This document shows positions 1-64,000 of a stretch of 64,000 nucleotides of DNA, in pieces. Below the pieces are notes generated by a model, which was not told the DNA's origin, did no database searches, and saw only the letters and a program-made list of their open reading frames with translations. Numbering within the stretch: the stretch's first letter is position 1; every line of letters starts with the position of its first letter. Source of the stretch: an uncultured Nitrospiraceae bacterium (GTDB lineage Bacteria > Nitrospirota > Nitrospiria > Nitrospirales > Nitrospiraceae); the NCBI GenBank assembly GCA_963730935.1, contig CAVSTP010000002.1, positions 192,001-256,000 of the forward strand, in the 5' to 3' direction. The position numbers and the translations under genes are program-made.

Positions 1-923
1 GCTTCAATTGCGGCCGCATCTAGGATCTGATGGCCAGAACTTTTTTGAACGGAGACTTCGGCCAGATGGCCGTCGGCTCGAATGACGGCTTTCAAAATGA
101 CTTTACCTTCTTGGCCGTTCAAGCGGGCCGAACTGGGATATCGCTTCAGCTCAGCGACCCGTCTCCAGAGCGACTCGGCGAGCCAGCGATGATCTACCTT
201 GACGTCGGGTCCAGAGGCTGCTTTTGCGGTCTGCATCGGCGCTTCCTGCGAAGCGGAATTGGGAGGCGACGACACAGCCGACGCCGACTCCGCTGAAGAA
301 ACGAGAGATTCTGACGCCGATGGTTTCGCGGGAGTTTCCATCGGCCGAGATTCGACCGCTTCTGTCGGCTGCCTGTGCGCAATCACCGGATCCGCAGGCG
401 GAACCGAATCAGTTTCCCTCGGGGCCGTCACTTGTTCGGGCTGTGGCTTGGGAGCCTCGACGATCTGCTGGTCAACCGACTCGGCGATCTTTTCTTGAAC
501 AGGCTTCACCGGCGCTGTTACCGGTTCGGTGTTCGCCGGTGGCGCCGGCTCTTCTCGCTGTTCGACCGGCTTCGGCGGCGGCGCCTCAGGATGCACCATC
601 TGCACGGTTTGCTGCGGCGCAACCCGCTGCACGACGGTGTCCGGTACCGATTCGACAGGCCGCGAAGCGGCCACACGTGGGGGCGGTTGTACTGTCGGGA
701 TGACCTGCTTGACCGGGTCCGGCGCTGGCAGTGGGGTTGGCTCCGATGTTGAATCCGATTTCACCGGCTCAACCAAGGCCACGTCCCACTTAAAGGGTTC
801 TTCTTGAAAAACGGGTCGGACTTGGGCGGCAAAGAGCATCGCCAGGACGACCACGATCCCGTGTAGTGTCAGCGAGACACCCCAAGCGGGAATGAGAAAA
901 CGATTTTCGTTCACGCACGTCAT
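1..923 (-). CDS. tonB: TonB family energy transducer (3' end runs off the window edge)
   Basis: Not in the ORF track because it is open-ended. Translated from ATG 923: N-terminal TM helix (WGVSLTLHGIVVVLAMLF), long Pro/Glu-rich linker, then a TonB C-terminal domain (KRYPSSARLNGQEGKVILKAVIRADGHLAEVSVQKSSGHQILDAAAIEA). Confidence 0.85.
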   Translation of the reverse strand, partial: MTCVNENRFLIPAWGVSLTLHGIVVVLAMLFAAQVRPVFQEEPFKWDVALVEPVKSDSTSEPTPLPAPDPVKQVIPTVQPPPRVAASRPVESVPDTVVQRVAPQQTVQMVHPEAPPPKPVEQREEPAPPANTEPVTAPVKPVQEKIAESVDQQIVEAPKPQPEQVTAPRETDSVPPADPVIAHRQPTEAVESRPMETPAKPSASESLVSSAESASAVSSPPNSASQEAPMQTAKAASGPDVKVDHRWLAESLWRRVAELKRYPSSARLNGQEGKVILKAVIRADGHLAEVSVQKSSGHQILDAAAIE

Positions 924-1010
924 GCGGAAAGCACCATCTAATAGAGATTGCCCAGACGAGGCCGGTCCTCTGAGAAAACCGGACCAGAACGCGTATACCG
1001 TCAGACTAGG

Positions 1011-1319
1011 CTAGGTAAGGGGGTTCGGTGGACCGCGGGAGACGGGTGAAGAAGAGAAGTTGCTCGAACAGACGGACGGTGCACAGAATTCGAGAAGCGA
1101 GACCGGCGAACGCTCGACCAGCGCAGGAGCGGTCACCGTATCGAGGACCTGACCCGCGGCGCACATCCAGTTGCAAAGCACGGTAGCATGCGCGGCTTTA
1201 TGATGATGCGCGTGGTGAGATTCGTGTGAAATGGATTGCGCCGAGGCGAGCCCTCCGACAGCGAGCAGGCAGAGGACTAATAAGAGGGCGAGCGATTGCT
1301 TCATCAACCGAGGCGTCAT
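1011..1319 (-). CDS. Small secreted His/Cys-rich protein ending in RGPP (DUF2946/CruR-like leader, putative arrest peptide)
   Basis: Signal peptide (MKQSLALLLVLCLLAVGGLASA), HESHHAHHHKAAH, CNWMC, and C-terminal SRGPPNPLT. Start is ATG 1319 or ATG 1304; the longer ORF-track start overlaps secA. Confidence 0.7.
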   Translation of the reverse strand: MTPRLMKQSLALLLVLCLLAVGGLASAQSISHESHHAHHHKAAHATVLCNWMCAAGQVLDTVTAPALVERSPVSLLEFCAPSVCSSNFSSSPVSRGPPNPLT

Positions 1320-1512
1320 AGCGTTCCGCACTACCAAGACCGGTCGAGACGATGGTACCCAACCGGATGGGAGAGCGTCAAGCATGAGGGATCGGAACCC
1401 ATTGTCTTCCTGATAGGATTCAGAAAATGTTTCCGGTATACTGCCTGAACTGGGTTGCCGCCACCCCGGCATCCTCTCCATAACAAAGATCCGGAGCAAT
1501 CCCGAACGCACG

Positions 1513-4227
1513 ATGCTGACACAACTTCTGAATCTTATTTTCGGCAGCAAGAACGACCGTGAAATCAAGGCCTTGATGCCAATCGTCCAGCGCATCAACG
1601 CCCTGGAACCGGAGCTGACTCCGCTGTCCGATCACGCCCTGGCCGACAAAACGCAGGCCTTCAAGAAGCGCTTGGCTGTCGACGAAACCCTTGACGATAT
1701 TCTTCCTGAAGCGTTCGCGGTCTGTCGGGAGATGTCCCGCCGAAAGCTCAACATGCGGCATTTCGACGTGCAGCTGATCGGCGGAATGATCTTGCACAAG
1801 GGCCGGATCTCCGAAATGAAGACCGGCGAAGGCAAAACGCTCGTCGCGACGTTGCCGATCTATCTCAACGCCCTCGAGGGCAAAGGCGCCCATCTGGTCA
1901 CGGTCAACGACTACCTGGCTAAACGCGACGCACAGTGGATGGGGCAGCTCTACCATGCGCTCGGCCTCTCCACAGGCGTCATCCAGCATGATGCCTCGTT
2001 CATCTACGACCCGACGTACGATGCCGCCGACAAGCGGCTGCAGCATCTTCGCCCCTGCACCAGATTCGAGGCATACCGCGCCGACATTACGTACGGCACG
2101 AACAACGAATACGGGTTCGACTACCTTCGTGACAATCTCGTCGTGACGGCCTTGGATCAATGCGTGCAGCGCGAACTGAATTTCGGGATCGTGGACGAAG
2201 TGGATAGCATCCTGATCGACGAAGCACGGACGCCGCTGATCATTTCCGGCCCGACCGACCAGACGACGGACCTTTATTACCGCATCAATGCCATCATTCC
2301 GCAGCTCAAGCCGGAACACGACTACACGATAGAAGAGAAGACCAAGACCGCCGCGCTCACGGAAGAAGGCAATGTGCGCGTGGAAAAGCTATTGGGCGTC
2401 GACAATCTCTATGATGCCGACAACATGGATCTCGTGCACCACGTCGTGAAGGCCCTGCAGGCCTATGCGCTGTACAAGCGCGATGTGGACTATGTGGTCA
2501 AGGACGGGGAAGTGATCATCGTAGACGAATTCACCGGGCGATTGATGCCCGGACGTCGATGGAGCGACGGCTTGCACCAGGCGGTTGAAGCCAAAGAGGG
2601 CGTCAAAATCGCCAACGAGAATCAGACGCTGGCCTCGGTGACCTTCCAGAACTATTTCCGCATGTACAAGAAACTGGGCGGCATGACCGGCACGGCCGAC
2701 ACCGAGGCGGCGGAATTCGCAAAGATCTACAACCTTGACGTGAACGTCGTCCCGACAAACCGGAAAATGATCCGGCTGGACTATGCCGACGTCGTGTACC
2801 GCACGGAGAAGGAAAAATTCGCCGCGATCGTCGAAGAGATCAAGGACTGTCACCAACGGGGACAGCCGGTACTGGTCGGCACGATCTCCATCGAGAAATC
2901 GGAAAAAATTGCCGGCATGCTCAACCGCAACGGCATCAAACACAACGTGCTCAACGCAAAACAGCACGAACGGGAAGCCGAGATCGTCGCGCAGGCCGGC
3001 CGCAAGGGCGCCGTGACGATCGCGACGAACATGGCGGGACGCGGGACGGACATCCTTTTAGGCGGCAATGCCGACTTCATGTTCAAGCAGGTCCTCTATC
3101 GTGAGGAAGACTTGCCGGACGAGCGGAAGCTTACCGTCTATGAAGAGATCCGCACGGATTGCGAGAAGAACAAGCAGGAGGTGCTCGGCCTCGGCGGACT
3201 CCATATCCTGGGAACGGAACGGCACGAGAGCCGCCGTATCGACAACCAGCTGCGAGGCCGTGCGGGCCGTCAGGGCGATCCGGGCTCGTCCCGGTTCTAT
3301 CTGTCGCTTGAAGACGACCTGATGCGCATCTTCGCTTCCGAACGTGTCTCGCAGCTCATGCTCAAGCTCGGCATGGAAGAAGGCATCCCGATCGAGCACG
3401 GGATGGTTACGCGCGCCATTGCCAACGCCCAAAAGAAGGTCGAAGCGCACAATTTTGAGATCCGCAAACAACTGCTTGAGTACGACGACGTCATGAACAA
3501 GCAGCGGGAAGTGATCTACCAGCACCGACGGGCTGTCCTGAGCGGCGAAAACCTGTCTGACGACCTGCGACAGATGATGGGAGCGATGGTCGAGTCCGCG
3601 CTCAATGTCTATTGCCCTGCCGAACAGTATCCGGAAGAGTGGGACATGAAAGGTCTCACCGAGATGATGCAGGGCCAGTTCGGGCTGGACATCACGCAAG
3701 GTAAGCAGGACAGCGGCGAATCGCTCAGGGACGTCGGCCGGGACGCGCTCCTTGAAGATCTGAAGGCCCAGGTCCAGGACGCCTGCGAACGGAAGGAAAA
3801 GGAACTGGGGCCGGAACTCATGCGGTTCCTGGAGAAGAATTTCATGCTGCAGGTGATCGACCATCATTGGAAGGACCATCTGCTGGCGATGGACCATTTA
3901 CGCGACGGCATCGGCCTGCGCGGGTACGGCCAGAAAGATCCGCTGATCGAATACAAACGCGAAGGATACGACCTATTCGCCGGCATGATGGAACGCATTA
4001 AGTCGGACACCATCGAACGGCTCTTCCTGGTGCAAGCCGTTCGTGAAGGTGAGCGCTCCGCCCCTCCGCCTCCCGTGATATCACGGCCGCAGCCGAAACT
4101 CACGTTGAATCGCGGGGAAGAACCGGTTTCCACGCAAACAGTCCATCGCAGTGACGATAAGGTGGGGCGCAATGACCCCTGTCCCTGTGGCTCCGGCAAA
4201 AAATATAAGAAGTGCCACGGGGCGTAG
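1513..4227 (+). CDS. secA: Preprotein translocase subunit SecA
   Basis: MKTGEGKT Walker [30 protein letters not shown], and a C-terminal SEC-C zinc motif ([19 protein letters not shown]). Confidence 0.99.
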
Positions 4228-4257
4228 GATAGGATCGCTGCGCCCGCCTCTCCCACG

Positions 4258-4813
4258 CGTCAATTCGACCGTTCTAGATCTCACTACTGCTTGGCATCGA
4301 AACTAGTTCCGTTCCATGCGAGGCATGAACGGAACGTCGAACATCGACGCCACTCGCTTTCAGCGAGCCGCATCCGTTCGACAGAACGGTTCCCGAATTG
4401 CCGCAAAGGTCGAGAGATGGCGCAGCGGTCCTTGAAGGAGGACGAAGATAGTGAGTGGGTCCCGGCTTCTCCGGCAAAGTAAGCGAATAGCTCAGCGGCG
4501 TGCTAAGAGGGTGGAATCCTGCCCCCAGCCTTCGCGATTCGCAAATCCCGGACTAACGAGGCCGGAAGGGTGAGGGAGGACAAAGAACGGTGTTCGATTA
4601 TTGAGTGAGATTCGGAATCATCCATCCTTCCCAAAGGGAAATCGCAGCGCTTTGCGAGTGACTTGCCGACAATTCGGGAACCGTTCCGACGAACCAATTG
4701 CACCCTACCAGAGGTGGGTGACGCCGATGTCTGAAGTTCCGTCCCGCGACGCGTCGGACGGAACGAGTTTCGGCGTCTAGCAGTTGGTGAGGAAGGAATC
4801 GGTCGAATTGACG
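4258..4813. other. Large non-coding fold-back element (long imperfect inverted repeat; candidate structured ncRNA or palindromic mobile element)
   Basis: Perfect 14-bp IR 4258-4271/4800-4813 and perfect 17-bp IR 4384-4400/4670-4686. Imperfect pairing continues across ~4258-4450 vs ~4618-4813 on one symmetry axis (~4535), with an inner hairpin at 4462-4565. No credible ORF. Confidence 0.8.
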
Positions 4814-4856
4814 GCTCGGAACGAGCGAGAGCGCTGCAATTCTCCCTTATTCCACC

Positions 4857-4886
4857 TTGACTTAGCGCAGTTGCAAAGGCTACTCT
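4857..4886 (+). promoter_or_regulatory. Putative sigma70 promoter of the midA-nuo region
   Basis: TTGACT-N18-TACTCT about 105 nt upstream of the start at 4991. Confidence 0.45.
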
Positions 4887-4990
4887 ACGCCACTTTTGGG
4901 CTCAGTGTAGGTGGGCGCGGCTGACCCATCTGCTATGGGTGTCACTATTTTTCGCATTTTTTCGCATCGATCCTTTCTGAGGACCTTGTT

Positions 4991-6166
4991 GTGACGACCG
5001 GTCATCCCGAACTGGTTGCTGCCATCGCCTCCGAGATCGGCCGTCATGGGCCGATTACCTTCGCCCGCTTCATGGAACTTGCGCTGTACCACCCGCAGTT
5101 CGGCTACTATATGCGCCCGTCGGATCCCGGCACGGAGCGAATCGGCTGGGATGGAGATTTTTATACCAGTTCGGACGTTCACCCGATCCTCGGACAGGCG
5201 ATGGCGAAGCAGGCAGCCCAGGTCGACGCACTGCTGGGCTACCCGGATCCCTTCACGATCGTCGAAATGGGACCCGGCAAAGGTCTCCTGGCCAAGCATC
5301 TGTTGTCGCATTGTCAGCTGATGTCCAAATCCTTGGCTCAACGGCTGCGTTATGTGCTCATCGAATGCAGCCCGGCCATGCGCGCACTTCAGCAAGAACA
5401 GCTGAGACCTTGGCTCAGGCACTCGGGTCCGGTGAGTTGGCTGGAAGACATCAGCAGCCTCGCGCCCGGCAGTATCACAGGCCTCATGTTCAGCAATGAA
5501 TTGACGGATGCCTTTCCTGTGCATCGGGTAGAAAAAGTCGGCCATGGCCTCAAGGAAATCTTCGTGGAGGTCCGGGACGGGCGGTTTGTGGAGCGCTTAC
5601 AGGAAGTGTCGACGCCTGAGATCAAAGACTATTTTCGAGGTTTGCACATTGATCTCCCTGAAGGATATCGCACAGAGATCAATCTCCAAGCGCCCGTCTG
5701 GATGCGGCAGGTCGCGGCAAGCATGAACCGCGGCGTCGTAATTACGATCGACTATGGACATTCGGCCGAGGACCTCTACGGTCCTCAACGGTCAAAAGGC
5801 ACGCTGCTCTGCTACCGCTCACAGATGGCGTCCGAAGATCCCTTTGTGCGGGTGGGCTTACAAGATATGACCGCGCACGTGGACTTTACGACGCTGGCCA
5901 CGGCGGGCGAGGAGGCCGGACTCTCCGTGACCGGCTTTACCAATCAAATGAGCTTCCTGATGGGGCTCGGCGTCGAAGAGATGATCGCGCAACTGACGCC
6001 GGAAACTCCGGAATTTCGAGCGGCCCTGCATCTGCTCAAGCCCGAGGGCATGGGACGGACCTTTAAAATTCTTGTCCAGCACAAGGGCCTCGAGGCGCCC
6101 ACCCTCGACGGATTGATCTTCAAACCGTTTTTCGGGTCAGCATTGAGCCGCCACGCTGCGGCGTAA
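4991..6166 (+). CDS. SAM-dependent methyltransferase, MidA/NDUFAF7 family
   Basis: FARFMELALYHPQFGYY, GDFYTS, VEMGPGKG, FSNELTDAFP, IDYG and DMTAHVDF are hallmark MidA motifs. GTG start. Confidence 0.9.
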   Translation: MTTGHPELVAAIASEIGRHGPITFARFMELALYHPQFGYYMRPSDPGTERIGWDGDFYTSSDVHPILGQAMAKQAAQVDALLGYPDPFTIVEMGPGKGLLAKHLLSHCQLMSKSLAQRLRYVLIECSPAMRALQQEQLRPWLRHSGPVSWLEDISSLAPGSITGLMFSNELTDAFPVHRVEKVGHGLKEIFVEVRDGRFVERLQEVSTPEIKDYFRGLHIDLPEGYRTEINLQAPVWMRQVAASMNRGVVITIDYGHSAEDLYGPQRSKGTLLCYRSQMASEDPFVRVGLQDMTAHVDFTTLATAGEEAGLSVTGFTNQMSFLMGLGVEEMIAQLTPETPEFRAALHLLKPEGMGRTFKILVQHKGLEAPTLDGLIFKPFFGSALSRHAAA

Positions 6167-6180
6167 GGATTGAAAGGGTC

Positions 6181-6552
6181 ATGGCGGACGAAGCCGTTCC
6201 ATTGAATTATCTGCCGATCCTCTTGTTTATCGGCATTTCGATCGCATTCGCCGCGATTCAGCTTCTGGCCGGGCGTCTCGTCCGCCCGCATCGTCCCTAC
6301 CGCGCCAAACTGAATCCCTACGAGAGTGGGAGCCCCTTGTTTTCTGACGCGCGTGTCCAGTTTCCGATGCGCTACTACATCATCGCCATGCTCTTCGTCA
6401 TCTTCGACATCGAAGTGATTTTCATCATTCCGTGGGCGGTGCGCTTCCAATCGCTCGGCCTCCTGGGCCTCGTCGAGATGCTAGTGTTCATCGCAATCCT
6501 TCTCGTGGGACTCTGGTATGCGTGGAAGAAGGGAGCGCTCGAATGGGATTGA
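6181..6552 (+). CDS. nuoA: NADH-quinone oxidoreductase subunit A
   Basis: Three TM helices; KLNPYESG, FVIFDIE, WKKGALEW. Confidence 0.97.
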   Translation: MADEAVPLNYLPILLFIGISIAFAAIQLLAGRLVRPHRPYRAKLNPYESGSPLFSDARVQFPMRYYIIAMLFVIFDIEVIFIIPWAVRFQSLGLLGLVEMLVFIAILLVGLWYAWKKGALEWD

Positions 6553-6564
6553 GTGTGTGCAATT

Positions 6565-6661
6565 GAGGACGAGCGACCTAGCCGTCTCCCTTGCTCGCGG
6601 AACGCGGCACACACTATCAATCATACGCGCGCAGTGGGAGCCAGCTAGGGCACTCATCCTC
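6565..6661. repeat. Palindromic intergenic element between nuoA and nuoB
   Basis: GAGGACGAGCGACCTAGC (6565-6582) pairs with GCTAGGGCACTCATCCTC (6644-6661) at 15/18 positions; inner CTCCC/GGGAG. Confidence 0.6.
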
Positions 6662-6757
6662 TTTCTCGCTGGAGATGTATGGGGAACGATATGAAGAAAA
6701 CTTCAAGAAGAGGGTGCGTTAGAATGGGATTGAGGTGGGAAGAAAGGTGAGAGGAAG

Positions 6758-7237
6758 ATGAGCGTCTTTGAAAGACAATTTGAGGCCAATATCATTACCA
6801 CCAATCTGGATGCGGTCGTGAACTGGTCCAGGAAGTCGGCCCTGTGGCCGATGACCTTCGGCCTCGCCTGCTGCGCGATCGAGATGATCGCCAGTGTGTC
6901 GTCGCGCTATGACATCGACCGATTCGGCGCGGGCGTCTTTCGCGCCTCGCCGCGCCAATCGGATCTCATGATCGTGGCAGGCACCGTCACCCGGAAGATG
7001 GCGCCCGTCATCCGGCGGATCTACGACCAAATGCCGGAGCCGCGCTACGTGATTTCGATGGGGTCCTGCGCGACGTCCGGCAACCACTACAACAGTTATG
7101 CGGTCGTGCAGGGCGTCGACCAGATCGTGCCGGTCGATGTGTACGTCCCCGGTTGCCCGCCGCGGCCGGAGGCGCTGATGGACGGGCTCTTGAAGCTGCA
7201 GGAAAAGATCCAGCGTGAAAAGGTGTTCGTGAAATAG
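6758..7237 (+). CDS. nuoB: NADH-quinone oxidoreductase subunit B
   Basis: [24 protein letters not shown] and PGCPPRPE (cluster N2 ligands). Confidence 0.98.
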
Positions 7238-7239
7238 TC

Positions 7240-8988
7240 ATGGAATCGTTGGTTGAAACGTTGATGACGAGGTTTCCTCAGGCGGTGCTGTCCGTCGAGG
7301 CGGATACGGCACGCTCTGAGGTGAGCGTCCAAGTGGCGGCTGAGCGGATTCTCGATCTGGCGCGGTTCCTTCACGATGCGCCCGACGCCTCGTTCGACCA
7401 GTTGACGGATATCTGCTCGGTGGATTACCCGGAGGACCGGCAGCGGTTTGAAGTCGTCTATCATGTGCACTCGCTTTCTTACCGTCGCCGTCTCCGCGTG
7501 AAAGCCCGCCTGTCCGAAGACGATCCGACGATTGCCTCCGTGACCTCCGTCTGGAAGGGCGCGGATTTCCTCGAGCGGGAAGTCTACGACATGATGGGCA
7601 TCCGCTTCTCGGGTCATCCGGATCTGCGGCGGATTTTGTTGCCAGAAGATTACGCGGAAGGCTACCCGCTGAGAAAAGATTTTCCGGCCGAAGGCCGCGG
7701 CTGGCGCAGCCAGTTTGAGTTCATCCCGAGACTGGACGAACCGCCGGTCGAGCTCGCCGACGGCGAGATCCCCGAACCGCAGAAGGAGGCGTTCAGGGCC
7801 GAAGCGCCGTCGGACTCCCGGCGCCGGGAAGAGCTGTTGCTGAACATGGGGCCGCAGCATCCGAGCACGCATGGAGTACTCCGCGTCGTTCTCGAATTGG
7901 ACGGCGAGCGGATCGTGAAAGCCACGCCGGATCTGGGCTACCTGCACCGAGGAGTCGAGAAACTGTGCGAAGGGTTGGCCTACATGCAGGTCATCCCCCA
8001 TACGGACCGGCTCGACTACGTCTGCGCGATGGCGAACAACTATGCGTACGTACGCGCGGTCGAAAAGCTGCTCGGCATCACGATACCCGAGCGCGGGGAG
8101 TATATCCGTACGATCGTCGCGGAAATGCAGCGAATCGTCGGCCACCTCTTTTGGCTGGGAACGCAGGCCCTCGACATCGGTGCGATGACGGTGTTTTTCT
8201 GGACCTTCCGGGAGCGCGAGACGTTGCTGGATATGTTCGAGAAGCTCTGCGGCGCCCGTCTGACGCTGAACTATTATCGGATCGGCGGCGTCGACAGCGA
8301 TTTCACGCCCGAGCTGGTGCTGCGGCTGAAGACATTTCTCGACACGTTTCCCGACAACGTCAGAGAGTACGATTCGCTGATCGCCGCCAACCGCATCTGG
8401 CTCGGCCGCACCAAACATGTGGCGGTGATCTCGGCGGAGGATGCGATCAGCTTTGGCTGTACGGGGCCCGTGCTGCGCGGCTCCGGCGTTGCGTACGACG
8501 TCCGTAAATACGAGCCTTACGGCGTGTACGACAAGGTGGATTGGGAGGTACCGATCGGCAAGAACGGCGACACCTACGACCGGTATTGGGTGCGGATGGA
8601 AGAAATGCGGCAGAGCGCGCGGATCATCAAGCAGTGCTTGGATCAGTTGCCGCAAGGGCAGATCATGGCGGATGCGCCGCAATACATTCCGCCACCCAAA
8701 CCGCTCGTGATGCGTGACATGGAAAGCCTGATTCACCACTTCATTATTTTCACCCAGGGTTTCAAGCCGCCGAAAGCGGAGACCTACTGTGCGACGGAGG
8801 CGCCGAAGGGCGAACTGGGATTCTTCATCGTCAGCGACGGGAGCGCCCGGCCCTATCGTCTGAAGATCCGCGCTCCGTCCTTCGTCCACATGGGCGCCTT
8901 CGACCATATGGCGCGAGGCTATCTAATCTCCGATATCATCACGATTTTCGGCACATACGACATCGTGATGGGAGAATGCGATAGATGA
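7240..8988 (+). CDS. nuoCD: NADH-quinone oxidoreductase fused subunit C/D
   Basis: NuoC part (EREVYDMMGIRFSGHPDLRRIL) fused to NuoD part (NMGPQHPSTHGVLR, GYLHRGVEK, EAPKGELG, DIVMGECDR). Confidence 0.97.
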   Translation: MESLVETLMTRFPQAVLSVEADTARSEVSVQVAAERILDLARFLHDAPDASFDQLTDICSVDYPEDRQRFEVVYHVHSLSYRRRLRVKARLSEDDPTIASVTSVWKGADFLEREVYDMMGIRFSGHPDLRRILLPEDYAEGYPLRKDFPAEGRGWRSQFEFIPRLDEPPVELADGEIPEPQKEAFRAEAPSDSRRREELLLNMGPQHPSTHGVLRVVLELDGERIVKATPDLGYLHRGVEKLCEGLAYMQVIPHTDRLDYVCAMANNYAYVRAVEKLLGITIPERGEYIRTIVAEMQRIVGHLFWLGTQALDIGAMTVFFWTFRERETLLDMFEKLCGARLTLNYYRIGGVDSDFTPELVLRLKTFLDTFPDNVREYDSLIAANRIWLGRTKHVAVISAEDAISFGCTGPVLRGSGVAYDVRKYEPYGVYDKVDWEVPIGKNGDTYDRYWVRMEEMRQSARIIKQCLDQLPQGQIMADAPQYIPPPKPLVMRDMESLIHHFIIFTQGFKPPKAETYCATEAPKGELGFFIVSDGSARPYRLKIRAPSFVHMGAFDHMARGYLISDIITIFGTYDIVMGECDR

Positions 8989-8989
8989 C

Positions 8990-9535
8990 ATGCTGAAAGA
9001 GAAGCACCAACAGGAAATCGACGACATCGTGAGCCGGTATCCGCTCAAGCGGTCGGCCTTGATCCCGCTGCTCTATCTGGCCCAGCGGGAACGGGGCTAT
9101 ATCACCGAAGCGGCGATGGTCGAGATTGCGGGGATCTTAAAATTGACGCCTCCACAAGTTTACGAGACCGTCACCTTCTACACGATGCTCAATTTGAAGC
9201 AGGTGGGAAAGTTCCATATTCAAGTCTGTAAATCCCTGATGTGCGCGCTCGTGGGATCGGACACATTGATCGGCTGGATCAAAGCCAAACTCGGGATCGG
9301 ACCCGGCGAGACGACACCGGACGGCGCCTTTACGCTTTCCACCGTGGAATGCCTCGCAGCCTGCGGCACCGGCCCGATGATGCAGATCAACGACGATTAC
9401 TACGAGCGGCTGACGGAAGAGAAGCTCGACCGCATTTTGTCGGACCTCAGGTCGACCGGGTCATCCGCATTGAAAACTGGTCCCTTCATGTGGCCGGAAC
9501 CGCTTGCAGCGAAAGGGGACACGTCGCTACGTTGA
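8990..9535 (+). CDS. nuoE: NADH-quinone oxidoreductase subunit E
   Basis: 2Fe-2S ligands CKSLMC and CLAACG; position in the operon. Confidence 0.95.
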   Translation: MLKEKHQQEIDDIVSRYPLKRSALIPLLYLAQRERGYITEAAMVEIAGILKLTPPQVYETVTFYTMLNLKQVGKFHIQVCKSLMCALVGSDTLIGWIKAKLGIGPGETTPDGAFTLSTVECLAACGTGPMMQINDDYYERLTEEKLDRILSDLRSTGSSALKTGPFMWPEPLAAKGDTSLR

Positions 9536-9539
9536 GCGT

Positions 9540-10847
9540 ATGCCCAAACACGAGCCGATCTTACTAAAAAACATGAGTCAGCCCGGGTATGCCGGGACGC
9601 TCGCCGAGTACGAAAAAACGGGCGGCTACCAGGCGCTCAAGAAAATCCTGGGAAAGGTTTCACCCGCCGACGTGACGCAACTCGTCATTAAGTCCGGCCT
9701 CCGGGGCCGCGGCGGCGCCGGCTTCCCCACCGGGGTCAAGTGGGGGTTCCTCCCCAAGGATTACCAGGGCCCCCGTTACCTCTGCTGCAATGCCGACGAA
9801 AGCGAGCCCGGTACGTTTAAAGACCGTCAGCTGATCGAACGCGACCCTCACCAGATTCTGGAGGGGATCCTTCTGGCCTGTTACGCGATTGGATCCGAGA
9901 CCGCCTACATCTATATAAGGGGCGAGTTTGTCCTGGGAGCGCGAATCCTCGAGGAGGCGATCGGGGAGGCCCGCCGGGCAGGCTACATCGGCAAAAACAT
10001 TCAAGGCACCGGCGTGACGGTCGACGTCTGGGTGCATCGCGGAGCCGGCGCGTACATTTGCGGGGAGGAAACCGCATTGCTGGAGTCGCTCGAAGGCAAA
10101 CGCGGCTTGCCTCGCGTGAAGCCGCCATTTCCCGCTACGCACGGACTCTATAACAAGCCAACCGTGGTCAATAACGTGGAAACGCTCGCGAACCTGCCGC
10201 ACATCATCAATCGGGGTCCCGAATGGTTTGCGGCCATCGGTTCACCTCCCAAGAGCACCGGCACGCGCATCTTCTGTGTCAGCGGGCACGTCAAGCGCCC
10301 GGGCAACTACGAAGTGCCGATGGGCATCACGTTCCGGGAGCTGATTTATGAGCATGCGGGCGGTATGCGCTCGGACAAACCCTTGAAGGCCTTCATCCCT
10401 GGCGGCGCGTCGGCACCGTTTCTGACGCCCGACCACCTTGACGTCAAGCTGGATTTTGAATCGGTTGCAGCCGCCGGTTCGATGCTTGGTTCCGGGGGTG
10501 TGACGATCATGGAGGAAGGCACCAGTATGGTCTGGGCTGCGCTGCGTCTGATGGAATTTTTCTACCATGAGTCCTGCGGCAAGTGCAGTCCCTGCCGCGA
10601 AGGCAGCTCCTGGCTGGTGCAGACCATGCGCCGCATCGTCGCCAAGCGAGGCCGCGCGCAGGACCTGGAAACACTGACGGACCTTTGCAAGAACATCGTC
10701 GGTCGCACGGTGTGCGCCTTCGGGGACGCCGAAGTCGCGCCGATCATGAGCACGCTGAAGCATTGGCGCCCCGAATACATCGCGCTTATCCACGAGGCGG
10801 AAGCGTCGAATCTGCTTCGTCCGCAACCCGTAGGCATGAAAGGATAA
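9540..10847 (+). CDS. nuoF: NADH-quinone oxidoreductase subunit F
   Basis: GLRGRGGAGFPTG, NADESEPGTFKDR, GAGAYICGEETAL, ESCGKCSPCREG. Start taken at ATG 9540. Confidence 0.98.
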   Translation: MPKHEPILLKNMSQPGYAGTLAEYEKTGGYQALKKILGKVSPADVTQLVIKSGLRGRGGAGFPTGVKWGFLPKDYQGPRYLCCNADESEPGTFKDRQLIERDPHQILEGILLACYAIGSETAYIYIRGEFVLGARILEEAIGEARRAGYIGKNIQGTGVTVDVWVHRGAGAYICGEETALLESLEGKRGLPRVKPPFPATHGLYNKPTVVNNVETLANLPHIINRGPEWFAAIGSPPKSTGTRIFCVSGHVKRPGNYEVPMGITFRELIYEHAGGMRSDKPLKAFIPGGASAPFLTPDHLDVKLDFESVAAAGSMLGSGGVTIMEEGTSMVWAALRLMEFFYHESCGKCSPCREGSSWLVQTMRRIVAKRGRAQDLETLTDLCKNIVGRTVCAFGDAEVAPIMSTLKHWRPEYIALIHEAEASNLLRPQPVGMKG

Positions 10848-10882
10848 CGGCCGCGCTCGAGCCGGCCGAATCGGAACCTCAC

Positions 10883-13555
10883 ATGACCGCTCCCACGTCC
10901 AATACCGTCCGGCTCACGATCGACGGCATCGAAATCACCGTGCCCAAGGGCACCCTTGTGATCGAGGCCGCCCGCCGGGTCGGCGTTATGATTCCCCACT
11001 TCTGTTATCACCCGAAGCTAAAGCCGGACGCGAACTGCCGGATGTGCTTGGTGGAAATCGAAAAAATGCCGAAGCTGCAAACGTCGTGCAGCACCATCGC
11101 GACCGACGGGATGTCCGTGCGGACTGCCACGACCGTCGTCAATGATGCGCACAAGTCGGTATTGGAATTCATCCTGGCCAATCATCCGCTGGATTGCCCG
11201 GTGTGTGATCAGGGGGGCAAGTGCGACCTTCAGGACTTCTCACACGAGTACACGGCCACGGGCAGCCGGTTCAGCGAGACCAAACGCGTGTTTCAAAAGG
11301 AATATTTTAGCCCGCTCATCGAAACGCAGATGAACCGCTGCGTGCAATGCCTGCGCTGCGTCCGGTACTGCGACGAGGTGATGGACGTCAAGGCTCTGGC
11401 TCCCGCCGGTCGCGGCACCATGACGGAAATCAAGGCCTTCGGGTCGCACCCGCTCGATTGTGAATTCTGCGGCGGCTGCGTCCAGATTTGTCCCGTGGGC
11501 GCCATCACCAGCCGGCTGTCCATGTACGAGTACCGGCCGTGGATGCTGAAACGCGCCGATACGGTCTGCCAATACTGCGGCGACGGCTGCCAGATCACGG
11601 TGCAGACCAAGGACAACGAATTGATCGAAGTCAACTCGTCGTACGGGGCAGGCCGCAATAACGGCGACCTCTGCGCGCGCGGGTTTTTCGGGTTTCATGC
11701 CACGAGCCATCCGGATCGCCTGACAAAACCGCTCATCCGCCGAAACGGCATCCTCGAGCCAACGACGTGGGAGGAGGCGCTCGAGTACGCCGCGCAGCAA
11801 ATCGCCCGTCTCAAGGCGGCTCATGGCGCCGACGCGTTCGGCGGCTTGATTTCGAGCCGCTGCACGAACGAAGAGCTGTTTGTCTTCCAGAAGTTTATGC
11901 GTCTCGTGATCGGGACGAACAACCTCGACAGCAGCGCCCGCTACGGCCAGGTCAACGCTGTGCAAGCGATGCGTCGCGTGCAAGGGACGCATCGATGGAC
12001 TGTCACCTTCGACGACATCGTCGAGGCCGATGTGCTGCTGCTCGTCGGGACCAGCATCACGGAGACCAATCCGGTTGCCGGACTCCGGGTGAAGGAAGCG
12101 GTCAAAAAGCGGCAGGCCAAGCTCCTGACCATTGAAGCGACACAGCCAGGCATCGACTCGATCAGCAATATCACCAACCTGGCCCAGCTGCATGTCGGTG
12201 TCCCGACCGCTCAATTCGGTGACGCGCTGATGGGCCTCCTCAAAGCCGTCGTGGACGGCCGGCACGTCGAGCAGTCGCTGCAGAACCGATCGACGGCGTA
12301 CGTCTCGGCGCTGTCAGAAGCGCTCGGGAAGCTCTCCTGGACGGACATCGAAGCGGCGACCGGAACCACTCGCGACAGCTTCATCGAAATGGTCACGGCC
12401 ATTGCGCAGGGACGTCGGGTCGTGGTGCTGGCCGGTCAGGATCTGTTGCGAAGTGTCGGCGGCTATGGCGCCTGTCTGAACCTGCTCGATTTGCTCCTGC
12501 TTACTGGAAAACTGGCCGAACCGGGCTGCGGTTTTGCGCCGCTCGCCGAAGAAAACAACGATCAAGGCGCCGTGGAGATGGGAGCCCTCGCTGAACTGCT
12601 TCCGGGTGCCAAGGACGTCGCGGTCGCCGGCGAACGCTCACCGTTGGCCCGCGCCTGGAAAGCCGAGCTTCCGAGCGCCGCCGGCGCCACTCTGAACGAG
12701 ATGATCGACAAGGCCAGGGCCGGCGAGTTGAAAGCCATGGTCGTGGTCGGTGAAAACCCGGCTGGCAGCCTCCCCGCTCACCTCGATGTCGCCGGGTCAC
12801 TCAAAACCTTGGAGTTGTTGGTCTGCCAGGAGCTCTTCCTCACCGAAACGGCCGCGCTGGCGCATGTGGTGCTTCCGGCCGCTGCACCGCTGGAGAAGAC
12901 CGGCACCTGGACCAACGAAGAGGGCCATCTGCAGATGATTCGTCCGGCGATCGAGCCGACGGGCGAGAGCCGGCCGGATTGGGAAATCTTGTCCACGCTG
13001 TCGATGCTGCTGGGCACCTCATTCGAGTACGGCGAGAGCAAAGACGTGCTCAAAGAGGTCCGCAGCGTGATTCCCGGCTATGGATTGCTCGGGCCGGCAC
13101 CGATTCCGCCCAAGGTAGATCCCGCCGCCGTCGAACGGTACGTCGCGGGGGACTATCGCCAAGACATCGCCACTCGCTATACTCTGGCCCCGCGTCGACC
13201 GCAGACTGACGGGACCACTTGGCACATGCGCCTGACGCAAAGCCTGTTTCATTCTGGAAAGCTGTCTACTCGTGCGAAGGGATTGCTTGAACTCGAAGCA
13301 CAGCCTGTGCTGCGAATGAACCGGAGCGAGGCCGAGCGACTCAATATTGTCGATGGTGATCGCGTCCGGGTGTCGAACCGTCGAGGTGAACTGGTGACGA
13401 CCGTCAAGCTCGTGGAACGGGTCCCGGCGCGAACGGTGTGGTTCCCCGACCACTTTGCGCAACGAGCCTCATTACTGTTTGACTGCACGGTCGACCCGGT
13501 CACAAAGGTGCCTGCGTTTAGAACGACATCGGTTTCGATCGTCAAAGCCGGCTGA
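10883..13555 (+). CDS. nuoG: NADH-quinone oxidoreductase subunit G (long form with N7-type cluster and molybdopterin-oxidoreductase fold)
   Basis: IPHFCYH, CRMCLVE, HPLDCPVCDQGGKCDLQ, CVQCLRC, CEFCGGCVQICPVG, CQYCGDGC. Start taken at ATG 10883. Confidence 0.95.
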   Translation: MTAPTSNTVRLTIDGIEITVPKGTLVIEAARRVGVMIPHFCYHPKLKPDANCRMCLVEIEKMPKLQTSCSTIATDGMSVRTATTVVNDAHKSVLEFILANHPLDCPVCDQGGKCDLQDFSHEYTATGSRFSETKRVFQKEYFSPLIETQMNRCVQCLRCVRYCDEVMDVKALAPAGRGTMTEIKAFGSHPLDCEFCGGCVQICPVGAITSRLSMYEYRPWMLKRADTVCQYCGDGCQITVQTKDNELIEVNSSYGAGRNNGDLCARGFFGFHATSHPDRLTKPLIRRNGILEPTTWEEALEYAAQQIARLKAAHGADAFGGLISSRCTNEELFVFQKFMRLVIGTNNLDSSARYGQVNAVQAMRRVQGTHRWTVTFDDIVEADVLLLVGTSITETNPVAGLRVKEAVKKRQAKLLTIEATQPGIDSISNITNLAQLHVGVPTAQFGDALMGLLKAVVDGRHVEQSLQNRSTAYVSALSEALGKLSWTDIEAATGTTRDSFIEMVTAIAQGRRVVVLAGQDLLRSVGGYGACLNLLDLLLLTGKLAEPGCGFAPLAEENNDQGAVEMGALAELLPGAKDVAVAGERSPLARAWKAELPSAAGATLNEMIDKARAGELKAMVVVGENPAGSLPAHLDVAGSLKTLELLVCQELFLTETAALAHVVLPAAAPLEKTGTWTNEEGHLQMIRPAIEPTGESRPDWEILSTLSMLLGTSFEYGESKDVLKEVRSVIPGYGLLGPAPIPPKVDPAAVERYVAGDYRQDIATRYTLAPRRPQTDGTTWHMRLTQSLFHSGKLSTRAKGLLELEAQPVLRMNRSEAERLNIVDGDRVRVSNRRGELVTTVKLVERVPARTVWFPDHFAQRASLLFDCTVDPVTKVPAFRTTSVSIVKAG

Positions 13556-13614
13556 CAAGTGTGAAGCTGCCTGCAACGCCGCAGTAGTGCAAAGAGCGAA
13601 GAAGGAGTGTTCTC

Positions 13615-14688
13615 GTGACTGAACTCAGCTTGCGACTCGCAGTTTCGTTGGCCCAAATCGCCGCCGTCATGGGCGTGGTCATGTTGACGGTGATGATCCT
13701 GACTCTCGCCGAACGGAAAGTGCTCGGCTGGATGCAGGACCGCATGGGCCCCATGGAAGTTGGCCCCTATGGCATCCTCCAGCCGGTCGCCGACGGCTTG
13801 AAACTGTTCTTCAAAGAAGACATCGTGCCGGCCGGTGCGAACAAGTTTATGTTCAGCCTCGCGCCGATCCTCGCCATGGTCCCCGCCCTGATCGGTTTTG
13901 CGGTGGTGCCGTTCGGTCCGAGCCACAAGATCGAAGTGTTCGGCATCACCGTGGAGCCGTTCGTCATTAGCGACATCAATATCGGTATTCTGTACATCCT
14001 GGCTTTCACCTCGATCGGCGCCTACGGCATCATCCTCGGCGGATGGGCGTCCAACAGCAAGTACTCGCTGTTGGGAGGCCTGCGGTCCGCTGCCCAGGTG
14101 ATCAGTTACGAGCTCAACGTGGGCCTTGCCATCGTCGGCGTACTGATCCTTGCCGGCTCGCTCAGCCTTGTCAAAATTACCGAAGCGCAATCCGGCGGAT
14201 TCTGGCACTGGTTTGTCTTCGCCCTCCCCGCACCCCAGATCTTCGCCTTCGTCGTGTACGTCATCTCGGCTGTGGCGGAAACGAACCGCGTGCCCTTCGA
14301 CTTGCCGGAAGCCGAGAGCGAGCTGGTGGCCGGCTTTTTTACGGAATACAGCGGCATGCGCTTCGCCTTCTTCTTCATCGCGGAGTACGCCAACATGGTG
14401 CTGGTGTCCTGCGTGGCTGCAGCCATGTTCCTGGGTGGCTGGAACGCACCCTATCCAGGGACGATTTTGGCTCACCTCGGGCTCGAGGGCATCGCCTGGG
14501 TCGAAAACATCGCCTGGTTCACAGTAAAGGTGTATACCTTTCTCTTCCTGTTTTTCTGGCTCCGTGCAACGTTGCCCCGTTTGCGTTATGACCAGCTGAT
14601 GAAGTTCGGCTGGAAAGTCATGTTGCCGATCGCGTTGGGAAACATCGTGGTTACGTCGATCGCCGTATATCTGTTCCCGAGGGGATAA
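13615..14688 (+). CDS. nuoH: NADH-quinone oxidoreductase subunit H
   Basis: [51 protein letters not shown]. Confidence 0.98.
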
Positions 14689-15240
14689 GTGTTCGGCATG
14701 CAGAAATTCATCGTCTGGCTGAAGACCATTACCTTCTACGAGATCCTTGTCGGCATGAAGGCGACGATGTCGCATCTGCTGCACTACAAGCCGATCACGG
14801 TGCAATACCCTCACGAAAAGCGGATCCTTCCGGACAATTATCGCGGCATGCTCGGCCTGTTGCGCTACGACGACGGAACCGAAAAATGCGTCGGCTGCGA
14901 TCTCTGCGAAGCCGCCTGCCCGTCTCGCGTCATCCGCGTCGTCAGCTCCGAAGTCCCGGAAGAACCCACCAAGCGGTACGCCAAGGAATATTATATGGAC
15001 ATGACGCGCTGCCTGTTTTGCGGGATGTGCGTCGATGCCTGTCCGGTGGACGCGCTCGGGATGAGCCGTGAATTCGAGTGGGCGGTGTACGACAAGCGTC
15101 AACTGCACCTGAATAAGGAACAGTTGCTCGCCATCGGCGACCGTTCGTTCCCGGTTCGCGAGAAGCGGCTCGAGCTGCAGCACCCGAACGTCGCGTTTTT
15201 CAATGTCTCATTCAGCCACGTCCCCCCGAAGCCCAACTGA
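14689..15240 (+). CDS. nuoI: NADH-quinone oxidoreductase subunit I
   Basis: Two 4Fe-4S motifs, CVGCDLCEAACP and CLFCGMCVDACP. Start is GTG 14689 or ATG 14698. Confidence 0.97.
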   Translation: MFGMQKFIVWLKTITFYEILVGMKATMSHLLHYKPITVQYPHEKRILPDNYRGMLGLLRYDDGTEKCVGCDLCEAACPSRVIRVVSSEVPEEPTKRYAKEYYMDMTRCLFCGMCVDACPVDALGMSREFEWAVYDKRQLHLNKEQLLAIGDRSFPVREKRLELQHPNVAFFNVSFSHVPPKPN

Positions 15241-15328
15241 CGCGCCGCCATGACCGGGCGAGGCAAGAGACGTCAGGCTGGACGGAGGAACGCGCCTTGT
15301 TCGCGATGACGGGAATGCCGACCTAACC

Positions 15329-15847
15329 ATGGAACATTTCTTCTTTTTTTACTTCGCCCTGGTCATCGCCGCCTCCTCGGTGCTCGTCGTCGCATTGCGC
15401 AACCCCATCTACAGCGCGCTCTCCCTGTTGATCATGTTCTTCCACGTCGCCGGTCTGTACGTAACGCTGCATGCTGAGTTCCTCGCTGCGGTACAGGTGA
15501 TCGTCTATGCAGGGGCCATTCTCGTCCTCTATCTGTTCGTGGTCATGCTGCTGAACCTCAAGCACGACGAGCGGTACCACCGCCAGTGGCCGGTGGCAGC
15601 CGCCGTCGGGTCCATCTTAGTGCTCGAAGCGGTCGTACTGACGCTCGTGAAGGGACGGACGGCCGTGGCCAGACCCGCCGTTGCCGAGCCGAGTGTGGAG
15701 GGGCTGGGCAACACGGAATCCCTGGGCGACGTCCTGTACTCGACCTATCTCTTTCCCTTCGAAGTCGCATCGTTGATTCTGCTCGTCGCGATGATCGGCG
15801 CCATCATTTTGGCCAAAAAGGACCTGAGCGGCGAGTCGCTGCAATGA
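15329..15847 (+). CDS. nuoJ: NADH-quinone oxidoreductase subunit J
   Basis: [34 protein letters not shown]. Confidence 0.96.
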
Positions 15848-15878
15848 ACACGTTCCGGATGCAACAGGGAGAAGTCTG

Positions 15879-16181
15879 ATGATTCCCCTGTCGTACTACG
15901 TCACGCTCAGCGCGGTCGTCTTCTTCACAGGGCTGGTAGGCGTTCTGATCAGGCGCAACATCATCATCATTTTGCTCTCCGTGGAGTTGATGCTCAACGC
16001 CACCAACATCAACTTCGTCGCATTTTCACAATCGCTTCACAACATCGCCGGCCAGGTCTTCGTGTTCTTCGCGCTCACGGTCGCCGCAGCCGAGGTGGCG
16101 GTCGGCCTTGCCATCATCATCGCCCTGCATCGGGCGAAAAACACGATCAATGTCGACGAATTTCAGCTGATGAAATGGTGA
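15879..16181 (+). CDS. nuoK: NADH-quinone oxidoreductase subunit K
   Basis: [26 protein letters not shown]. Confidence 0.97.
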
Positions 16182-16182
16182 G

Positions 16183-18075
16183 ATGACGTACGAACTCATT
16201 CCATTGCTGCCATTGGCCTCCTTCTTGATCCTCGGCATTTTCGGACATTGGATCAGGGACAAGGCGCATCTCGTGGCGGTCCCAGCCATCGTGCTCTCGC
16301 TTTGGATTTCGGTCCTTGCGTTCTTCGACGTGGCGGGAGGGCACCATTCCACGATTCGCCTCTATACCTGGCTGATCTCTGGCATGCTCGACGTTCATAT
16401 CGGGCTCTCGATCGACCGCCTGACCTCGGTCATGCTGCTGCTGGTCACCACCGTCAGTGCACTGGTGCACATCTATACCATCGGCTATATGCAGGGCGAG
16501 CCGGGATACGCGCGCTTCTTCAGCTATATCGCCTTGTTCACGTTCTCCATGCTGATGCTGGTACTGGCCGACAATTTTCTGCAGCTGTTCGTGTTTTGGG
16601 AAGCCGTCGGCCTCTGTTCTTACCTCTTGATCGGCCATTGGTACGAACGCCAGTCGGCCGTCGCCGCCGCCACCAAGGCCTTCATCGTGAATCGGGTGGG
16701 AGACTTCGGATTCATTCTCGGCTTGCTGCTCGTGTTCGCCACGTTCGATTCCCTGGATTATGCGACCGTCTTCGCCAACGTGGGGCCAGCGACGGCAAAG
16801 GTGATGAACATCCTTGGCCCGCTCGGGGGCAGCCTCGAAGTCTCGACCATCACGGTGATCTGCCTCCTGCTCTTCATGGGTGCCGTCGGAAAGTCCGCAC
16901 AGTTTCCGCTCCATGTGTGGCTGCCTGACGCCATGGAAGGCCCGACGCCGATCTCTGCCCTCATCCACGCCGCTACGATGGTCACCGCTGGGGTCTTCAT
17001 GGTGGCCAGACTTGCTCCGTTGTACAACGCGTCGCCGGCCGCGATGTCCGTTGTCGCGGTCGTGGGCGCCATCACGATGGTGCTTGGGGCGACCATCGCC
17101 CTGACGCAGACGGACATCAAGCGGGTCGTCGCGTACTCGACCATGAGCCAGCTTGGCTACATGATGATGGCGTGCGGGCTGGGGGCCTACGCCGCCGGCA
17201 TGTATCACCTCATGACACACGGAGCGTTCAAGGCGCTGCTGTTCCTGGGCTGCGGCTCGGTCATCATCGCCCTGCACCATGAGCAGGACATGCGCCGGAT
17301 GGGCGGCCTCAAGGATCGGCTGCCGATCACCTATTGGACCTTCGTGGTCGGCTCTCTCGCGTTGGCCGGCTTTCCGTTAACTGCGGGGTTTTTCAGCAAG
17401 GACGACATTCTCGTCTCCGCCTGGGCAGCAGGACCGCTCGGACAGGTGTTGAGCCTGTTCGGCCTTCTCACGGCGCTCCTCACCGCCTTCTACAGCTTCC
17501 GGTTGGTCTTTGTGACCTTCTGGGGTCCTTCCCGGGTGGACCAGCACCACGCCGCTCACGTGCATGAACCTTCGCCCACGATGACGGTGCCGCTTGTCAT
17601 CTTGGCCGTGCTGAGCATTGCGACAGGGTATTTCGGCATCCCGGAGTTTCTCGCGCCGGTGTTTGAACAGGAGGGCGGCAACGCCCATGCGAGTGGAACG
17701 CTTGGAATCATGCTCCTGGCGACTGCGATGGGCCTGCTGGGCATCGCGGCTGCCTACTACGCCTATGTGTTGCATCCCTCGCTGCCCGACCGCTGGGCTC
17801 AACAGTGGCGGACCGCGTATGAGTGGTCTTTCCATAAATGGTACTTCGACGAAGCCTATGACCGCAGCATCGTCCGTCCGACATTCACGGCGGCCGCTGA
17901 ATTGTGGAAGCGCATCGACGTCGCGGTGATCGATGGCGCCGTCAATGGTGTCGCAAGGGCGATCGCCTGGGGCGCCTGGTTCCTGCGCCTCGTGCAAAGC
18001 GGACAAACGCAGCATTACGCGCTGGGCATGGCGCTCGGCGCGGTTGTGATCCTGACCCTGTTGATGGTGATTTGA
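16183..18075 (+). CDS. nuoL: NADH-quinone oxidoreductase subunit L
   Basis: WEAVGLCSYLLIG, NRVGD, KSAQFPLHVWLPDAMEGPTPISALIHAATMV. Confidence 0.98.
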   Translation: MTYELIPLLPLASFLILGIFGHWIRDKAHLVAVPAIVLSLWISVLAFFDVAGGHHSTIRLYTWLISGMLDVHIGLSIDRLTSVMLLLVTTVSALVHIYTIGYMQGEPGYARFFSYIALFTFSMLMLVLADNFLQLFVFWEAVGLCSYLLIGHWYERQSAVAAATKAFIVNRVGDFGFILGLLLVFATFDSLDYATVFANVGPATAKVMNILGPLGGSLEVSTITVICLLLFMGAVGKSAQFPLHVWLPDAMEGPTPISALIHAATMVTAGVFMVARLAPLYNASPAAMSVVAVVGAITMVLGATIALTQTDIKRVVAYSTMSQLGYMMMACGLGAYAAGMYHLMTHGAFKALLFLGCGSVIIALHHEQDMRRMGGLKDRLPITYWTFVVGSLALAGFPLTAGFFSKDDILVSAWAAGPLGQVLSLFGLLTALLTAFYSFRLVFVTFWGPSRVDQHHAAHVHEPSPTMTVPLVILAVLSIATGYFGIPEFLAPVFEQEGGNAHASGTLGIMLLATAMGLLGIAAAYYAYVLHPSLPDRWAQQWRTAYEWSFHKWYFDEAYDRSIVRPTFTAAAELWKRIDVAVIDGAVNGVARAIAWGAWFLRLVQSGQTQHYALGMALGAVVILTLLMVI

Positions 18076-18080
18076 CGCTG

Positions 18081-19631
18081 ATGCAACCCGACTGGTTTCC
18101 CTGGCTGAGTATTCTGATCTTCCTGCCGCTGGCGGGAGCCGGTGCGCTCTACCTCGCACCCGAGCGCCACGCCCGGACGATCGCGTTGGCGACAACGGTT
18201 CTGGATGTCCTCGTGGCGCTGCCTCTCTGGTGGCTGTTCGATCCGTCGTCCAGCCGCATGCAATTCGTCGAGCACGTGGCCTGGATCACGTCGCCTCCGA
18301 TCCATTACAGCCTCGGCATCGACGGCATCAGTCTCCCGCTCGAACTGATGACCGCCGCACTGATGCCCCTCTGCATCCTAGTGTCCTGGGAGTCCATCAC
18401 CACGAGGGTGCGGACCTTCATGGCCGTCCTGCTCGTGATGGAGACCGCCATGCTCGGCGTCTTCGCCGCGCTGGACTTCGTGCTGTTCTATGTCTTCTGG
18501 GAAGCGATGCTGATTCCGATGTATCTGCTCATCGGCGTCTGGGGGGGTCCCAATCGGCTGTACGCGGCCATCAAGTTCTTCCTGTACACCTTGGCGGGCA
18601 GCGTGCTCCTTTTGGTGGCCATCCTCGTGCTGTACTTCTATGGCGGGCGCACGTTCGATGTGCTGGCGCTCAGTCAGGTGACATACCCCGCAGCCCTGCA
18701 GCAATGGCTGTTTCTGGCATTCTTTGCCGCCTTCGCAGTGAAGGTCCCGATGTTCCCGTTCCATACCTGGCTGCCCGATGCGCATGTCGAAGCACCGACC
18801 GCAGGGAGCGTGATCCTCGCCAGCGTGCTGCTGAAGATGGGTGCCTATGGGTTCGTGCGTTTCAGTCTGCCGATGCTGCCGGACGCGAGTCAGGCCATGA
18901 CTCCGTTGATTGCAGCCCTCTCGATCATCGCGATTATCTATGGGGCCTACATGGCGCTGGCCCAGGTGGATCTCAAGAAGTTGATCGCCTATTCCAGCGT
19001 CAGCCACATGGGATTCGTGACGCTCGGCCTGTTCGTGATGAACCAACAAGGCATTGAGGGAGCAATCCTGCAAATGGTCAATCACGGCATCACGACTGGC
19101 GCACTCTTCCTCTGCGTCGGCATCATCTATGAGCGGACCCACAGCCGGTTGATTGCCGACAATGTCGGCCTGGCCAAGCCCATGCCCCGCTACGCGACGT
19201 TCCTGGTGATCTTTGCGCTGTCCTCGCTCGGTCTTCCGGGCACCAACAGCTTTGTCGGCGAGTTCCTGGTCCTGGTCGGGACGTTTCTCTGGAGCAAAGC
19301 CGCGGCCGCTCTCGCCTCCTTGGGCGTGATCCTTGCGGCTGCCTATCTGCTGTACATGGTTCAACGCGTCGTGTTCGGCGTCGCCCTGCCGCGTGAGCTG
19401 CCCCGTCTAAAGGACGTCGGCATCAGAGAGTTCACGATCCTTCTGCCGCTCGTGGTACTCGTCTTCTTGATCGGAATCTATCCGAATCCTCTAGTCACCC
19501 GGATGCATAGCACCGTGACCAAAACGTTGGAGACAATGGCGCGAACCAAGGTCGCTCCGAATTCCCATCCTTCGGCCGCGGTCGTTCCCTCGGTCGTGTT
19601 GAGCGGTCAGACGGAGAACGGACGACCATGA
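18081..19631 (+). CDS. nuoM: NADH-quinone oxidoreductase subunit M
   Basis: FYVFWEAMLIP, KVPMFPFHTWLPDAHVEAPT, LIAYSSVSHMG. Start taken at ATG 18081. Confidence 0.97.
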   Translation: MQPDWFPWLSILIFLPLAGAGALYLAPERHARTIALATTVLDVLVALPLWWLFDPSSSRMQFVEHVAWITSPPIHYSLGIDGISLPLELMTAALMPLCILVSWESITTRVRTFMAVLLVMETAMLGVFAALDFVLFYVFWEAMLIPMYLLIGVWGGPNRLYAAIKFFLYTLAGSVLLLVAILVLYFYGGRTFDVLALSQVTYPAALQQWLFLAFFAAFAVKVPMFPFHTWLPDAHVEAPTAGSVILASVLLKMGAYGFVRFSLPMLPDASQAMTPLIAALSIIAIIYGAYMALAQVDLKKLIAYSSVSHMGFVTLGLFVMNQQGIEGAILQMVNHGITTGALFLCVGIIYERTHSRLIADNVGLAKPMPRYATFLVIFALSSLGLPGTNSFVGEFLVLVGTFLWSKAAAALASLGVILAAAYLLYMVQRVVFGVALPRELPRLKDVGIREFTILLPLVVLVFLIGIYPNPLVTRMHSTVTKTLETMARTKVAPNSHPSAAVVPSVVLSGQTENGRP

Positions 19632-21115
19632 CGTCGTACGGAACGGACCTCATCATCATTCTTCCTGAACTGGTCGTCGTCGCCGCGGCTTGCCTGGTTC
19701 TGATTCTGGATCCTGTGACGCCCCGGTCGAGGAAAGAGCTACTGGCTTGGATCAGTCTTGGGAGTTTGGCGCTTTGCGTCGGCCTCACGGGCGGGCAAAT
19801 CGGCGTCCAGAATGTGTCTCTGTCGGCCTTCAACGACCTGGTCGTCGTCGACGGATATGCGCGCTTTTGGAAACTCCTGCTGTACGGAGCCACCGGATTG
19901 ACTATTCTGATGTCGCTCCCCTACCTGAAAATCGAAGGACTTCATCTGGGCGAATATTATGCCTTCATCCTCCTCGCCCTGTCGGGCATGATGGTCATGG
20001 TCTCAGGAGCGGATCTGCTGACGATCTATCTCGGTACAGAGCTCATGTCGCTTTCACTCTACGTCATGGCGGGCCTGAAACGCTCGTCGCCGCGCTCACT
20101 CGAGGCGTCGGCCAAATATTTTGTGCTCGGCGCCTTTTCTTCCGGCCTGCTTCTCTATGGCATCTCTCTCCTTTATGGACTGTGCGGCGGCACCAGACTG
20201 AGCACGATCGCAAGCGCGCTGGGCGCAAGAGGATTCGACGATCCCATGCTCCTGATCGCCACCATCCTGTTGACGGTCGGGTTCGGGTTCAAACTCGCGG
20301 TCGTCCCCTTTCACATGTGGACGCCCGATGTGTATCAAGGCGCGCCGACAGCGGTGACCGCCTTCATGGCCGTCGCCTCGAAGGCCGCCAGTTTCGCCGC
20401 CTTTCTGCGTGTCTTCGTCGAGGGACTCGGCGGATTGAAGGCCGACTGGTCCGTGCTGTTTGTGCTGCTGTCCGTCGTCACATTGGTGCTCGGCAATGTC
20501 GTCGCCATCGTGCAGACCAACATCAAACGCATGTTGGCCTACTCGAGCATTGCACATGCCGGCTACGCGTTGATCGGCCTCGCCGCCGCCGGGCGAAGCG
20601 CCGGTGAATCGGGCGGTACCCCCGGCATCGCCAGCGTCATGCTCTACCTGACGTTTTATGCATTCATGACACTTGGAGCCTTCGCGGTGATTGCTATGTT
20701 TCGCAAGGGCGGGCTCGAAGGGGACGAGATCGAAGACTTTACCGGCCTCGCCAAACGCCAACCGGTGGCTGCCCTGATCATGCTGGTGTTCATGGTCTCG
20801 CTGACCGGCATCCCGCCGACCGCGGGGTTCATCGGCAAGTTCTACGTGTTTATGGCCGCCGTTGAAGCAGGCCTGAGCTGGCTCGCAGCCCTTGGGCTGA
20901 TTTTTTCGGCGGTATCTGCCTACTACTACATGCGCGTCGTCATGGTGATGTACATGCGGGACCCCGAGGTGACCGCCGCCGAGACCTCGCATCTCGTGCC
21001 TTCGCCGGCGCTGTCGATTGTGTTGGCCTGTGCCGTCGCCGGCGTAATCATCTTCGGTTTGTTTCCCAATCCTGTCGTCAACCTCGCGCTTCAGTCTGTC
21101 CTTCTGCTCAAGTAA
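19628..21115 (+). CDS. nuoN: NADH-quinone oxidoreductase subunit N
   Basis: EASAKYF, FKLAVVPFHMWTPDVYQGAP, KRMLAYSSIAHAG. ATGA overlap with nuoM. Confidence 0.97.
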   Translation: MTSYGTDLIIILPELVVVAAACLVLILDPVTPRSRKELLAWISLGSLALCVGLTGGQIGVQNVSLSAFNDLVVVDGYARFWKLLLYGATGLTILMSLPYLKIEGLHLGEYYAFILLALSGMMVMVSGADLLTIYLGTELMSLSLYVMAGLKRSSPRSLEASAKYFVLGAFSSGLLLYGISLLYGLCGGTRLSTIASALGARGFDDPMLLIATILLTVGFGFKLAVVPFHMWTPDVYQGAPTAVTAFMAVASKAASFAAFLRVFVEGLGGLKADWSVLFVLLSVVTLVLGNVVAIVQTNIKRMLAYSSIAHAGYALIGLAAAGRSAGESGGTPGIASVMLYLTFYAFMTLGAFAVIAMFRKGGLEGDEIEDFTGLAKRQPVAALIMLVFMVSLTGIPPTAGFIGKFYVFMAAVEAGLSWLAALGLIFSAVSAYYYMRVVMVMYMRDPEVTAAETSHLVPSPALSIVLACAVAGVIIFGLFPNPVVNLALQSVLLLK

Positions 21116-21176
21116 AACGCCACCACTTCTTTTTTCAGTCGTGCATGACCGTGAGACTCGTGCTAGGCTAGGCGAG

Positions 21177-21301
21177 TAGGCTGTTGAAAAAGCCCGCCAG
21201 CTTCGTTCTTGCGTCGCTCAGAGGCTCAACGTACGGTACAGAGTACGCATTTGCCTCTTCGCTCGCAGCGGCCTTGCTGGACGACCTTTTTGATCAGCCT
21301 A
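21177..21301. mobile_element. MITE-like palindromic repeat (~125 bp)
   Basis: Terminal inverted repeats TAGGCTGTTGAAAAAG / CTTTTTGATCAGCCTA (14/16), TA at both ends, no transposase. Internal sequence is shared with the element at 44749-45067. Confidence 0.8.
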
Positions 21302-21309
21302 CGCCAAAT

Positions 21310-22203
21310 ATGCCGATGCTCATGTCCTTCTGGCGGCTGCTGTCCGATCTGACGAAATCCTTCCTCCGTCACGGGTGTGGCAGCCTGGCAGCCTCGCTAG
21401 CCTTTTTCTCGCTTCTCTCGCTCTTTCCTCTCGGCTTCATGGTGCTGTACGGCGTGAGCTTTATCGTCAGTCATGAGGTGATCGGCGGTCAGGTGCTGTT
21501 GAGCTTTCTCATAGGGTTTCTGCCCACTCTTGGAGAACGCCTGGCGGAGGAATTCCAGCGCATCGGCGAACTGGACACGGTTCGCTGGCTCGTGTTCCTG
21601 TCCTTCGCCTGGTTCGGGACGCTGGTGTTCTATGAGGTGGATTATGCGCTCAACGTCGTGTTCGACAGCACATGGAAACGCCACCCCTTGATCTCCACCG
21701 CCATCGCGGTCGCCTCACAGGGGGTGGTAGGAATACTATTGATCCTGTCCTATGTCGCGACCGAGACCGTGAATTTGCTGACTGCCTATGCGCCGCAGCT
21801 TTGGGGGCTCGATCTGATCGCTCTCGCCGCGCACGATGTATTTTTGACGTACACTCTTCCTTTTATCATGGCCTTTCTTACCGTCGGTGCGCTGTACCGC
21901 TATGTCCCTCGGCGGCGGCCGCAATGGCGGGAGGCCATGATCGGTTCGTTAACATTCAGTCTGCTCTGGGTCGCGGCGAAACTCATTTTCGTCACGTACA
22001 ACGAATACGCCACCGTCTATACGAAACTGTACGGCTCCCTGCTTGAAGTCATCCTCTTGCTGCTCTGGATCTATTACTCCGCGCTGCTGTTTCTCTTGGG
22101 CGCAGTCCTCGCCCATGCGCTCCAGCAACGGACTCAAGCCGCGGCAGTCGCGGGCTTCGTTCAGCCCGACACCGCTTCGCCCCCAGCCTCCGTCAGTCGC
22201 TGA
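21310..22203 (+). CDS. YihY/virulence factor BrkB family membrane protein
   Basis: AASLAFFSLLSLFP, ALNVVF, LYRYVP, LYGSL and LLWIYYSA; about six TM helices. The ORF-track N-terminal extension comes from the MITE. Confidence 0.88.
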   Translation: MPMLMSFWRLLSDLTKSFLRHGCGSLAASLAFFSLLSLFPLGFMVLYGVSFIVSHEVIGGQVLLSFLIGFLPTLGERLAEEFQRIGELDTVRWLVFLSFAWFGTLVFYEVDYALNVVFDSTWKRHPLISTAIAVASQGVVGILLILSYVATETVNLLTAYAPQLWGLDLIALAAHDVFLTYTLPFIMAFLTVGALYRYVPRRRPQWREAMIGSLTFSLLWVAAKLIFVTYNEYATVYTKLYGSLLEVILLLLWIYYSALLFLLGAVLAHALQQRTQAAAVAGFVQPDTASPPASVSR

Positions 22204-22287
22204 TCGGCACCCTGTCGGCTTCTAGGCTTTTTCTGGCCCAGACTCCTCTTCATCGCTAGAATACATCCCGACACGGAGGGGACAGGC

Positions 22288-23643
22288 ATGCCCGAAGACA
22301 TCGGAAAAGAACTCCTGATGCTTGGCGGAACACTGGCCGGCTTCATCGCCGCTTTGCTGACGGTCATGGAAAAGCTGATAGACATTCAGCACCGGTTGGG
22401 CTCCCGCAAGGATCGGAAGACTTCGGTCCAACAGGAACGGCAGCCGCAGGACAGCGGGCCAAGCGTGGATTTCTTTTCCACCAAGCCCTTCCGCGGCACC
22501 TCGTATCTCTTGATGTACGAAACCGGCGTCATCGTCTCTGCCGGCCTCTTGCTCAATTATGTCGGTCTCACCTTGAGCCGGCACCTGGAAAGCATCCTCT
22601 ATCTCGACATGACCGGCACGGCGCTCGTGGCCTTTCTGCTCGGCCCGTGGTGGGGAGCAATCGTGGCCTTGCTCTCCAATTCGGTCGTCAACTGGCTCCT
22701 CTTCCCGCAATCGGGAGCGGACGTGATGATTTTCCCGTGGTCGCTCGTCGGCATGACCGGTGCCGTCTATTGGGGATGGATGGCCAGACAGGGCGGATTT
22801 CAAAAGTACTTGCGGACGGGCAAGAGTTCCGCGCTGTCGCATGCCTGGTTTCTGTACATCTTCGGCGTGGTCGGCGCCGCCGCCATGAGCATTCCCGGAA
22901 CGTTCATCCAAGCGGCGTTGAACCAACATTCGACTTTTGCCTTGAACCCGGATGTCGCCGAATCGCTGCATGCCAGGGTGCTCCAATGGGAACAGATGGT
23001 CCATCAGTATCTCGAATCCTTGTTTGGATTGACCTGGGGAGAACATGTCGGCTGGTGGGTCGTCAACTGGTTTCAAACCTGGGTCCGCTACGTGCCGGAC
23101 AAGACGATGAGTGCGGCCATCGCCCTGGTCGTACTCAAGTACGGGTATCCGCTGTTTGAACGGGAGTTGATTCACGGCGGTCCCGACGGAGAACGGCCTC
23201 AGGATGAGCGCGTGCTTCCCTTGGTGCTGGGACTACTCTATGCGCCCTCCTTCGCCACGCTCGTAAGCAGCGACATCTACGGAGAGGCCGCCTATTGGCC
23301 CTTGTGGGCGATGCCGTGGGTAATTATTCTGACGGGCTATTTTTACCTGCGGTATTGGGGCGCCAGCACGTCACTGCTCAACGATGCGCGGCTTCAGCGT
23401 GCCGAACGTTATGCACGCGCCCTCAAACCGATTGGGAAGGAAGCATCCTATGAATTCTGCCGGCGATTAACGTTCATGACACTCATCGCCAGTCTCCTAT
23501 TCGCTCTGTGTCTGCCTATCATTCTCATGGACTTTTACCGGGTCACGTTCAAGTTCTTCTGCGTCGTGTACGGATTTCTGCTCGTCGTGCATCTCGTGCG
23601 CATCGCCATCGCGCAAAACATCAGCGCCGCCCGCGCAGACTGA
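22288..23643 (+). CDS. Polytopic membrane protein with an ECF S-component-like central domain
   Basis: LYLDMTGTALVAFLLGPWWG and VPDKTMS resemble ECF transporter S components; extra TM helices on both sides; GGAGG RBS. Confidence 0.6.
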   Translation: MPEDIGKELLMLGGTLAGFIAALLTVMEKLIDIQHRLGSRKDRKTSVQQERQPQDSGPSVDFFSTKPFRGTSYLLMYETGVIVSAGLLLNYVGLTLSRHLESILYLDMTGTALVAFLLGPWWGAIVALLSNSVVNWLLFPQSGADVMIFPWSLVGMTGAVYWGWMARQGGFQKYLRTGKSSALSHAWFLYIFGVVGAAAMSIPGTFIQAALNQHSTFALNPDVAESLHARVLQWEQMVHQYLESLFGLTWGEHVGWWVVNWFQTWVRYVPDKTMSAAIALVVLKYGYPLFERELIHGGPDGERPQDERVLPLVLGLLYAPSFATLVSSDIYGEAAYWPLWAMPWVIILTGYFYLRYWGASTSLLNDARLQRAERYARALKPIGKEASYEFCRRLTFMTLIASLLFALCLPIILMDFYRVTFKFFCVVYGFLLVVHLVRIAIAQNISAARAD

Positions 23644-23682
23644 GCGGATCTAGCCTCTTTGAAGCCCAGATCGGCCGCAGAT

Positions 23683-24834
23683 TCACGCCTTGTGTAATTG
23701 GAGAAATTGCGCGACGGCGGATCGGGTGACGAGCCCGACGGGATGCTCGGCATCGATCACCACCAGTCGGTCGTAGCCGGTCCGCACCATGCGTTCCAGC
23801 GCCTGCATCATCGACGCCTCCGGGGAAATGAACAAGTCGGACGACGCGGGCCGCATCACATCCCCCACCGTGCGCCAGGACCATAAGCCCTGGGAAACAG
23901 CTTGCACGTCCTCCACGGCAATGACGCCGATCACCTGTCCGTCCTCCACCACGGGAAACCCGCCGTAGCCGTACGTCACAAAGAACTCATCGACGGCGCT
24001 CTGAAGGCTCAACTGCGGAGACATCGTGACGATGGCGCGCACCATGACGTCGCGCACCGAGGTGCCGGACAGCGCAATGCGAAGAGTCACTTGCTTTCTG
24101 GTGCTCCACGCGGCGCCGAAGAGAAAGGCGCCGATGAACATGAGCCAGCCTCCGTTGCTCGCAGTCGACGGATCGAACAGGCCGCCGATGGCGCCTCCCA
24201 ACAACACAGCGCCACATGCCGCGAGCAACACGCCGAATCCCAAGCCGACCAACGCCGCGCGGCTCGTCGCCCGCTGAAAATCGTGTCCCCATGCCCAGAG
24301 CCCAGCACGGAGCGCCCGGCCTCCGTCGAGAGGAAAGCCCGGAATCAGGTTGAATAGGCCTAGCTGGACATTCACCAATCCCAGGAGTCCGCCAAGTACG
24401 GCAAATCCCTGTCCGGACGGCGCAGGCCACCACTCGGAAGCGGCGACGAGGCCCAGCGAGAACGCCCCGAGCGCGAAGCTCACCACAGGTCCGGCAATCG
24501 CAATCAAGAATTCTGCTTTGGGGCTTGGCGGCTCCGCCCGCATTTGCGCGACGCCGCCGAACAAGAACAACGTGATCTGGCCGATGGGGATCCGGTAGCG
24601 CTGGGCGACGTAGGAATGGCCGAGTTCGTGGAGGAGCACCGAGACAAACAACAGCACGGCCGCAACGGCGCCCATGCCCCAGTAGCGGAAGTTCGACAGG
24701 CCAGGCAAGGCATCGGGAAGGTATCCAGTTGCCAGCGACCACGTAACGAAGAGAAAGACGAGGAACCAGGACGGATGCACGCGGATCGGAATCCCCAGCG
24801 CACGCCCGATTTCCCAAGCCGGTGCATTCAGCAT
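23683..24834 (-). CDS. Site-2 protease (peptidase M50) with C-terminal CBS pair
   Basis: HELGH zinc motif, FNLIPGFPLDGG, two CBS domains (VRDVM, VGDVM). Start taken at ATG 24834. Confidence 0.93.
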   Translation of the reverse strand: MLNAPAWEIGRALGIPIRVHPSWFLVFLFVTWSLATGYLPDALPGLSNFRYWGMGAVAAVLLFVSVLLHELGHSYVAQRYRIPIGQITLFLFGGVAQMRAEPPSPKAEFLIAIAGPVVSFALGAFSLGLVAASEWWPAPSGQGFAVLGGLLGLVNVQLGLFNLIPGFPLDGGRALRAGLWAWGHDFQRATSRAALVGLGFGVLLAACGAVLLGGAIGGLFDPSTASNGGWLMFIGAFLFGAAWSTRKQVTLRIALSGTSVRDVMVRAIVTMSPQLSLQSAVDEFFVTYGYGGFPVVEDGQVIGVIAVEDVQAVSQGLWSWRTVGDVMRPASSDLFISPEASMMQALERMVRTGYDRLVVIDAEHPVGLVTRSAVAQFLQLHKA

Positions 24835-24935
24835 GCGTTCACAGTAGCAACGCTCTGAGCCGACCGTCAACCGCGCGCTAACTCGAGGACATTTTGCAGA
24901 TTTTGCCGCCACGGTCTTCGGGTATACTAGAGAGC

Positions 24936-25637
24936 ATGCTCCGCAGGTGTCTCTGGATCCTAGCTGCATCGGCCGTCCTGGTTTCTCTTATATCGCACGA
25001 CAGCCTGGCGCAGGTCGTGAAGGCGGGACCTCCCGCCTGCCCCACGATCGCGCTGACGTTTGACCTCTGTCCCGTCCGGAAGGGAGCAGGCTATGACCAG
25101 GCGCTGGTCGACTATCTCATCGAGCACAAGATCCCTGCGACCTTCTTCATGTCCGGCCAATGGATCGCCAAGCATGACGCTGAGGTCGAGCAGCTGCTGG
25201 GAATCGGCTTTTTCGAGGTGGGGACCCACGGCGAGGTGCATGCGCATCTTCCCATGCAGAATGCGGACGAACAACGGAACGAAATTCTCGGTCCGGTCAA
25301 GCTGCTGAGCGAGCACTATGCCCATGAGGCCGTCCTGTTTCGTCCTCCGTTCGGCGAATATAATGACGTGACGGTCGACGTCGTCCGGACGTTGGGCCTT
25401 CGGTTCATCCAATGGAATATCGAATCCGGCGATCCCGATCCTATGCTTTCGACCGAACAGATCGTGGCTCGCATCGACAAACGCGCCAAAGGGGGCAGCA
25501 TTGTCGTGCTCCATGCCAACGGGAAGGGTAAGCACACCCGGCAAGTCATCCAGCGCCTGACATCGGAGGTATTGCCGCGCAAAGGACTCACACCGACCAC
25601 CGTGAGCGACCTCCTGTCATGCAAGCCCAGCCGATGA
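24936..25637 (+). CDS. Polysaccharide deacetylase (NodB/CE4) family protein, secreted
   Basis: Signal peptide; IALTFD, ATFF, HGEVH, FRPPFG, IVVLH. Confidence 0.85.
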   Translation: MLRRCLWILAASAVLVSLISHDSLAQVVKAGPPACPTIALTFDLCPVRKGAGYDQALVDYLIEHKIPATFFMSGQWIAKHDAEVEQLLGIGFFEVGTHGEVHAHLPMQNADEQRNEILGPVKLLSEHYAHEAVLFRPPFGEYNDVTVDVVRTLGLRFIQWNIESGDPDPMLSTEQIVARIDKRAKGGSIVVLHANGKGKHTRQVIQRLTSEVLPRKGLTPTTVSDLLSCKPSR

Positions 25638-26101
25638 ACGGGCAGTCGATCAGACCGATGCGGCCTGAGGACCGCGAGACCGTCATCCGGTTACTGGCGG
25701 ATTCCGATCCCTGGAAAACGCTCGGATATAACGACAAGGATTGGGGCCGGATCTTTTGTCCCATTCCCCAAGGCCGTGAAAGCTTCGTCGCCGAAGCCGA
25801 TGGGCAGGTCACGGGCATTGCGATCGTCCGGCAGAAATTCTTGCTCGGCGATTATTTGGAACTCCTCGGTGTAGCCGGCTCGGCCAGACATCAGGGAACG
25901 GGCAAGCAGCTGCTCGCCCACGTGGAAGCGTTAGTGTTTGCGCGAACCAAAAACCTGTTCGCCTGTGTGTCAGACTTCAACACGGGCGCGCGCGACTTCT
26001 ATCGGAAGCAGGGCTTTCAGGAAATCGGCCCAATGCCCAACTTTCTGATTCCCGGTAGTGCTGAAATCCTTCTACGAAAAACGGCGGGGCCGGCTCGGTA
26101 G
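25634..26101 (+). CDS. GNAT family N-acetyltransferase
   Basis: Acetyl-CoA motif (VAGSARHQGTGKQLL) and NTGARDFYRKQGF; ATGA overlap with the upstream gene. Confidence 0.88.
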   Translation: MNGQSIRPMRPEDRETVIRLLADSDPWKTLGYNDKDWGRIFCPIPQGRESFVAEADGQVTGIAIVRQKFLLGDYLELLGVAGSARHQGTGKQLLAHVEALVFARTKNLFACVSDFNTGARDFYRKQGFQEIGPMPNFLIPGSAEILLRKTAGPAR

Positions 26102-26136
26102 CCGAGGAAAACGATCCGGCGGCTCATACGGGACAC

Positions 26137-26535
26137 ATGAAAGTTCAGAAACTGCTTCATACGCGGATGCGGGTCAGCGACATGGATCAGACGATCGCCT
26201 TCTATACGAAGGTGCTGGGTCTGGAGGTGTTGGAACGCAAGGTGTCTCCCCGCGGGTCGCATCTGGCATTCTTGCGCGTGCCGAACAGCGAGGAGTTGAT
26301 TGAACTCTGCAGTTTCCCTCCCAGCGGCCCCGTCAAGGTGCAGGAAGATCTCGTGCATCTCGCCTTCCAGGTGGAAAACCTGGACGCGACAATCGCCGCT
26401 CTGCAGCAGCAAGGCATTCGCATCACGGATGGTCCAACCACAACCTCGTCAGGCAGCCGGTTCATCTTCATCGATGCGCCCGATGGCTATGAAGTAGAAC
26501 TGATTGAGCGGCCAGCCGGTGAGCGCACGGCGTAG
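26137..26535 (+). CDS. VOC family protein (lactoylglutathione lyase-like)
   Basis: LLHTRMRV, FYTKVLG, IEL, HLAF, FIDAPDGYEVELI. Confidence 0.88.
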   Translation: MKVQKLLHTRMRVSDMDQTIAFYTKVLGLEVLERKVSPRGSHLAFLRVPNSEELIELCSFPPSGPVKVQEDLVHLAFQVENLDATIAALQQQGIRITDGPTTTSSGSRFIFIDAPDGYEVELIERPAGERTA

Positions 26536-26626
26536 ACGTCGTCTCCTCTCTTGACCTATTGACCGGTGAGCCACAGCCAAGTACCCTTTTCTCCCCGATC
26601 ACGCGGATGCAACCAGGAGCGAAGCG

Positions 26627-27496
26627 ATGAAAAACGGATTTTTCCGGGGACACGGCTTGGGCAACGACTATCTCGTCGTGGACCCCAAGGATTTAAGCTT
26701 CACGCTCACGCCAGCCGCGATCGAAGCGATTTGCGACCGTCACTGGGGGCTGGGCAGCGACGGTATCTTGGCCGCCGTGCCTTCGAGGAAAGCGGATTTC
26801 GGCCTCCGCATCTTCAATCCCGACGGCAGCGAAGCGGAAAAATCGGGCAATGGTCTCAGAATTTTTGCCCGCTACCTCCATGCGACAGGAAGAACCAGGA
26901 AGCGGCATTTTACGGTAGAGACAAAAGGCGGGCTCGTGACGATTGATCTGCATCTCGATCGGCGGGGCGACGCCGATGCCGTCACGGTGGGAATGGGACG
27001 GGCGACGTTTGCACCGTCCGCCCTGCCCTGCACGCTCCCGGTGGAGGAATTGATCGAGCAATCGATCGAAGCGGCAGGGCGTTCCTTCACGTTCACCGGT
27101 GTCAGCGTGGGGAATCCCCACTGTGTCCTGTTCAAGGAGACCGGAGCGTCCTGGACACGGGAAGATCTGCTGGCCCTGGGGCCGGCGCTCGAGCATCACA
27201 CGATCTTTCCCAAGCGGACCAATGTGCAACTGGCGGTGCCGACCGGCGCCAAAGAACTGACGATTCTGATCTGGGAGCGCGGCGCCGGAGAGACGCAAGC
27301 CTCCGGATCCTCGTCCTGTGCCGCCGCCAGCGCGGCCGTCCGTCTCGGCCTGGTGAAGAGCCCCGTGGCCGTCAAGATGCCGGGAGGCACGCTCACGATC
27401 GAGGTCTCGCCTGATTTCAGCCTCACGATGAAAGGGCCGGTGGCTGAAGTGGCACGAGGCAATCTGAGCCCTGCCTTCGTGCGCTCCCTCAAATAG
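26627..27496 (+). CDS. dapF: Diaminopimelate epimerase family protein (Ser/Ser active-site variant)
   Basis: HGLGND, DRHWGLGSDG, NPDGSEAEKSGNG, VGNPHCV, WERGAGETQASGS. Confidence 0.88.
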   Translation: MKNGFFRGHGLGNDYLVVDPKDLSFTLTPAAIEAICDRHWGLGSDGILAAVPSRKADFGLRIFNPDGSEAEKSGNGLRIFARYLHATGRTRKRHFTVETKGGLVTIDLHLDRRGDADAVTVGMGRATFAPSALPCTLPVEELIEQSIEAAGRSFTFTGVSVGNPHCVLFKETGASWTREDLLALGPALEHHTIFPKRTNVQLAVPTGAKELTILIWERGAGETQASGSSSCAAASAAVRLGLVKSPVAVKMPGGTLTIEVSPDFSLTMKGPVAEVARGNLSPAFVRSLK

Positions 27497-27541
27497 ATCC
27501 CTCACCTTGCCCGCCGCCGAGCCCGCCTCGTAGAATGAGGC

Positions 27542-29350
27542 ATGGCGACAGCAAGTCCGGCGCTCGACTCAAAACTTGCTCACCTTCCAGATCAGCCCGG
27601 TGTGTACCTCTTCAAGGATCGGTCCGGTGACGTGCTGTACATCGGCAAGGCCGCCCGGCTCGCCGACCGCGTGCGATCCTACTTCCTCAAGGGCGCCGAC
27701 CATACTCCCAAAACCGCCTTGCTCGTCAATCACATCGCGGACCTCGAAACGATGGTCACGCGGTCTGAATTGGAAGCCCTGATTCTCGAGAGCAACCTTG
27801 TCAAACGACACCGCCCGCGCTTCAACGTCGTGCTCAGAGACGACAAGCAGTATCCGTATCTTCGCCTGCCGGTCAAAGACCGCTTTCCCCGGCTCTCCAT
27901 CGTGCGCCGGGTCCAGAAGGACGGCGCCCTGTATTATGGCCCCTATACGCCAGCCGGCGCCCTCAGGGAAACGCTCAAAGTCATCAAAAAGGTGTTTCCA
28001 CTAGCTACATGCACGATCGACATCGACGGAACGGCTGAACGCGCGTGCATCGAGTTTGAAATCAAGCGCTGCATGGCCCCCTGCACGGGACAGCAAACGC
28101 AGGAGGATTACCACCGCATCGTCCGGCAGGTGCGACAGTTTCTCGAAGGGCACGACAGGGAGCTCGTGGACGACCTCCGCTCGCAGATGGATGCCGCCGC
28201 GGCCCGCGAAGACTTCGAAGAAGCGGCCAGGTTGAGAGACCGGATTTTCAAGATTGAACGCACGCTCGAACGGCAGCGGATTACGCAAACGGCCTCCATC
28301 GATCAGGATGTCATCGGCATCGCCCGCCACGGAACCTCCGTCGATCTACAAGTGTTATTCGTGCGCGGCGGCTTGCTCATCGGCCGCAAGGATTTTTTCT
28401 GGCTCGAATCCGCCGATGCCACAGACGAAGAACTGGTCCGATCGGCCGTCGAACAATTTTACAACAAAGAGGGGCAGCCTCCCCGCGAGCTTCTGATTCC
28501 GGTCGACATCCCAGATGCCGACCTCCTGGCGCGCTGGCTGTCCGATAAACGAGGCGAAACCGTGCGCGTATTGGCGCCGGAACGCGGCACCAAACATCAA
28601 CTCGTCCTCCTCGCGGAGGAAAATGCCGCTGCAGCGCTGGCCGATCATTTGCGCAATGAGGAGTTGGATCGGCAAGCTGGCGAGGAACTGCAACGCGTAT
28701 TGCGTTTGAAGACGGCGCCCAAGCGCATCGAAGGCTTCGATATTTCCAACACGATGGGCAATCAGTCGGTGGCGTCCATGGTCGTCTGGGAAGAGGGACG
28801 CATGAAAAAATCCGACTACCGCCGCTTCAAGATTGCAAAAGTGGAAGGCGCCAACGACTTTGCCAGCATGCACGAGGTGGTGACGAGGCGGTACGGCGGG
28901 ATGGAAGACCTCGCCCTCCCGGATCTGGTCTTGATCGACGGCGGACTCGGCCAACTGGCTTTCGCCAGGGCCGCGCTTCAGGAAGTGGGGCGGCCCGAGC
29001 TCGCGGTCGTCGGCCTCGCCAAAGCAAAGGGAGAGAAAGACGAGCGGGTCTATCTGCCCGGCAGGAAGAATCCGATCGTGTTGCGCGCGAACTCGCCGGC
29101 GACCCACCTGCTGCAGCGGGTCCGTGACGAGGCCCACCGGTTTGCCGTCACGTTCCATCGGAAACTGCGCGGCAAAACGCTGGTCACGTCCCAGCTGGAC
29201 CAGATCATCGGCATCGGCTCGATCACCCGCACCAAACTGTTGAAACAATTCGGCAGCCTTGCGAACCTTGCTGAAGCCAGTGAGGAGGCCTTGAGGGAAG
29301 CCGGCTTAAGCGAGCGTGTCGTTCGCCAGCTCCGCCGCGAATTGGCTTGA
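27542..29350 (+). CDS. uvrC: Excinuclease ABC subunit C
   Basis: GIY-YIG domain (PGVYLF, LYIGKA), UVR domain, RIEGFDIS, LIDGGLGQ, RDEAHRFA, HhH. Confidence 0.98.
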   Translation: MATASPALDSKLAHLPDQPGVYLFKDRSGDVLYIGKAARLADRVRSYFLKGADHTPKTALLVNHIADLETMVTRSELEALILESNLVKRHRPRFNVVLRDDKQYPYLRLPVKDRFPRLSIVRRVQKDGALYYGPYTPAGALRETLKVIKKVFPLATCTIDIDGTAERACIEFEIKRCMAPCTGQQTQEDYHRIVRQVRQFLEGHDRELVDDLRSQMDAAAAREDFEEAARLRDRIFKIERTLERQRITQTASIDQDVIGIARHGTSVDLQVLFVRGGLLIGRKDFFWLESADATDEELVRSAVEQFYNKEGQPPRELLIPVDIPDADLLARWLSDKRGETVRVLAPERGTKHQLVLLAEENAAAALADHLRNEELDRQAGEELQRVLRLKTAPKRIEGFDISNTMGNQSVASMVVWEEGRMKKSDYRRFKIAKVEGANDFASMHEVVTRRYGGMEDLALPDLVLIDGGLGQLAFARAALQEVGRPELAVVGLAKAKGEKDERVYLPGRKNPIVLRANSPATHLLQRVRDEAHRFAVTFHRKLRGKTLVTSQLDQIIGIGSITRTKLLKQFGSLANLAEASEEALREAGLSERVVRQLRRELA

Positions 29351-29448
29351 CCGAGGGCCTGCCACAGTCACCGAAACGGCACTGGAATTTCTCACGGCAA
29401 CGGCCCTATGCTACGGCAGTACGGGACCGACCCCAAAGAAGGTGACCG

Positions 29449-31764
29449 ATGGCTATCCATCCCGCCGACCGCGCCTCGACATCCTCAGAAGCCGACGCGC
29501 GCGAGATCGAACAGACACCGGCCGGTGTCTCGGAAAACGGCGCCCAGATCAACGAGTATCCGAACCTTGTCGCGCTGGAAGAGGAAACCCGCCGGCGCCT
29601 CGAGGTCGAGTCCACGCTGCAGGACAGCGAGGCCCGCTACCGCCTGCTCTACGACAACAATCCCACGATGTACTTCACGCTCTCTCCGGACGGCACGGTC
29701 GTCTCCGTTAACCAATTCGGTGCGACGCAGCTCGGCTACCAACCCCACGAATTGATCGGCCAATCCGTCCTCAAAGTATTCAAATCCGAAGAACATGCTA
29801 CGGTCCTTCGTCAGCTCAAGGTGTGCACGGCCAGCCCCTTAAAGGTATTTCAGTGGGAAATACAAAAAGTGAGGAAGGACGGAAGCGCACTGTGGGTCAA
29901 GGAACGGGCGCAAGCGGTGATGGACCGTACGGGGCAGATTCTCTCCCTCGTCGTGTGTGAAGACATTACCGAGCGACGGCTCACCGAAGACTACATGCGG
30001 GAAAGTGAGGAGCGCTGGCGAGCGCTCTTCGAGCATGCCGGAGTCGGCATCGCTCAACTGGGTTTGAACGAACAGTTCCTCCGCGTGAATCCGCGGCTGT
30101 GCGAAACGCTGGGGTATTCCTCCAAGACCATGCTGCGGCGCAGGTGTCAGGACTTTGTCCACCCGGATGATCTATCCGTGGCGCAGACTCATCTCAACGA
30201 GCTGTTTGCCGGCAAACGGCCTTCATTTTCCATGGAGACGCGCTGGCACCGCTGCGACAACGTGTGGCTCTGGGTGGAAATGACCGTCTCGCTCGTCCGC
30301 GACGCCACCAGTGCGCCGGCATATTTTATTGCAGTGGTCCAAAACATCGACGATCGGAAGCAGGCAGAAGCCGGCCTGGCCCGAACGACGCGACTGCTCC
30401 AGACGCTGGTCCATGAATCTCCGCTGCCGATTGTCAGCCTCGATCTCGAGGCAAGGGTGACGAGCTGGAATCATGCCGCGACGCGATTGTTCGGCTGGAC
30501 CGAGGAGGAAGTGTTGGGCCGCGAGCTGCCGTACGTGCCTGAAAACCAAGCGACGTCCGCCGAGAGTCTCTGGGAGAGGGGTCTGCGGGGAGAAGTGCAC
30601 GGGCCAATCGAGCTGCGGCGGCGCCGGAAAGACGGCACCTTACTGGATCTCTTGCTCTGGCCCGTCTTCGTCCGTTCGGACATCGGCGACGTGTCAACGG
30701 CCATTGGGCTCTATGTCGATCAGTCCAACCTCAAGCGGGCGGAGGAAGAGCTGAGCGCGAGCGAAGAGCGCTTCAGCAAGGCCTTTCGTTCGAGCCCCTA
30801 TCCGATCGGCATCACGGATCTGGACACAGGCGTGTGTCTCGACATCAACGATGCGGCGCTGTCGGCGTTCGGCTTTTCGCGTGAAGAGGTGATCGGTCAG
30901 AGGACGTCCGGCCTGGGTATTTGGCCTCATCCTCAGGCTCGGAAACAATTGATCGAACGTATCAAGACCACGGGCAATATCAGAAACTTGGAGGTTCCGC
31001 TCAAAGCGAAGAGCGGAGAGGTCCGGCGGTTCCTGGCGTCCACCGAAGTGATCGTGCTGAAGGGCAAGGAATGTCTGGTGACGATCGGAACGGACATCAC
31101 GGAGCAAAAGCGGGCGGAAGAGGCGCTACGCCGCAGCGAGTTGGCCGTTCGAGAAGCGTTTGAGGAGAGAGAGCGGCTCAGCCAGGACCTTCACGACAAC
31201 CTCCTCCAGTCTCTCTACGCCGTCGGCATGGGGCTGGAACTGACCAGACAGCGCATCCAGCGGATCTCACGGACGAACGCCAAGCGGCTCGAACAGTCCG
31301 TCGGCCAGCTGAACAATGTCATTCGCGAGGTGCGGACCTTTATTTCGCATGTGCAGCCTCCCGTGGTCCTGGAGCAGACCGTGGGCGACGCGCTTCGGAC
31401 ACTGGCCGGATCCTTCATGGCCACGGGCGCCGGGGAAATCGGCGTCACCGTTGATGATGAAATCAGCCTGCGGCTCTCTGCCGAACAGCGGACACACCTG
31501 TTGGCCATCGCCAAGGAAGCGCTCAGCAACAGCATCCGCCATACGAAGGCGGACAGACGGATGGTGACGCTGCGGCGAGAGGGCAACAAAATTCGTCTGC
31601 AAGTCATCGACAACGGGCGGGGGTTTTTACCGTCGCGCCGGCAGACACAGGGCATGGGCCTGCAGAACATGCGGGCCAGGGCACGGAAACTTCGCGGCCG
31701 CATCGCCATCACCTCCGTCCTCACCCAGGGCACCACCGTCACGCTCACGATTCCGTCGACGTAA
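29449..31764 (+). CDS. Multi-PAS sensor histidine kinase (HisKA_3/NarX type), cytoplasmic
   Basis: Four PAS/PAC repeats (DITER, NIDDRK, DQS, DITEQK), H-box ERERLSQDLHD, EALSNSIRH, DNGRGF, GMGLQNMR. Confidence 0.92.
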   Translation: MAIHPADRASTSSEADAREIEQTPAGVSENGAQINEYPNLVALEEETRRRLEVESTLQDSEARYRLLYDNNPTMYFTLSPDGTVVSVNQFGATQLGYQPHELIGQSVLKVFKSEEHATVLRQLKVCTASPLKVFQWEIQKVRKDGSALWVKERAQAVMDRTGQILSLVVCEDITERRLTEDYMRESEERWRALFEHAGVGIAQLGLNEQFLRVNPRLCETLGYSSKTMLRRRCQDFVHPDDLSVAQTHLNELFAGKRPSFSMETRWHRCDNVWLWVEMTVSLVRDATSAPAYFIAVVQNIDDRKQAEAGLARTTRLLQTLVHESPLPIVSLDLEARVTSWNHAATRLFGWTEEEVLGRELPYVPENQATSAESLWERGLRGEVHGPIELRRRRKDGTLLDLLLWPVFVRSDIGDVSTAIGLYVDQSNLKRAEEELSASEERFSKAFRSSPYPIGITDLDTGVCLDINDAALSAFGFSREEVIGQRTSGLGIWPHPQARKQLIERIKTTGNIRNLEVPLKAKSGEVRRFLASTEVIVLKGKECLVTIGTDITEQKRAEEALRRSELAVREAFEERERLSQDLHDNLLQSLYAVGMGLELTRQRIQRISRTNAKRLEQSVGQLNNVIREVRTFISHVQPPVVLEQTVGDALRTLAGSFMATGAGEIGVTVDDEISLRLSAEQRTHLLAIAKEALSNSIRHTKADRRMVTLRREGNKIRLQVIDNGRGFLPSRRQTQGMGLQNMRARARKLRGRIAITSVLTQGTTVTLTIPST

Positions 31765-31767
31765 GAA

Positions 31768-31796
31768 TTGACAGAGACTGTCCAGCCCTCTAGGAT
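31768..31796 (+). promoter_or_regulatory. Putative sigma70 promoter
   Basis: TTGACA-N17-TAGGAT about 58 nt upstream of ATG 31855. Confidence 0.6.
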
Positions 31797-31854
31797 ACGA
31801 CTCCCATCAGGTCCTTCCAACCGTTGACGCGGATTCACTGACACCAGGAGCATC

Positions 31855-32403
31855 ATGTCGGATCAACACACTGCCTCATCTGTCTCGGACTCAACCAACG
31901 CCATCGAGCATGTCTTCGAATCCGTCGTGTTTGCCAGCCGCTGGATTCAAGCGCCGCTGTATGGCGGTTTGATCATGGCCGAGCTCCTGTACGCGTATAA
32001 ATTTCTCGTTGAGCTGTGGGATATGGTCGTGCACGTTCAGGTCCTGGAAGAAACCAAGTTCATGCTCGGCGTCCTGGGATTGATCGACGTCACCATGGTG
32101 GCCAATTTGCTGACCATGGTGATCATCGGGGGATATGCCACGTTCGTCAGCAAATTAAGCCTCGAGGGGCATCCGGACCGGCCGGATTGGCTAACCCACG
32201 TCGATCCAGGCACGATCAAGGTCAAATTGGCAGCCTCGCTGATCGGGATTTCCAGCATTCACTTGCTCAAGGCCTTTGTGGACGTCGCGAACGAGAACCC
32301 TGAGCACATCAAGTGGAAAATTTTCATCCACATGACCTTCTTGGGGTCGGCCATTCTCCTGGCCTGGACCGACAAGATTATGCAGAAGGATAAGAAGCAT
32401 TAG
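31855..32403 (+). CDS. UPF0114/YqhA (TIGR00645) family membrane protein
   Basis: FASRWIQAPLYGGL, LIDVTMVANLL, GGYATFVSKL, KVKLAASLIGISSIHLL; AGGAG RBS. Confidence 0.88.
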   Translation: MSDQHTASSVSDSTNAIEHVFESVVFASRWIQAPLYGGLIMAELLYAYKFLVELWDMVVHVQVLEETKFMLGVLGLIDVTMVANLLTMVIIGGYATFVSKLSLEGHPDRPDWLTHVDPGTIKVKLAASLIGISSIHLLKAFVDVANENPEHIKWKIFIHMTFLGSAILLAWTDKIMQKDKKH

Positions 32404-32452
32404 CCGTATGCACTCGTAAGGCCCTGGCCGTCGTTCTTGAACGAGGTCTCTC

Positions 32453-33529
32453 ATGAGCTGGCGCCCGGTCGCGCTTCCTCTACTCGGTCTCGGCCTGCTT
32501 GCTGCAGGTTGCGAGGTGTCCGCCGTCGATCTTCGTGACAGTCTCGATCTCAACCAGGCCTCATTTCAAGACAAACTGGCCGCCCAGCAGGTCCTCATCG
32601 ACGAATTTTCAGCCTGTACGGCACGGCCCTATGATGAGCGAATCGCGATCCCAGCCCACCAGTCCACCCCGGATGCCGGGGGCAAGCCCGACGGGCCCCT
32701 GCAGGCGATTCACACCCTCATTGCACGCGTCAAGGAGGGACACCCTTCTCATGCGGAGTCACTCCAGATCCTTGAGGGGACACTTGCGGACTGGAAAGGC
32801 ACCTCGTACCGGCGCCTGGATCTTCACAAGCTCCGGAAGGTCGTCGAGGTCATCAAGCAGTGGCATGTGCATGTTGATTTTGATGAAGATGCGCTGGCCG
32901 AGGACGGGTCTCGCTTCGCCCAGTTGCTGCTGGCATATAACAAGGCCTACTTCGGTGACATCCGGTATACCGCGGGGCCGGGCACAGGCTCAGGCCTTCG
33001 GGCCGTCGCCCGGGTCACATCCGATGGCTTCATCGACCGCAATGGCAACGTCTGGAGGTTTCCGGGGCTCTCGGTCGAGGTGACCAAGGAGCCGGGACAA
33101 CGGCTGGCGGCGGCGTCCAGCCAAGTCGACTCAAGACGGATTGCCGCCGATTTGACTCGCGTGTTTCTCGAAGCCTTTTTTGATGCGGCCTTCCGGGAGC
33201 CGGCCGTCGAAGGCGCTACCGCATTGCGCATTCAGTGGAAGGCTGCCGGCCTCCCCTACCCCTCGTTTGGCGCCGATCATCCACCGATTCCTTTGAACGC
33301 ATTCGCACGCGTGACGCGCGATGCGCTTAGAGCCGAAGCCGCCGTCACATCCGAGGTGGGCAAAGCGGTCAGGGGAGGCAGCATCTTCAGCACGCAGAAT
33401 GAAACTCTGGCCGCCAGCTTGGAAACCGCCGCCGGCGTGATCGCGAAAAAGCTCTTCGAACATGGAGGCTTTTGTTATTTTCAAACCATCCAGCAGGGTG
33501 AACGACGGAAGGAGGGCATCAAAGACTGA
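32453..33529 (+). CDS. Hypothetical lipoprotein
   Basis: Lipobox-like LLAAGC after a hydrophobic stretch; TGATG coupling to the next gene; no recognisable domain. Confidence 0.75.
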   Translation: MSWRPVALPLLGLGLLAAGCEVSAVDLRDSLDLNQASFQDKLAAQQVLIDEFSACTARPYDERIAIPAHQSTPDAGGKPDGPLQAIHTLIARVKEGHPSHAESLQILEGTLADWKGTSYRRLDLHKLRKVVEVIKQWHVHVDFDEDALAEDGSRFAQLLLAYNKAYFGDIRYTAGPGTGSGLRAVARVTSDGFIDRNGNVWRFPGLSVEVTKEPGQRLAAASSQVDSRRIAADLTRVFLEAFFDAAFREPAVEGATALRIQWKAAGLPYPSFGADHPPIPLNAFARVTRDALRAEAAVTSEVGKAVRGGSIFSTQNETLAASLETAAGVIAKKLFEHGGFCYFQTIQQGERRKEGIKD

Positions 33530-34971
33530 TGAGACACGTTGCGGCCGTGCTCAGCGCCAGTATTCTCGTAACCGGATGCTTTGCCAAGATCCACGAACTC
33601 CCCTCGCAACCGGAAGGTGCCGAGGCGTTGTTCGCCCCCCTACCCGACCAGGATTTCATGGTGGGACTCGCCGTCTCCGGGGGCGGCAGCCGCGCAGCCA
33701 CGTTCGCGGCAGCAGCCTTGGAGGCTCTGGCTGAGCTCCCCGTTCAGGTCGGCACCGAAAAGCGCAGCGTTCTTGAAACCGTGAGCTACATGTCGAGCGT
33801 ATCCGGCGGCAGTCTGGCCACCGCCTACTATGTGACCAAGAAACCACCCAAGTCCGAACCAATGCTGGTCCAAGATGCACTTTCTCCTCGGTATCGTGAA
33901 TTCTTCTCCGCCTACAAGACCACCATGCAGTCGAATTTCCAGCGCAGCGCGGTGTTCCGCCAGCTCGTGTTCTTCCGGGCACTGAACCCGACAAAGCTCG
34001 CCTATTCGCTCTCCGAAGTCTGGGACAGCGAGTTTCTCGGGGACATGACCTTCGCACAACTGTATGAGCGGGAGCAGCGCGGCGACATCCCGCGCGTGAT
34101 CCTGAACGGCACCGTCTATAACTCCGGCCGACGCTTTGCCTTCACGACCTTGCCTGCCTCCGACTTCGACTATGACTTCATCGAGTTGCTGACGAAGGAA
34201 TTGAAGAAGCCCAATCGCCCAGTGCCGGTGACGCCCGAAGGGCTGGCCATCATTCAAAAAGGATTGGAAAAGTCCAGCAGGCAATTCCTGCCGCTCTCGT
34301 TCGAGCGGATTGGAGCCGATTATCGGAACCTTCGATTGTCGCTTGCCGTGGCCACGTCCGCCTCGTTCCCTCCCGTCGTCGGGCCGGTGACCTATCAAGT
34401 GGCCGGCCGGCCGGCCTACCTGCATATCGGCGACGGCGGACTCTTCGATAACCTAGGGACCGAGTCCCTCACAACCCTGTTTTTGAAGAAAATCCCGCAA
34501 GGTTCCTCCAAGAGTGGACTGATCATCGTCATCGATACGTCCTTTCCATTCGATGCAGGTGGCACCGAACTCGACAAGAGCGAGAAAGGATTCGAGGTGT
34601 TCCGTGACGATCCTTCACGCATCGTCGGCATCATGGAGGAACGGGCGAATACCTATCAAACGCTTCTCTGGCACAGCCTCAGAACGGAGGGGGTCGTGCT
34701 CCCTGATTTCGCCCATCTCAGGATCGAGGTGTTGAAACATGTCGACGCCGACTGGAGCGGCTATCAGGACCTCCCGGATGTCTGCCGTGAGGATTTTCCC
34801 CCTGATGTGACGCCCGCGCAGATCAAGCAGGCGGTCAGCCAGATTCCGACGTTGTTCAAAATCAAGACGCCTTGCCATGGCGCCTTGCTCGAGAAGGCGG
34901 CACGCAAAGTCGTCGAGCAACACCGGCCGCGGATCGTGAATTTCATCAAAGATCACACCCAGAAGCCTTAG
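33529..34971 (+). CDS. Patatin/cPLA2-like phospholipase, probable lipoprotein
   Basis: Lipobox LVTGC; SGGGSRAA oxyanion loop; SSVSGG nucleophile; ASFP; DGG. Confidence 0.88.
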   Translation: MRHVAAVLSASILVTGCFAKIHELPSQPEGAEALFAPLPDQDFMVGLAVSGGGSRAATFAAAALEALAELPVQVGTEKRSVLETVSYMSSVSGGSLATAYYVTKKPPKSEPMLVQDALSPRYREFFSAYKTTMQSNFQRSAVFRQLVFFRALNPTKLAYSLSEVWDSEFLGDMTFAQLYEREQRGDIPRVILNGTVYNSGRRFAFTTLPASDFDYDFIELLTKELKKPNRPVPVTPEGLAIIQKGLEKSSRQFLPLSFERIGADYRNLRLSLAVATSASFPPVVGPVTYQVAGRPAYLHIGDGGLFDNLGTESLTTLFLKKIPQGSSKSGLIIVIDTSFPFDAGGTELDKSEKGFEVFRDDPSRIVGIMEERANTYQTLLWHSLRTEGVVLPDFAHLRIEVLKHVDADWSGYQDLPDVCREDFPPDVTPAQIKQAVSQIPTLFKIKTPCHGALLEKAARKVVEQHRPRIVNFIKDHTQKP

Positions 34972-34973
34972 CC

Positions 34974-37709
34974 ATGACCCATACCGGCCAGAATGATCCT
35001 TTTCCCCTTGCAACGGTTCTAGAAGCGGAATATGTCGCACTTCACGGCCGCATTCCTCCCACGACCACGGCGTCCGAGCCAGACCGGCTGGCTGCGCTGT
35101 ACGGGCACATCCACAACCTTCCTCAAAAGCGAACCGCGCTCTGTCTCTCCGGTGGCGGAATCAGAAGCGCCACGTTCGCGCTAGGTGTGCTTCAAGGACT
35201 TGCCCGGCTCTCGCTCCTGAAGCAGTTCGATTATCTCTCGACCGTCTCGGGCGGCGGCTATATCGGGAGCTGGCTCACCGCATGGATTCACCGCCATCCC
35301 GGTGGCGTCACCGGCGTCACGGAGGAATTGCGACGATCGCCTTCCAATACTCAGGATCCCGAGCCAAAACCGGTGAACTGGTTACGCCGGTATAGCAACT
35401 ACCTCACCCCGAGACTGGGATTGATGTCCGTCGACACTTGGACGTTGCTGGGGACTTACCTGAGGAACCTCACGCTCAATTGGCTGGTCTTAGTTCCACT
35501 CCTGGCGACGGGGCTCATGGCGCCGCGATTGCTGGTATCGATTCTTGACTGGGACGCGGCGGATCCCATGCCAGCCGCGCGGGCCATGTTCGTCATGGGG
35601 CTTCTCTTTGGACTGGTGGCGCTTACCCACCTCCACCTGTTCCGGCCCAGTCTCGATCAGTTGCGGACACACCCTCTGTGGAAACGGCTTGAGCGTCAGC
35701 AATGGTTTCTCATCGGCGGCCTGACTCCGCTGATGGCAGCGGCGCTGAACTTGACCACCGCGTATGCCTGGTATCGCAACGGAGGCGGCCGGCTCGACCA
35801 ACTCTCGGTGTTCGGCCTGGATAGCCGCGGCACCTTCGTGCTGGGGGGCGCAATCATGCACGGGCTCGGCTGGCTGATCGCCGCTGTGCTGCTGCGTCGC
35901 TGGCGTGGCATTAATCCGTGGCTGGCAGTCGAGTTTCTGGTGATTCTCTGGTCAGGCGCCCTGGGGGGCCTCTTCCTCTGGTCGGTGCTCGCGGAAACGC
36001 CTTCCGATATCCCCGTGAGCGAATTTGCGGAGTGGTACGGGACGTTTGCCGTCGCAGGCTTTCTGACCATGTTTCTCTTGACGGCGACGATTTTCGTCGG
36101 TGTGGCAAGCCGATATACGGACGACCACGATCGTGAATGGTGGGGACGAGCCGGTGCCTGGGTGCTCATTGCGAGCGTTATGTGGACGGGACTCAGTGGG
36201 CTGGTCGTCTTTGGTCCCGGCCTCCTGTCCTACACGCCTGCGCTTATGACGTCCCTTGGGGGACTCTCCGGGTTGATCTCACTGCTGCTGGGATTCAGTT
36301 CACGAACGAAAGCCACGGGCAAAGACAAGTCGAGCATGATGGACGTGGTCCTGGATCGAGCCGTTCGATTGGCTGCCCCGGTGTTCATCGCCTGCCTGCT
36401 CGTGATGATCACGCTCTTCTCGAGCCTACTTATGAAAGGAGTGGGCGGCCTCCACGGCGTCTCTGAGGGTTCTGCCATCGGGCTGCGGGTGCCCTCAGAC
36501 TTGTGGGGACATGCGGTCGTTCTCCACAACAGTCCGCCGTGGCTGGTGATTGAAGTCGCAGCACTCTTTGCCAGCTTGGCCGCAGCCTTGTCGCTGGTTA
36601 TCAACATCAACAAGTTTTCCCTGCACTCGATCTATCGCAACCGGCTCATCCGGGCATACTTGGGAGCCTCACGTCTGGCCGAGTATCATCAGGAGCGCAG
36701 GCCAAACCTCTTTACGGGGTTCGATCCCGACGACAACGTCGAGTTGCAGCAGCTGGCCACGGACCATTCGGCAGTCCGCAAGCCTTTCCATGTTCTGAAC
36801 ATCGCCATCAATCTTGTCAGGGGAGAGAACCTGGCCTGGCAACAGCGGAAAGCACAGTCGTTCACAGCCTCCCCGCTGTTTTGCGGAAGCTGGAACCTCG
36901 GGTATCGCCGCTCAAGCCAGTATGGAACCAACGGACAGCTCCATAAAGCCATCACGATCGGAACTGCCTTGGCGATTTCCGGCGCGGCGGCCAGTCCCAA
37001 CATGGGCTACCACTCGGCGCCGGCGGTTACGTTCCTGTTGGCCTTTTTCAATATCCGGCTGGGCTGGTGGCTGGGCAACCCCGGCCCCGCCGGACGCCAC
37101 ACGTTCAATCTTTCTTGTCCCCGGATCGCCATCCGTCCATTGCTGGCGGAGACATTCGGATTGACCGATGCCGCGAATCCTTATGTCTATCTCTCGGATG
37201 GTGGGCATTTCGAGAACCTGGGACTGTACGAGATGGTGCTTCGCCGCTGCCATTACATCGTCGTGAGCGACGGCAGCTGCGACGCAGACCGCTCCTTCAC
37301 GGATTTGGGCAATGCCATCCGCAAGATCCGGATCGACCTTGGGATCGATATCGAAATTGAGACGGAGTTGCTGGAGTTCCAGCCAGGCAGTCGGATGAGC
37401 CGCGCACACTTCGCCTTGGGGTTGATCCGCTACGACCGCGTCGATCACGGAGCGACGGCAGGACTGTTGATCTACCTCAAGCCATCTTTGACGGGGAATG
37501 AGCCGGCCGACGTGACCGAGTATGCCAACGGGCACGAAGAATTCCCGCATGAACCGACCGCCGACCAGTTTTTCGACGAATCACAATTCGAATCCTACCG
37601 CGCCCTTGGCTTCCACGTTGCCGAGAAGGTATTCACCCGTCCCATCACCAATCCGACTGGAGAAGCCGAGCAGATGTTCGAGCGGTTTCGATCCGCGCGC
37701 TCCGCGTGA
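34974..37709 (+). CDS. Membrane-embedded patatin/cPLA2-like phospholipase (catalytic halves separated by many TM helices)
   Basis: SGGGIRSA and STVSGG in the N-terminal part, roughly 10 TM segments, then SGAA and LSDGGHFENLG. Start taken at ATG 34974. Confidence 0.87.
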   Translation: MTHTGQNDPFPLATVLEAEYVALHGRIPPTTTASEPDRLAALYGHIHNLPQKRTALCLSGGGIRSATFALGVLQGLARLSLLKQFDYLSTVSGGGYIGSWLTAWIHRHPGGVTGVTEELRRSPSNTQDPEPKPVNWLRRYSNYLTPRLGLMSVDTWTLLGTYLRNLTLNWLVLVPLLATGLMAPRLLVSILDWDAADPMPAARAMFVMGLLFGLVALTHLHLFRPSLDQLRTHPLWKRLERQQWFLIGGLTPLMAAALNLTTAYAWYRNGGGRLDQLSVFGLDSRGTFVLGGAIMHGLGWLIAAVLLRRWRGINPWLAVEFLVILWSGALGGLFLWSVLAETPSDIPVSEFAEWYGTFAVAGFLTMFLLTATIFVGVASRYTDDHDREWWGRAGAWVLIASVMWTGLSGLVVFGPGLLSYTPALMTSLGGLSGLISLLLGFSSRTKATGKDKSSMMDVVLDRAVRLAAPVFIACLLVMITLFSSLLMKGVGGLHGVSEGSAIGLRVPSDLWGHAVVLHNSPPWLVIEVAALFASLAAALSLVININKFSLHSIYRNRLIRAYLGASRLAEYHQERRPNLFTGFDPDDNVELQQLATDHSAVRKPFHVLNIAINLVRGENLAWQQRKAQSFTASPLFCGSWNLGYRRSSQYGTNGQLHKAITIGTALAISGAAASPNMGYHSAPAVTFLLAFFNIRLGWWLGNPGPAGRHTFNLSCPRIAIRPLLAETFGLTDAANPYVYLSDGGHFENLGLYEMVLRRCHYIVVSDGSCDADRSFTDLGNAIRKIRIDLGIDIEIETELLEFQPGSRMSRAHFALGLIRYDRVDHGATAGLLIYLKPSLTGNEPADVTEYANGHEEFPHEPTADQFFDESQFESYRALGFHVAEKVFTRPITNPTGEAEQMFERFRSARSA

Positions 37710-37739
37710 TCGACGCCCCTGTTCGGCCTGATTTGAGCA

Positions 37740-40229
37740 TTACGCCCAGGCAGGAGCCATTGAGCCATCAGACGACCGCCAGTGCGGCGTCCAGGCCAGT
37801 GAGACGAGCTTCACGGTGATATCGGCTTTGGCCGGCTTCAGTGATACCGGCTGGAGCTTTTCCTGCAATGGGTCGCTCGCCGCGGCGAGCGCCTCGCTTT
37901 CCGCCTTGAATTGTGCTTCGAGATCGGCCAATTGCTGCTGTAACGCGGCGACGTTCTCTTGCGCCATGCTCACATCCTGTGACTCCTTGAGCACGCGTCC
38001 GGCCCCGCGGATGGCCGTCGTGGCGCGGCCGATGTTGGTGGCGCTGATCGTCTTCCGTCCGAGAAATGCGCCCAAGATCGACGCTCCCACGGAGATGGCG
38101 GCCTGCATCTGACTCGATCGAGCCTCGGTCTGCTGCTTTTCTCTTTGCTGTTCCGCCCGCCTGACTCTCTCTTGCAGCGCTGCGATCTTCGGCGCGTATT
38201 TCCGTCGAAGCGAGTCGGCGCCCTTGTCCCGCTGCTCTCTGCCCGATTGTTGCAACCGGAGGCGGAAGTCTCTCTCTGACTCTCCCGGGTTGGACAGCTG
38301 CCCAGTGCTCGGACTGTTGAACAATTCGAGTTTTTGCGTTCGATACAGCCACCCTGCGAACTCTTTGGTCCAGGTCTCGTAGCTTTTTGCCTTGCCGGCA
38401 GCGGACGGAAGCCCGACGAACCGCGCCTCTTCATGCGGGGCCTGTTCGAGATCGGCCACGGTCGCCGGTGCCGGCGCGGCTTTCTCCCAATTGACGGTGA
38501 CGACGCCTTCGGACATCGGCACCAGCACCGTCACCTCTTGCGTCGTCTCGATCCCGCTCTTGCCGTCGGCGAAATGAACGTGGGACGACGCCAGCAGCAT
38601 CGGCGCATAGATCAATTCGCCGCCTTCCGGTTTCGTCCCGCGAATGGGCAAGAAGTGCTGTGGAACGTCCGGAGGCAGGATCGGACGCGGCGCTGTTCCC
38701 GCCTGTTGAGGACTGGAAGGAGCCGGAGTCCGCTCACGGCTTGATCCCGCAACGTCCGCCCTGCGTGCATCCATGAGCAGCTTGATCTGCGAGCGGGTCA
38801 GGGGGCCTCTCAAATACGAGAGACACCAGCGTGTTTCGAACACGACCGGTTCGTCTTCATGGACGTTGTTCATGAGGAAGATGCGGTTGCCGAGCCCCGC
38901 CAGCGTTTGCTCCATGCGGCCCCTATCGAACTTTTTTCCGGCGCTCGAGGAAGCCCCTTCCAAGCCTTCGAGCACACGGGCTTTGTCGCGCTCCGTCTGC
39001 AGACGGCCGATGAACCAGGTACCGGTGTTGGCCAACCCTTTGTAATCAAGGTCTACGGGATTTTGCGTCGCCAAGACGACGCCCAGGCCGAAGGCGCGTG
39101 CTTGCTTGAGCAAGGTCAACAGCGGGAGCTTGGACGGAGGATTGGCCACCGGCGGGAAATAGCCGAAGATCTCATCCATGTACAACAGCGCGCGCAAGCT
39201 GGTGGTCCCCGACTGCGCCCGCATCCAGCCGACCATCTGGCTGAGCAGCAGCGTGACGAAAAACATCCGCTCGGCGTCACTCAGATGCGCGATCGAAAAA
39301 ATTGCCAGACGCGGCTTGCCGGATGCCGTATACAGCAGTTGCTGAATGTCCAGCGGCGCGCCTTCGAGCCACGCTTGAAATCCGGGCGCAGCCAACAGAT
39401 TGTTGAGCTTCATCGCCAAGGCAAAACGGTCCTTCGAGGGGAAAAACGCCTCGACATCCATCACGCCGATCTTCGCCACCGGTGGCGACTGGATGCCCTG
39501 AATGACTGCGGCAAGGTCCAGATCGCTGCCCTGCCTCCAGGCATGGCCGAGAATCGTCGAGAGAAGGATATGCTCACGGCTTCGAATCGGATCGGCGTCG
39601 ACCCCGAGCAAGCCGAGAAGGCCGGTCACAGTCGTGCTGATCCGCTCGCGGAGCAATTCCGTGTCGTTGCGGACATCATCCTCGGGTGCGGCAAAGGATC
39701 TCAGAATGGAGACGGGCAGACCGGCATTACTCCCCGGCGTATAGATCATGGCCTCGGCAGACTCCTTGAGTCGCTGGATGCGTGCACCGTCCTGACCCCA
39801 TGCCGCTAAGCCCTTTTTCCAGAGGTCCGCTTGCCCGCTCGCATACTCGGCGGGGGACTGCCCTCTCTTACGCGCATCGTCTTCACTGATCCAGGGGAGA
39901 AAGTCTTCGCCCTTGAGAGCGGGAAACGTCAGCAGGAGATTGCCAAGATCGCCTTTAGGATCGATGATGATGGCGGGAATGTTGTCGATCGCAGCCTCTT
40001 CGAGCAATGAGAGGCAGAGGCCCGTTTTGCCACTCCCGGTCATACCCACGCAGACCGCGTGGGTCACCAGATCCTTCGAGTCGTACAACAGCCATCCTGG
40101 GTTCGCCCGCTTGGCAGGCAGATCATAAGGTCGGCCGAGGTAAAAGACGCCTAGTCGCTCGAAGTCCTGCGTATTCTTCGAGCCGCCGGCGGCTTCCTCC
40201 TTCGCCGGAGCAGACTTTTTGCGTGGCAT
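37740..40229 (-). CDS. HerA/FtsK-superfamily P-loop ATPase (DUF87/DUF853-like) with C-terminal coiled coil
   Basis: GMTGSGKT Walker A, IIIDPKGD, LYMDE Walker B, KQARAFG, ATQNPVDLD. Confidence 0.85.
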   Translation of the reverse strand: MPRKKSAPAKEEAAGGSKNTQDFERLGVFYLGRPYDLPAKRANPGWLLYDSKDLVTHAVCVGMTGSGKTGLCLSLLEEAAIDNIPAIIIDPKGDLGNLLLTFPALKGEDFLPWISEDDARKRGQSPAEYASGQADLWKKGLAAWGQDGARIQRLKESAEAMIYTPGSNAGLPVSILRSFAAPEDDVRNDTELLRERISTTVTGLLGLLGVDADPIRSREHILLSTILGHAWRQGSDLDLAAVIQGIQSPPVAKIGVMDVEAFFPSKDRFALAMKLNNLLAAPGFQAWLEGAPLDIQQLLYTASGKPRLAIFSIAHLSDAERMFFVTLLLSQMVGWMRAQSGTTSLRALLYMDEIFGYFPPVANPPSKLPLLTLLKQARAFGLGVVLATQNPVDLDYKGLANTGTWFIGRLQTERDKARVLEGLEGASSSAGKKFDRGRMEQTLAGLGNRIFLMNNVHEDEPVVFETRWCLSYLRGPLTRSQIKLLMDARRADVAGSSRERTPAPSSPQQAGTAPRPILPPDVPQHFLPIRGTKPEGGELIYAPMLLASSHVHFADGKSGIETTQEVTVLVPMSEGVVTVNWEKAAPAPATVADLEQAPHEEARFVGLPSAAGKAKSYETWTKEFAGWLYRTQKLELFNSPSTGQLSNPGESERDFRLRLQQSGREQRDKGADSLRRKYAPKIAALQERVRRAEQQREKQQTEARSSQMQAAISVGASILGAFLGRKTISATNIGRATTAIRGAGRVLKESQDVSMAQENVAALQQQLADLEAQFKAESEALAAASDPLQEKLQPVSLKPAKADITVKLVSLAWTPHWRSSDGSMAPAWA

Positions 40230-40348
40230 CGGTCCTCGATCCTAGAGAAAGGAAGGGCACAGCAACGGCGCATTGTATGGTGGGGACCGATCCGCTGCAA
40301 GGCCACGCATCAGGTCGTATTCTATTGCTGTGAAAAAGAGACGGAGGA

Positions 40349-40378
40349 CCCGGGAGACGCGTATGGCCGCCTCCCGGG
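40349..40378 (-). terminator. Probable intrinsic terminator downstream of the crystallin gene
   Basis: CCCGGGAG/CTCCCGGG stem 12 nt after the stop; a T-rich tract follows about 11 nt further on the minus strand. Confidence 0.45.
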
Positions 40379-40390
40379 CTGAGAGAGAAG

Positions 40391-40777
40391 TTAGCTGCCG
40401 CACGAAATCTTCATGGACTCGATATCGTTACTCATGTCCAGCTTCCCGAGCTTGGGAACGCGTTGCCCGGGGGCAAATGCGAGTTCCGTCCCCTTGAAAT
40501 CCTTGTCTGAGTAGGCCTTGACCCTGGCATTCGTACCCACGATCACGCTTTCGATGTCATTGTTCCAATTCTTGCCGCCCAAATCTTTTAGTGAAGCGAA
40601 TTCTTTCGGGCCTTGTATTTTGTAATGACCATCGTCCATGTCGAAGTTGTCATCGTCGAACACTTCGATATAACAATTCTTATCGATGACCTGCGTTTCC
40701 AGATCCGCGGCAAACGCCGGCGCGGCCCCAAACGCGATGGCGGCAAGTATCGGCAATCCAACCCTCAAAAAAGACAT
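40391..40777 (-). CDS. Secreted beta/gamma-crystallin domain protein
   Basis: Signal peptide ending AFA; two Greek-key motifs (VFDDDNF...NNDIESV and AYSDKDFKG...SNDIESM); AAGGAG RBS. Confidence 0.85.
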   Translation of the reverse strand: MSFLRVGLPILAAIAFGAAPAFAADLETQVIDKNCYIEVFDDDNFDMDDGHYKIQGPKEFASLKDLGGKNWNNDIESVIVGTNARVKAYSDKDFKGTELAFAPGQRVPKLGKLDMSNDIESMKISCGS

Positions 40778-40828
40778 GATTTGCTCCTTTGTCGTTGTGT
40801 ATTGTGAATGAGCTGTCTCGGTCCGTGG

Positions 40829-40921
40829 TTAACGAAGAATGCCGAGAAACCACAGCAGTACCAACAGGCTCACCGGAACTCCGAGCAGCCACAAAATAAC
40901 GCCTTTCCCCATTGTTCCCAT
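40829..40921 (-). CDS. 30-aa single-TM microprotein (MGTMGKGVILWLLGVPVSLLVLLWFLGILR)
   Basis: GGAGGAG RBS just upstream, fully hydrophobic core, same strand as both neighbours; below the ORF-track size cutoff. Confidence 0.7.
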   Translation of the reverse strand: MGTMGKGVILWLLGVPVSLLVLLWFLGILR

Positions 40922-40966
40922 AAAGCACTCCTCCACAATTAGCGTTTGTACGACGGCAAGGTTCAC

Positions 40967-41392
40967 CTACTGCATCAGCGAAGGCTCTTGCGTCAGGACC
41001 TGGTTCAGCACGCTGACCATGCGCAGATGCGCGCGATTGTCCTCGCGCAGATCAGTAGCGAACAACTCCGCATGGCGCTGCTGCAAGACCTTGCCGAAGG
41101 CACCATGTTTTGCCTCAGGCACGCCGTACAGGGTGGCCAGCGACGCCACGTATTGCCCGCTTCCGGCCGCAGCCTCCTGGCGCAGATTTTCATATGCCAC
41201 TCCGGCGAACAGGTTGATCTTATGCTCCTGCTTCACCAGGCCATCTACCGTAAACAGGTCGTTCGGTGTAGTGCTCGAGAAAAAGTTCACAGTCGTGTCG
41301 ATCGTCGCCTTGGTCGTGTTGCAGGCGGCAAGGTTTAATCCAATCACGATCACTCCACAAGCAGTCAACACACGTGCCATCTGAGGTAACAT
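40967..41392 (-). CDS. DUF3015-like lipoprotein
   Basis: Lipobox LAAC; NLRQEAAAGSGQYVASLATLYG resembles DUF3015; GAGGAG RBS before ATG 41392. Confidence 0.7.
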   Translation of the reverse strand: MLPQMARVLTACGVIVIGLNLAACNTTKATIDTTVNFFSSTTPNDLFTVDGLVKQEHKINLFAGVAYENLRQEAAAGSGQYVASLATLYGVPEAKHGAFGKVLQQRHAELFATDLREDNRAHLRMVSVLNQVLTQEPSLMQ

Positions 41393-41462
41393 CGCTCCTC
41401 CTTTCGCGTACAGGTCATGGCCCAAAACGTAATCACTAGCGAAACTCCCAGCTTTGTGAATA

Positions 41463-41478
41463 AGCAAAGGGCGGGCCG
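41463..41478 (-). promoter_or_regulatory. Putative sigma54 (-24/-12) promoter
   Basis: Minus strand CGGCCCG-CCCT-TTGCT (GG-N10-GC), about 70 nt upstream of ATG 41392. Confidence 0.5.
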
Positions 41479-41615
41479 AAGTTGAAAGGGACCGATGCTG
41501 TGCGAGGTTACGTTACGGCTAAGTGATCTCCCTAGCGGAAATCACCAGATTTCTTACCTTGCCGCATTACAGTCAGGACAGATTGTCCCTTTTTCGGGAC
41601 AGAATGGATGGACCG

Positions 41616-41945
41616 TTACCACTCTTTGAAGATCACAAAGACAGCGCCTGCCATCATGCTGAAGCCCAGCACATAATTCCATTTCAGCGGTTCTCGAAGA
41701 TACAGGACGGAAAACACACAAAAGACGGCGAGCGTGATGACTTCCTGAATCGTCTTCAACTGGGCAGCCGTGAAATCATAGTGGCCAATCCGGTTGGCGG
41801 GCACCTGAAAACAGTATTCGACAAAGGCGATGCCCCAACTTGCCAGGATCGCCATCCAGAGGGGAGTGTCTTTGTATTTGAGATGCCCCTACCAGGCGAG
41901 CGTCATGAAGATGTTGGAGATCGTCAGCAACAGGATTGTGTGCAT
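41616..41945 (-). pseudogene. DMT family (DUF486-like) small membrane protein with an in-frame TAG at codon 19
   Basis: GAGGAGG RBS; reads MHTILLLTISNIFMTLAW*GHLK...EYCFQVPANRIG...QLKTIQEVI. The family consensus is AWYGHL; TAG is at 41889-41891. Confidence 0.8.
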
Positions 41946-42022
41946 GAGCCTCCTCTTGTTGTTTGATCATCAGCTGACGGCCATCGGCGTCATCAGCTGT
42001 TACTCCCCTTCCCTCTTTTATC

Positions 42023-42164
42023 GGGATGGATCTGAGATAATTTTGGCGGGTGGCGCTGACCTGGGAGCCCGAGCGCCCGCAGCGGGGTCCCCACACCGGG
42101 CGGGGGCCGAGGACGATCGGGCTGGTCAGCGACAGGACCCGCCCGCCCCGCACTTGTTCATCCC
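42023..42164. repeat. GC-rich palindromic element at the 3' end of uvrA
   Basis: Nested IRs: GGGATG/CATCCC, GGCGGGT/ACCCGCC, CGCTGACC/GGTCAGCG, AGCCCGA/TCGGGCT. Confidence 0.6.
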
Positions 42165-44668
42165 ATTCCCGCTTCTTTCAGCACCTGGCCCGTATACGAC
42201 CGCTTTGAGCGTGCGATCTCTTTAGGCGGCCCTTCGGCCACGATTTCACCGCCCCGGTCTCCGCCTTCCGGACCCAGGTCGATGATCCAATCGGCATTCC
42301 TGATCACGTCCAGGTTGTGCTCGATCACAAGGACCGTGTTTCCTGTTTCGACGAGACGATCGAGGACATCGAGCAATCGCTGAACGTCGGCAAAATGCAA
42401 TCCGGTCGTCGGCTCGTCAAGAATGTACAGCGTGCGTCCGGTCGCCCGCTTCGATAATTCACGGGAGAGTTTGACTCGCTGCGCTTCGCCGCCGGAGAGC
42501 GTGGTCGCCGACTGGCCGAGTTTCACATAATGCAGCCCGACGTCATGCAAGGTCTGCAGTTTGGCCTTGATCAGCGGGATATGCTGAAAAAATTCCAGGG
42601 CCTCATCCACCGTCATGTTCAGCACATCGGCAATGCTCTTCCCTTTATATAAGATTTCCAACGTCTCACGGTTGTAACGCTGACCTTTGCAGACTTCGCA
42701 GGTGACGTACACGTCCGGCAGAAAATGCATTTCGATTTTGATCAGCCCGTCGCCTTGACAGGCCTCGCACCGCCCGCCTTTGACGTTGAAACTGTAGCGG
42801 CCCGGCTTGTACCCGCGGACGCGAGATTCCGGGAGATTCGAATAGAGATCGCGGATATGCCCGAAGAGTCCCGTATACGTAGCGGGATTCGAACGGGGGG
42901 TCCTGCCGATCGGCGATTGATCGATGTCGATCACCTTATCCAGCGCCAGGACACCGTGGAGGTCCTTGCAGCCGTCGATCTTCGGCTTTTTGTGGTACAG
43001 GAGCTGCGATAACGAGTGGAATAGTACTTCGAGCACGAGCGTGCTCTTGCCCGATCCCGAAACACCGGTGACACAGGTCAACAATCCTAACGGAAGGCGT
43101 ACCGTGACATCCTTCAGATTATGCTTGTTCGCACCGATGACGGACAGGAACCCCTTCGGCTTTCGCTCCCGCCGAGGAACGGCGACCGCCTGGAGGCCGC
43201 GAAGGTACTGCCCGGTCAGCGATTGGGGATCAGCCATGACCTGTTGCGGCGTGCCCTGCGCAATGACGTGCCCCCCATGCGAGCCGGCGCCGGGCCCCAT
43301 ATCAAGAATGTGATCCGCGGCCAGCATCGTCTCGGTATCGTGTTCCACCACGACCACCGTATTTCCGAGATCGCGCAACCGGAGCAGTGTCTGCAAGAGC
43401 CGGCGATTGTCGCGTTGATGCAAGCCAATGGACGGTTCATCGAGAATGTACAGGACTCCCACGAGTCCGGACCCGATCTGTGTGGCAAGCCTGATGCGCT
43501 GGCCTTCGCCTCCGGAGAGCGTCGCCGCGGCCCGATCGAGCGTGAGATAATCGAGGCCCACGTTCACGAGAAACCCAAGTCGTTCCCTGATTTCCTTCAG
43601 GATTCGATGGGCGATGACCATTTCACGCTCGGTGAAGGTCAGAGAAGCAAAATAGTCGGCCGCCGCTCTGACGGACCGGCGTGTCACATCCGCGATTGAT
43701 TGCTTGGCGATCTTGATGGACAGGCTTTCAGGTCTCAGTCTGGCGCCATGACAGGCTTCACAGAGCTCGAGCAGCGTGAAGTCCTCGTCTTCAGGAGCGT
43801 CTGCCGTCATCGCATATCCGATTCCGTCACACACCGGACAGGCGCCGTGCGGGCTGTTGAACGAGAAGATGCGCGGCGTGATTTCCGGATAACTCACGCC
43901 GCAGCGGATGCAAGCCAGTTTTTCACTGTAGAGCAGCGTTCTGCCGTCTTCGGTCAGCACGCCCACCAGCCCGCCCGTCAGCTTCAATGCGGTTTCGACC
44001 GAGTCGGCTAGCCGCCGCGCCAGCGCGTCCCCCGGCTTCATGACCAAACGGTCGATGACGATCTCAACCGTATGCTTCTTCTGTTTGTCGAGACTGATGT
44101 CGTCGCCCAACTCCACCGGCTTCCCGTCGATGCGCGCCCGGACATAGCCAGCCCGCCGCATCTCGAGAAGCTCTTTGCGGTATTCGCCTTTCCGGCCGCG
44201 AACGATCGGCGCGAGAATCTGAAACTTGCTGCCTTCGGGCAGCGCGCCGATGGCATCCACCATCTGCTGCACCGTCTGCGCGGTGATCTCATGGCCGCAT
44301 TGGTGGCAATAGGGACGCCCGACGCGCGCGAACAATAGGCGCAGATAATCATAAATTTCCGTGACCGTGCCGACGGTCGAGCGCGGATTGTGGCTCGTGG
44401 ATTTCTGCTCGATCGAGATGGCGGGGGAGAGCCCTTCGATCGAATCGACATCGGGTTTCCCCATCTGCTCCAGGAACTGGCGGGCGTAGGCCGACAGGGA
44501 TTCGACGTACCGGCGCTGTCCTTCCGCGTAGATGGTGTCGAAGGCGAGCGAGGATTTGCCGGAGCCGCTCAAGCCGGTGATGACGACCAGCTTGTCGCGG
44601 GGGATCTCGACATCGATGTTCTTGAGATTGTGCTCGCGCGCGCCTTTGATGATGATGGAGTTGCCCAT
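42158..44668 (-). CDS. uvrA: Excinuclease ABC subunit A (compact; lacks the insertion domain)
   Basis: [66 protein letters not shown]. Confidence 0.98.
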
Positions 44669-44748
44669 AGGCGCAAGATTATAACACTCGAACCGGTCCC
44701 ACTGTGAAATCCGCGTCCAAAAAATTCCGTCGTAGGTTACAGGAAGGC

Positions 44749-45067
44749 GGGATGTTCACACAGCCAGCGTCTCCCCCGCCCAACCCCGACGAATGTGTTC
44801 ACCCGCCCAGCCCGCCGATTGCTGCGCAATCCATCGCCCGTGACGCGTCTCTCCGCGAGCGAGGCGGCAGCGAGCGAAGGGCCGAGAGGTACCTACCAAG
44901 CTTCGCTTGTACCGCTCGCTTCGATCAAATGCGAGCGGAGAGGTACTTTCCCTCCCATGAGCTTTCAATCATCGAGGGTCTGAGCGATGCGAGAACGAAG
45001 CTTGGCGAAATGCGCGTCTCGGCGCGCCAGGGTGGGCGGGTGAGATGAGAGGCTTTTTCAACATCCC
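44749..45067. mobile_element. Expanded MITE-like repeat (same family as 21177-21301, reverse orientation)
   Basis: Ends GGGATGTTCACACAGCC / GGCTTTTTCAACATCCC. Internal CTGAGCGATGCGAGAACGAAGCT is the near reverse complement of AGCTTCGTTCTTGCGTCGCTCAG in the first copy. Inner IR CACCCGCCCA/TGGGCGGGTG. Confidence 0.75.
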
Positions 45068-45077
45068 TTCAGTTGCC

Positions 45078-45107
45078 TTGACAAAGCCGGAAACCGGGTG
45101 CTACCAC
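45078..45107 (+). promoter_or_regulatory. Putative sigma70 promoter for the ubiE-radical SAM pair
   Basis: TTGACA-N18-TACCAC with a TGn extension. Confidence 0.45.
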
Positions 45108-45136
45108 CCATCTCCATGCTACTCATGAGGGAATCC

Positions 45137-45895
45137 GTGACCGATCGCCCGCTACGGGAGATTCCAGCCAGCACGATTTCGACCTGGTCGGGCTCCGCGC
45201 GCGAGCAAGCGGTTCAACGCATGTTCACGGCCATCGCGGGAGTCTACGATCTCAACAACACGCTCCTGAGCTTCGGACTGCATTACCGCTGGAAGAAAAT
45301 TACCGCGGACTATGTACCTTGCGTCGTAGATGGGACCGCGCTGGACGTGGGTGCTGGGACCGCCGATCTTGCGCTGTTTGTGGAGCCTCGCATGGGTGCT
45401 CACGGACGCGTCATCGCCTCCGACCTGAATCATGCCATGCTCGTGGAAGGGTTGAAGAAGATCGGTGGAAAGGGTCTAGGCGGGAAGATCACCTGCTTGC
45501 AGGCCAATGCAGAACATCTGGGATTCGACGACAACACGTTCGACGCCGTCACCACGGGGTTCTGCATGCGCAATGTCGGAAACCTCGCGCAGGCGATCGT
45601 CGAGATTCGTCGCGTCATGAAGCCAGGGGGCACATTCGTCTGCCTCGAATTTTCCCGTCCGGTCTTCGGCTGGCTCCGCGCTCTGTACGATTGGTATTCG
45701 TTCAAGCTGCTTCCGTGGATCGGCACGAAGGTCGCGCGGGACACAACCGGGGTCTATGAATATCTTCCCGCGTCCATCCGCGCGTTTCCCGATCAGGAGC
45801 GGCTCTGCCACATCTTTCGCGACGCGGGCTTTCGCGACGTCTCGTATCGCAATCTGACCGGCGGGATCGTCGCCATTCATCGAGCCGTGAAATGA
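45137..45895 (+). CDS. ubiE: UbiE/MenG-family quinone C-methyltransferase
   Basis: VQRMFTAIAGVYDLNN, LSFGLH, LDVGAGTAD, MRNV, CLEFS, YEYLPASIRAFP, LTGGIVAIH. Start uncertain (45098-45137); GTG 45137 has a GAGGGA RBS. Confidence 0.9.
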   Translation: MTDRPLREIPASTISTWSGSAREQAVQRMFTAIAGVYDLNNTLLSFGLHYRWKKITADYVPCVVDGTALDVGAGTADLALFVEPRMGAHGRVIASDLNHAMLVEGLKKIGGKGLGGKITCLQANAEHLGFDDNTFDAVTTGFCMRNVGNLAQAIVEIRRVMKPGGTFVCLEFSRPVFGWLRALYDWYSFKLLPWIGTKVARDTTGVYEYLPASIRAFPDQERLCHIFRDAGFRDVSYRNLTGGIVAIHRAVK

Positions 45896-47517
45896 ACTCG
45901 GTGCTCTACATCTTTCTCCCCTGCAAGAAGGTCTACCCGATCGGCATCACCTATCTCGCCGATTTCCTTCACCGTCGGAAGCCTGAGATCCGCCAGCGCA
46001 TCCTTGACCTGTCGCTATACCCCGTCTCGCAACGGAGCCGTGCCATCCGAGAGGTCACGGCCGAGTTTCAGCCGGAACTGGTCTGCTTCTCCTGGCGGGA
46101 TATTCAGATCTTCTCGCCCCACGAGGGCGACTCTTCCCTCGAGCACGCGTTCAATTTTTATTTTGCGAGCAATCCCATCAAGCGTATTGCCGCCTCCTTC
46201 GCAGGACTGAAACAGCTGTACCGGTATTACAGCCATATTTATACGATCCTGTCTTATCCCTGGTTGGTGCGAAAAGAGTTTCCCAAGGCCCAGATCATGA
46301 TCGGAGGCGGCGCCTTCACCGCCTTCGCCGATCAGCTCATCGAGAGATTGCCGGAAGGCACCATCGGCCTGCTCGGAGAGGGCGAAGATGCGATTCTGAA
46401 AGTGCTCGAGGGCCGGTCGATCGAGGACGAGCGGTACATCATCAAGGAAGGGAACCAGGTCAAGAAAGGACGGCAGGGCTCGCCGGCGTTGCTCGATGCC
46501 CTCACCGTCGACCTGCCCTACCTGACCACAATTTTTCCGCAATACCGTGAGTACGTCGAGGAATCCATCGGTGTGCAATCGAAACGAGGCTGCCCCTACG
46601 ACTGCGCGTTTTGTCTGTATCCCTATATCGAAGGGAAACGCGTCCGCTACCGCCCTGCCGAAATGGTCGTGCGGGACATCTCCCAGCATTACCATCAATG
46701 GGGGGCCCGTCGATTCTGGTTCACCGATGCACAGTTTATTACCGGCAAGGAAGCCTATCCCCAATGCACCGAGATTCTGGAGCGCATCGTCAGCGAGAAG
46801 CTGGACATCGAATGGTCCGGCTATATCCGGACCTCATTGATCACGCCTGAATTGGCCAGGTTGATGGTGCGGTCGGGCGTCGGCGATTTGGAAGTCGCGA
46901 TCACTTCCGGCTCCCAGGAGGTCCTGAACAACCTCCATATGGGCTTCAAGCTCGAGCGGCTGTATGACGGCTGCCGGTACCTCGCGGAGGCAGGGTTCAG
47001 GGGCAAAGTCATCCTGAATTATTCGCTGAACAGCCCGAAGGAAACGGAAGAAACGCTCTTGCAGAGCGTCGAGTCCTACAAGGTCGTGGCGTCTATCTTG
47101 GGCGAAGAGCGGGTCTTTCCCCTGATGTTCTTTCTCGGAATCCAACCGAATACCGACCTCGAACAGCGCTTGCTCGAAGAGGGGTACCTGTCCGCCGGCT
47201 ATAATCCTCTCATGTTGACACCGACCAGTATCCGGAAATTGCTGTATAATCCGGCCCCCCTCAACACCTTCATCGCAAAGGCCTGCTTGCGCGCCTGGGA
47301 ACGCAAGGAAGGCAGCCGAGACCCACGGAGATGGACCGGCTCACTGTCCCAAACCGCCGGCTCGCAAGATTCTTATGCCGACAAGAGCTTGAGCCGCGGC
47401 ATTGAAGGTAATTCCGGACGGGACGCGCTCCTCTCCTTGGAAGAAATCCTGCGTTCACACCGCCCACCTTCGCCATCCCCTCGGGAGCCAAAAACTCACG
47501 CCACTTCGGCTGGTTAG
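45892..47517 (+). CDS. B12-binding radical SAM protein (resembles cyanobacterial Slr0320 type)
   Basis: N-terminal cobalamin-binding domain (YPIGITYLAD, FSWRDIQIF, GGGAF, GEGE) and KRGCPYDCAFC (CxxxCxxC); ATGA overlap with ubiE. Confidence 0.88.
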   Translation: MNSVLYIFLPCKKVYPIGITYLADFLHRRKPEIRQRILDLSLYPVSQRSRAIREVTAEFQPELVCFSWRDIQIFSPHEGDSSLEHAFNFYFASNPIKRIAASFAGLKQLYRYYSHIYTILSYPWLVRKEFPKAQIMIGGGAFTAFADQLIERLPEGTIGLLGEGEDAILKVLEGRSIEDERYIIKEGNQVKKGRQGSPALLDALTVDLPYLTTIFPQYREYVEESIGVQSKRGCPYDCAFCLYPYIEGKRVRYRPAEMVVRDISQHYHQWGARRFWFTDAQFITGKEAYPQCTEILERIVSEKLDIEWSGYIRTSLITPELARLMVRSGVGDLEVAITSGSQEVLNNLHMGFKLERLYDGCRYLAEAGFRGKVILNYSLNSPKETEETLLQSVESYKVVASILGEERVFPLMFFLGIQPNTDLEQRLLEEGYLSAGYNPLMLTPTSIRKLLYNPAPLNTFIAKACLRAWERKEGSRDPRRWTGSLSQTAGSQDSYADKSLSRGIEGNSGRDALLSLEEILRSHRPPSPSPREPKTHATSAG

Positions 47518-47663
47518 CTCATTTCTTCATTCTTGCAATCCTCTTCTGGCCAGTGCTATCATTCGCGCTCTTTGAAACCTCGGCAAGACGAGAACCATTT
47601 GGTTTTTCAAAAGTTTGCACCAGTCTGCCTTGGTCCGAAGAGCGCCTGGAGGAGGCATCTCTG

Positions 47664-49547
47664 ATGTATAAGACGATTTATATTCCGGTCGATAATTCCG
47701 ACCATTCGAACCAGGCGGTGGACACCGGTGTCCATCTGGCCAAACTCTTCGGCTCGAAGATCGTGGGGAGCCATGTGTACGCAGCCAAAATGCACGACAA
47801 ACGCTTCAAGCAGATGGAGGCGGGCCTTCCCGAGGAATACCACGACGAAAAGGAACTCGACCGGCAACGGCAGATCCACGATTCTCTGATTACCCGCGGG
47901 CTTCAGATCATCACCGACTCCTACCTCGATTACGTCGATAAAAAGTGCAATGAGGCCAACCTTCCGATTGAACGCCGCTCGCTCGAGGGGCGGAATTGGA
48001 AAGTCCTGGCGGATGACATCAATACCAACAGCTACGATTTGGTCATCATGGGCGCCCTGGGTGTGGGCGCCGTAAAAGACAGTGTGATCGGGAGCAATAC
48101 GGAACGGGTCGTTCGTCGGGTACGGAATTCGGACATGCTGATCATCAAGAACATCCAGCCGATCAACGGCGGCAAAATCGTGGTCGCGGTCGACGGCAGT
48201 CCCTACTCGTTCGGCGGCTTGATGACCGGCCTTCAACTCGGCAAGGCGTTGAATATGCCGGTCGAGGCGATTTCGGCCTTCGATCCCTATTTCCATTACG
48301 CGGCCTTCCACAGCATCTCGGGCGTCCTCAATGAAGAAGCAGGGAAGGTCTTCCGGTTCAAAGAGCAGGAAAAGCTGCACGAAGAGATCATCGACAGCGG
48401 CCTGGCCAAGATCTACCAGTCCCATCTGGACATCTCGCGCGAGATCGCTCAAGCGGAGAAGACAGACGTCAAAACCACGTTGCTGGACGGAAAAGCGTTC
48501 GAGAAGATCATTCAATATGTCCGCAAAGACGTACCGGCCCTCCTGATCGTCGGCCGCATCGGCGTCCACAGTGACGAAGACATGGACATCGGCAGTAACA
48601 CGGAAAACCTGCTCCGGAGCGCACCCTGTAACGTGCTGGTGTCCAACCGGAAGTACGTGCCGCCCATCGACACCCAGGCCGAATACACCATTGCCTGGAC
48701 GGAAGAGGCGCTTCGCCGGATGGAGAAAATTCCAGTGTTCGCCCGCGGAGTGGCCAAGACCGCGATTCACCGCTATGCGATCGAAAAAGGGCATACGATC
48801 ATCAGCAACACGGTCGTCGATGCAGCCGTCGGGCACATTCTCCCGAAAGGCGCCATGGACGCCATGCGGGCTTTGGGCGGTAGCCTCGATGCCGCGGGCA
48901 TCGATCGCGACAAAATGCAGGCGGACGACGCCGTCGCGAAGGACCTGATGGGCTCCACGCTGAGCGGCATGATGACGCAGGTCGTCGAAGAGAAGCCCAA
49001 GAACTCAGAGGCGACGCAGGCCTATCTCGACCGTATGAGCCAGAGCTACTACGTGTGCGACGGCTGCGGCTATATCGGCAAGGGGGATACACCGGTCAAG
49101 TGCCCGGTGTGCGGAGCGGAAGGCGCTCGGTTCAAACAAGTTGATAAAAGCATCTTCGAAGCGGCCGCCAAAGCGGAGGGCGAGATCGAAACGGATCTGG
49201 CCTATGACGATGTGCCCATGCAGTGGACGAAGGATGCCAAGGAGGCAATCCGCGCCGTCCCGGCCGGATTTCAACGGCGCCGCGCGAAAGCGAAGATCGA
49301 AAAGAGCGCCCGCAAGCTCGGCATGACGACGATCACGCTGGAGTATGCCGCGCCGATGATCAAGGAAGCGGCCTCCGAAGATTACCAACCGATCTTTGCC
49401 AACAAGGGGGCCGGCACTTCAGCTAGAGGCACAAGCCAAACTGGCCGGGGTTCAGGAAAACGAGACGCAGGCCCCGCAAGACGGCGGCAACGGCCATGCG
49501 GAAGCGCCACCCTACAGCTGGACGGCGGAGGCCCAAGTCAGGCTTGA
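47664..49547 (+). CDS. Tandem universal stress protein domains + PCP_red-like domains + rubredoxin-like domain (frameshifted near 49425)
   Basis: USP1 (IYIPVDNSDHS...GSNTERVVR), USP2 (IVVAVDGS...GSNTENLLRSAPC), WTEEA and WTKDA helical domains, CDGC...CPVC. GGAGGAGG RBS before ATG 47664. Confidence 0.85.
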   Translation: MYKTIYIPVDNSDHSNQAVDTGVHLAKLFGSKIVGSHVYAAKMHDKRFKQMEAGLPEEYHDEKELDRQRQIHDSLITRGLQIITDSYLDYVDKKCNEANLPIERRSLEGRNWKVLADDINTNSYDLVIMGALGVGAVKDSVIGSNTERVVRRVRNSDMLIIKNIQPINGGKIVVAVDGSPYSFGGLMTGLQLGKALNMPVEAISAFDPYFHYAAFHSISGVLNEEAGKVFRFKEQEKLHEEIIDSGLAKIYQSHLDISREIAQAEKTDVKTTLLDGKAFEKIIQYVRKDVPALLIVGRIGVHSDEDMDIGSNTENLLRSAPCNVLVSNRKYVPPIDTQAEYTIAWTEEALRRMEKIPVFARGVAKTAIHRYAIEKGHTIISNTVVDAAVGHILPKGAMDAMRALGGSLDAAGIDRDKMQADDAVAKDLMGSTLSGMMTQVVEEKPKNSEATQAYLDRMSQSYYVCDGCGYIGKGDTPVKCPVCGAEGARFKQVDKSIFEAAAKAEGEIETDLAYDDVPMQWTKDAKEAIRAVPAGFQRRRAKAKIEKSARKLGMTTITLEYAAPMIKEAASEDYQPIFANKGAGTSARGTSQTGRGSGKRDAGPARRRQRPCGSATLQLDGGGPSQA

Positions 49548-49746
49548 GCGGGCACCAGAGGGCTTTATGCGTGACTGTACGAAGGCCCTCATCATCAAGC
49601 ACGCCGACAAGCTCGGCACGATCCACATCACGATTGAAGTAGCCAATGAGGGCATTGAGCAGGCCAAAGGGTACATGGAAGAAGCGATGAAGACGGGCAA
49701 TCTCAAGGACATGATCGCTAGCCTCACCGGCAAAGCCGCCAAATAA
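49426..49746 (+). pseudogene. Out-of-frame C-terminal part of the USP protein (third PCP_red-like domain)
   Basis: The +1 frame reads EAQAKLA...WTAEAQVRLERAPEGFMRDCTKALI... Removing one base at ~49425 gives a continuous ...TSAEAQAKLA... ending 3 nt before the next ATG. Confidence 0.75.
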
Positions 49747-49749
49747 GGA

Positions 49750-51129
49750 ATGAAACCGCTACCGATCTTCAATCCGTCGCTCTCAGGAGCGCTGGGGTCC
49801 CTTCCGCAACAGCTCACGCAGTTCTTCACGCCGCGTCCGCAGAGCGAGGGTCCGTACGACGGCCGGACCGTCGACGACTTCAAGCCCTATCTCGTTGCGC
49901 TGAACCTCACCAAGCGCTGCAACTTGAAATGCGATCACTGCTATCTAGACGCGACCACCAAAGCCGCAGGCGGCGACGACGAGCTCACGACCGAAGAGTG
50001 TTTTCGCCTGATCGACCAGATCGCCGAGGTTAATAAGGGCTGTCTGCTGGTCATCACCGGCGGCGAGCCGCTGGTCCGTCCTGACATTCTCGACATTGCA
50101 CGTTATGCCGTGAAGCTCGGATTCATGGTGGTCTTCGGCACCAACGGCATGTTGATCGATGACCGGATGGCCAAACAGCTGGTCGAGATCGGCGTCATGG
50201 GCGTCGGGATCAGCATCGATTCTCTCGACCCGCAGAAGCACAATGCCTTCCGCGGTGTCCCGGGAGCCTGGGAAGCGGCCGTGGCGGGTATCGAAGCGAG
50301 CAAACGCAACGGACTCCAGTTCCAGGTGCATTTCAGCGCGCAGCCTATGAATTACCAGGAGCTGCCGGCCGTCGTGGAATGGGCCCATGGGCTCGGCGCC
50401 CGCGTCCTGAACGTGTTCTTCATGGTGTGCACGGGTCGCGGCGAGGAACTCACGGACATCACGCCGGCCCAGTACGAAGAAGTCCTCGGCTTCTTGGTGA
50501 AGTGCCAGGACAACTATCAAGGCATGCTGATTCGGGCCCGCTGCGCTCCGCACTTCAAGCGGCTGGCCTATGAAAAAGACCCCAACTCACCGATCACCAA
50601 AGCAACCGGCTACATGGGCGGCGGCTGCCTCGCCGGAACGAACTATGCCCGCGTGACGCCGAACGGCGAATTGACGCCTTGCCCCTACATGCCGCTTTCG
50701 GCCGGGAATGTTCGCGAGAAAAGCTTTGTGGACCTCTGGGAAAAGTCCGACATCTTCAATTCCTTTCGTTACCCTCAACTCAAAGGCAAATGCGGCGACT
50801 GTGAATACTCGGAGATCTGCGGGGGCTGCCGCGCCCGTCCGTATGTGGATCATGGCGACTGGCTGGACGAAGACCAGTGGTGCCTCTACACGCCCAAGGG
50901 CGGGGAGAAGATCAAGGTCGCGTTCAATGTCGAGGAAGCGTCCGTCGTGCAGTGGGACGACGCCGCGTCGTTACGGTTGAGCCGTATTCCCTACTTTCTC
51001 CGCGCAATGGTCAAGAAAGGGGTGGAGAAACACGCGCGGGAGAACGGCATCACGACCGTGACGATCGAGCTTATGGAAGAACTCCGGAAGAAACGCTTCG
51101 GCAACGACGCACCGGTATTCAAGTTCTGA
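49750..51129 (+). CDS. Radical SAM/SPASM protein (AhbD/NirJ-like) with a C-terminal PCP_red-like domain
   Basis: CNLKCDHC, TGGEPL, SPASM motifs GCLAG...PCPY...KCGDCEYSEICGGCRAR, and C-terminal WDDAASLRLSRIPYFLRAMVKKGVEKHA. Confidence 0.88.
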   Translation: MKPLPIFNPSLSGALGSLPQQLTQFFTPRPQSEGPYDGRTVDDFKPYLVALNLTKRCNLKCDHCYLDATTKAAGGDDELTTEECFRLIDQIAEVNKGCLLVITGGEPLVRPDILDIARYAVKLGFMVVFGTNGMLIDDRMAKQLVEIGVMGVGISIDSLDPQKHNAFRGVPGAWEAAVAGIEASKRNGLQFQVHFSAQPMNYQELPAVVEWAHGLGARVLNVFFMVCTGRGEELTDITPAQYEEVLGFLVKCQDNYQGMLIRARCAPHFKRLAYEKDPNSPITKATGYMGGGCLAGTNYARVTPNGELTPCPYMPLSAGNVREKSFVDLWEKSDIFNSFRYPQLKGKCGDCEYSEICGGCRARPYVDHGDWLDEDQWCLYTPKGGEKIKVAFNVEEASVVQWDDAASLRLSRIPYFLRAMVKKGVEKHARENGITTVTIELMEELRKKRFGNDAPVFKF

Positions 51130-51152
51130 GGCTCGAGGTCTGAGCTCCGCTG

Positions 51153-51662
51153 ATGGACGCACTTCAAAGCATCATCACCGACCTCAATACGCTGATTCCC
51201 ATCGTCAATCACTGGTTCCATCTCCTCTCCGCGGTGATCTGGATCGGCGGCCTGGCCTTTCTGGTCATGGCGGTCACGCCAGGCCTGCAGAAAGCGGTTG
51301 CCCGGGAACAGATCAAGCCGATTACGGACGTCTTTTATCAACACTACAAGAAAGTGGCGGGCATTTTGCTCGTCATTCTGTTGTTTACCGGCGGAATCAA
51401 TCTCCACTACGTCAACCAGGTGCTGACCTCACAGACCGGTTCAGGCGTCCAGCACCACGCCAAATACCTCACGGTCTTTTTTATCAAGCTCTTCCTCGTA
51501 CTCTGCCTCGTGACCCTTTTCCTGTATACGGTGATTTTCAAAGCCGATGACGAGGCTGAAGAAGGCGAATCCTACGAGGTGATCCCGTTCCAACGTGCAG
51601 CGCTCTGGATGGGGTTTTTCATTATCCTGTGTGCGGCTGCCATGAAGCACTTACATCAATAG
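51153..51662 (+). CDS. CopD/DUF4149-like four-TM membrane protein
   Basis: HWFHLLSAVIWIGGLAFL, LLFTGG and FFIKL are CopD-like motifs; His residues near helix ends. Confidence 0.7.
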   Translation: MDALQSIITDLNTLIPIVNHWFHLLSAVIWIGGLAFLVMAVTPGLQKAVAREQIKPITDVFYQHYKKVAGILLVILLFTGGINLHYVNQVLTSQTGSGVQHHAKYLTVFFIKLFLVLCLVTLFLYTVIFKADDEAEEGESYEVIPFQRAALWMGFFIILCAAAMKHLHQ

Positions 51663-51704
51663 GGTCGTTGTCTCCCACACCTTCTCTCTAGTCATTCCCG
51701 CAGC

Positions 51705-51741
51705 GTATCCGAACCGATACCGCCGGTATTGATTCCGATAC
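51705..51741. promoter_or_regulatory. Tandem palindromic sites GTATY-N6-GATAC (candidate enhancer/UAS)
   Basis: GTATCcgaaccGATAC (51705-51720) and GTATTgattccGATAC (51726-51741), 21 bp apart, about 95 bp upstream of a sigma54 motif. Confidence 0.55.
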
Positions 51742-51835
51742 GTGGATTTCTCTTCCTCCTTCTCAGGCTTGACCCGATCAGCGGTAGATCAACAATTTAG
51801 GATTCTTGAGTAAGAGAGTGATGCCGCGCTGGACG

Positions 51836-51851
51836 TGGCATGCCTGTTGCT
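51836..51851 (+). promoter_or_regulatory. sigma54 (-24/-12) promoter
   Basis: TGGCAT-GCCTG-TTGCT, a near-consensus match. Confidence 0.7.
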
Positions 51852-52098
51852 GAACCGGTTCTGCACAGCGATACACCATGACCACGATGATGATCATTCC
51901 GAAGAATGGCGAGAGACGGCGCAGAACTCGGACGCGCCTCCGGATCGTGCCCATCCGGCGGCCCTCCGTCGCCCCGCTTCTCTGCCATCGAGGCTGCGGG
52001 CCTGCACTTCAAGCCCGCAGCCTTCCTCTGAATGCACGCCCGTGGCAACGGTGAGCAAGAGGCGACCGTCTTCCCTATCACCATGTGAGGAGGAATCC

Positions 52099-52500
52099 AT
52101 GCCGACGACGACAACGACTGCGGGCCCCACCGAGAGCCAACTCCATCGCGGAGGCACTGTCACGAGCCCGAGCCTCGTCAGAGAGAAGAGCGAAAGACCC
52201 CGTATGGTACGGCTGACGGTCAATCTGCCATCCCATCTCGTTGAACAAATGCGCGACGCTGTGTACTGGACTCCGGGACTGACGTTGGCCTGGATGATCG
52301 CGCGAGCGGTTCGCGCTTCGCTGGCAGATCTGGAAACCATTCATCAAGGACCGTTCCCCAGACGATTGAAGCCGCTGCGTGCAGGGCGGCCGCGGCTGGT
52401 CGGTCAGTCCATGAATGTCCGGCCGTTAGGCACTGGCGAGGGTGACGGCCCAGGGAAGAGCGTCGTAAGAGCCCCTATTCCTGTGGTCACGAGAAACTGA
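52099..52500 (+). CDS. Hypothetical protein with a ribbon-helix-helix-like core
   Basis: GAGGAGG RBS; RMVRLTVNLPSHLVEQMRDAV...LTLAWMIARAVRASL is a strand-helix-helix pattern. Confidence 0.65.
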   Translation: MPTTTTTAGPTESQLHRGGTVTSPSLVREKSERPRMVRLTVNLPSHLVEQMRDAVYWTPGLTLAWMIARAVRASLADLETIHQGPFPRRLKPLRAGRPRLVGQSMNVRPLGTGEGDGPGKSVVRAPIPVVTRN

Positions 52501-52524
52501 CCGATCCGCCTACAGAGTTCTAAC

Positions 52525-53289
52525 TCAGCGGGGGTTGGGAGGAGTGGAGAATGCCCGTTTGAAGACACCGCGAATGCCGAAATAGGCGAAGGAGTCTTTG
52601 AGGTTGGAATACAATCGCTTGATGGAACCCATCTCGGGATTGGTCACGTACTCCATCGTCAATGCGATCCGCTCCTCTCCCTGTCCCAGCGGCGTCACTG
52701 CGTGCCACAGTTTGTCGCCGTTGAAGATCACCATGTCGCCGGGCTCCGTGACTAATTCCAACGTTCGTGGCGTCTTACCGGGAACATCCTTGAACAGCTC
52801 GCAGACCAGCTTGCACTGCGTCGATCTGTCGACCAATCCCATCAGAATCGTATAGCGGGCCCCTTTGTAATAGCTGGTGTCGTAGTGAAATCCGATATGA
52901 TCACCGGCCTCCGTGTAATAGTACAGGGCGCACGAGTGAGGATCGTTGTCCGGACAGAGCATGAGCTTGGCGTCGGTGAGCCGGCTGAGAAACGCCAAAA
53001 ACGCCGGTGAGCGATACAGATCAAGAAAGAGCGGGGCCTGTTCCTGCACCGTGTAGTAGCTCACGCTTCCGCCCTTCTTGTGGCCAGGAATGTAATTGCG
53101 ATTCAGCTGGTGTTTGACTCCCTGAGCCTGAGGCACGAGCGTCGCCTCGACGAACTCCCGCGGGAGAAACTGGGGGATGACGATGAACTCGTTCTGTTCC
53201 CAATAGTCGCGACGTACTCGATCAACGTTCAATCTGGCAATAGCCTGTTCGGTCGCTTCTGCGACTGAGCCCAAGACTGCTGTACTCAT
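52525..53289 (-). CDS. 2OG-Fe(II) oxygenase family protein
   Basis: HxD (GFHYD), distal His (WHAV), and ERIAL Arg for 2OG binding. Confidence 0.85.
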   Translation of the reverse strand: MSTAVLGSVAEATEQAIARLNVDRVRRDYWEQNEFIVIPQFLPREFVEATLVPQAQGVKHQLNRNYIPGHKKGGSVSYYTVQEQAPLFLDLYRSPAFLAFLSRLTDAKLMLCPDNDPHSCALYYYTEAGDHIGFHYDTSYYKGARYTILMGLVDRSTQCKLVCELFKDVPGKTPRTLELVTEPGDMVIFNGDKLWHAVTPLGQGEERIALTMEYVTNPEMGSIKRLYSNLKDSFAYFGIRGVFKRAFSTPPNPR

Positions 53290-53332
53290 CGGTGATCGCT
53301 CCTTCCGGCCGGTCCCCCTGCCATTGGTCCCG

Positions 53333-54046
53333 TCAAGGCTGGGTCAACACCGGCGCCTTGACGACTTCGACATCGGGGGGAAATTTGGGGACAAACAGAT
53401 CGTCATCCAGCCCGATATTCGATTGCAGGGATGAAAATTCGAAATTCGACACGTTCCCGCTGATCTCATACAGGGAAAGGCTTCGAATAAAATACGTTTT
53501 GGGGAAGACTTCCACGACGATTCTCAGCACCGTCCCATGCGCCTCCGCCCCGTGCGACTTCGGCACCAGCGTCACGAGCCTGAGGCCTCCCACGCCACGG
53601 CTCTTCCCCGGCGTCGGTTCGGGGTCGAAGGAGGCGTCGAGCTTCGCCGCACCCTGAAGCAGCTCCAGCGGCGCTCGGGACGCCGCCATGTGAGTGAGTT
53701 TCCCGACCAGGACCTGCTTGTGCTCCGGCACATATACTTTAACGTCATCTCCTTGTACATAAATGTCCTCGGCCGAAGGCTCCAGGTAGTTCCAGCGCAA
53801 GCGACCAGGCTTCTTGATATACACCTTTCCGGACGAGGTCATCGGCCGTTCAAATCCTTCGATCGTCGTCTTCTGCGTGAAATCGGCCTGGAGGTCCTTC
53901 GTCTTTTCATAGCGCGCTTGCAAGCGCTTCATCACTTCCCGGACTTCCTTGCGCGCCTGCTCGTCGCCTCCGTCCTCTCCCAAGACGGGAGTCGAGGCGC
54001 TCACCGCAAGCACGGCGCCGATGGCCAGCACCCACAGCCTTATCAT
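53333..54046 (-). CDS. lolA: Outer-membrane lipoprotein carrier LolA
   Basis: Signal peptide; LQADFTQ, SGKVYIKKPGRLRWNY, DDLFVPKFP; follows ftsK. Confidence 0.88.
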   Translation of the reverse strand: MIRLWVLAIGAVLAVSASTPVLGEDGGDEQARKEVREVMKRLQARYEKTKDLQADFTQKTTIEGFERPMTSSGKVYIKKPGRLRWNYLEPSAEDIYVQGDDVKVYVPEHKQVLVGKLTHMAASRAPLELLQGAAKLDASFDPEPTPGKSRGVGGLRLVTLVPKSHGAEAHGTVLRIVVEVFPKTYFIRSLSLYEISGNVSNFEFSSLQSNIGLDDDLFVPKFPPDVEVVKAPVLTQP

Positions 54047-56460
54047 TCGTGGGCGTCCCCGACCGGCCCGCGGCGCCCGATCACTTCACGGCGGCCATCG
54101 CGTCCGGCAGCACCGACCAGCCCGTCGGCTTCCATCTGTTCGATCATTCGGGCCGCCCGCGGATATCCCACCCTCAGCCGCCGTTGGATCAGCGAAGCGG
54201 AGGCTTGTCCGGTCGACAGCACCAGCTCCTTGGCCTGCTCATAGACTTCGTCCTGCGCTTCCTCCTCCTTCACCTCTTCCTGTTTCAAGGATTGCAATTC
54301 CTGGTTATAGCTCGGCGTGGCTTGTTCTTTGACGAATTCAACCACGCGGCGGACGTCGTCGTCGGACACGAACGAGCCGTGCAGGCGCATCAAGCGGCCC
54401 GTCCCGGAGGCGAGGTAGAGCATGTCGCCTCGGCCCAACAACGCTTCCGCGCCGTTGGCATCGAGAATCGTCCGGGAATCCGTTTTCGAGGAGACTTGAA
54501 ATGCAATACGCGCTGGAAAATTCGCCTTGATCAATCCCGTCAGCACGTCGACCGAAGGGCGCTGGGTCGCCAGCACGAGATGGATGCCGGAAGCGCGCGC
54601 CATCTGTGCCAGCCGAGCGATCTTGTCCTCGACGTCCTTCGGCGCGACCATCATCAAATCCGCAAGCTCATCGATCATGACGACGATGTACGGCAGGGGT
54701 TCCGGTGGAGTCGGCGGCGGCATAAAGGATCCAGGATTGCCGTCCTGGATCGCCGTTTCCCCGGCAGACAAACGTTCCTCTTCCGAGAGAAAGCGCATCG
54801 GCAACTCCGGCTGATCCGGCTTGCCTTCTGCTCCGGCGTCGGGAAGGACGCCTTGGGCGCCGGCCACCTTGCGGTTGTAGGAATCGATGTTGCGGACTCC
54901 TGCTTCCGCCAGCAATTTATACCGGCGCTCCATTTCCTGCACGACCCAACTCAAGCCGCGGGCTGCGGACTTCGGGTCGGTAATGACCGGTCGCAGCAGA
55001 TGGGGGATCCCGTCGTAGGTCTGGAACTCCAGCATCTTGGGATCGATCAAGAGCAGTTTCACTTCATTGGGCTTTGCCGAGAGCAGGATGCTGATCAGCA
55101 TCGTATTCAGGCTGACGCTCTTGCCCGCACCCGTAGCGCCGGCGACAAGGAGATGCGGCATCGTTTTAAGATCCGCCGTGACGGGGCCGCCGAAAATGTC
55201 CTTTCCGAGCGCCAGCGTCAGTTTGGACCGGGCCCGTGTGAAGGCGTCGCTCGTTGCGACTTCCTTCATGGACACAGTTTCACGTTGCGTATTGGGCACT
55301 TCGATCCCGACGACCGACTTGCCGGGGATCGGGGCTACGATTCGCAAGCTGATGGCTTTCATCGCCAGGGCCAAGTCGTCGGCAAGGTTCACGATCCTGG
55401 CCACCTTGGTCCCGGGTGCCGGCTCGAACTCATACATGGTCACCACAGGCCCAGGGCGGACCTCGGTGATCCGGCCTTCGATACCGAAACTCAACAACGC
55501 CTTCGAGAGGATGTCGGACTGGGCCTTGAGCTCGTCGTCGGTGATGCGGGTCAAGACGCCCGATGGGTCCGTCAACAATTCGTCCGCATCCGGCAATTGG
55601 TAATCGCCGGCGTCGTCCGTCTTGCTCGAGACCGGCGCCTCTGGCTCAGGTTCGTCTACCTCTGCCGGCTCTAGTGGCACCACCGCCCGTGGCAGGACCG
55701 GCACTTCAGCGGGGACCGTCTCCTCCGGCTGCGGTAGCGCCTCTTCGATGACCGACCGGATGGATTTTGTCCGCTTCGGCTTGGCGGGCTTCGGTGCTTC
55801 TGCCTCGGCCTCTGTTGTCCGCTCCGGAATGAAAGCGCTGATACCCGCAAACACCTTCTTGCCCCATTCAGACGCTTGAATGGCCAACTGTGCGAGCGAG
55901 ACCGGAGCCGTAAAGAGCAGCGCGACGACGAACCCGCAAATGATAAGGATATGAGCACCGGTGCTGGCGAAATAGGCCCGCAGTCCGTCGGCCAGCAGTT
56001 GTCCGAACAGCCCCCCCGCCTGCCCCCGGAACACCATCCCGCTGGAAATCGTGGGCACAGCTGCGATCTCGAGATGGAGCAGGCCGCTCAGGAACAAGAG
56101 CGCCGCCAGCGAGGCGCCGGCATTGCGCAGCCGGATCGAAAGATCGCTCTGAGTGAAGCAACGGGCGCCGAGCAATCCGAGAAGCAGCGGAAACAGGTAC
56201 GCGGCGCCCCCGATTAGAGAAAAAAGCAATGACGAAAAGACGGCGCCTGCTGAGCCGATCAGATTGTGCGTCGGCGGTGTCGTCGTGGCGCTTGGCGTCG
56301 CCACGACCTTGGGCTCGCCGGGCACGAAGGACAGCAGACTCAACAGCGTAAGGAGGCTTAGCGCCACCAGGATTACGCCGATTACTTCACGCTTGAGATG
56401 GGAAGGGGGAGCTGGGGCGCGACGGGCCTCGCCCCGCTTGGCCGAGCTGGTTACGCCCAT
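54043..56460 (-). CDS. ftsK: DNA translocase FtsK
   Basis: Four-TM N-terminus; HLLVAGATGAGKS, IDELADLMM, ATQRPSVDV, gamma domain (ASLIQRRLRVGYPRAAR). Start taken at ATG 56460. Confidence 0.97.
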   Translation of the reverse strand: MGVTSSAKRGEARRAPAPPSHLKREVIGVILVALSLLTLLSLLSFVPGEPKVVATPSATTTPPTHNLIGSAGAVFSSLLFSLIGGAAYLFPLLLGLLGARCFTQSDLSIRLRNAGASLAALLFLSGLLHLEIAAVPTISSGMVFRGQAGGLFGQLLADGLRAYFASTGAHILIICGFVVALLFTAPVSLAQLAIQASEWGKKVFAGISAFIPERTTEAEAEAPKPAKPKRTKSIRSVIEEALPQPEETVPAEVPVLPRAVVPLEPAEVDEPEPEAPVSSKTDDAGDYQLPDADELLTDPSGVLTRITDDELKAQSDILSKALLSFGIEGRITEVRPGPVVTMYEFEPAPGTKVARIVNLADDLALAMKAISLRIVAPIPGKSVVGIEVPNTQRETVSMKEVATSDAFTRARSKLTLALGKDIFGGPVTADLKTMPHLLVAGATGAGKSVSLNTMLISILLSAKPNEVKLLLIDPKMLEFQTYDGIPHLLRPVITDPKSAARGLSWVVQEMERRYKLLAEAGVRNIDSYNRKVAGAQGVLPDAGAEGKPDQPELPMRFLSEEERLSAGETAIQDGNPGSFMPPPTPPEPLPYIVVMIDELADLMMVAPKDVEDKIARLAQMARASGIHLVLATQRPSVDVLTGLIKANFPARIAFQVSSKTDSRTILDANGAEALLGRGDMLYLASGTGRLMRLHGSFVSDDDVRRVVEFVKEQATPSYNQELQSLKQEEVKEEEAQDEVYEQAKELVLSTGQASASLIQRRLRVGYPRAARMIEQMEADGLVGAAGRDGRREVIGRRGPVGDAHE

Positions 56461-56521
56461 GCGCGGGATGCTAACACAGGGGGTAGGCCAATTCAAACAA
56501 ACGTCACGGCTCTTCCACGCG

Positions 56522-57325
56522 TCATAAGACCTTGCGTCGAGCCAGCTGTCCGGTCAGTTCCATGAATTGCTCGAGCGTCAACGTCTCGGCGCGGACGGTC
56601 GAGACCAGCTTCATCCCGGCCACTGCCCCGGTCACAATTGGCGCCTCATAGCCTTCGTCCCGAAGCGAATTCACCAGAGTCTTCCGGCGATGGGCAAATG
56701 CGGCTTTCACGAGGGCAGTAAAGCCCGGCTCCTCATGCGGAGAAAGCAACGCCTCCGGTCTCGGACGCAGCACCACGACGGCGGAGCCGACGTCCGGTCG
56801 CGGCCGAAAACAGTTGGCCGAGACCTTGAAGGCCTTTTTCACGTCAGCCGCATACTGCATCAAGAGCGACAGAACACCGTAATCGGCATCACCGGCCTTC
56901 GCCACGAGGCGGTCGGCGACTTCATTCTGCAGCATCAGCACCAGACGCGGGAACCGGCGGCGCTGCTCGAGGAACTTGAAGAGGAGTGGGGTCGAAATGT
57001 AGTACGGCAGGTTCGCGACCACCACACCGGCCGGCAGGGTTTCGAACGGATGGCTCAGGGCGTCCGCACAGATCACCTCCACATTCTTCCAGTCGGTTTG
57101 GCGCGTTTGCAGAAGCGCACACAGCTCGGCATCGATCTCGATCGCGACCACGCGACGGGCTGCACGAGAAAGCGCATCCGTCAAGATACCTCGGCCCGGA
57201 CCGATTTCAAGCACCGTGTCGTCCGGTGTGAGTTCCGCTGCGGCGACGATTTTTCGAACGATGTTCTGATCGATTAGGAAATGCTGTCCGAGGCGCTTGT
57301 TTGCTGGGGGGAACGGCGCTGGCAC
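56522..57325 (-). CDS. rsmA: 16S rRNA adenine dimethyltransferase RsmA/KsgA
   Basis: KRLGQHFL, LEIGPGRG, VANLPYYIS, FRPRPDVGS, FAHRRKTL. Confidence 0.96.
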   Translation of the reverse strand: MPAPFPPANKRLGQHFLIDQNIVRKIVAAAELTPDDTVLEIGPGRGILTDALSRAARRVVAIEIDAELCALLQTRQTDWKNVEVICADALSHPFETLPAGVVVANLPYYISTPLLFKFLEQRRRFPRLVLMLQNEVADRLVAKAGDADYGVLSLLMQYAADVKKAFKVSANCFRPRPDVGSAVVVLRPRPEALLSPHEEPGFTALVKAAFAHRRKTLVNSLRDEGYEAPIVTGAVAGMKLVSTVRAETLTLEQFMELTGQLARRKVL

Positions 57326-57658
57326 CTACGAGCCTCCGTCGGGAGGGCGTTGAGCGGCTTTGGAGAGCTGCTGCCCCAACTCCTTAAGCGGCACGCGGAA
57401 GCAATCGACCAGATCAGTGAACTCCTCAACGAGATCATTGGTGAAGACCATGCCCGGTTGCAGACGGGCGAACTCCTGCGCGGCTTTCTCGCCGACCGAC
57501 TCGGTCAGCAGGGCAATCGTCCGGACACGCCATTTGGCGACCCGTTCGGTGCCGGCCACGGTGTTGAGCGACATCTCCATCGTGTCCTGATAAATCGAAT
57601 CTAGTTCCTTGAGTTGGTGTTGGATGACCACAAGCGCTTTGTTCGAATCCATGGGCAT
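57326..57658 (-). CDS. Hypothetical helical protein
   Basis: AAGGAG RBS; fills the gap between pdxA and rsmA on the same strand; start is 57658 or 57652. Confidence 0.7.
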   Translation of the reverse strand: MPMDSNKALVVIQHQLKELDSIYQDTMEMSLNTVAGTERVAKWRVRTIALLTESVGEKAAQEFARLQPGMVFTNDLVEEFTDLVDCFRVPLKELGQQLSKAAQRPPDGGS

Positions 57659-57674
57659 GATCAGATGGTTCTCC

Positions 57675-58715
57675 TTATGGTGCGGCGTGGGCTGGTCGTC
57701 GCTTCTGCGCGAGCCTGGCAGCAAGTTTGACCGCTTCCATCAGGCTCCCGGGATCGGCGATGCCTTTGCCGACAATGTCGAAGGCGGTGCCGTGATCGAC
57801 CGACGTCCGGATGATCGGCAGGCCGACCGTGAGGTTGACGCAGCTGCCAAAGGCGACCATCTTCAGAGGAATCAATCCCTGATCGTGATAGAGCGCGACG
57901 ATCGCATCGTAGTCGCCTCGGGCGGCCTTCCCGAATAGCGTATCCGCCGGCATGGGGTCGCTGGCGAGAATCCCCTTGGCCTGCGCCGCGCGGGCGGCAG
58001 GTGAAATGACGCGCAACTCTTCATCGCCAAAAAGGCCTTGCTCTCCCGCGTGCGGATTGAGGGCGGCGATTCCGATACGGGGTTTCTTGAACCCGAAGAG
58101 CGTCGTCATGGCCATGTGCGCCAGCCGAATGCCCTTTTCGATCTTGGCTTGCGTCAACAACGATGGAAGGTCCCTGATGGCGACGTGTGTCGTCACGAAC
58201 ATGATCTTCAGCGGGCCTCCGATGATCATCATGCCGGATTCTTCCGCGTGAGTGAGGTCCGCCAGCAGTTCCGTATGGCCCGGGTAATGACACCCGGCCA
58301 TATTAATGGCTTCTTTATTGATCGGACCGGTGACCATCCCGTCGATACAGCCTGTCTGGGCCAGGTGCACGGCTTTCTTGATAAAGGCCACCGATGCCGC
58401 ACCGGTTTCCGGCGCCGCCACGCCAGATTGGTAGCGAGTGAGCGGGCGCTCGAGCGGATCCAACACGGCAATCTCTCCTGGTCGCCGCCCCGTGGGTTCA
58501 TGTCCCTCGACCACGCGCACCGTGAGCTTCAACTTCAGCCTCTTCACGGTCTCCTGCATGACGTCTGAAGAGCCGATGACAAGCGGTGAGCAGACACGCC
58601 GGAGGGCCGTTCCCATGAGAGCCTTGGCGATGACTTCCGGTCCGATACCTGCCGGGTCGCCCATCGTAATGCCAAGCAACGGCACTCTGTGTCCTGTTTG
58701 TGTTGCGGGCTTCAC
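57675..58715 (-). CDS. pdxA: 4-hydroxythreonine-4-phosphate dehydrogenase PdxA
   Basis: TMGDPAGIGPE, PINKEA, GHTE, LNPHAGE, YHDQGLIP, RTSVDHGTAFDI. Confidence 0.96.
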   Translation of the reverse strand: MKPATQTGHRVPLLGITMGDPAGIGPEVIAKALMGTALRRVCSPLVIGSSDVMQETVKRLKLKLTVRVVEGHEPTGRRPGEIAVLDPLERPLTRYQSGVAAPETGAASVAFIKKAVHLAQTGCIDGMVTGPINKEAINMAGCHYPGHTELLADLTHAEESGMMIIGGPLKIMFVTTHVAIRDLPSLLTQAKIEKGIRLAHMAMTTLFGFKKPRIGIAALNPHAGEQGLFGDEELRVISPAARAAQAKGILASDPMPADTLFGKAARGDYDAIVALYHDQGLIPLKMVAFGSCVNLTVGLPIIRTSVDHGTAFDIVGKGIADPGSLMEAVKLAARLAQKRRPAHAAP

Positions 58716-58718
58716 AGC

Positions 58719-59720
58719 TCACCACCCATACAAATACATCGCATACCCTATATAAAGGACCGCGCCGATCATGAGCAACCAGGGACGCCACTGACCGGAC
58801 CACGCCGCTTGCAGCAGCAAACTTCCCGTCGCGACCACCGCAAGGACCATCGTGATCAACGCCGACGGCGCGAGCGTCCATTCGGTGCCCAGGAGGCCCA
58901 CCGACACGGGCACCGTCCCTTGAAACACCATGGCGCCGGTGACGTTTCCGACGGCCAGCCGGTCCTTCTTTTGATAGAGCCACAGAAAGCTGTTGGACAT
59001 CTCCGGCAGTTCTGTGGCGAGCGGTGCAATCAGGAGGGCCAAGATCAACGGGGAAATAGCCAGGAGATGTGCCGTTGAGTCAGCCGCGCTGACAAACAGA
59101 TGCGCCCCTAGTGCGAGTCCGCCCAGCCCCGCCAGCGCCTGGAGTGTGATGACAGCATACGAGGGTGTTTTCGCATGTTTGGAAAACAACAGCGGACCGA
59201 GCTCGCTCGGCTCATTCGACTCGTCGTCGCTGAACTTGAGCTTGACGTAGTACCCGTACAGGCTGAGTAAGCCAACGGCGGCCATTATGCGCACCGGCCG
59301 AGACGGGACAAAGGCGCAGGCCAACGCGACCATGTAGGCCAGCGCAAAACACGTCAAATCAACGGTGATGTCTTTGTAGTTGAGACGGAAGGAACGACCT
59401 CGTTTGCCCAGCCGAGCATAGACGAGCAACAACAACGCGAGCATTGGAACGACCAGCGTACTGAGCATGAAGGGCGCCCCAAGGATCGCGCCCAACCCCA
59501 CCTCGGCTTCTTCGCGCGTCGCACCGAAAAAGATGGCAACGATGGGGATCGAGGTTTCTGGAAGCGTGGTGCCGATCGCGGCCAGGACGCTGCCCACCGC
59601 ACCCTCTGACAGGTTCCGGCGCTTTCCCAGCCATTCGATCGCGTTCGTAAACAGCGCGCAGGCGCCGAGCGTGACCACCACGGATGCGACGAACAAGAAG
59701 ACGTAGGCGAGCAGCGTCAC
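58719..59720 (-). CDS. Sodium:calcium antiporter (CaCA family)
   Basis: Alpha repeats AIGTTLPE and PLATELPE, GAILGA and GNVTGA; GTG start overlapping the larC stop. Confidence 0.88.
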   Translation of the reverse strand: MTLLAYVFLFVASVVVTLGACALFTNAIEWLGKRRNLSEGAVGSVLAAIGTTLPETSIPIVAIFFGATREEAEVGLGAILGAPFMLSTLVVPMLALLLLVYARLGKRGRSFRLNYKDITVDLTCFALAYMVALACAFVPSRPVRIMAAVGLLSLYGYYVKLKFSDDESNEPSELGPLLFSKHAKTPSYAVITLQALAGLGGLALGAHLFVSAADSTAHLLAISPLILALLIAPLATELPEMSNSFLWLYQKKDRLAVGNVTGAMVFQGTVPVSVGLLGTEWTLAPSALITMVLAVVATGSLLLQAAWSGQWRPWLLMIGAVLYIGYAMYLYGW

Positions 59721-60919
59721 AAACGACCCTTCGCTGCACGGCGGGTCTTCGCATAGGCTAATGCCGCTTCTTCCAGCACCGCTTTGACGGGACGTCCGGT
59801 CCGCTCGGCGATCCGCTTGCAGTCGAGATATTCCGGCGCGGCCTTGGTGTTTGCGGAGTCGACGGCCGCAATCTTGATCCTGACCGTTCCGCCTCGGATC
59901 TTCACTGACGCGAACCGTCTCGGAAGAATGTGCCGACTGATCTCCTGCACCCGGACTCCCAGCGCCGTCGTTTCTTCGAACAGCACATTCAGCGCTGGAT
60001 CGACGCCGACGGGCGGCACCAGACAAGCGAGCACAATGGCCGGACGGCCACGCTTCATAATGACGGGCGTGAGTGTGACGTCCAGGGCCCCGGCATGGAA
60101 GAGCCGCTCCATGATGTGTTCGTAGGTTTGGGGATTGACATCGTCGAGATTTGTTTCGATTTGGACCACGGTGTCCCGCGCCCGGCCATCCCTGGCGCCT
60201 TCCGGTGACAGAAAGACACGAAGGACGTTCGGCCATCCCTCCGGGTTGGCATCCCCGGCACCATATCCCACGGCGACCGGAGTCATCAGCGGCATCGGTC
60301 CGAATTCAGCGGTAAGCGTTCTCAGCAACGCAAGACCCGTCGGGGTGGTCAGTTCACGCGAAGGTCCGGCGCTGTAAATCGGCACCTGCTTGGCGAGCAT
60401 CGCGACCGCGGGGCCCGGCGCAGGCAAGACGCCGTGCTCGGAGTGCAACGTACCGGTCCCCACGTTCACGGCAGAAGCCGTGACCCTGCTCACGTCGAGC
60501 AGTTCGCAGCAGATGACCCCGCCGACGATGTCGACGAACGAATCCAGGACACCGACTTCATGAAAATGCACATGGTCTTTGGGGACGCGATGGGCCGTTC
60601 CTTCGGCTTCCGCCAGACGCTCGAACACCGCGAGGCTTTGCCGGCGTACGTTCGGCGAAAGCCGGCTCGAGGAGAGCACCGTACGAATGCGGGAGAGCGA
60701 CCACGGACGCCGGAGATTCGGCGTGATGAGCACGTCGATTTTGGTGGCCGAAATCGCCCCTCGCTGCACCCGGCGTTTCCGGAGCCTGAACCCCTGGACG
60801 CCCAGCCGCGACAGGCCTTTGACCAGCTCTGGAAACGGCGCGCCCGCGTCAACCAGCGCGCCCAACGTCATGTCCCCGCTGATGCCGGAGAAGCAATCGA
60901 AGTGTAAGTGAGCGCCCAC
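59717..60919 (-). CDS. larC: Nickel pincer cofactor biosynthesis protein LarC
   Basis: FDCFSGISGDMTLGAL, VHFHEVG, PAPGPA, ELTTPTG, ETNLDD, MKRGRP, ETTALGVR, PEY. Start is 60919 or 60934. Confidence 0.93.
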   Translation of the reverse strand: MGAHLHFDCFSGISGDMTLGALVDAGAPFPELVKGLSRLGVQGFRLRKRRVQRGAISATKIDVLITPNLRRPWSLSRIRTVLSSSRLSPNVRRQSLAVFERLAEAEGTAHRVPKDHVHFHEVGVLDSFVDIVGGVICCELLDVSRVTASAVNVGTGTLHSEHGVLPAPGPAVAMLAKQVPIYSAGPSRELTTPTGLALLRTLTAEFGPMPLMTPVAVGYGAGDANPEGWPNVLRVFLSPEGARDGRARDTVVQIETNLDDVNPQTYEHIMERLFHAGALDVTLTPVIMKRGRPAIVLACLVPPVGVDPALNVLFEETTALGVRVQEISRHILPRRFASVKIRGGTVRIKIAAVDSANTKAAPEYLDCKRIAERTGRPVKAVLEEAALAYAKTRRAAKGRL

Positions 60920-61085
60920 GTTTGCCCTTTCCACGGCCCGTTCAGCCGCGCCATCTTACCCAACGGTGGGGTGAACGGCAATCACGGCACGCGCATTGAC
61001 AGGCCGTAGACACTGTGTTATCCCACAATGGCACATCAGCTCCTCCTGCCTCCCGGCAACCAGAAGGCCGCAGACGACACGACAC

Positions 61086-61625
61086 ATGTTAGGCACCACG
61101 ACGCACCCGACCTGCTTCCGTCTCGTTCTGGTCGTTCTGGCATGGACGATGGCCTGCTCGATGCTGTTCGTGCTGTCTCCTGACACGGTCTCGGCCAAGT
61201 CCAAGCCGACCAAGGCGCCTCGACCCGAGCCGGAACTCAAGGTCCTCGAACTGAAGATCAGACCTACTCCCTACACGGTATCGGCGGGTTCACTGGAATT
61301 TTCTGCGGTGGTCCAACTGCCCAAAGAACTTGACGGCGCCACGATCCTCGAAGTGTCCTCACTCGTCAGTTCTCCTTCCAAGACCTCCATTCGTTTTCTT
61401 TCGTTGCGCAAACCTCTGGAATCGCCGGTGGCAACGCCGGTCAGCACGGAACCGCCGAGGATCTCTGTCGTGCTGACGTGGGATGGCATGGATCACACAA
61501 AGACGCCGGCCGAAGCCGGAACGTATCACTTCGAACTCCGAGCCAAGCTCCTTTCAAACGGCGACAAAGGCCCGCGCACGCTCATGGTCTCTTGGCCCAA
61601 GCGAGGAACATTGGAAGTGCGGTAG
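61086..61625 (+). CDS. Exported protein with an FlgD-like Ig-fold motif
   Basis: N-terminal hydrophobic segment; LTWDGMD...AGTYHFEL; start uncertain. Confidence 0.6.
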   Translation: MLGTTTHPTCFRLVLVVLAWTMACSMLFVLSPDTVSAKSKPTKAPRPEPELKVLELKIRPTPYTVSAGSLEFSAVVQLPKELDGATILEVSSLVSSPSKTSIRFLSLRKPLESPVATPVSTEPPRISVVLTWDGMDHTKTPAEAGTYHFELRAKLLSNGDKGPRTLMVSWPKRGTLEVR

Positions 61626-61648
61626 ACCGGCAGGTGTTGTGTGACGGC

Positions 61649-62422
61649 TTACTTCCGTGAACGGAGGGCTGCCCTCTCACCCAGCACGTTGATCCGGTGC
61701 GCGAGGCAGCCGGCGCCAAAACCGTTGTCGATGTTCATAACGCCGACGCCCGCCGCGCAGGAATTGAGCATGGTCAAGAGCGCGGCTAACCCATTGAAGC
61801 TCGCCCCGTAGCCGCGGCTGGTGGGCACAGCCACGACGGGACAATCCACCAATCCCCCGACGACGCTCGGCAGTACGCCGTCCATTCCGGCGACCACCAC
61901 AATGACGTGGGCGTCTGTGAGTTGCTTGTGGCGTCCCAACAATCGGTGTATGCCTGCGACGCCCACGTCGTAGAGCGTCTCCACCCGGCTGCCCATGATT
62001 TCCGCGGTAATTCTCGCTTCCTCCGCCACCGGGACATCGGAAGTGCCGGCGGTGATCACCAACACCTGTCCCTCCAGCCGCCGTTTGAGATCGCGACGGG
62101 CCACGATGCGGGCCTGCTCATGATAGACCGCGCGACGGTCGATCCGCTTAATGAGAGCCGCTACCTGAGGAGTCGCCCGCGTGGCCAGGAACGGCCTGTG
62201 ATGTTTGAGCAGTGAAGCCGCGATGCCGCGAATCTGCACGGGTGTCTTGCCTTCGCACAAAATCACTTCCGGGAAGCCCTGCCGGATGGAACGATGGTGA
62301 TCGAGGGAAGCGAATCCCAAGTCTTCGAAGGGCAGCGCGCGCAGTTGTTCCAGTGCCGCGGGCACAGTCACTTTCCCGCTTCTCACACGGGTGAGCAGGC
62401 GCTCGAGCCGTTCACGGTTCAC
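61649..62422 (-). CDS. larB: Nickel pincer cofactor biosynthesis protein LarB
   Basis: DHHRSIRQGFPEV, AGTSDVPVAEEA, DVGVAGIHRL, AGMDGVL, VPTSRGYG, NIDNGFGA. Confidence 0.94.
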   Translation of the reverse strand: MNRERLERLLTRVRSGKVTVPAALEQLRALPFEDLGFASLDHHRSIRQGFPEVILCEGKTPVQIRGIAASLLKHHRPFLATRATPQVAALIKRIDRRAVYHEQARIVARRDLKRRLEGQVLVITAGTSDVPVAEEARITAEIMGSRVETLYDVGVAGIHRLLGRHKQLTDAHVIVVVAGMDGVLPSVVGGLVDCPVVAVPTSRGYGASFNGLAALLTMLNSCAAGVGVMNIDNGFGAGCLAHRINVLGERAALRSRK

Positions 62423-63438
62423 GGTCCGGCCTTTTCCGGTTTGGCGACCCGTTCCATCAGATCGCTCACGGCTTTGCGGCAGGATTTTCCTTCAAACAGG
62501 ACGGCATTGACTTCGCGAACGATCGGCATCTCCACGCCATGCCGCACCGCCAATCCGGCAGCCGCCCGACTCGTTCGCACGCCCTCCGCGACCGCTTGCA
62601 TCCCTCCCAAGATGGTCTCCAGTTTGTCGCCTTGTCCGAGACGAACGCCGACATGATGGTTCCGGCTTAAGGCGCCGGTGCAGGTCAGCACGAGATCGCC
62701 GACACCCGACAAGCCATAGAATGTCCTCGGATCTGCTCCCATCGCCATACCCAGACGCACCATTTCGGCCAGTCCCCTCGTGATCATGGCGGCCCTCGTG
62801 TTGTGTCCCAAACCCAATCCGTCGACGACGCCGGCCGCGAGGGCCATCACATTTTTCAACGCCCCACCCAATTGCACCCCGACGACGTCGCTGTCGGCAT
62901 AGACGCGAAGAGAGGACGTCATGAAGGCGGTCTGGAAGGATTCGACCAACGCAGCATTGGTTCCCGCAAGACACAGCGCCGTTGGCTGCCCCTGACTGAC
63001 TTCCACCGCAAAGCTGGGTCCGGACAGCACCATGAGCCCATCGTGCAAAGCGGGAGGCAGCACATCGGTGATGACTTGCGTCATGAGCTTAAAGGTATCT
63101 TCCTCGACGCCTTTCGTGGCACTCACGATGGGAAGTGGGCGAGAGAGCAAAGGGGCAAGCTGCTGGAGGACGAGGCGAGCCACATGCGATGGCACGACGA
63201 ACAGCAGGCCGTCGCACGATTCCACGGCTTCCGCCAGAACGTTCGTCACCTTGAGTGCGGCAGGAAGCGTGACACCCGGTAAAAACAGCTGGTTCTCGCG
63301 CTTGGCGGCGATCGAATCGAGCACCTCCCGCTCGTAGGCCCATAAGGCGATCTGGAGTCCTTTTTCCGCGAGATGCTTCGCAAGCGCCGTTCCCCAGGCT
63401 CCGGCACCGATCACAGCAATTCGTTGGGCGGGTGGCAT
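62419..63438 (-). CDS. gpsA: NAD(P)H-dependent glycerol-3-phosphate dehydrogenase
   Basis: GAGAWGTALA, SGPSFA, GGALKNV, GLSGVGDLVLTC, SRN. Confidence 0.97.
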   Translation of the reverse strand: MPPAQRIAVIGAGAWGTALAKHLAEKGLQIALWAYEREVLDSIAAKRENQLFLPGVTLPAALKVTNVLAEAVESCDGLLFVVPSHVARLVLQQLAPLLSRPLPIVSATKGVEEDTFKLMTQVITDVLPPALHDGLMVLSGPSFAVEVSQGQPTALCLAGTNAALVESFQTAFMTSSLRVYADSDVVGVQLGGALKNVMALAAGVVDGLGLGHNTRAAMITRGLAEMVRLGMAMGADPRTFYGLSGVGDLVLTCTGALSRNHHVGVRLGQGDKLETILGGMQAVAEGVRTSRAAAGLAVRHGVEMPIVREVNAVLFEGKSCRKAVSDLMERVAKPEKAGP

Positions 63439-63643
63439 TGTTCAGGATGAAGAGTTAGGTGGATGGGATGGATATCGCGTCTCTTCGCGTCCAATCGAGC
63501 GGCCGGATTATAGGAAGGCCTCCTTTCTTCTGTCAACGAAGCGCGTTGTCCACGGACTGTACAAGGCCGACTGGTCTAGACGACAGAACCACGCGATCAT
63601 GGCCTAGAACATGCGATTTATGCGGACTTTTTGCGATTCTTCG

Positions 63644-63659
63644 TGGCACATCGTTTGCT
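63644..63659 (+). promoter_or_regulatory. sigma54 (-24/-12) promoter
   Basis: TGGCAC-ATCGT-TTGCT, matching the consensus core, about 90 nt upstream of ATG 63749. Confidence 0.75.
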
Positions 63660-63748
63660 CAGCCACAACACGATTTCACAAATTACTTCGTGGTTCAGCG
63701 TTCGATGGGTAGGATGGCAAGGACACGAACGCAAGCGAGGATTCGATA

Positions 63749-64000
63749 ATGCACAGACTGCTAACAGTGATGGTCGCGGTTGCCGGAATGAGTCTTCTGG
63801 CCATGCTGGCAGAGCAGGCGTGGAGACCATCTGTGGCGCAGGCGGAAACTTACGTGGCTGGGAAATTCGGGGTCACCTTTCCTCAGAGCTTGAGCGGTGG
63901 CGTCACGACGCAGGAAGGCATCGCTGGACTTGATATGTCCGATCAGGCGCTCAAGAGTTCGGTCAACGTGGGGGCAAAGCTGGGACACTATTTTTCGCGT
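63749..64000 (+). CDS. Outer-membrane beta-barrel protein (5' part only; runs off the window)
   Basis: GAGG RBS; signal peptide ending AQA; amphipathic strands ETYVAGKFGVTFP and VNVGAKLGHYF; open to the window end. Confidence 0.7.
   Translation, partial: MHRLLTVMVAVAGMSLLAMLAEQAWRPSVAQAETYVAGKFGVTFPQSLSGGVTTQEGIAGLDMSDQALKSSVNVGAKLGHYFSR

What the first reader, a model, noticed from the sequence alone, without database searches (positions are those of the whole stretch)
4258..4813. ~560-nt non-coding fold-back element between secA and the complex I promoter
Seen: the gap has no credible ORF but is self-complementary over its whole length. CGTCAATTCGACCG (4258-4271) pairs perfectly with 4800-4813, and GAACGGTTCCCGAATTG (4384-4400) pairs perfectly with 4670-4686. 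The intervening segments also pair on the same axis (ACATCGACGCCACTCGC with GTGGGTGACGCCGATGT; GCGCAGCG...GGAGGACGAAGAT with ATCATCCATCCTTCC...CGCAGCGC), giving an outer stem of about 190 bp. Each arm carries its own hairpin (GTTCCGTTC..GAACGGAAC 4306-4335; GTTCCGTCC..GGACGGAAC 4736-4764), so rod and cruciform folds are alternatives. The apex holds an off-centre hairpin (CCGGCTTC/GAGGCCGG, TCCGG/CCGGA, GCGAAT/ATTCGC; 4462-4565). In the two segments I checked base by base, mismatches were mostly transitions giving G-U pairs on both strands, so I cannot assign a strand. Inference: an undescribed large structured ncRNA or a REPIN/MITE-like hairpin element. It matches no RNA class I recognise.
Basis: seen in the sequence. 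Interest (0 to 1): 0.85.

Follow-up and report, generated by a model that had tools for sequence, protein, structure and literature searches.

The report
Two facing copies of Nitrospira repeat
The long fold-back is not one RNA but two back-to-back copies of a roughly 200-base folded DNA repeat of Nitrospira and its relatives; the repeat docks at gene ends, turns over fast, and sometimes brackets toxin-antitoxin genes like an integron cassette site.

Summary
The fold-back is real (z -6.2/-9.7) and not an assembly artefact, but it is not one ncRNA. It is two inverted, 67% identical copies (4231-4432, 4633-4848) of a ~200-nt self-folding repeat plus a remnant of a third. Rod and separate folds are isoenergetic, arm mismatches show no strand bias, and a close relative forms no rod. 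The repeat has 35 copies here and occurs in 35 of 40 Nitrospiraceae genomes. It is a branched structure: 36 of 52 pairs covary around a near-invariant internal loop. One strand, antisense to the gene whose stop it abuts, carries GNA triloops, tandem G.A and G.T pairs, pointing to single-stranded DNA rather than RNA. Repeat-bearing gaps turn over fast (10 of 10 vs 11 of 32), and co-oriented copies bracket toxin-antitoxin pairs in relatives. No cognate RAYT, IntI or RT was found. This scan noted what appears to be this family before on other DNA (e1-4190226; probably e1-4223072). Verdict: undescribed REP/attC-like ssDNA element; enzyme unknown.

The parts
1513..4227 (+). secA; its stop codon is the left anchor
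   Evidence: 904-aa ORF; orthologues hit SecA Pfam families
4231..4432 (-). Repeat copy A (structured strand is -, its 3' end abuts the secA stop); closing stem 4231-4244/4419-4432
   Evidence: (I9), CM hit 4240-4416 at 153 bits (in the model's seed)
4301..4343 (-). Core of copy A: near-invariant internal loop (4336-4343 opposite 4301-4305) around hairpin P4 (4306-4335)
   Evidence: invariant columns; same loop in 25 of 25 hits examined from other genera/families though P4 changes sequence
4353..4367 (-). Short hairpin P5 of the three-way junction of copy A
   Evidence: 5 of 5 pairs covary (helix 6)
4433..4521 (.).
   Evidence: no homologue beyond a 23-nt match, E 0.026, in the loci and genome searched
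4522..4632 (-). Remnant of a third copy (subtype B, anchor-distal arm) plus spacer, as in G010 and G030 where B is whole and sits at the secA stop
   Evidence: local alignment to L170 and L169
4633..4848 (+). Repeat copy C (structured strand is +, its 3' end abuts the methyltransferase promoter); closing stem 4633-4651/4830-4848; core loop 4728-4735 / 4765-4769 around P4 4736-4764
   Evidence: (I5), CM hit 4655-4831 at 126 bits (in the seed), pattern hit
4857..4886 (+). Putative -35/-10 promoter (18-nt spacer), the right anchor; inferred
   Evidence: conserved in orthologous gaps; does not reach the sigma-70 scan threshold
4991..6166 (+). SAM-dependent methyltransferase (PF02636), first gene before nuoA

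Best explanation
The 556-nt rod is a by-product: one repeat copy docked at the secA stop and another at the next promoter, facing each other. The functional unit is a ~200-nt non-autonomous element whose strand antisense to the anchoring gene folds as single-stranded DNA into a long stem with tandem G.A pairs, a three-way junction and a near-invariant internal loop. A protein acting in trans (not identified; an HUH or tyrosine-recombinase-like ssDNA enzyme is the best guess) recognises that loop and joins new copies, sometimes with cargo genes, at or into resident copies, so the same gene ends are re-occupied by different subtypes and remnants pile up. Shown: unit, copy number, covariation, strand bias, orientation, turnover, cargo arrangement. 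Inferred: DNA rather than RNA, enzyme-driven movement, recognition of the loop.
For: Unit: 35 CM hits in own genome, 35 of 40 family genomes, 1-35 copies, 3 of 101 genomes outside the family (inspected). Structure: 91.8% cells paired, 36 of 52 pairs with two-sided change, 0 of 500 shuffles. Strand: P4 loops GNA 46, its mirror TNC 3, GNRA 1 of 119 resolved; G.T 58 vs A.C 24 and four tandem G.A-type motifs, the outermost 23/23 and 21/23; that strand folds better in 116 (RNA) or 120 (DNA) of 130. GNA mini-hairpins are far more stable in DNA than RNA (PMC13037366, passages). Orientation: 16 of 29 full copies have that strand's 3' end within 40 nt of a convergent stop, 0 the other end. Turnover: vs G030 (proteins mostly 90-100% identical) 10 of 10 repeat-bearing gaps changed vs 11 of 32 others, Fisher p 5e-4; subtypes A, B, C swap at the secA anchors; stacked remnants, many breaking near the core loop or hairpin tips. 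Cargo: toxin-antitoxin pairs between co-oriented copies at secA (L004), msrB (L102), L317, L318, L319, L326.
Against: No partner gene found: no copy within 1.5 kb of 43 Y1-transposase/integrase loci (one 10.9-bit partial in 48 loci); own genome has no RT, IS110 or IntI match (the IS91 search rang in no control), and its only Y1 transposase is flanked by its own inverted repeats, a separate 21-copy family. No leading/lagging bias (15 vs 14), which lagging-strand HUH elements often show. Breakpoints are spread over several positions, not one. The 130 copies are related, 31 of 46 GNA loops are one variant, and 48 triloops are not GNA. Tandem G.A and G.U pairs fit RNA equally well. Copies persist at the same anchors (secA, tenA, purC, msrB) across genera, which could mean host function instead. 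11 of the control gaps also changed, partly through my rough gene calls.
Confidence: 0.55

Rival explanations
1. Same repeat, but no dedicated enzyme: hairpins break at replication, and RecA, gene conversion and template switching between copies rebuild the gaps; cargo enters by homologous (Campbell-type) recombination.
For: No cognate enzyme found; direct repeats around cargo extend beyond the element at about 85% identity by eye (L317, L318); scattered breakpoints; a collapsed 89-nt B/B hairpin in L178.
Against: Does not explain why unpaired loop letters stay fixed across families while the stem beside them changes wholly, nor the one-way orientation at stops.
Confidence: 0.15
2. A multi-copy ~200-nt RNA transcribed from the structured strand, antisense to gene 3' ends (regulator or ribozyme-like).
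For: Covariation, conserved loop, G.U and tandem G.A pairs are RNA-compatible; type I copies often carry a fixed 5' leader with an AT-rich edge that could be a start site.
Against: GNRA 1 and UNCG 0 of 119 loops vs GNA 46; no conserved -35 or other motif upstream of the leader; no U-tract at the 3' end; the two RNA runs laid give no contig over the cores (low depth, so weak).
Confidence: 0.14
4. One 556-nt structured ncRNA.
For: Significant fold on both strands; A and C are each other's closest copy in the genome, though narrowly (0.67 vs 0.66); large rods also form in L169 and L186.
Against: Arrangement not conserved; no strand bias in the rod; middle is a remnant of another copy; G015 (SecA 97%) keeps only a ~90-nt fragment.
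Confidence: 0.04

Closest known systems
REP / REPIN / BIME repeats with RAYT (Bertels & Rainey 2011, PMC3116915; Di Nocera et al. 2013, PMC3733652; passages read)
   Same: Extragenic, multi-copy, lineage-restricted, near gene ends, compensatory stems, mosaic clusters, thought to move as ssDNA.
   Different: ~200 nt and branched instead of 20-40-bp palindromes; conserved part is an apical loop, ends vary per copy; no fixed GTAG/CGTC tag; no transposase gene flanked by it.
Integron attC sites and the attC-like DUF1874 motif (Weinberg et al. 2017, PMC5737381, passages read; attC box consensus recalled)
   Same: Site directly behind a gene, antisense strand folds, sequence varies under a kept structure, co-oriented gene+site arrays with toxin-antitoxin pairs.
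   Different: No attC core boxes (0 of 130), no IntI, most copies solitary behind housekeeping genes, arrays at many anchors; no Rfam hit to DUF1874 or any family.
ERIC / RU / RUP-type bacterial MITE-like repeats (recalled; PMC2759123 and PMC3049150 seen as search listings only)
   Same: Length class, stable folding, intergenic spread, nesting.
   Different: No shared terminal inverted repeat sequence, no target duplication seen, marked strand asymmetry.
TIRtron repeats of TIRYT transposases (PMC3733652, passages)
   Same: Such a gene and its 21 repeats exist in this genome and share some mosaic gaps.
   Different: A separate short family; only 1 of 21 lies within 400 nt of this repeat.

Membership tests
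REP/REPIN | Short (20-40 bp) conserved palindrome with terminal GTAG/CGTC tag | tested here: not met
   Unit ~200 nt; GTAG in first/last 45 nt of 10/3 of 130 copies, CGTC 32/26, no fixed place
REP/REPIN | Inverted doublet is the replicating unit | tested here: not met
   Two full inverted pairs and one partial among 35-38 copies; most copies solitary
REP/REPIN | Cognate RAYT gene flanked by the repeat | tested here: not met
   0 of 43 loci (30 best Y1_Tnp loci of 81 genomes, 13 own integrase loci); not all Y1 matches were fetched
REP/REPIN | Extragenic, multi-copy, compensatory hairpin | tested here: met
Integron attC | Inverse core and core boxes at the ends (consensus recalled) | tested here: not met
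   0 of 130 on either strand
Integron attC | IntI integrase in the genome | tested here: not met
   best 86 bits vs cut-off 265 in own genome; other genomes not tested
Integron attC | Gene(s)+site units in co-oriented arrays, antisense strand folded | tested here: met
   L317, L318, L319, L326, L102, L004; loci were picked for holding 2 or more hits
Integron attC | Recombination of the folded strand by the integrase | not testable with these tools
   needs bench assay
MITE | Family-wide terminal inverted repeats and target-site duplication | tested here: inconclusive
   Closing stems differ per copy; the filled/unfilled sites compared with G030 were too rearranged to read a duplication
Rfam RNA families | Covariance-model hit | tested here: not met
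   none at gathering score in the window; only chance-level hits at E<=10 on 4200-5000 and E<=5 on 20 other loci
Intrinsic terminator | Hairpin followed by U-tract on the transcribed strand | tested here: not met
   none on + in 4150-5000; two on -, shuffle mean 1.0
Class I (I-R3) self-cleaving DNA | 17-nt core, 15 conserved (PMC7053750, PMC8216280, passages) | tested here: not met
   substrate word in 2 and enzyme word in 1 of 130 copies; loop here is shorter on the enzyme side

The most novel reading that the evidence does not exclude
The repeat is the recombination site of an integron-like gene-capture system without IntI: a branched, three-way-junction ssDNA site with a sequence-specific loop, planted behind housekeeping genes across Nitrospirota, into which toxin-antitoxin and other cassettes, or bare new sites, are inserted by an enzyme not yet known.
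Probability: 0.25. Interest if true: 0.85.

Novelty: new variant of a known kind. Interest (0 to 1): 0.58.

Why it matters
Natural ssDNA elements more complex than a hairpin are rare (Weinberg et al. 2017 say so of attC-like motifs, PMC5737381). A phylum-wide branched one with a fixed loop, fixed docking polarity and cassette-like cargo would point to an unknown ssDNA-processing enzyme and to a route by which Nitrospira gains and sheds accessory genes. The locus itself teaches a caution: long, significant fold-backs in these genomes arise when two copies face each other and should not be called ncRNAs.

Tried and rejected
Assembly fold-back: rejected (arms 67% alike; independent contigs). Rfam: nothing. 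Phages, plasmids, viral contigs: no match. RAYT, integrase, IntI, RT, IS110, IS91 partner: none linked; RT occurs in 2 of 5 genomes with no repeat beside it. Recurrent neighbour among 115 pattern loci: only anchor genes and shadow ORFs. Replication-strand bias: none. I-R3 DNAzyme likeness: core not met. RNA evidence: runs X15 and X19 give 136-151-nt contigs at depth 2-3 on the outer edges only; contigs cannot show strand or level, so neither for nor against. RNAalifold on the mixed alignment A1 recovered only the two apical hairpins because two subtypes misalign; the structure was then set by hand on 23 type II copies (A2), so pair counts lean towards it. A raw count of GNA words (176 vs 38) was not used: it includes a word in a paired arm. 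P5 loop census was mostly unresolved (72 of 130). Literature: searches returned no description of this Nitrospira element; subscription papers and the supplements of PMC5737381 were not seen and could list it.

Full report
Observation. The pairings quoted are present at the stated coordinates and the region folds far better than shuffles on both strands (z -6.16 and -9.72). It is genomic: in two independent DNA studies, contigs about 99% alike cover 4085-4643 and 4602-5300. The gap lies between secA and a PF02636 methyltransferase that precedes nuoA. Rfam gives nothing.

What it is made of. BLAST and iterated nhmmer found 38 related sites in the own genome; a covariance model built from 23 copies finds 35. 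Each arm is one ~200-nt copy that closes on itself: A at 4231-4432 and C at 4633-4848, in opposite orientation. 4522-4632 matches the far arm and spacer of a third subtype, B, which is whole at the secA stop in G010 and G030. Allowing only local pairs costs 0.5 kcal/mol on + as RNA, 1.0 and 0.0 as DNA, 12 on - as RNA. Mismatches between the arms are 16 G.T and 17 A.C, as expected of two diverged copies, not of a selected helix.

The gap in relatives. Of 33 genus genomes 29 gave the secA end. By profile search 8 hold both orientations (G020's second copy seen in L030), 9 only the promoter-side copy, 4 only the secA-side copy, 8 none (some end at a contig break). Subtypes A, B and C replace one another at both anchors. 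Of 7 two-orientation gaps folded, 3 form a long rod and 4 form 0-5 long-range pairs, among them G010 whose SecA is 99.4% identical. L178 holds an 89-nt collapsed hairpin, L192 is empty, L004 carries a MazE-type antitoxin plus PIN toxin between B and A. The rod is therefore an accident of two facing anchors; the same geometry recurs at C3:754 kb between convergent genes.

The unit. On its structured strand it reads: variable closing stem; tandem G.A; two long stems with a bulge; a three-way junction bearing a short hairpin (P5) and a stem that leads through a near-invariant internal loop to hairpin P4. On alignment A2, 91.8% of cells pair and 36 of 52 pairs have two-sided changes, beyond all 500 shuffles and all slid controls (structure hand-set from one row, sequences related). 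The loop letters are kept in 25 of 25 hits inspected from other genera and families although P4 varies from a 3-bp mini-hairpin to 13 bp of unrelated sequence and P5 is missing in G230. No match in viral contigs, phages or plasmids.

Strand and polarity. Of 176 full copies, 130 remained after dereplication; 121 matched the P4 pattern and 119 loops resolved: GNA 46, TNC 3, GNRA 1, other triloops 48, other 21. G.T outnumbers A.C 58 to 24 and four tandem G.A-type motifs lie on the same strand. C(GNA)G mini-hairpins are much more stable in DNA than RNA (PMC13037366, passages), so I infer ssDNA, at about 70%. That strand is antisense to the anchoring gene: 16 of 29 full copies end within 40 nt of a convergent stop, none with the other end; no replication bias (15/14) (own gene calls). 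Anchors are ordinary genes (sucC, purC, tenA, glnE, deaD) and the same anchors recur across genera (secA, tenA, purC, msrB).

Dynamics. Against G030, all 10 repeat-bearing gaps of 150 nt or more fell below 70% identity versus 11 of 32 others (p 5e-4; about 280 kb of G030 examined). Gaps hold stacked remnants: 5' arms cut at the lower stem, before the core loop or after the first arm of P4; 3' arms starting at the loop's second strand; a second repeat inserted at the P5 tip. Among 11 loci fetched because they hold two or more hits, 9 have co-oriented copies; Pfam-recognised toxin-antitoxin genes lie between them in 4 (Phd-ParE; Gp49-HI1420; DUF2442; ParE), core purS-purQ in 2, and no or unnamed genes in 3. 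L318 is site-genes-site-TA-site. RelE+HTH pairs lie between copies at msrB (L102, L127), BrnT-BrnA beside one in G030. In the own genome no toxin-antitoxin family was found among 67 neighbours scanned.

Mechanism. Most likely a non-autonomous ssDNA element whose loop is read by a trans-acting enzyme that joins new copies at or into old ones (0.55). Against: no linked enzyme. None of 43 Y1-transposase or integrase loci has a copy within 1.5 kb; the own genome lacks RT, IS110 and IntI matches; its one Y1 transposase fits the TIRYT class with a separate 21-copy repeat (PMC3733652, passages). Rivals: passive hairpin instability with homologous recombination (0.15), antisense RNA family (0.14), mRNA 3' element (0.10), single 556-nt RNA (0.04).

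Known kinds. It works like REP/REPIN/BIME repeats in place and behaviour and like attC in polarity and cargo, but fails the defining tests of both. The nearest printed idea is the multistem, attC-like DUF1874 motif (PMC5737381, passages), which Rfam does not match here. Seven literature searches found no account of it. Earlier notes of this scan describe what seems the same family on other DNA; I could not align their sequences, and they are unchecked AI notes, not support.

Verdict. Observation confirmed; single-ncRNA reading rejected; an undescribed branched, probably ssDNA, repeat family of Nitrospirota with cassette-like behaviour. New variant of a known kind, interest 0.58.

Noticed in passing
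L031:1219-1866 (G000:C4:809,465-810,112): Y1 (HUH) transposase of TIRYT type between short inverted repeats that form a 21-copy family, clustered at C4 798-852 kb and 1.46-1.51 Mb.
   Followed up: partly
G000 C4 1.38-1.54 Mb and relatives: A fixed ~25-nt leader with a sharp 5' edge heads type I copies and at least two other repeat families; 39 matches at one mismatch in the genome, 21 within 400 nt of a copy. Copies A, B, C were not seen to carry it.
   Followed up: partly
e.g. G000:C4:785,750-785,980; L291: A second repeat family is inserted exactly at the P5 tip of type I copies; 10 of 10 matches lie within 400 nt of a copy.
   Followed up: partly
G000:C3:753,990-754,484 and C4:788,546-788,903: Two more inward-facing pairs of the repeat that should give similar long fold-backs.
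   Followed up: no
L318:232-2535: Three co-oriented copies bracketing two two-gene units, one a Gp49/HI1420 toxin-antitoxin pair, the other (81 and 87 aa) without a Pfam hit.
   Followed up: partly
L050 vs G030:C2 and G006:C61: An ~11-kb block between two co-oriented copies in the own genome is absent from that place in two relatives; junctions not resolved.
   Followed up: partly
L062: A 2.1-kb contig titled Bryobacterales holds an msrB-type copy close to the Nitrospira ones; possibly misbinned.
   Followed up: no

Follow-up and report, generated by a model that had tools for sequence, protein, structure and literature searches.

A tandem universal stress protein and a radical SAM/SPASM enzyme form a conserved pair that co-occurs with OR-N 'bd-like' oxidases

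Within a 64,000-nucleotide stretch of DNA from an uncultured Nitrospiraceae bacterium (the window), we analysed a compact cluster whose conserved core is a pair of genes, coding for a tandem universal stress protein (USP) and a radical SAM/SPASM enzyme with a C-terminal PCP_red domain. The pair travels with the OR-N 'bd-like' oxidases and, since it occurs almost only in oxidase-carrying genomes, we lean towards the view that it prepares and delivers their haem cofactor. We found no description of such a USP/enzyme module in the literature searched.

Gene layout and domain composition

As the preliminary description had it, three closely spaced genes lie on one strand (+): the USP gene (47664..49746), the gene for the 459-residue enzyme (49750..51129) and that for a probable membrane protein (51153..51662), with intergenic gaps of 3 and 23 bases. 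In the assembly the USP gene is split, its open reading frame as written ending at a stop at 49547, so that the third PCP_red repeat falls in a different frame. The frame is shifted by an extra base at 49423 (+), which is missing from all four DNA runs (four studies) and also from the sole RNA-run contig that spans the position, and the gene is a single frame of 678-703 residues (about 693) in 17 of 19 relatives, with one of the others truncated at the end of its contig and one left unparsed. The base is therefore probably an assembly error, though a mutation private to the strain could also account for it; the absence of the base from the DNA runs rules out a programmed frameshift. RNA contigs (four runs) span portions of the genes and some of them cross gene borders, but coverage of this kind shows neither transcription nor its level nor a single transcript. 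A promoter-like site with a TG extension lies upstream of the USP gene (47533..47562, +) and is only a hint, since such sites occur at chance frequency (two found against 2.7 expected); the terminator scan likewise gave chance-level results.

The USP, rubredoxin, PCP_red and SPASM assignments made earlier are all borne out by profile searches and motifs. In the first reading frame, Pfam recognises two Usp domains, two PCP_red domains (E 1.4e-23) and RUBY_RBDX. The two USP domains (47664..48647, +; AlphaFold pLDDT 96.5) adopt the fold of tandem universal stress proteins such as Rv2623 and TTHA0350, which Foldseek returns with E-values of 1e-17 to 1e-13. Both satisfy G-x2-G-x9-G(S/T), which we take to be the definition of the USP ATP-binding motif, and nucleotide binding is thus predicted from the sequence: in domain 1 the motif spans 48051..48095 (+; G130, G133 and G143 invariant) and in domain 2 it spans 48552..48596 (+; G297, G300 and G310 nearly invariant). 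While Rv2623, TTHA0350 and UspE share this fold with its two ATP motifs, the protein described here is only about 16% identical to them, and is set apart by its PCP_red and rubredoxin tails, its very high conservation and a long helical insert in each domain bearing a conserved histidine pair (H44/H72 in domain 1, H211/H239 in domain 2). These histidines, along with H37 and H302, are present in 98-100% of the aligned rows (101 sequences), and the median identity of the USP core across 33 Nitrospira-type loci is 94%, higher than that of its neighbours. The rubredoxin-like site, CxxC-x11-CPxC (49056..49112, +), is absent from most USP homologues, and the electron-donor role once proposed for the protein is therefore doubtful.

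All four repeats noted previously match PCP_red (PF08369) and start exactly where they had been placed (48696, 49224, 49519 and 50953), with the qualification that base 49423 puts the third out of frame. The first (48696..48827, +; 54 bits), the second (49224..49343, +; 42 bits) and the one at the C-terminus of the enzyme (50953..51087, +; 56-60.5 bits) exceed the cut-off of 32.5 bits; the third (49519..49644, +) reaches 28-29 bits, below that cut-off, with E-values of 2.2e-6 to 7e-6. Sequence matches (2xdq_B, 2kru, 2l09) connect them with the C-terminal domain of BchB/ChlB of DPOR and with the stand-alone Asr4154; in contrast to these, PCP_red is here spread over five non-photosynthetic proteins with 12 matches genome-wide, rather than confined to four copies in two proteins as initially counted. 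One gene, for a zinc-ribbon protein with two PCP_red copies, sits within the oxidase cluster of the window's genome. The earlier idea that PCP_red-to-PCP_red docking is the core mechanism is contradicted by a genome (G174) in which the pair is present with only one PCP_red in its entirety, and by several USP partners with none. The rubredoxin site is optional, as are the additional PCP_red copies; a function for PCP_red was not found in the literature searched.

The third gene encodes a four-helix protein of the DUF4149/CopD clan with invariant H23, W30 and K112. Pfam yields only weak DUF4149/CopD matches, and its scores of 18.9 and 34.7 bits against CopD cut-offs of 32.1 and 195 indicate likeness at the level of the clan only. 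We accordingly rejected, for want of a family-level match, its identification as a CopD copper importer and likewise as the protoporphyrinogen oxidase HemJ: PF03653 is not in the best 25 of the 46 families matched by 18 members, and has no match in the genome. The invariant histidine/lysine pair nonetheless presumably resembles the haem ligands of HemJ. A fold search with this protein retrieved nothing at E <= 0.001. As the loci in which this gene was observed are all from Nitrospirota, with HemY, a PNPOx-like protein or Mrp in its place elsewhere, the notion of a fixed three-gene system does not hold beyond the conserved USP/enzyme pair. One query for a PNPOx-like partner in the window's genome found none.

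Distribution of the pair and its association with the oxidase

Synteny is seen beyond the window as well, with the enzyme present at 66 of 80 USP loci. Besides Nitrospirota, the module occurs in Pseudomonadota, Rokubacteria, Myxococcota and others; in Chloroflexota, Binatus and one Entotheonella genome the USP is present and nothing matches the enzyme clade. In Rokubacteria and Entotheonella, haem-copper oxidase genes adjoin the USP gene. The set of 80 includes an unpublished genome (G198, locus L157), on which none of the conclusions depends; with it left out, bd-like genes are neighbours at 11 of 79 loci. In G174, a same-strand run comprises the enzyme, the USP, the oxidase and two cytochromes c, followed by a molybdoenzyme set.

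The OR-N1/N2 oxidases (TO_1 cluster) combine a bd-like subunit, a pair of cytochromes c and, in the periplasm, a cytochrome b/alt-NxrC (10.1101/2021.01.16.426971; 10.1101/2021.11.15.468770; PMC6606698; PMC12342949), and emerge as the co-occurring client of the module. Among 151 Nitrospirota genomes, taken as one draw, the USP was found in 49, the enzyme clade in 51, both in 48 and either in 52; the OR-N subunit was found in 50, all of them within the 52 module carriers, and 99 genomes have neither. Families with a patchy distribution agree genome by genome (3 of 33, 1 of 7 and 1 of 2 members in f11, f10 and f22, respectively). In a gammaproteobacterial order (that of G201; 251 genomes), the USP is present in 38 genomes and the oxidase in 36, all within those 38. 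Likewise, 26 of the 27 module genomes identified by way of named loci have an oxidase match at E <= 1e-15, for a query subunit that is not typed to an OR-N subfamily. Module carriers lacking an oxidase match are G031 (92% complete, 470 contigs), G047 (95%), G317 and G195, whose cassette looks decayed. Since a large share of this co-occurrence traces back to a single, physically linked cassette and to genomes related to each other, the counts cannot be treated as independent; module and oxidase do lie at separate loci in four genomes (G102, G105, G123 and G156), and in the window no oxidase gene is adjacent to the module. The respiratory cofactor-maturation role proposed at the outset thus gains support, and is now tied to one oxidase type.

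The radical SAM/SPASM enzyme and the alternatives to cofactor maturation

The enzyme (Pfam: Radical_SAM, SPASM and PCP_red) is a paralogue of the haem-synthesis enzyme AhbD. It carries CX3CX2C (49918-49941, +) and a complete eight-cysteine SPASM motif (C265-C378; 50542-50883, +), together conforming to the AhbD pattern CX20-33CX17CX36-37CX2CX5CX2CX17-35C plus CX3CX2C and corresponding in full to the SPASM motif of AhbD from M. barkeri. Its best families are NirJ2 (TIGR04055) and AhbD (TIGR04545), at 324 and 314.6 bits respectively, below the cut-off of 500 in both cases; it also stays below those of AhbC (171 of 650 bits) and NirJ (174 of 515). It is 35-41% identical to ten AhbD-type proteins, with 51 conserved positions in common, and differs from AhbD at 16 clade-conserved positions, on account of which its substrate may not be a tetrapyrrole. 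In a quick tree without a clade test, whose references are HMM-assigned rather than assayed, it forms a separate 44-row clade sister to AhbD (SH-aLRT 94, below the 95 mark). Thus, while it shares both cysteine motifs with AhbD and NirJ2, it departs from them in its C-terminal PCP_red, its separate clade and its pairing with the USP. The closest precedent is perhaps NirJ of haem d1 synthesis for NirS, a radical SAM/SPASM protein of the same family that is inherited with one terminal reductase (PMC10548856); unlike that system, the client here is an OR-N oxidase, the partners are USP and PCP_red, and the genome has no match to the AhbAB/NirDLGH domain (PF17805), so that a supply of didecarboxysirohaem was not found.

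It is unlikely, in our assessment, that the enzyme is simply a coprohaem decarboxylase of the usual oxygen-independent kind (AhbD/ChdA), acting as a low-oxygen backup of ChdC for all haem proteins, with its neighbours incidental or regulatory. Its full AhbD cysteine motif would suit this role, as would the report of ahbD beside hemY/hemH/hemQ sets (PMC10548856). Coprohaem is, moreover, available in the window's genome, given hemE-hemH-hemY and a ChdC-like gene (below both NCBIfam cut-offs), with no matches there to AhbAB, HemN or HemF. However, AhbD genes of related genomes score 511-531 bits as against its 315 of 500, and genomes with an AhbD of 525-531 bits retain the enzyme too. HemN genomes, for which an anaerobic route exists already, keep the enzyme as well, and its presence tracks the oxidase and not the haem pathway. 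With an AhbD, HemN, HemF or ChdC-like gene alongside it in 20 of 21 Nitrospirota genomes tested, together with the sub-cut-off score and the separate clade, a housekeeping haem b synthase is unlikely, in line with the earlier suspicion that this is no plain AhbD. Nor is it the sole decarboxylase in G125 and G183, both of which have HemF. We also discarded the USP as a missing ferrochelatase, an idea prompted by four complete genomes without hemH: HemH is present in 34 of 46 module genomes, and the four tested genomes that lack it carry a small CbiX-like protein.

HemY adjoins the module at 7 of 80 loci, not including the window. It is found in the cluster in all five HemN genomes tested, a further tie of the module to tetrapyrroles; these genomes were hand-picked, three of them after HemY had already been seen there. 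In two of the five the cluster gene is a second copy of HemY, whereas in three no other porphyrinogen oxidase was found, so that the HemY of the cluster may be a housekeeping enzyme.

Quite unlikely is a SPASM-type maturase that modifies an OR-N subunit or cytochrome, for example by a cross-link, with the USP as an ATP-binding scaffold. Most characterised SPASM enzymes modify peptides (PMC10452713), PqqE and SkfB are among the solved relatives, the clade-specific residues depart from those of AhbD (N52 for E, Y65 for R and C227 for P), and the tight tie to a single oxidase family would suit a dedicated maturase. Against this, its closest families, like its sister clade, consist of tetrapyrrole enzymes, the cluster repeatedly contains HemY, and Pfam shows no leader-binding domain. 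We give about as little credence to a sensor or chaperone, in which the USP would read ATP, metal or redox state to control oxidase assembly or activity and the radical SAM protein would carry unaltered haem. The intact ATP motifs of the USP domains, the presence of the USP, but not of the enzyme, next to bd-like genes in Chloroflexota and Binatus, and a CRP/FNR-type gene flanking the cluster at one locus (L081) are consistent with such a role; four UspA proteins are reported to be up at low oxygen in N. marina (PMC8115632), a set to which the USP gene described here may or may not belong. The invariance of all radical SAM and SPASM cysteines (40 sequences) is, however, what is expected of a catalyst, and sensing hardly explains the pairing with HemY. 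Finally, a part in methyl-plastoquinone synthesis, with the upstream mpqE (above the NF052510 cut-off here; same strand at 40 of 80 loci) and B12 radical SAM genes, is very improbable, in that the adjacency is lost in family f2, other Nitrospirota and all other phyla, the quinone has been reported from no group other than aerobic Nitrospirota (10.1101/2024.07.27.605408) whereas the module is spread over many phyla, and a 146-base gap with a promoter-like site intervenes.

A proposed maturation route and its implications

For the preferred reading, haem preparation and delivery for OR-N oxidases, we envisage four steps. First, by analogy with its relatives AhbD, AhbC and NirJ, the enzyme, with three [4Fe-4S] clusters and SAM, would act on the side chains of iron-coproporphyrin or haem, yielding either a dedicated haem b pool or a modified haem. 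Second, the tandem USP would bind ATP, hold haem or metal via its two histidine pairs and hand it to the membrane oxidase. Third, PCP_red may act as a small lid or as a contact domain, with one copy required on the enzyme and further copies acquired in certain lineages, and could link Mrp and zinc-ribbon partners as possible suppliers of Fe-S clusters; docking of PCP_red on an Mrp ATPase would have a parallel in BchL. Fourth, the third gene would be a lineage-specific helper: HemY in hosts using HemN, supplying coproporphyrin, and, in Nitrospira, the four-helix membrane protein with its His/Lys pair. In principle no special haem is needed, because a related enzyme of the bd family works with b haems alone (10.1101/2021.01.16.426971). 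We consider a bolder version rather unlikely, in which the OR-N oxidases use an undescribed haem made by the enzyme from coprohaem and loaded by the ATP-driven, histidine-lined USP, and PCP_red is an address tag that Fe-S delivery proteins also carry.

Nitrospira, the most widespread nitrite oxidisers, have no canonical haem-copper oxidase; an OR-N bd-like protein has been proposed as their terminal oxidase, and its affinity for oxygen has yet to be established (PMC6606698; PMC12342949). The consulted parts of the literature name neither maturation genes nor a cofactor analysis for OR-N. If the module matures OR-N, it identifies genes required to produce an active oxidase, gives a lead on the cofactor and makes testable a question that dates back to the first Nitrospira genome. 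A function would also follow for PCP_red outside photosynthesis and for a USP family whose sole annotation is 'stress protein'. Were the undescribed-haem version true, both the haem and the route of oxidase maturation would be new, and the USP fold would acquire a role as a haem chaperone.

Architecture of the module and its genomic settings

The tandem-USP gene (47664-49746), the radical SAM/SPASM enzyme (49750-51129) and the membrane-protein gene (51153-51662) lie where the preliminary description had placed them, as do the four PCP_red modules (PF08369; starts at 48696, 49224 and 49519 in the USP gene and at 50953 in the enzyme). As assembled, the USP reading frame stops at 49547 and the third PCP_red sits in a different frame. 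Alignment of relatives located one surplus base near 49423, which is absent from the contigs of all four DNA runs (four studies) and from an RNA-run contig across this position; the interrupted frame probably reflects an error in the assembly. Since these runs lack the base and 17 of 19 relatives have a single ORF of 678-703 aa, the three-copy protein first described is the natural form. Elsewhere in this genome a bd-like oxidase paralogue is spread over three frames (G000:C4:1583732-1585624), possibly through more errors of this kind.

Close homologues of the USP protein carry the database label 'universal stress protein [Nitrospira]'. Its USP part is predicted to fold as a tandem USP (pLDDT 96.5), resembling Rv2623 and TTHA0350 in fold at only ~16% identity. 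Both halves retain an intact G-x2-G-x9-GS, the USP ATP-binding motif, and each has a long helical insert carrying a His pair spaced 28 residues (sequence positions H44/H72 and H211/H239), the pairs being retained in 98-100% of the aligned rows (101 sequences). The tail varies from 0 to 6 PCP_red copies, and our own rubredoxin pattern occurs in 16, among 150 representatives of which many are fragments. The enzyme carries CX3CX2C and an eight-cysteine SPASM spacing matching that reported for M. barkeri AhbD (PMC10452713). Four helices form a bundle in the third protein, which belongs to the DUF4149/CopD clan and in which H23, W30 and K112 are invariant; a structural search with it returned no significant match.

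In one draw of 151 Nitrospirota genomes, 49 have the USP, 51 the enzyme clade (called at our own threshold of >300 bits) and 48 both. Synteny extends elsewhere, with the enzyme present in 66 of 80 named loci and several of the other 14 stopping at a contig edge. Of the proposed three-gene operon, the USP-enzyme pair is recurrent; the membrane gene occurs in 45 of the 80 loci, all Nitrospira-type or other Nitrospirota. In other loci its slot is filled by HemY (7 loci), Mrp (7 loci, three of which also encode a PCP_red protein with a zinc ribbon) or a PNPOx-like protein; several representatives have the latter fused to the USP. This unnamed PNPOx-like family, possibly a flavin- or haem-binding partner, is seen in several lineages either 3' of the enzyme (L047:5263-5934, L049:10560-11288, L136:7045-7977) or USP-fused (P0142, P0150, P0165, P0168, P0197).

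Upstream in the window (45098-47517), mpqE (above cut-off) is followed by an slr0320-like B12 radical SAM gene (451 of 775 bits), a pair that adjoins the module only in part of the Nitrospirales; the methyl-plastoquinone paper reports such a B12 radical SAM gene in its Leptospirillum cluster. Downstream, on the minus strand (52525-53289), lies a gene for a 2OG-Fe(II) oxygenase that matches the HalD Pfam family above cut-off and BesD weakly. At two loci of family f2 (L050 and L051, from G022 and G167) the operon is divergent from metK-like and ahcY-like genes, recognised from sequence and presumably serving SAM synthesis and recycling.

Three further PCP_red proteins are encoded in the source genome: a zinc-ribbon protein with two copies after an Mrp ATPase in a sulphate-assimilation region (G000:C2:382959-384660), a four-copy protein (G000:C2:368031-369032) and a zinc-ribbon protein with two copies within a bd-like oxidase cluster (G000:C4:1586749-1587240). 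G022 has the identical tally of 12 domains across five proteins. The G174 genome has a single PCP_red domain; therefore, assembly of PCP_red with PCP_red is dispensable.

Relation of the enzyme to AhbD and the haem routes

Against AhbD (TIGR04545) the enzyme reaches 315 bits and against NirJ2 (TIGR04055) 324 bits, where the cut-off is 500 in each case. In a quick tree of 66 rows, 44 USP-linked proteins form one clade (SH-aLRT 94, below the 95 mark), sister to AhbD plus TIGR04053-type rows; 51 conserved positions are common to this clade and ten AhbD-type proteins, while 16 clade-own positions differ. Five anaerobe-type genomes encode a second AhbD candidate scoring 438-531 bits, as against 295-320 for the USP-linked enzyme. 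Being below cut-off, in a separate clade and coexistent with better candidates, the enzyme is unlikely to be a plain AhbD. A housekeeping AhbD role is made unlikely by another candidate in 20 of 21 Nitrospirota module genomes tested (ChdC-like gene 8, HemF 1, HemN 3, AhbD-type gene 8), the remaining one, G041, giving a partial match only; in the source genome, hemE-hemH-hemY are accompanied by a ChdC-like gene scoring below NCBIfam cut-offs. The module thus comes on top of each of the three haem routes.

One AhbD-type protein (489 bits; L168:1438-2835, G036) bears its own PCP_red and falls outside the USP-linked clade. In four single-contig Nitrospira-type genomes (G009, G022, G025 and G167; L191-L194), hemE is directly followed by hemY and the ChdC-like gene is kept; a ferrochelatase search of these four gave no match. 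They and the source genome (G000:C2:599640-600134) encode a CbiX/CfbA-like protein of 165-175 aa, a candidate alternative coproporphyrin chelatase.

Linkage to the OR-N bd-like oxidase

Using the bd-like subunit from the linked cluster as query on the same 151 Nitrospirota genomes, we found it in 50, all among the 52 with the module, and 99 have neither; the two module genomes with no oxidase match are fragmented drafts. When the two Nitrospira-like families are set aside, module and oxidase coincide in 18 of 20 genomes. In the order to which G201 belongs, 38 of 251 genomes have the USP and 36 the oxidase, all 36 inside the 38 and mostly with the two a few kb apart. The oxidase was matched in 26 of 27 further genomes (three weakly, E about 1e-19 to 1e-21), the exception, G195, having a broken cassette. 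We attach no probability to this co-occurrence because related genomes and physically linked cassettes do not count as independent cases. A strict link is contradicted by USPs that lack the enzyme and by others that adjoin haem-copper oxidase genes. We consider a functional link of the module to OR-N highly probable.

The cluster matches the published TO_1 unit, in which a bd-like oxidase is accompanied by two cytochromes c and a periplasmic cytochrome b (10.1101/2021.11.15.468770), a type assigned to the OR-N family (10.1101/2021.01.16.426971) and proposed as the terminal oxidase of Nitrospirales (PMC12342949); in N. moscoviensis one such bd-like cluster is reported among the most transcribed genes (PMC6606698). 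With labels recognised from sequence at both loci, L207 (G174:C8:8000-26000) is one same-strand run of radical SAM, USP, bd-like oxidase and two cytochromes c, continuing with TorD chaperone-like and NxrABC/NarGH-type molybdoenzyme-like genes, and at L211 (G123:C1:428000-446000) the bd-like cluster adjoins nosD/nosF/nosY-like genes. The latter neighbors suggest that OR-N may serve more than oxygen reduction.

A proposed haem-related role

That the module synthesises or delivers haem for OR-N we favor by a modest measure, because of the family membership of the enzyme and the presence of HemY in the cluster; involvement of a new haem appears unlikely. HemY lies within the cluster in all five HemN genomes that we selected. 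In two of them this gene is the second HemY copy of the genome; the remaining three yielded no porphyrinogen oxidase besides it, which makes the argument weaker, and a coproporphyrin chelatase was not identified in these three. In HemN hosts the cluster HemY could provide coproporphyrin, which would fit a coprohaem-derived substrate, and in Nitrospira and sirohaem-route hosts coproporphyrin would come from the ordinary pathway.

A full-text literature search found no description of the module, although supplements of OR-N and Nitrospira papers could mention its genes. It is a real system built from known families and undescribed in the literature searched, and we regard it as a variant on the theme of modules dedicated to maturing the cofactor of a respiratory enzyme.
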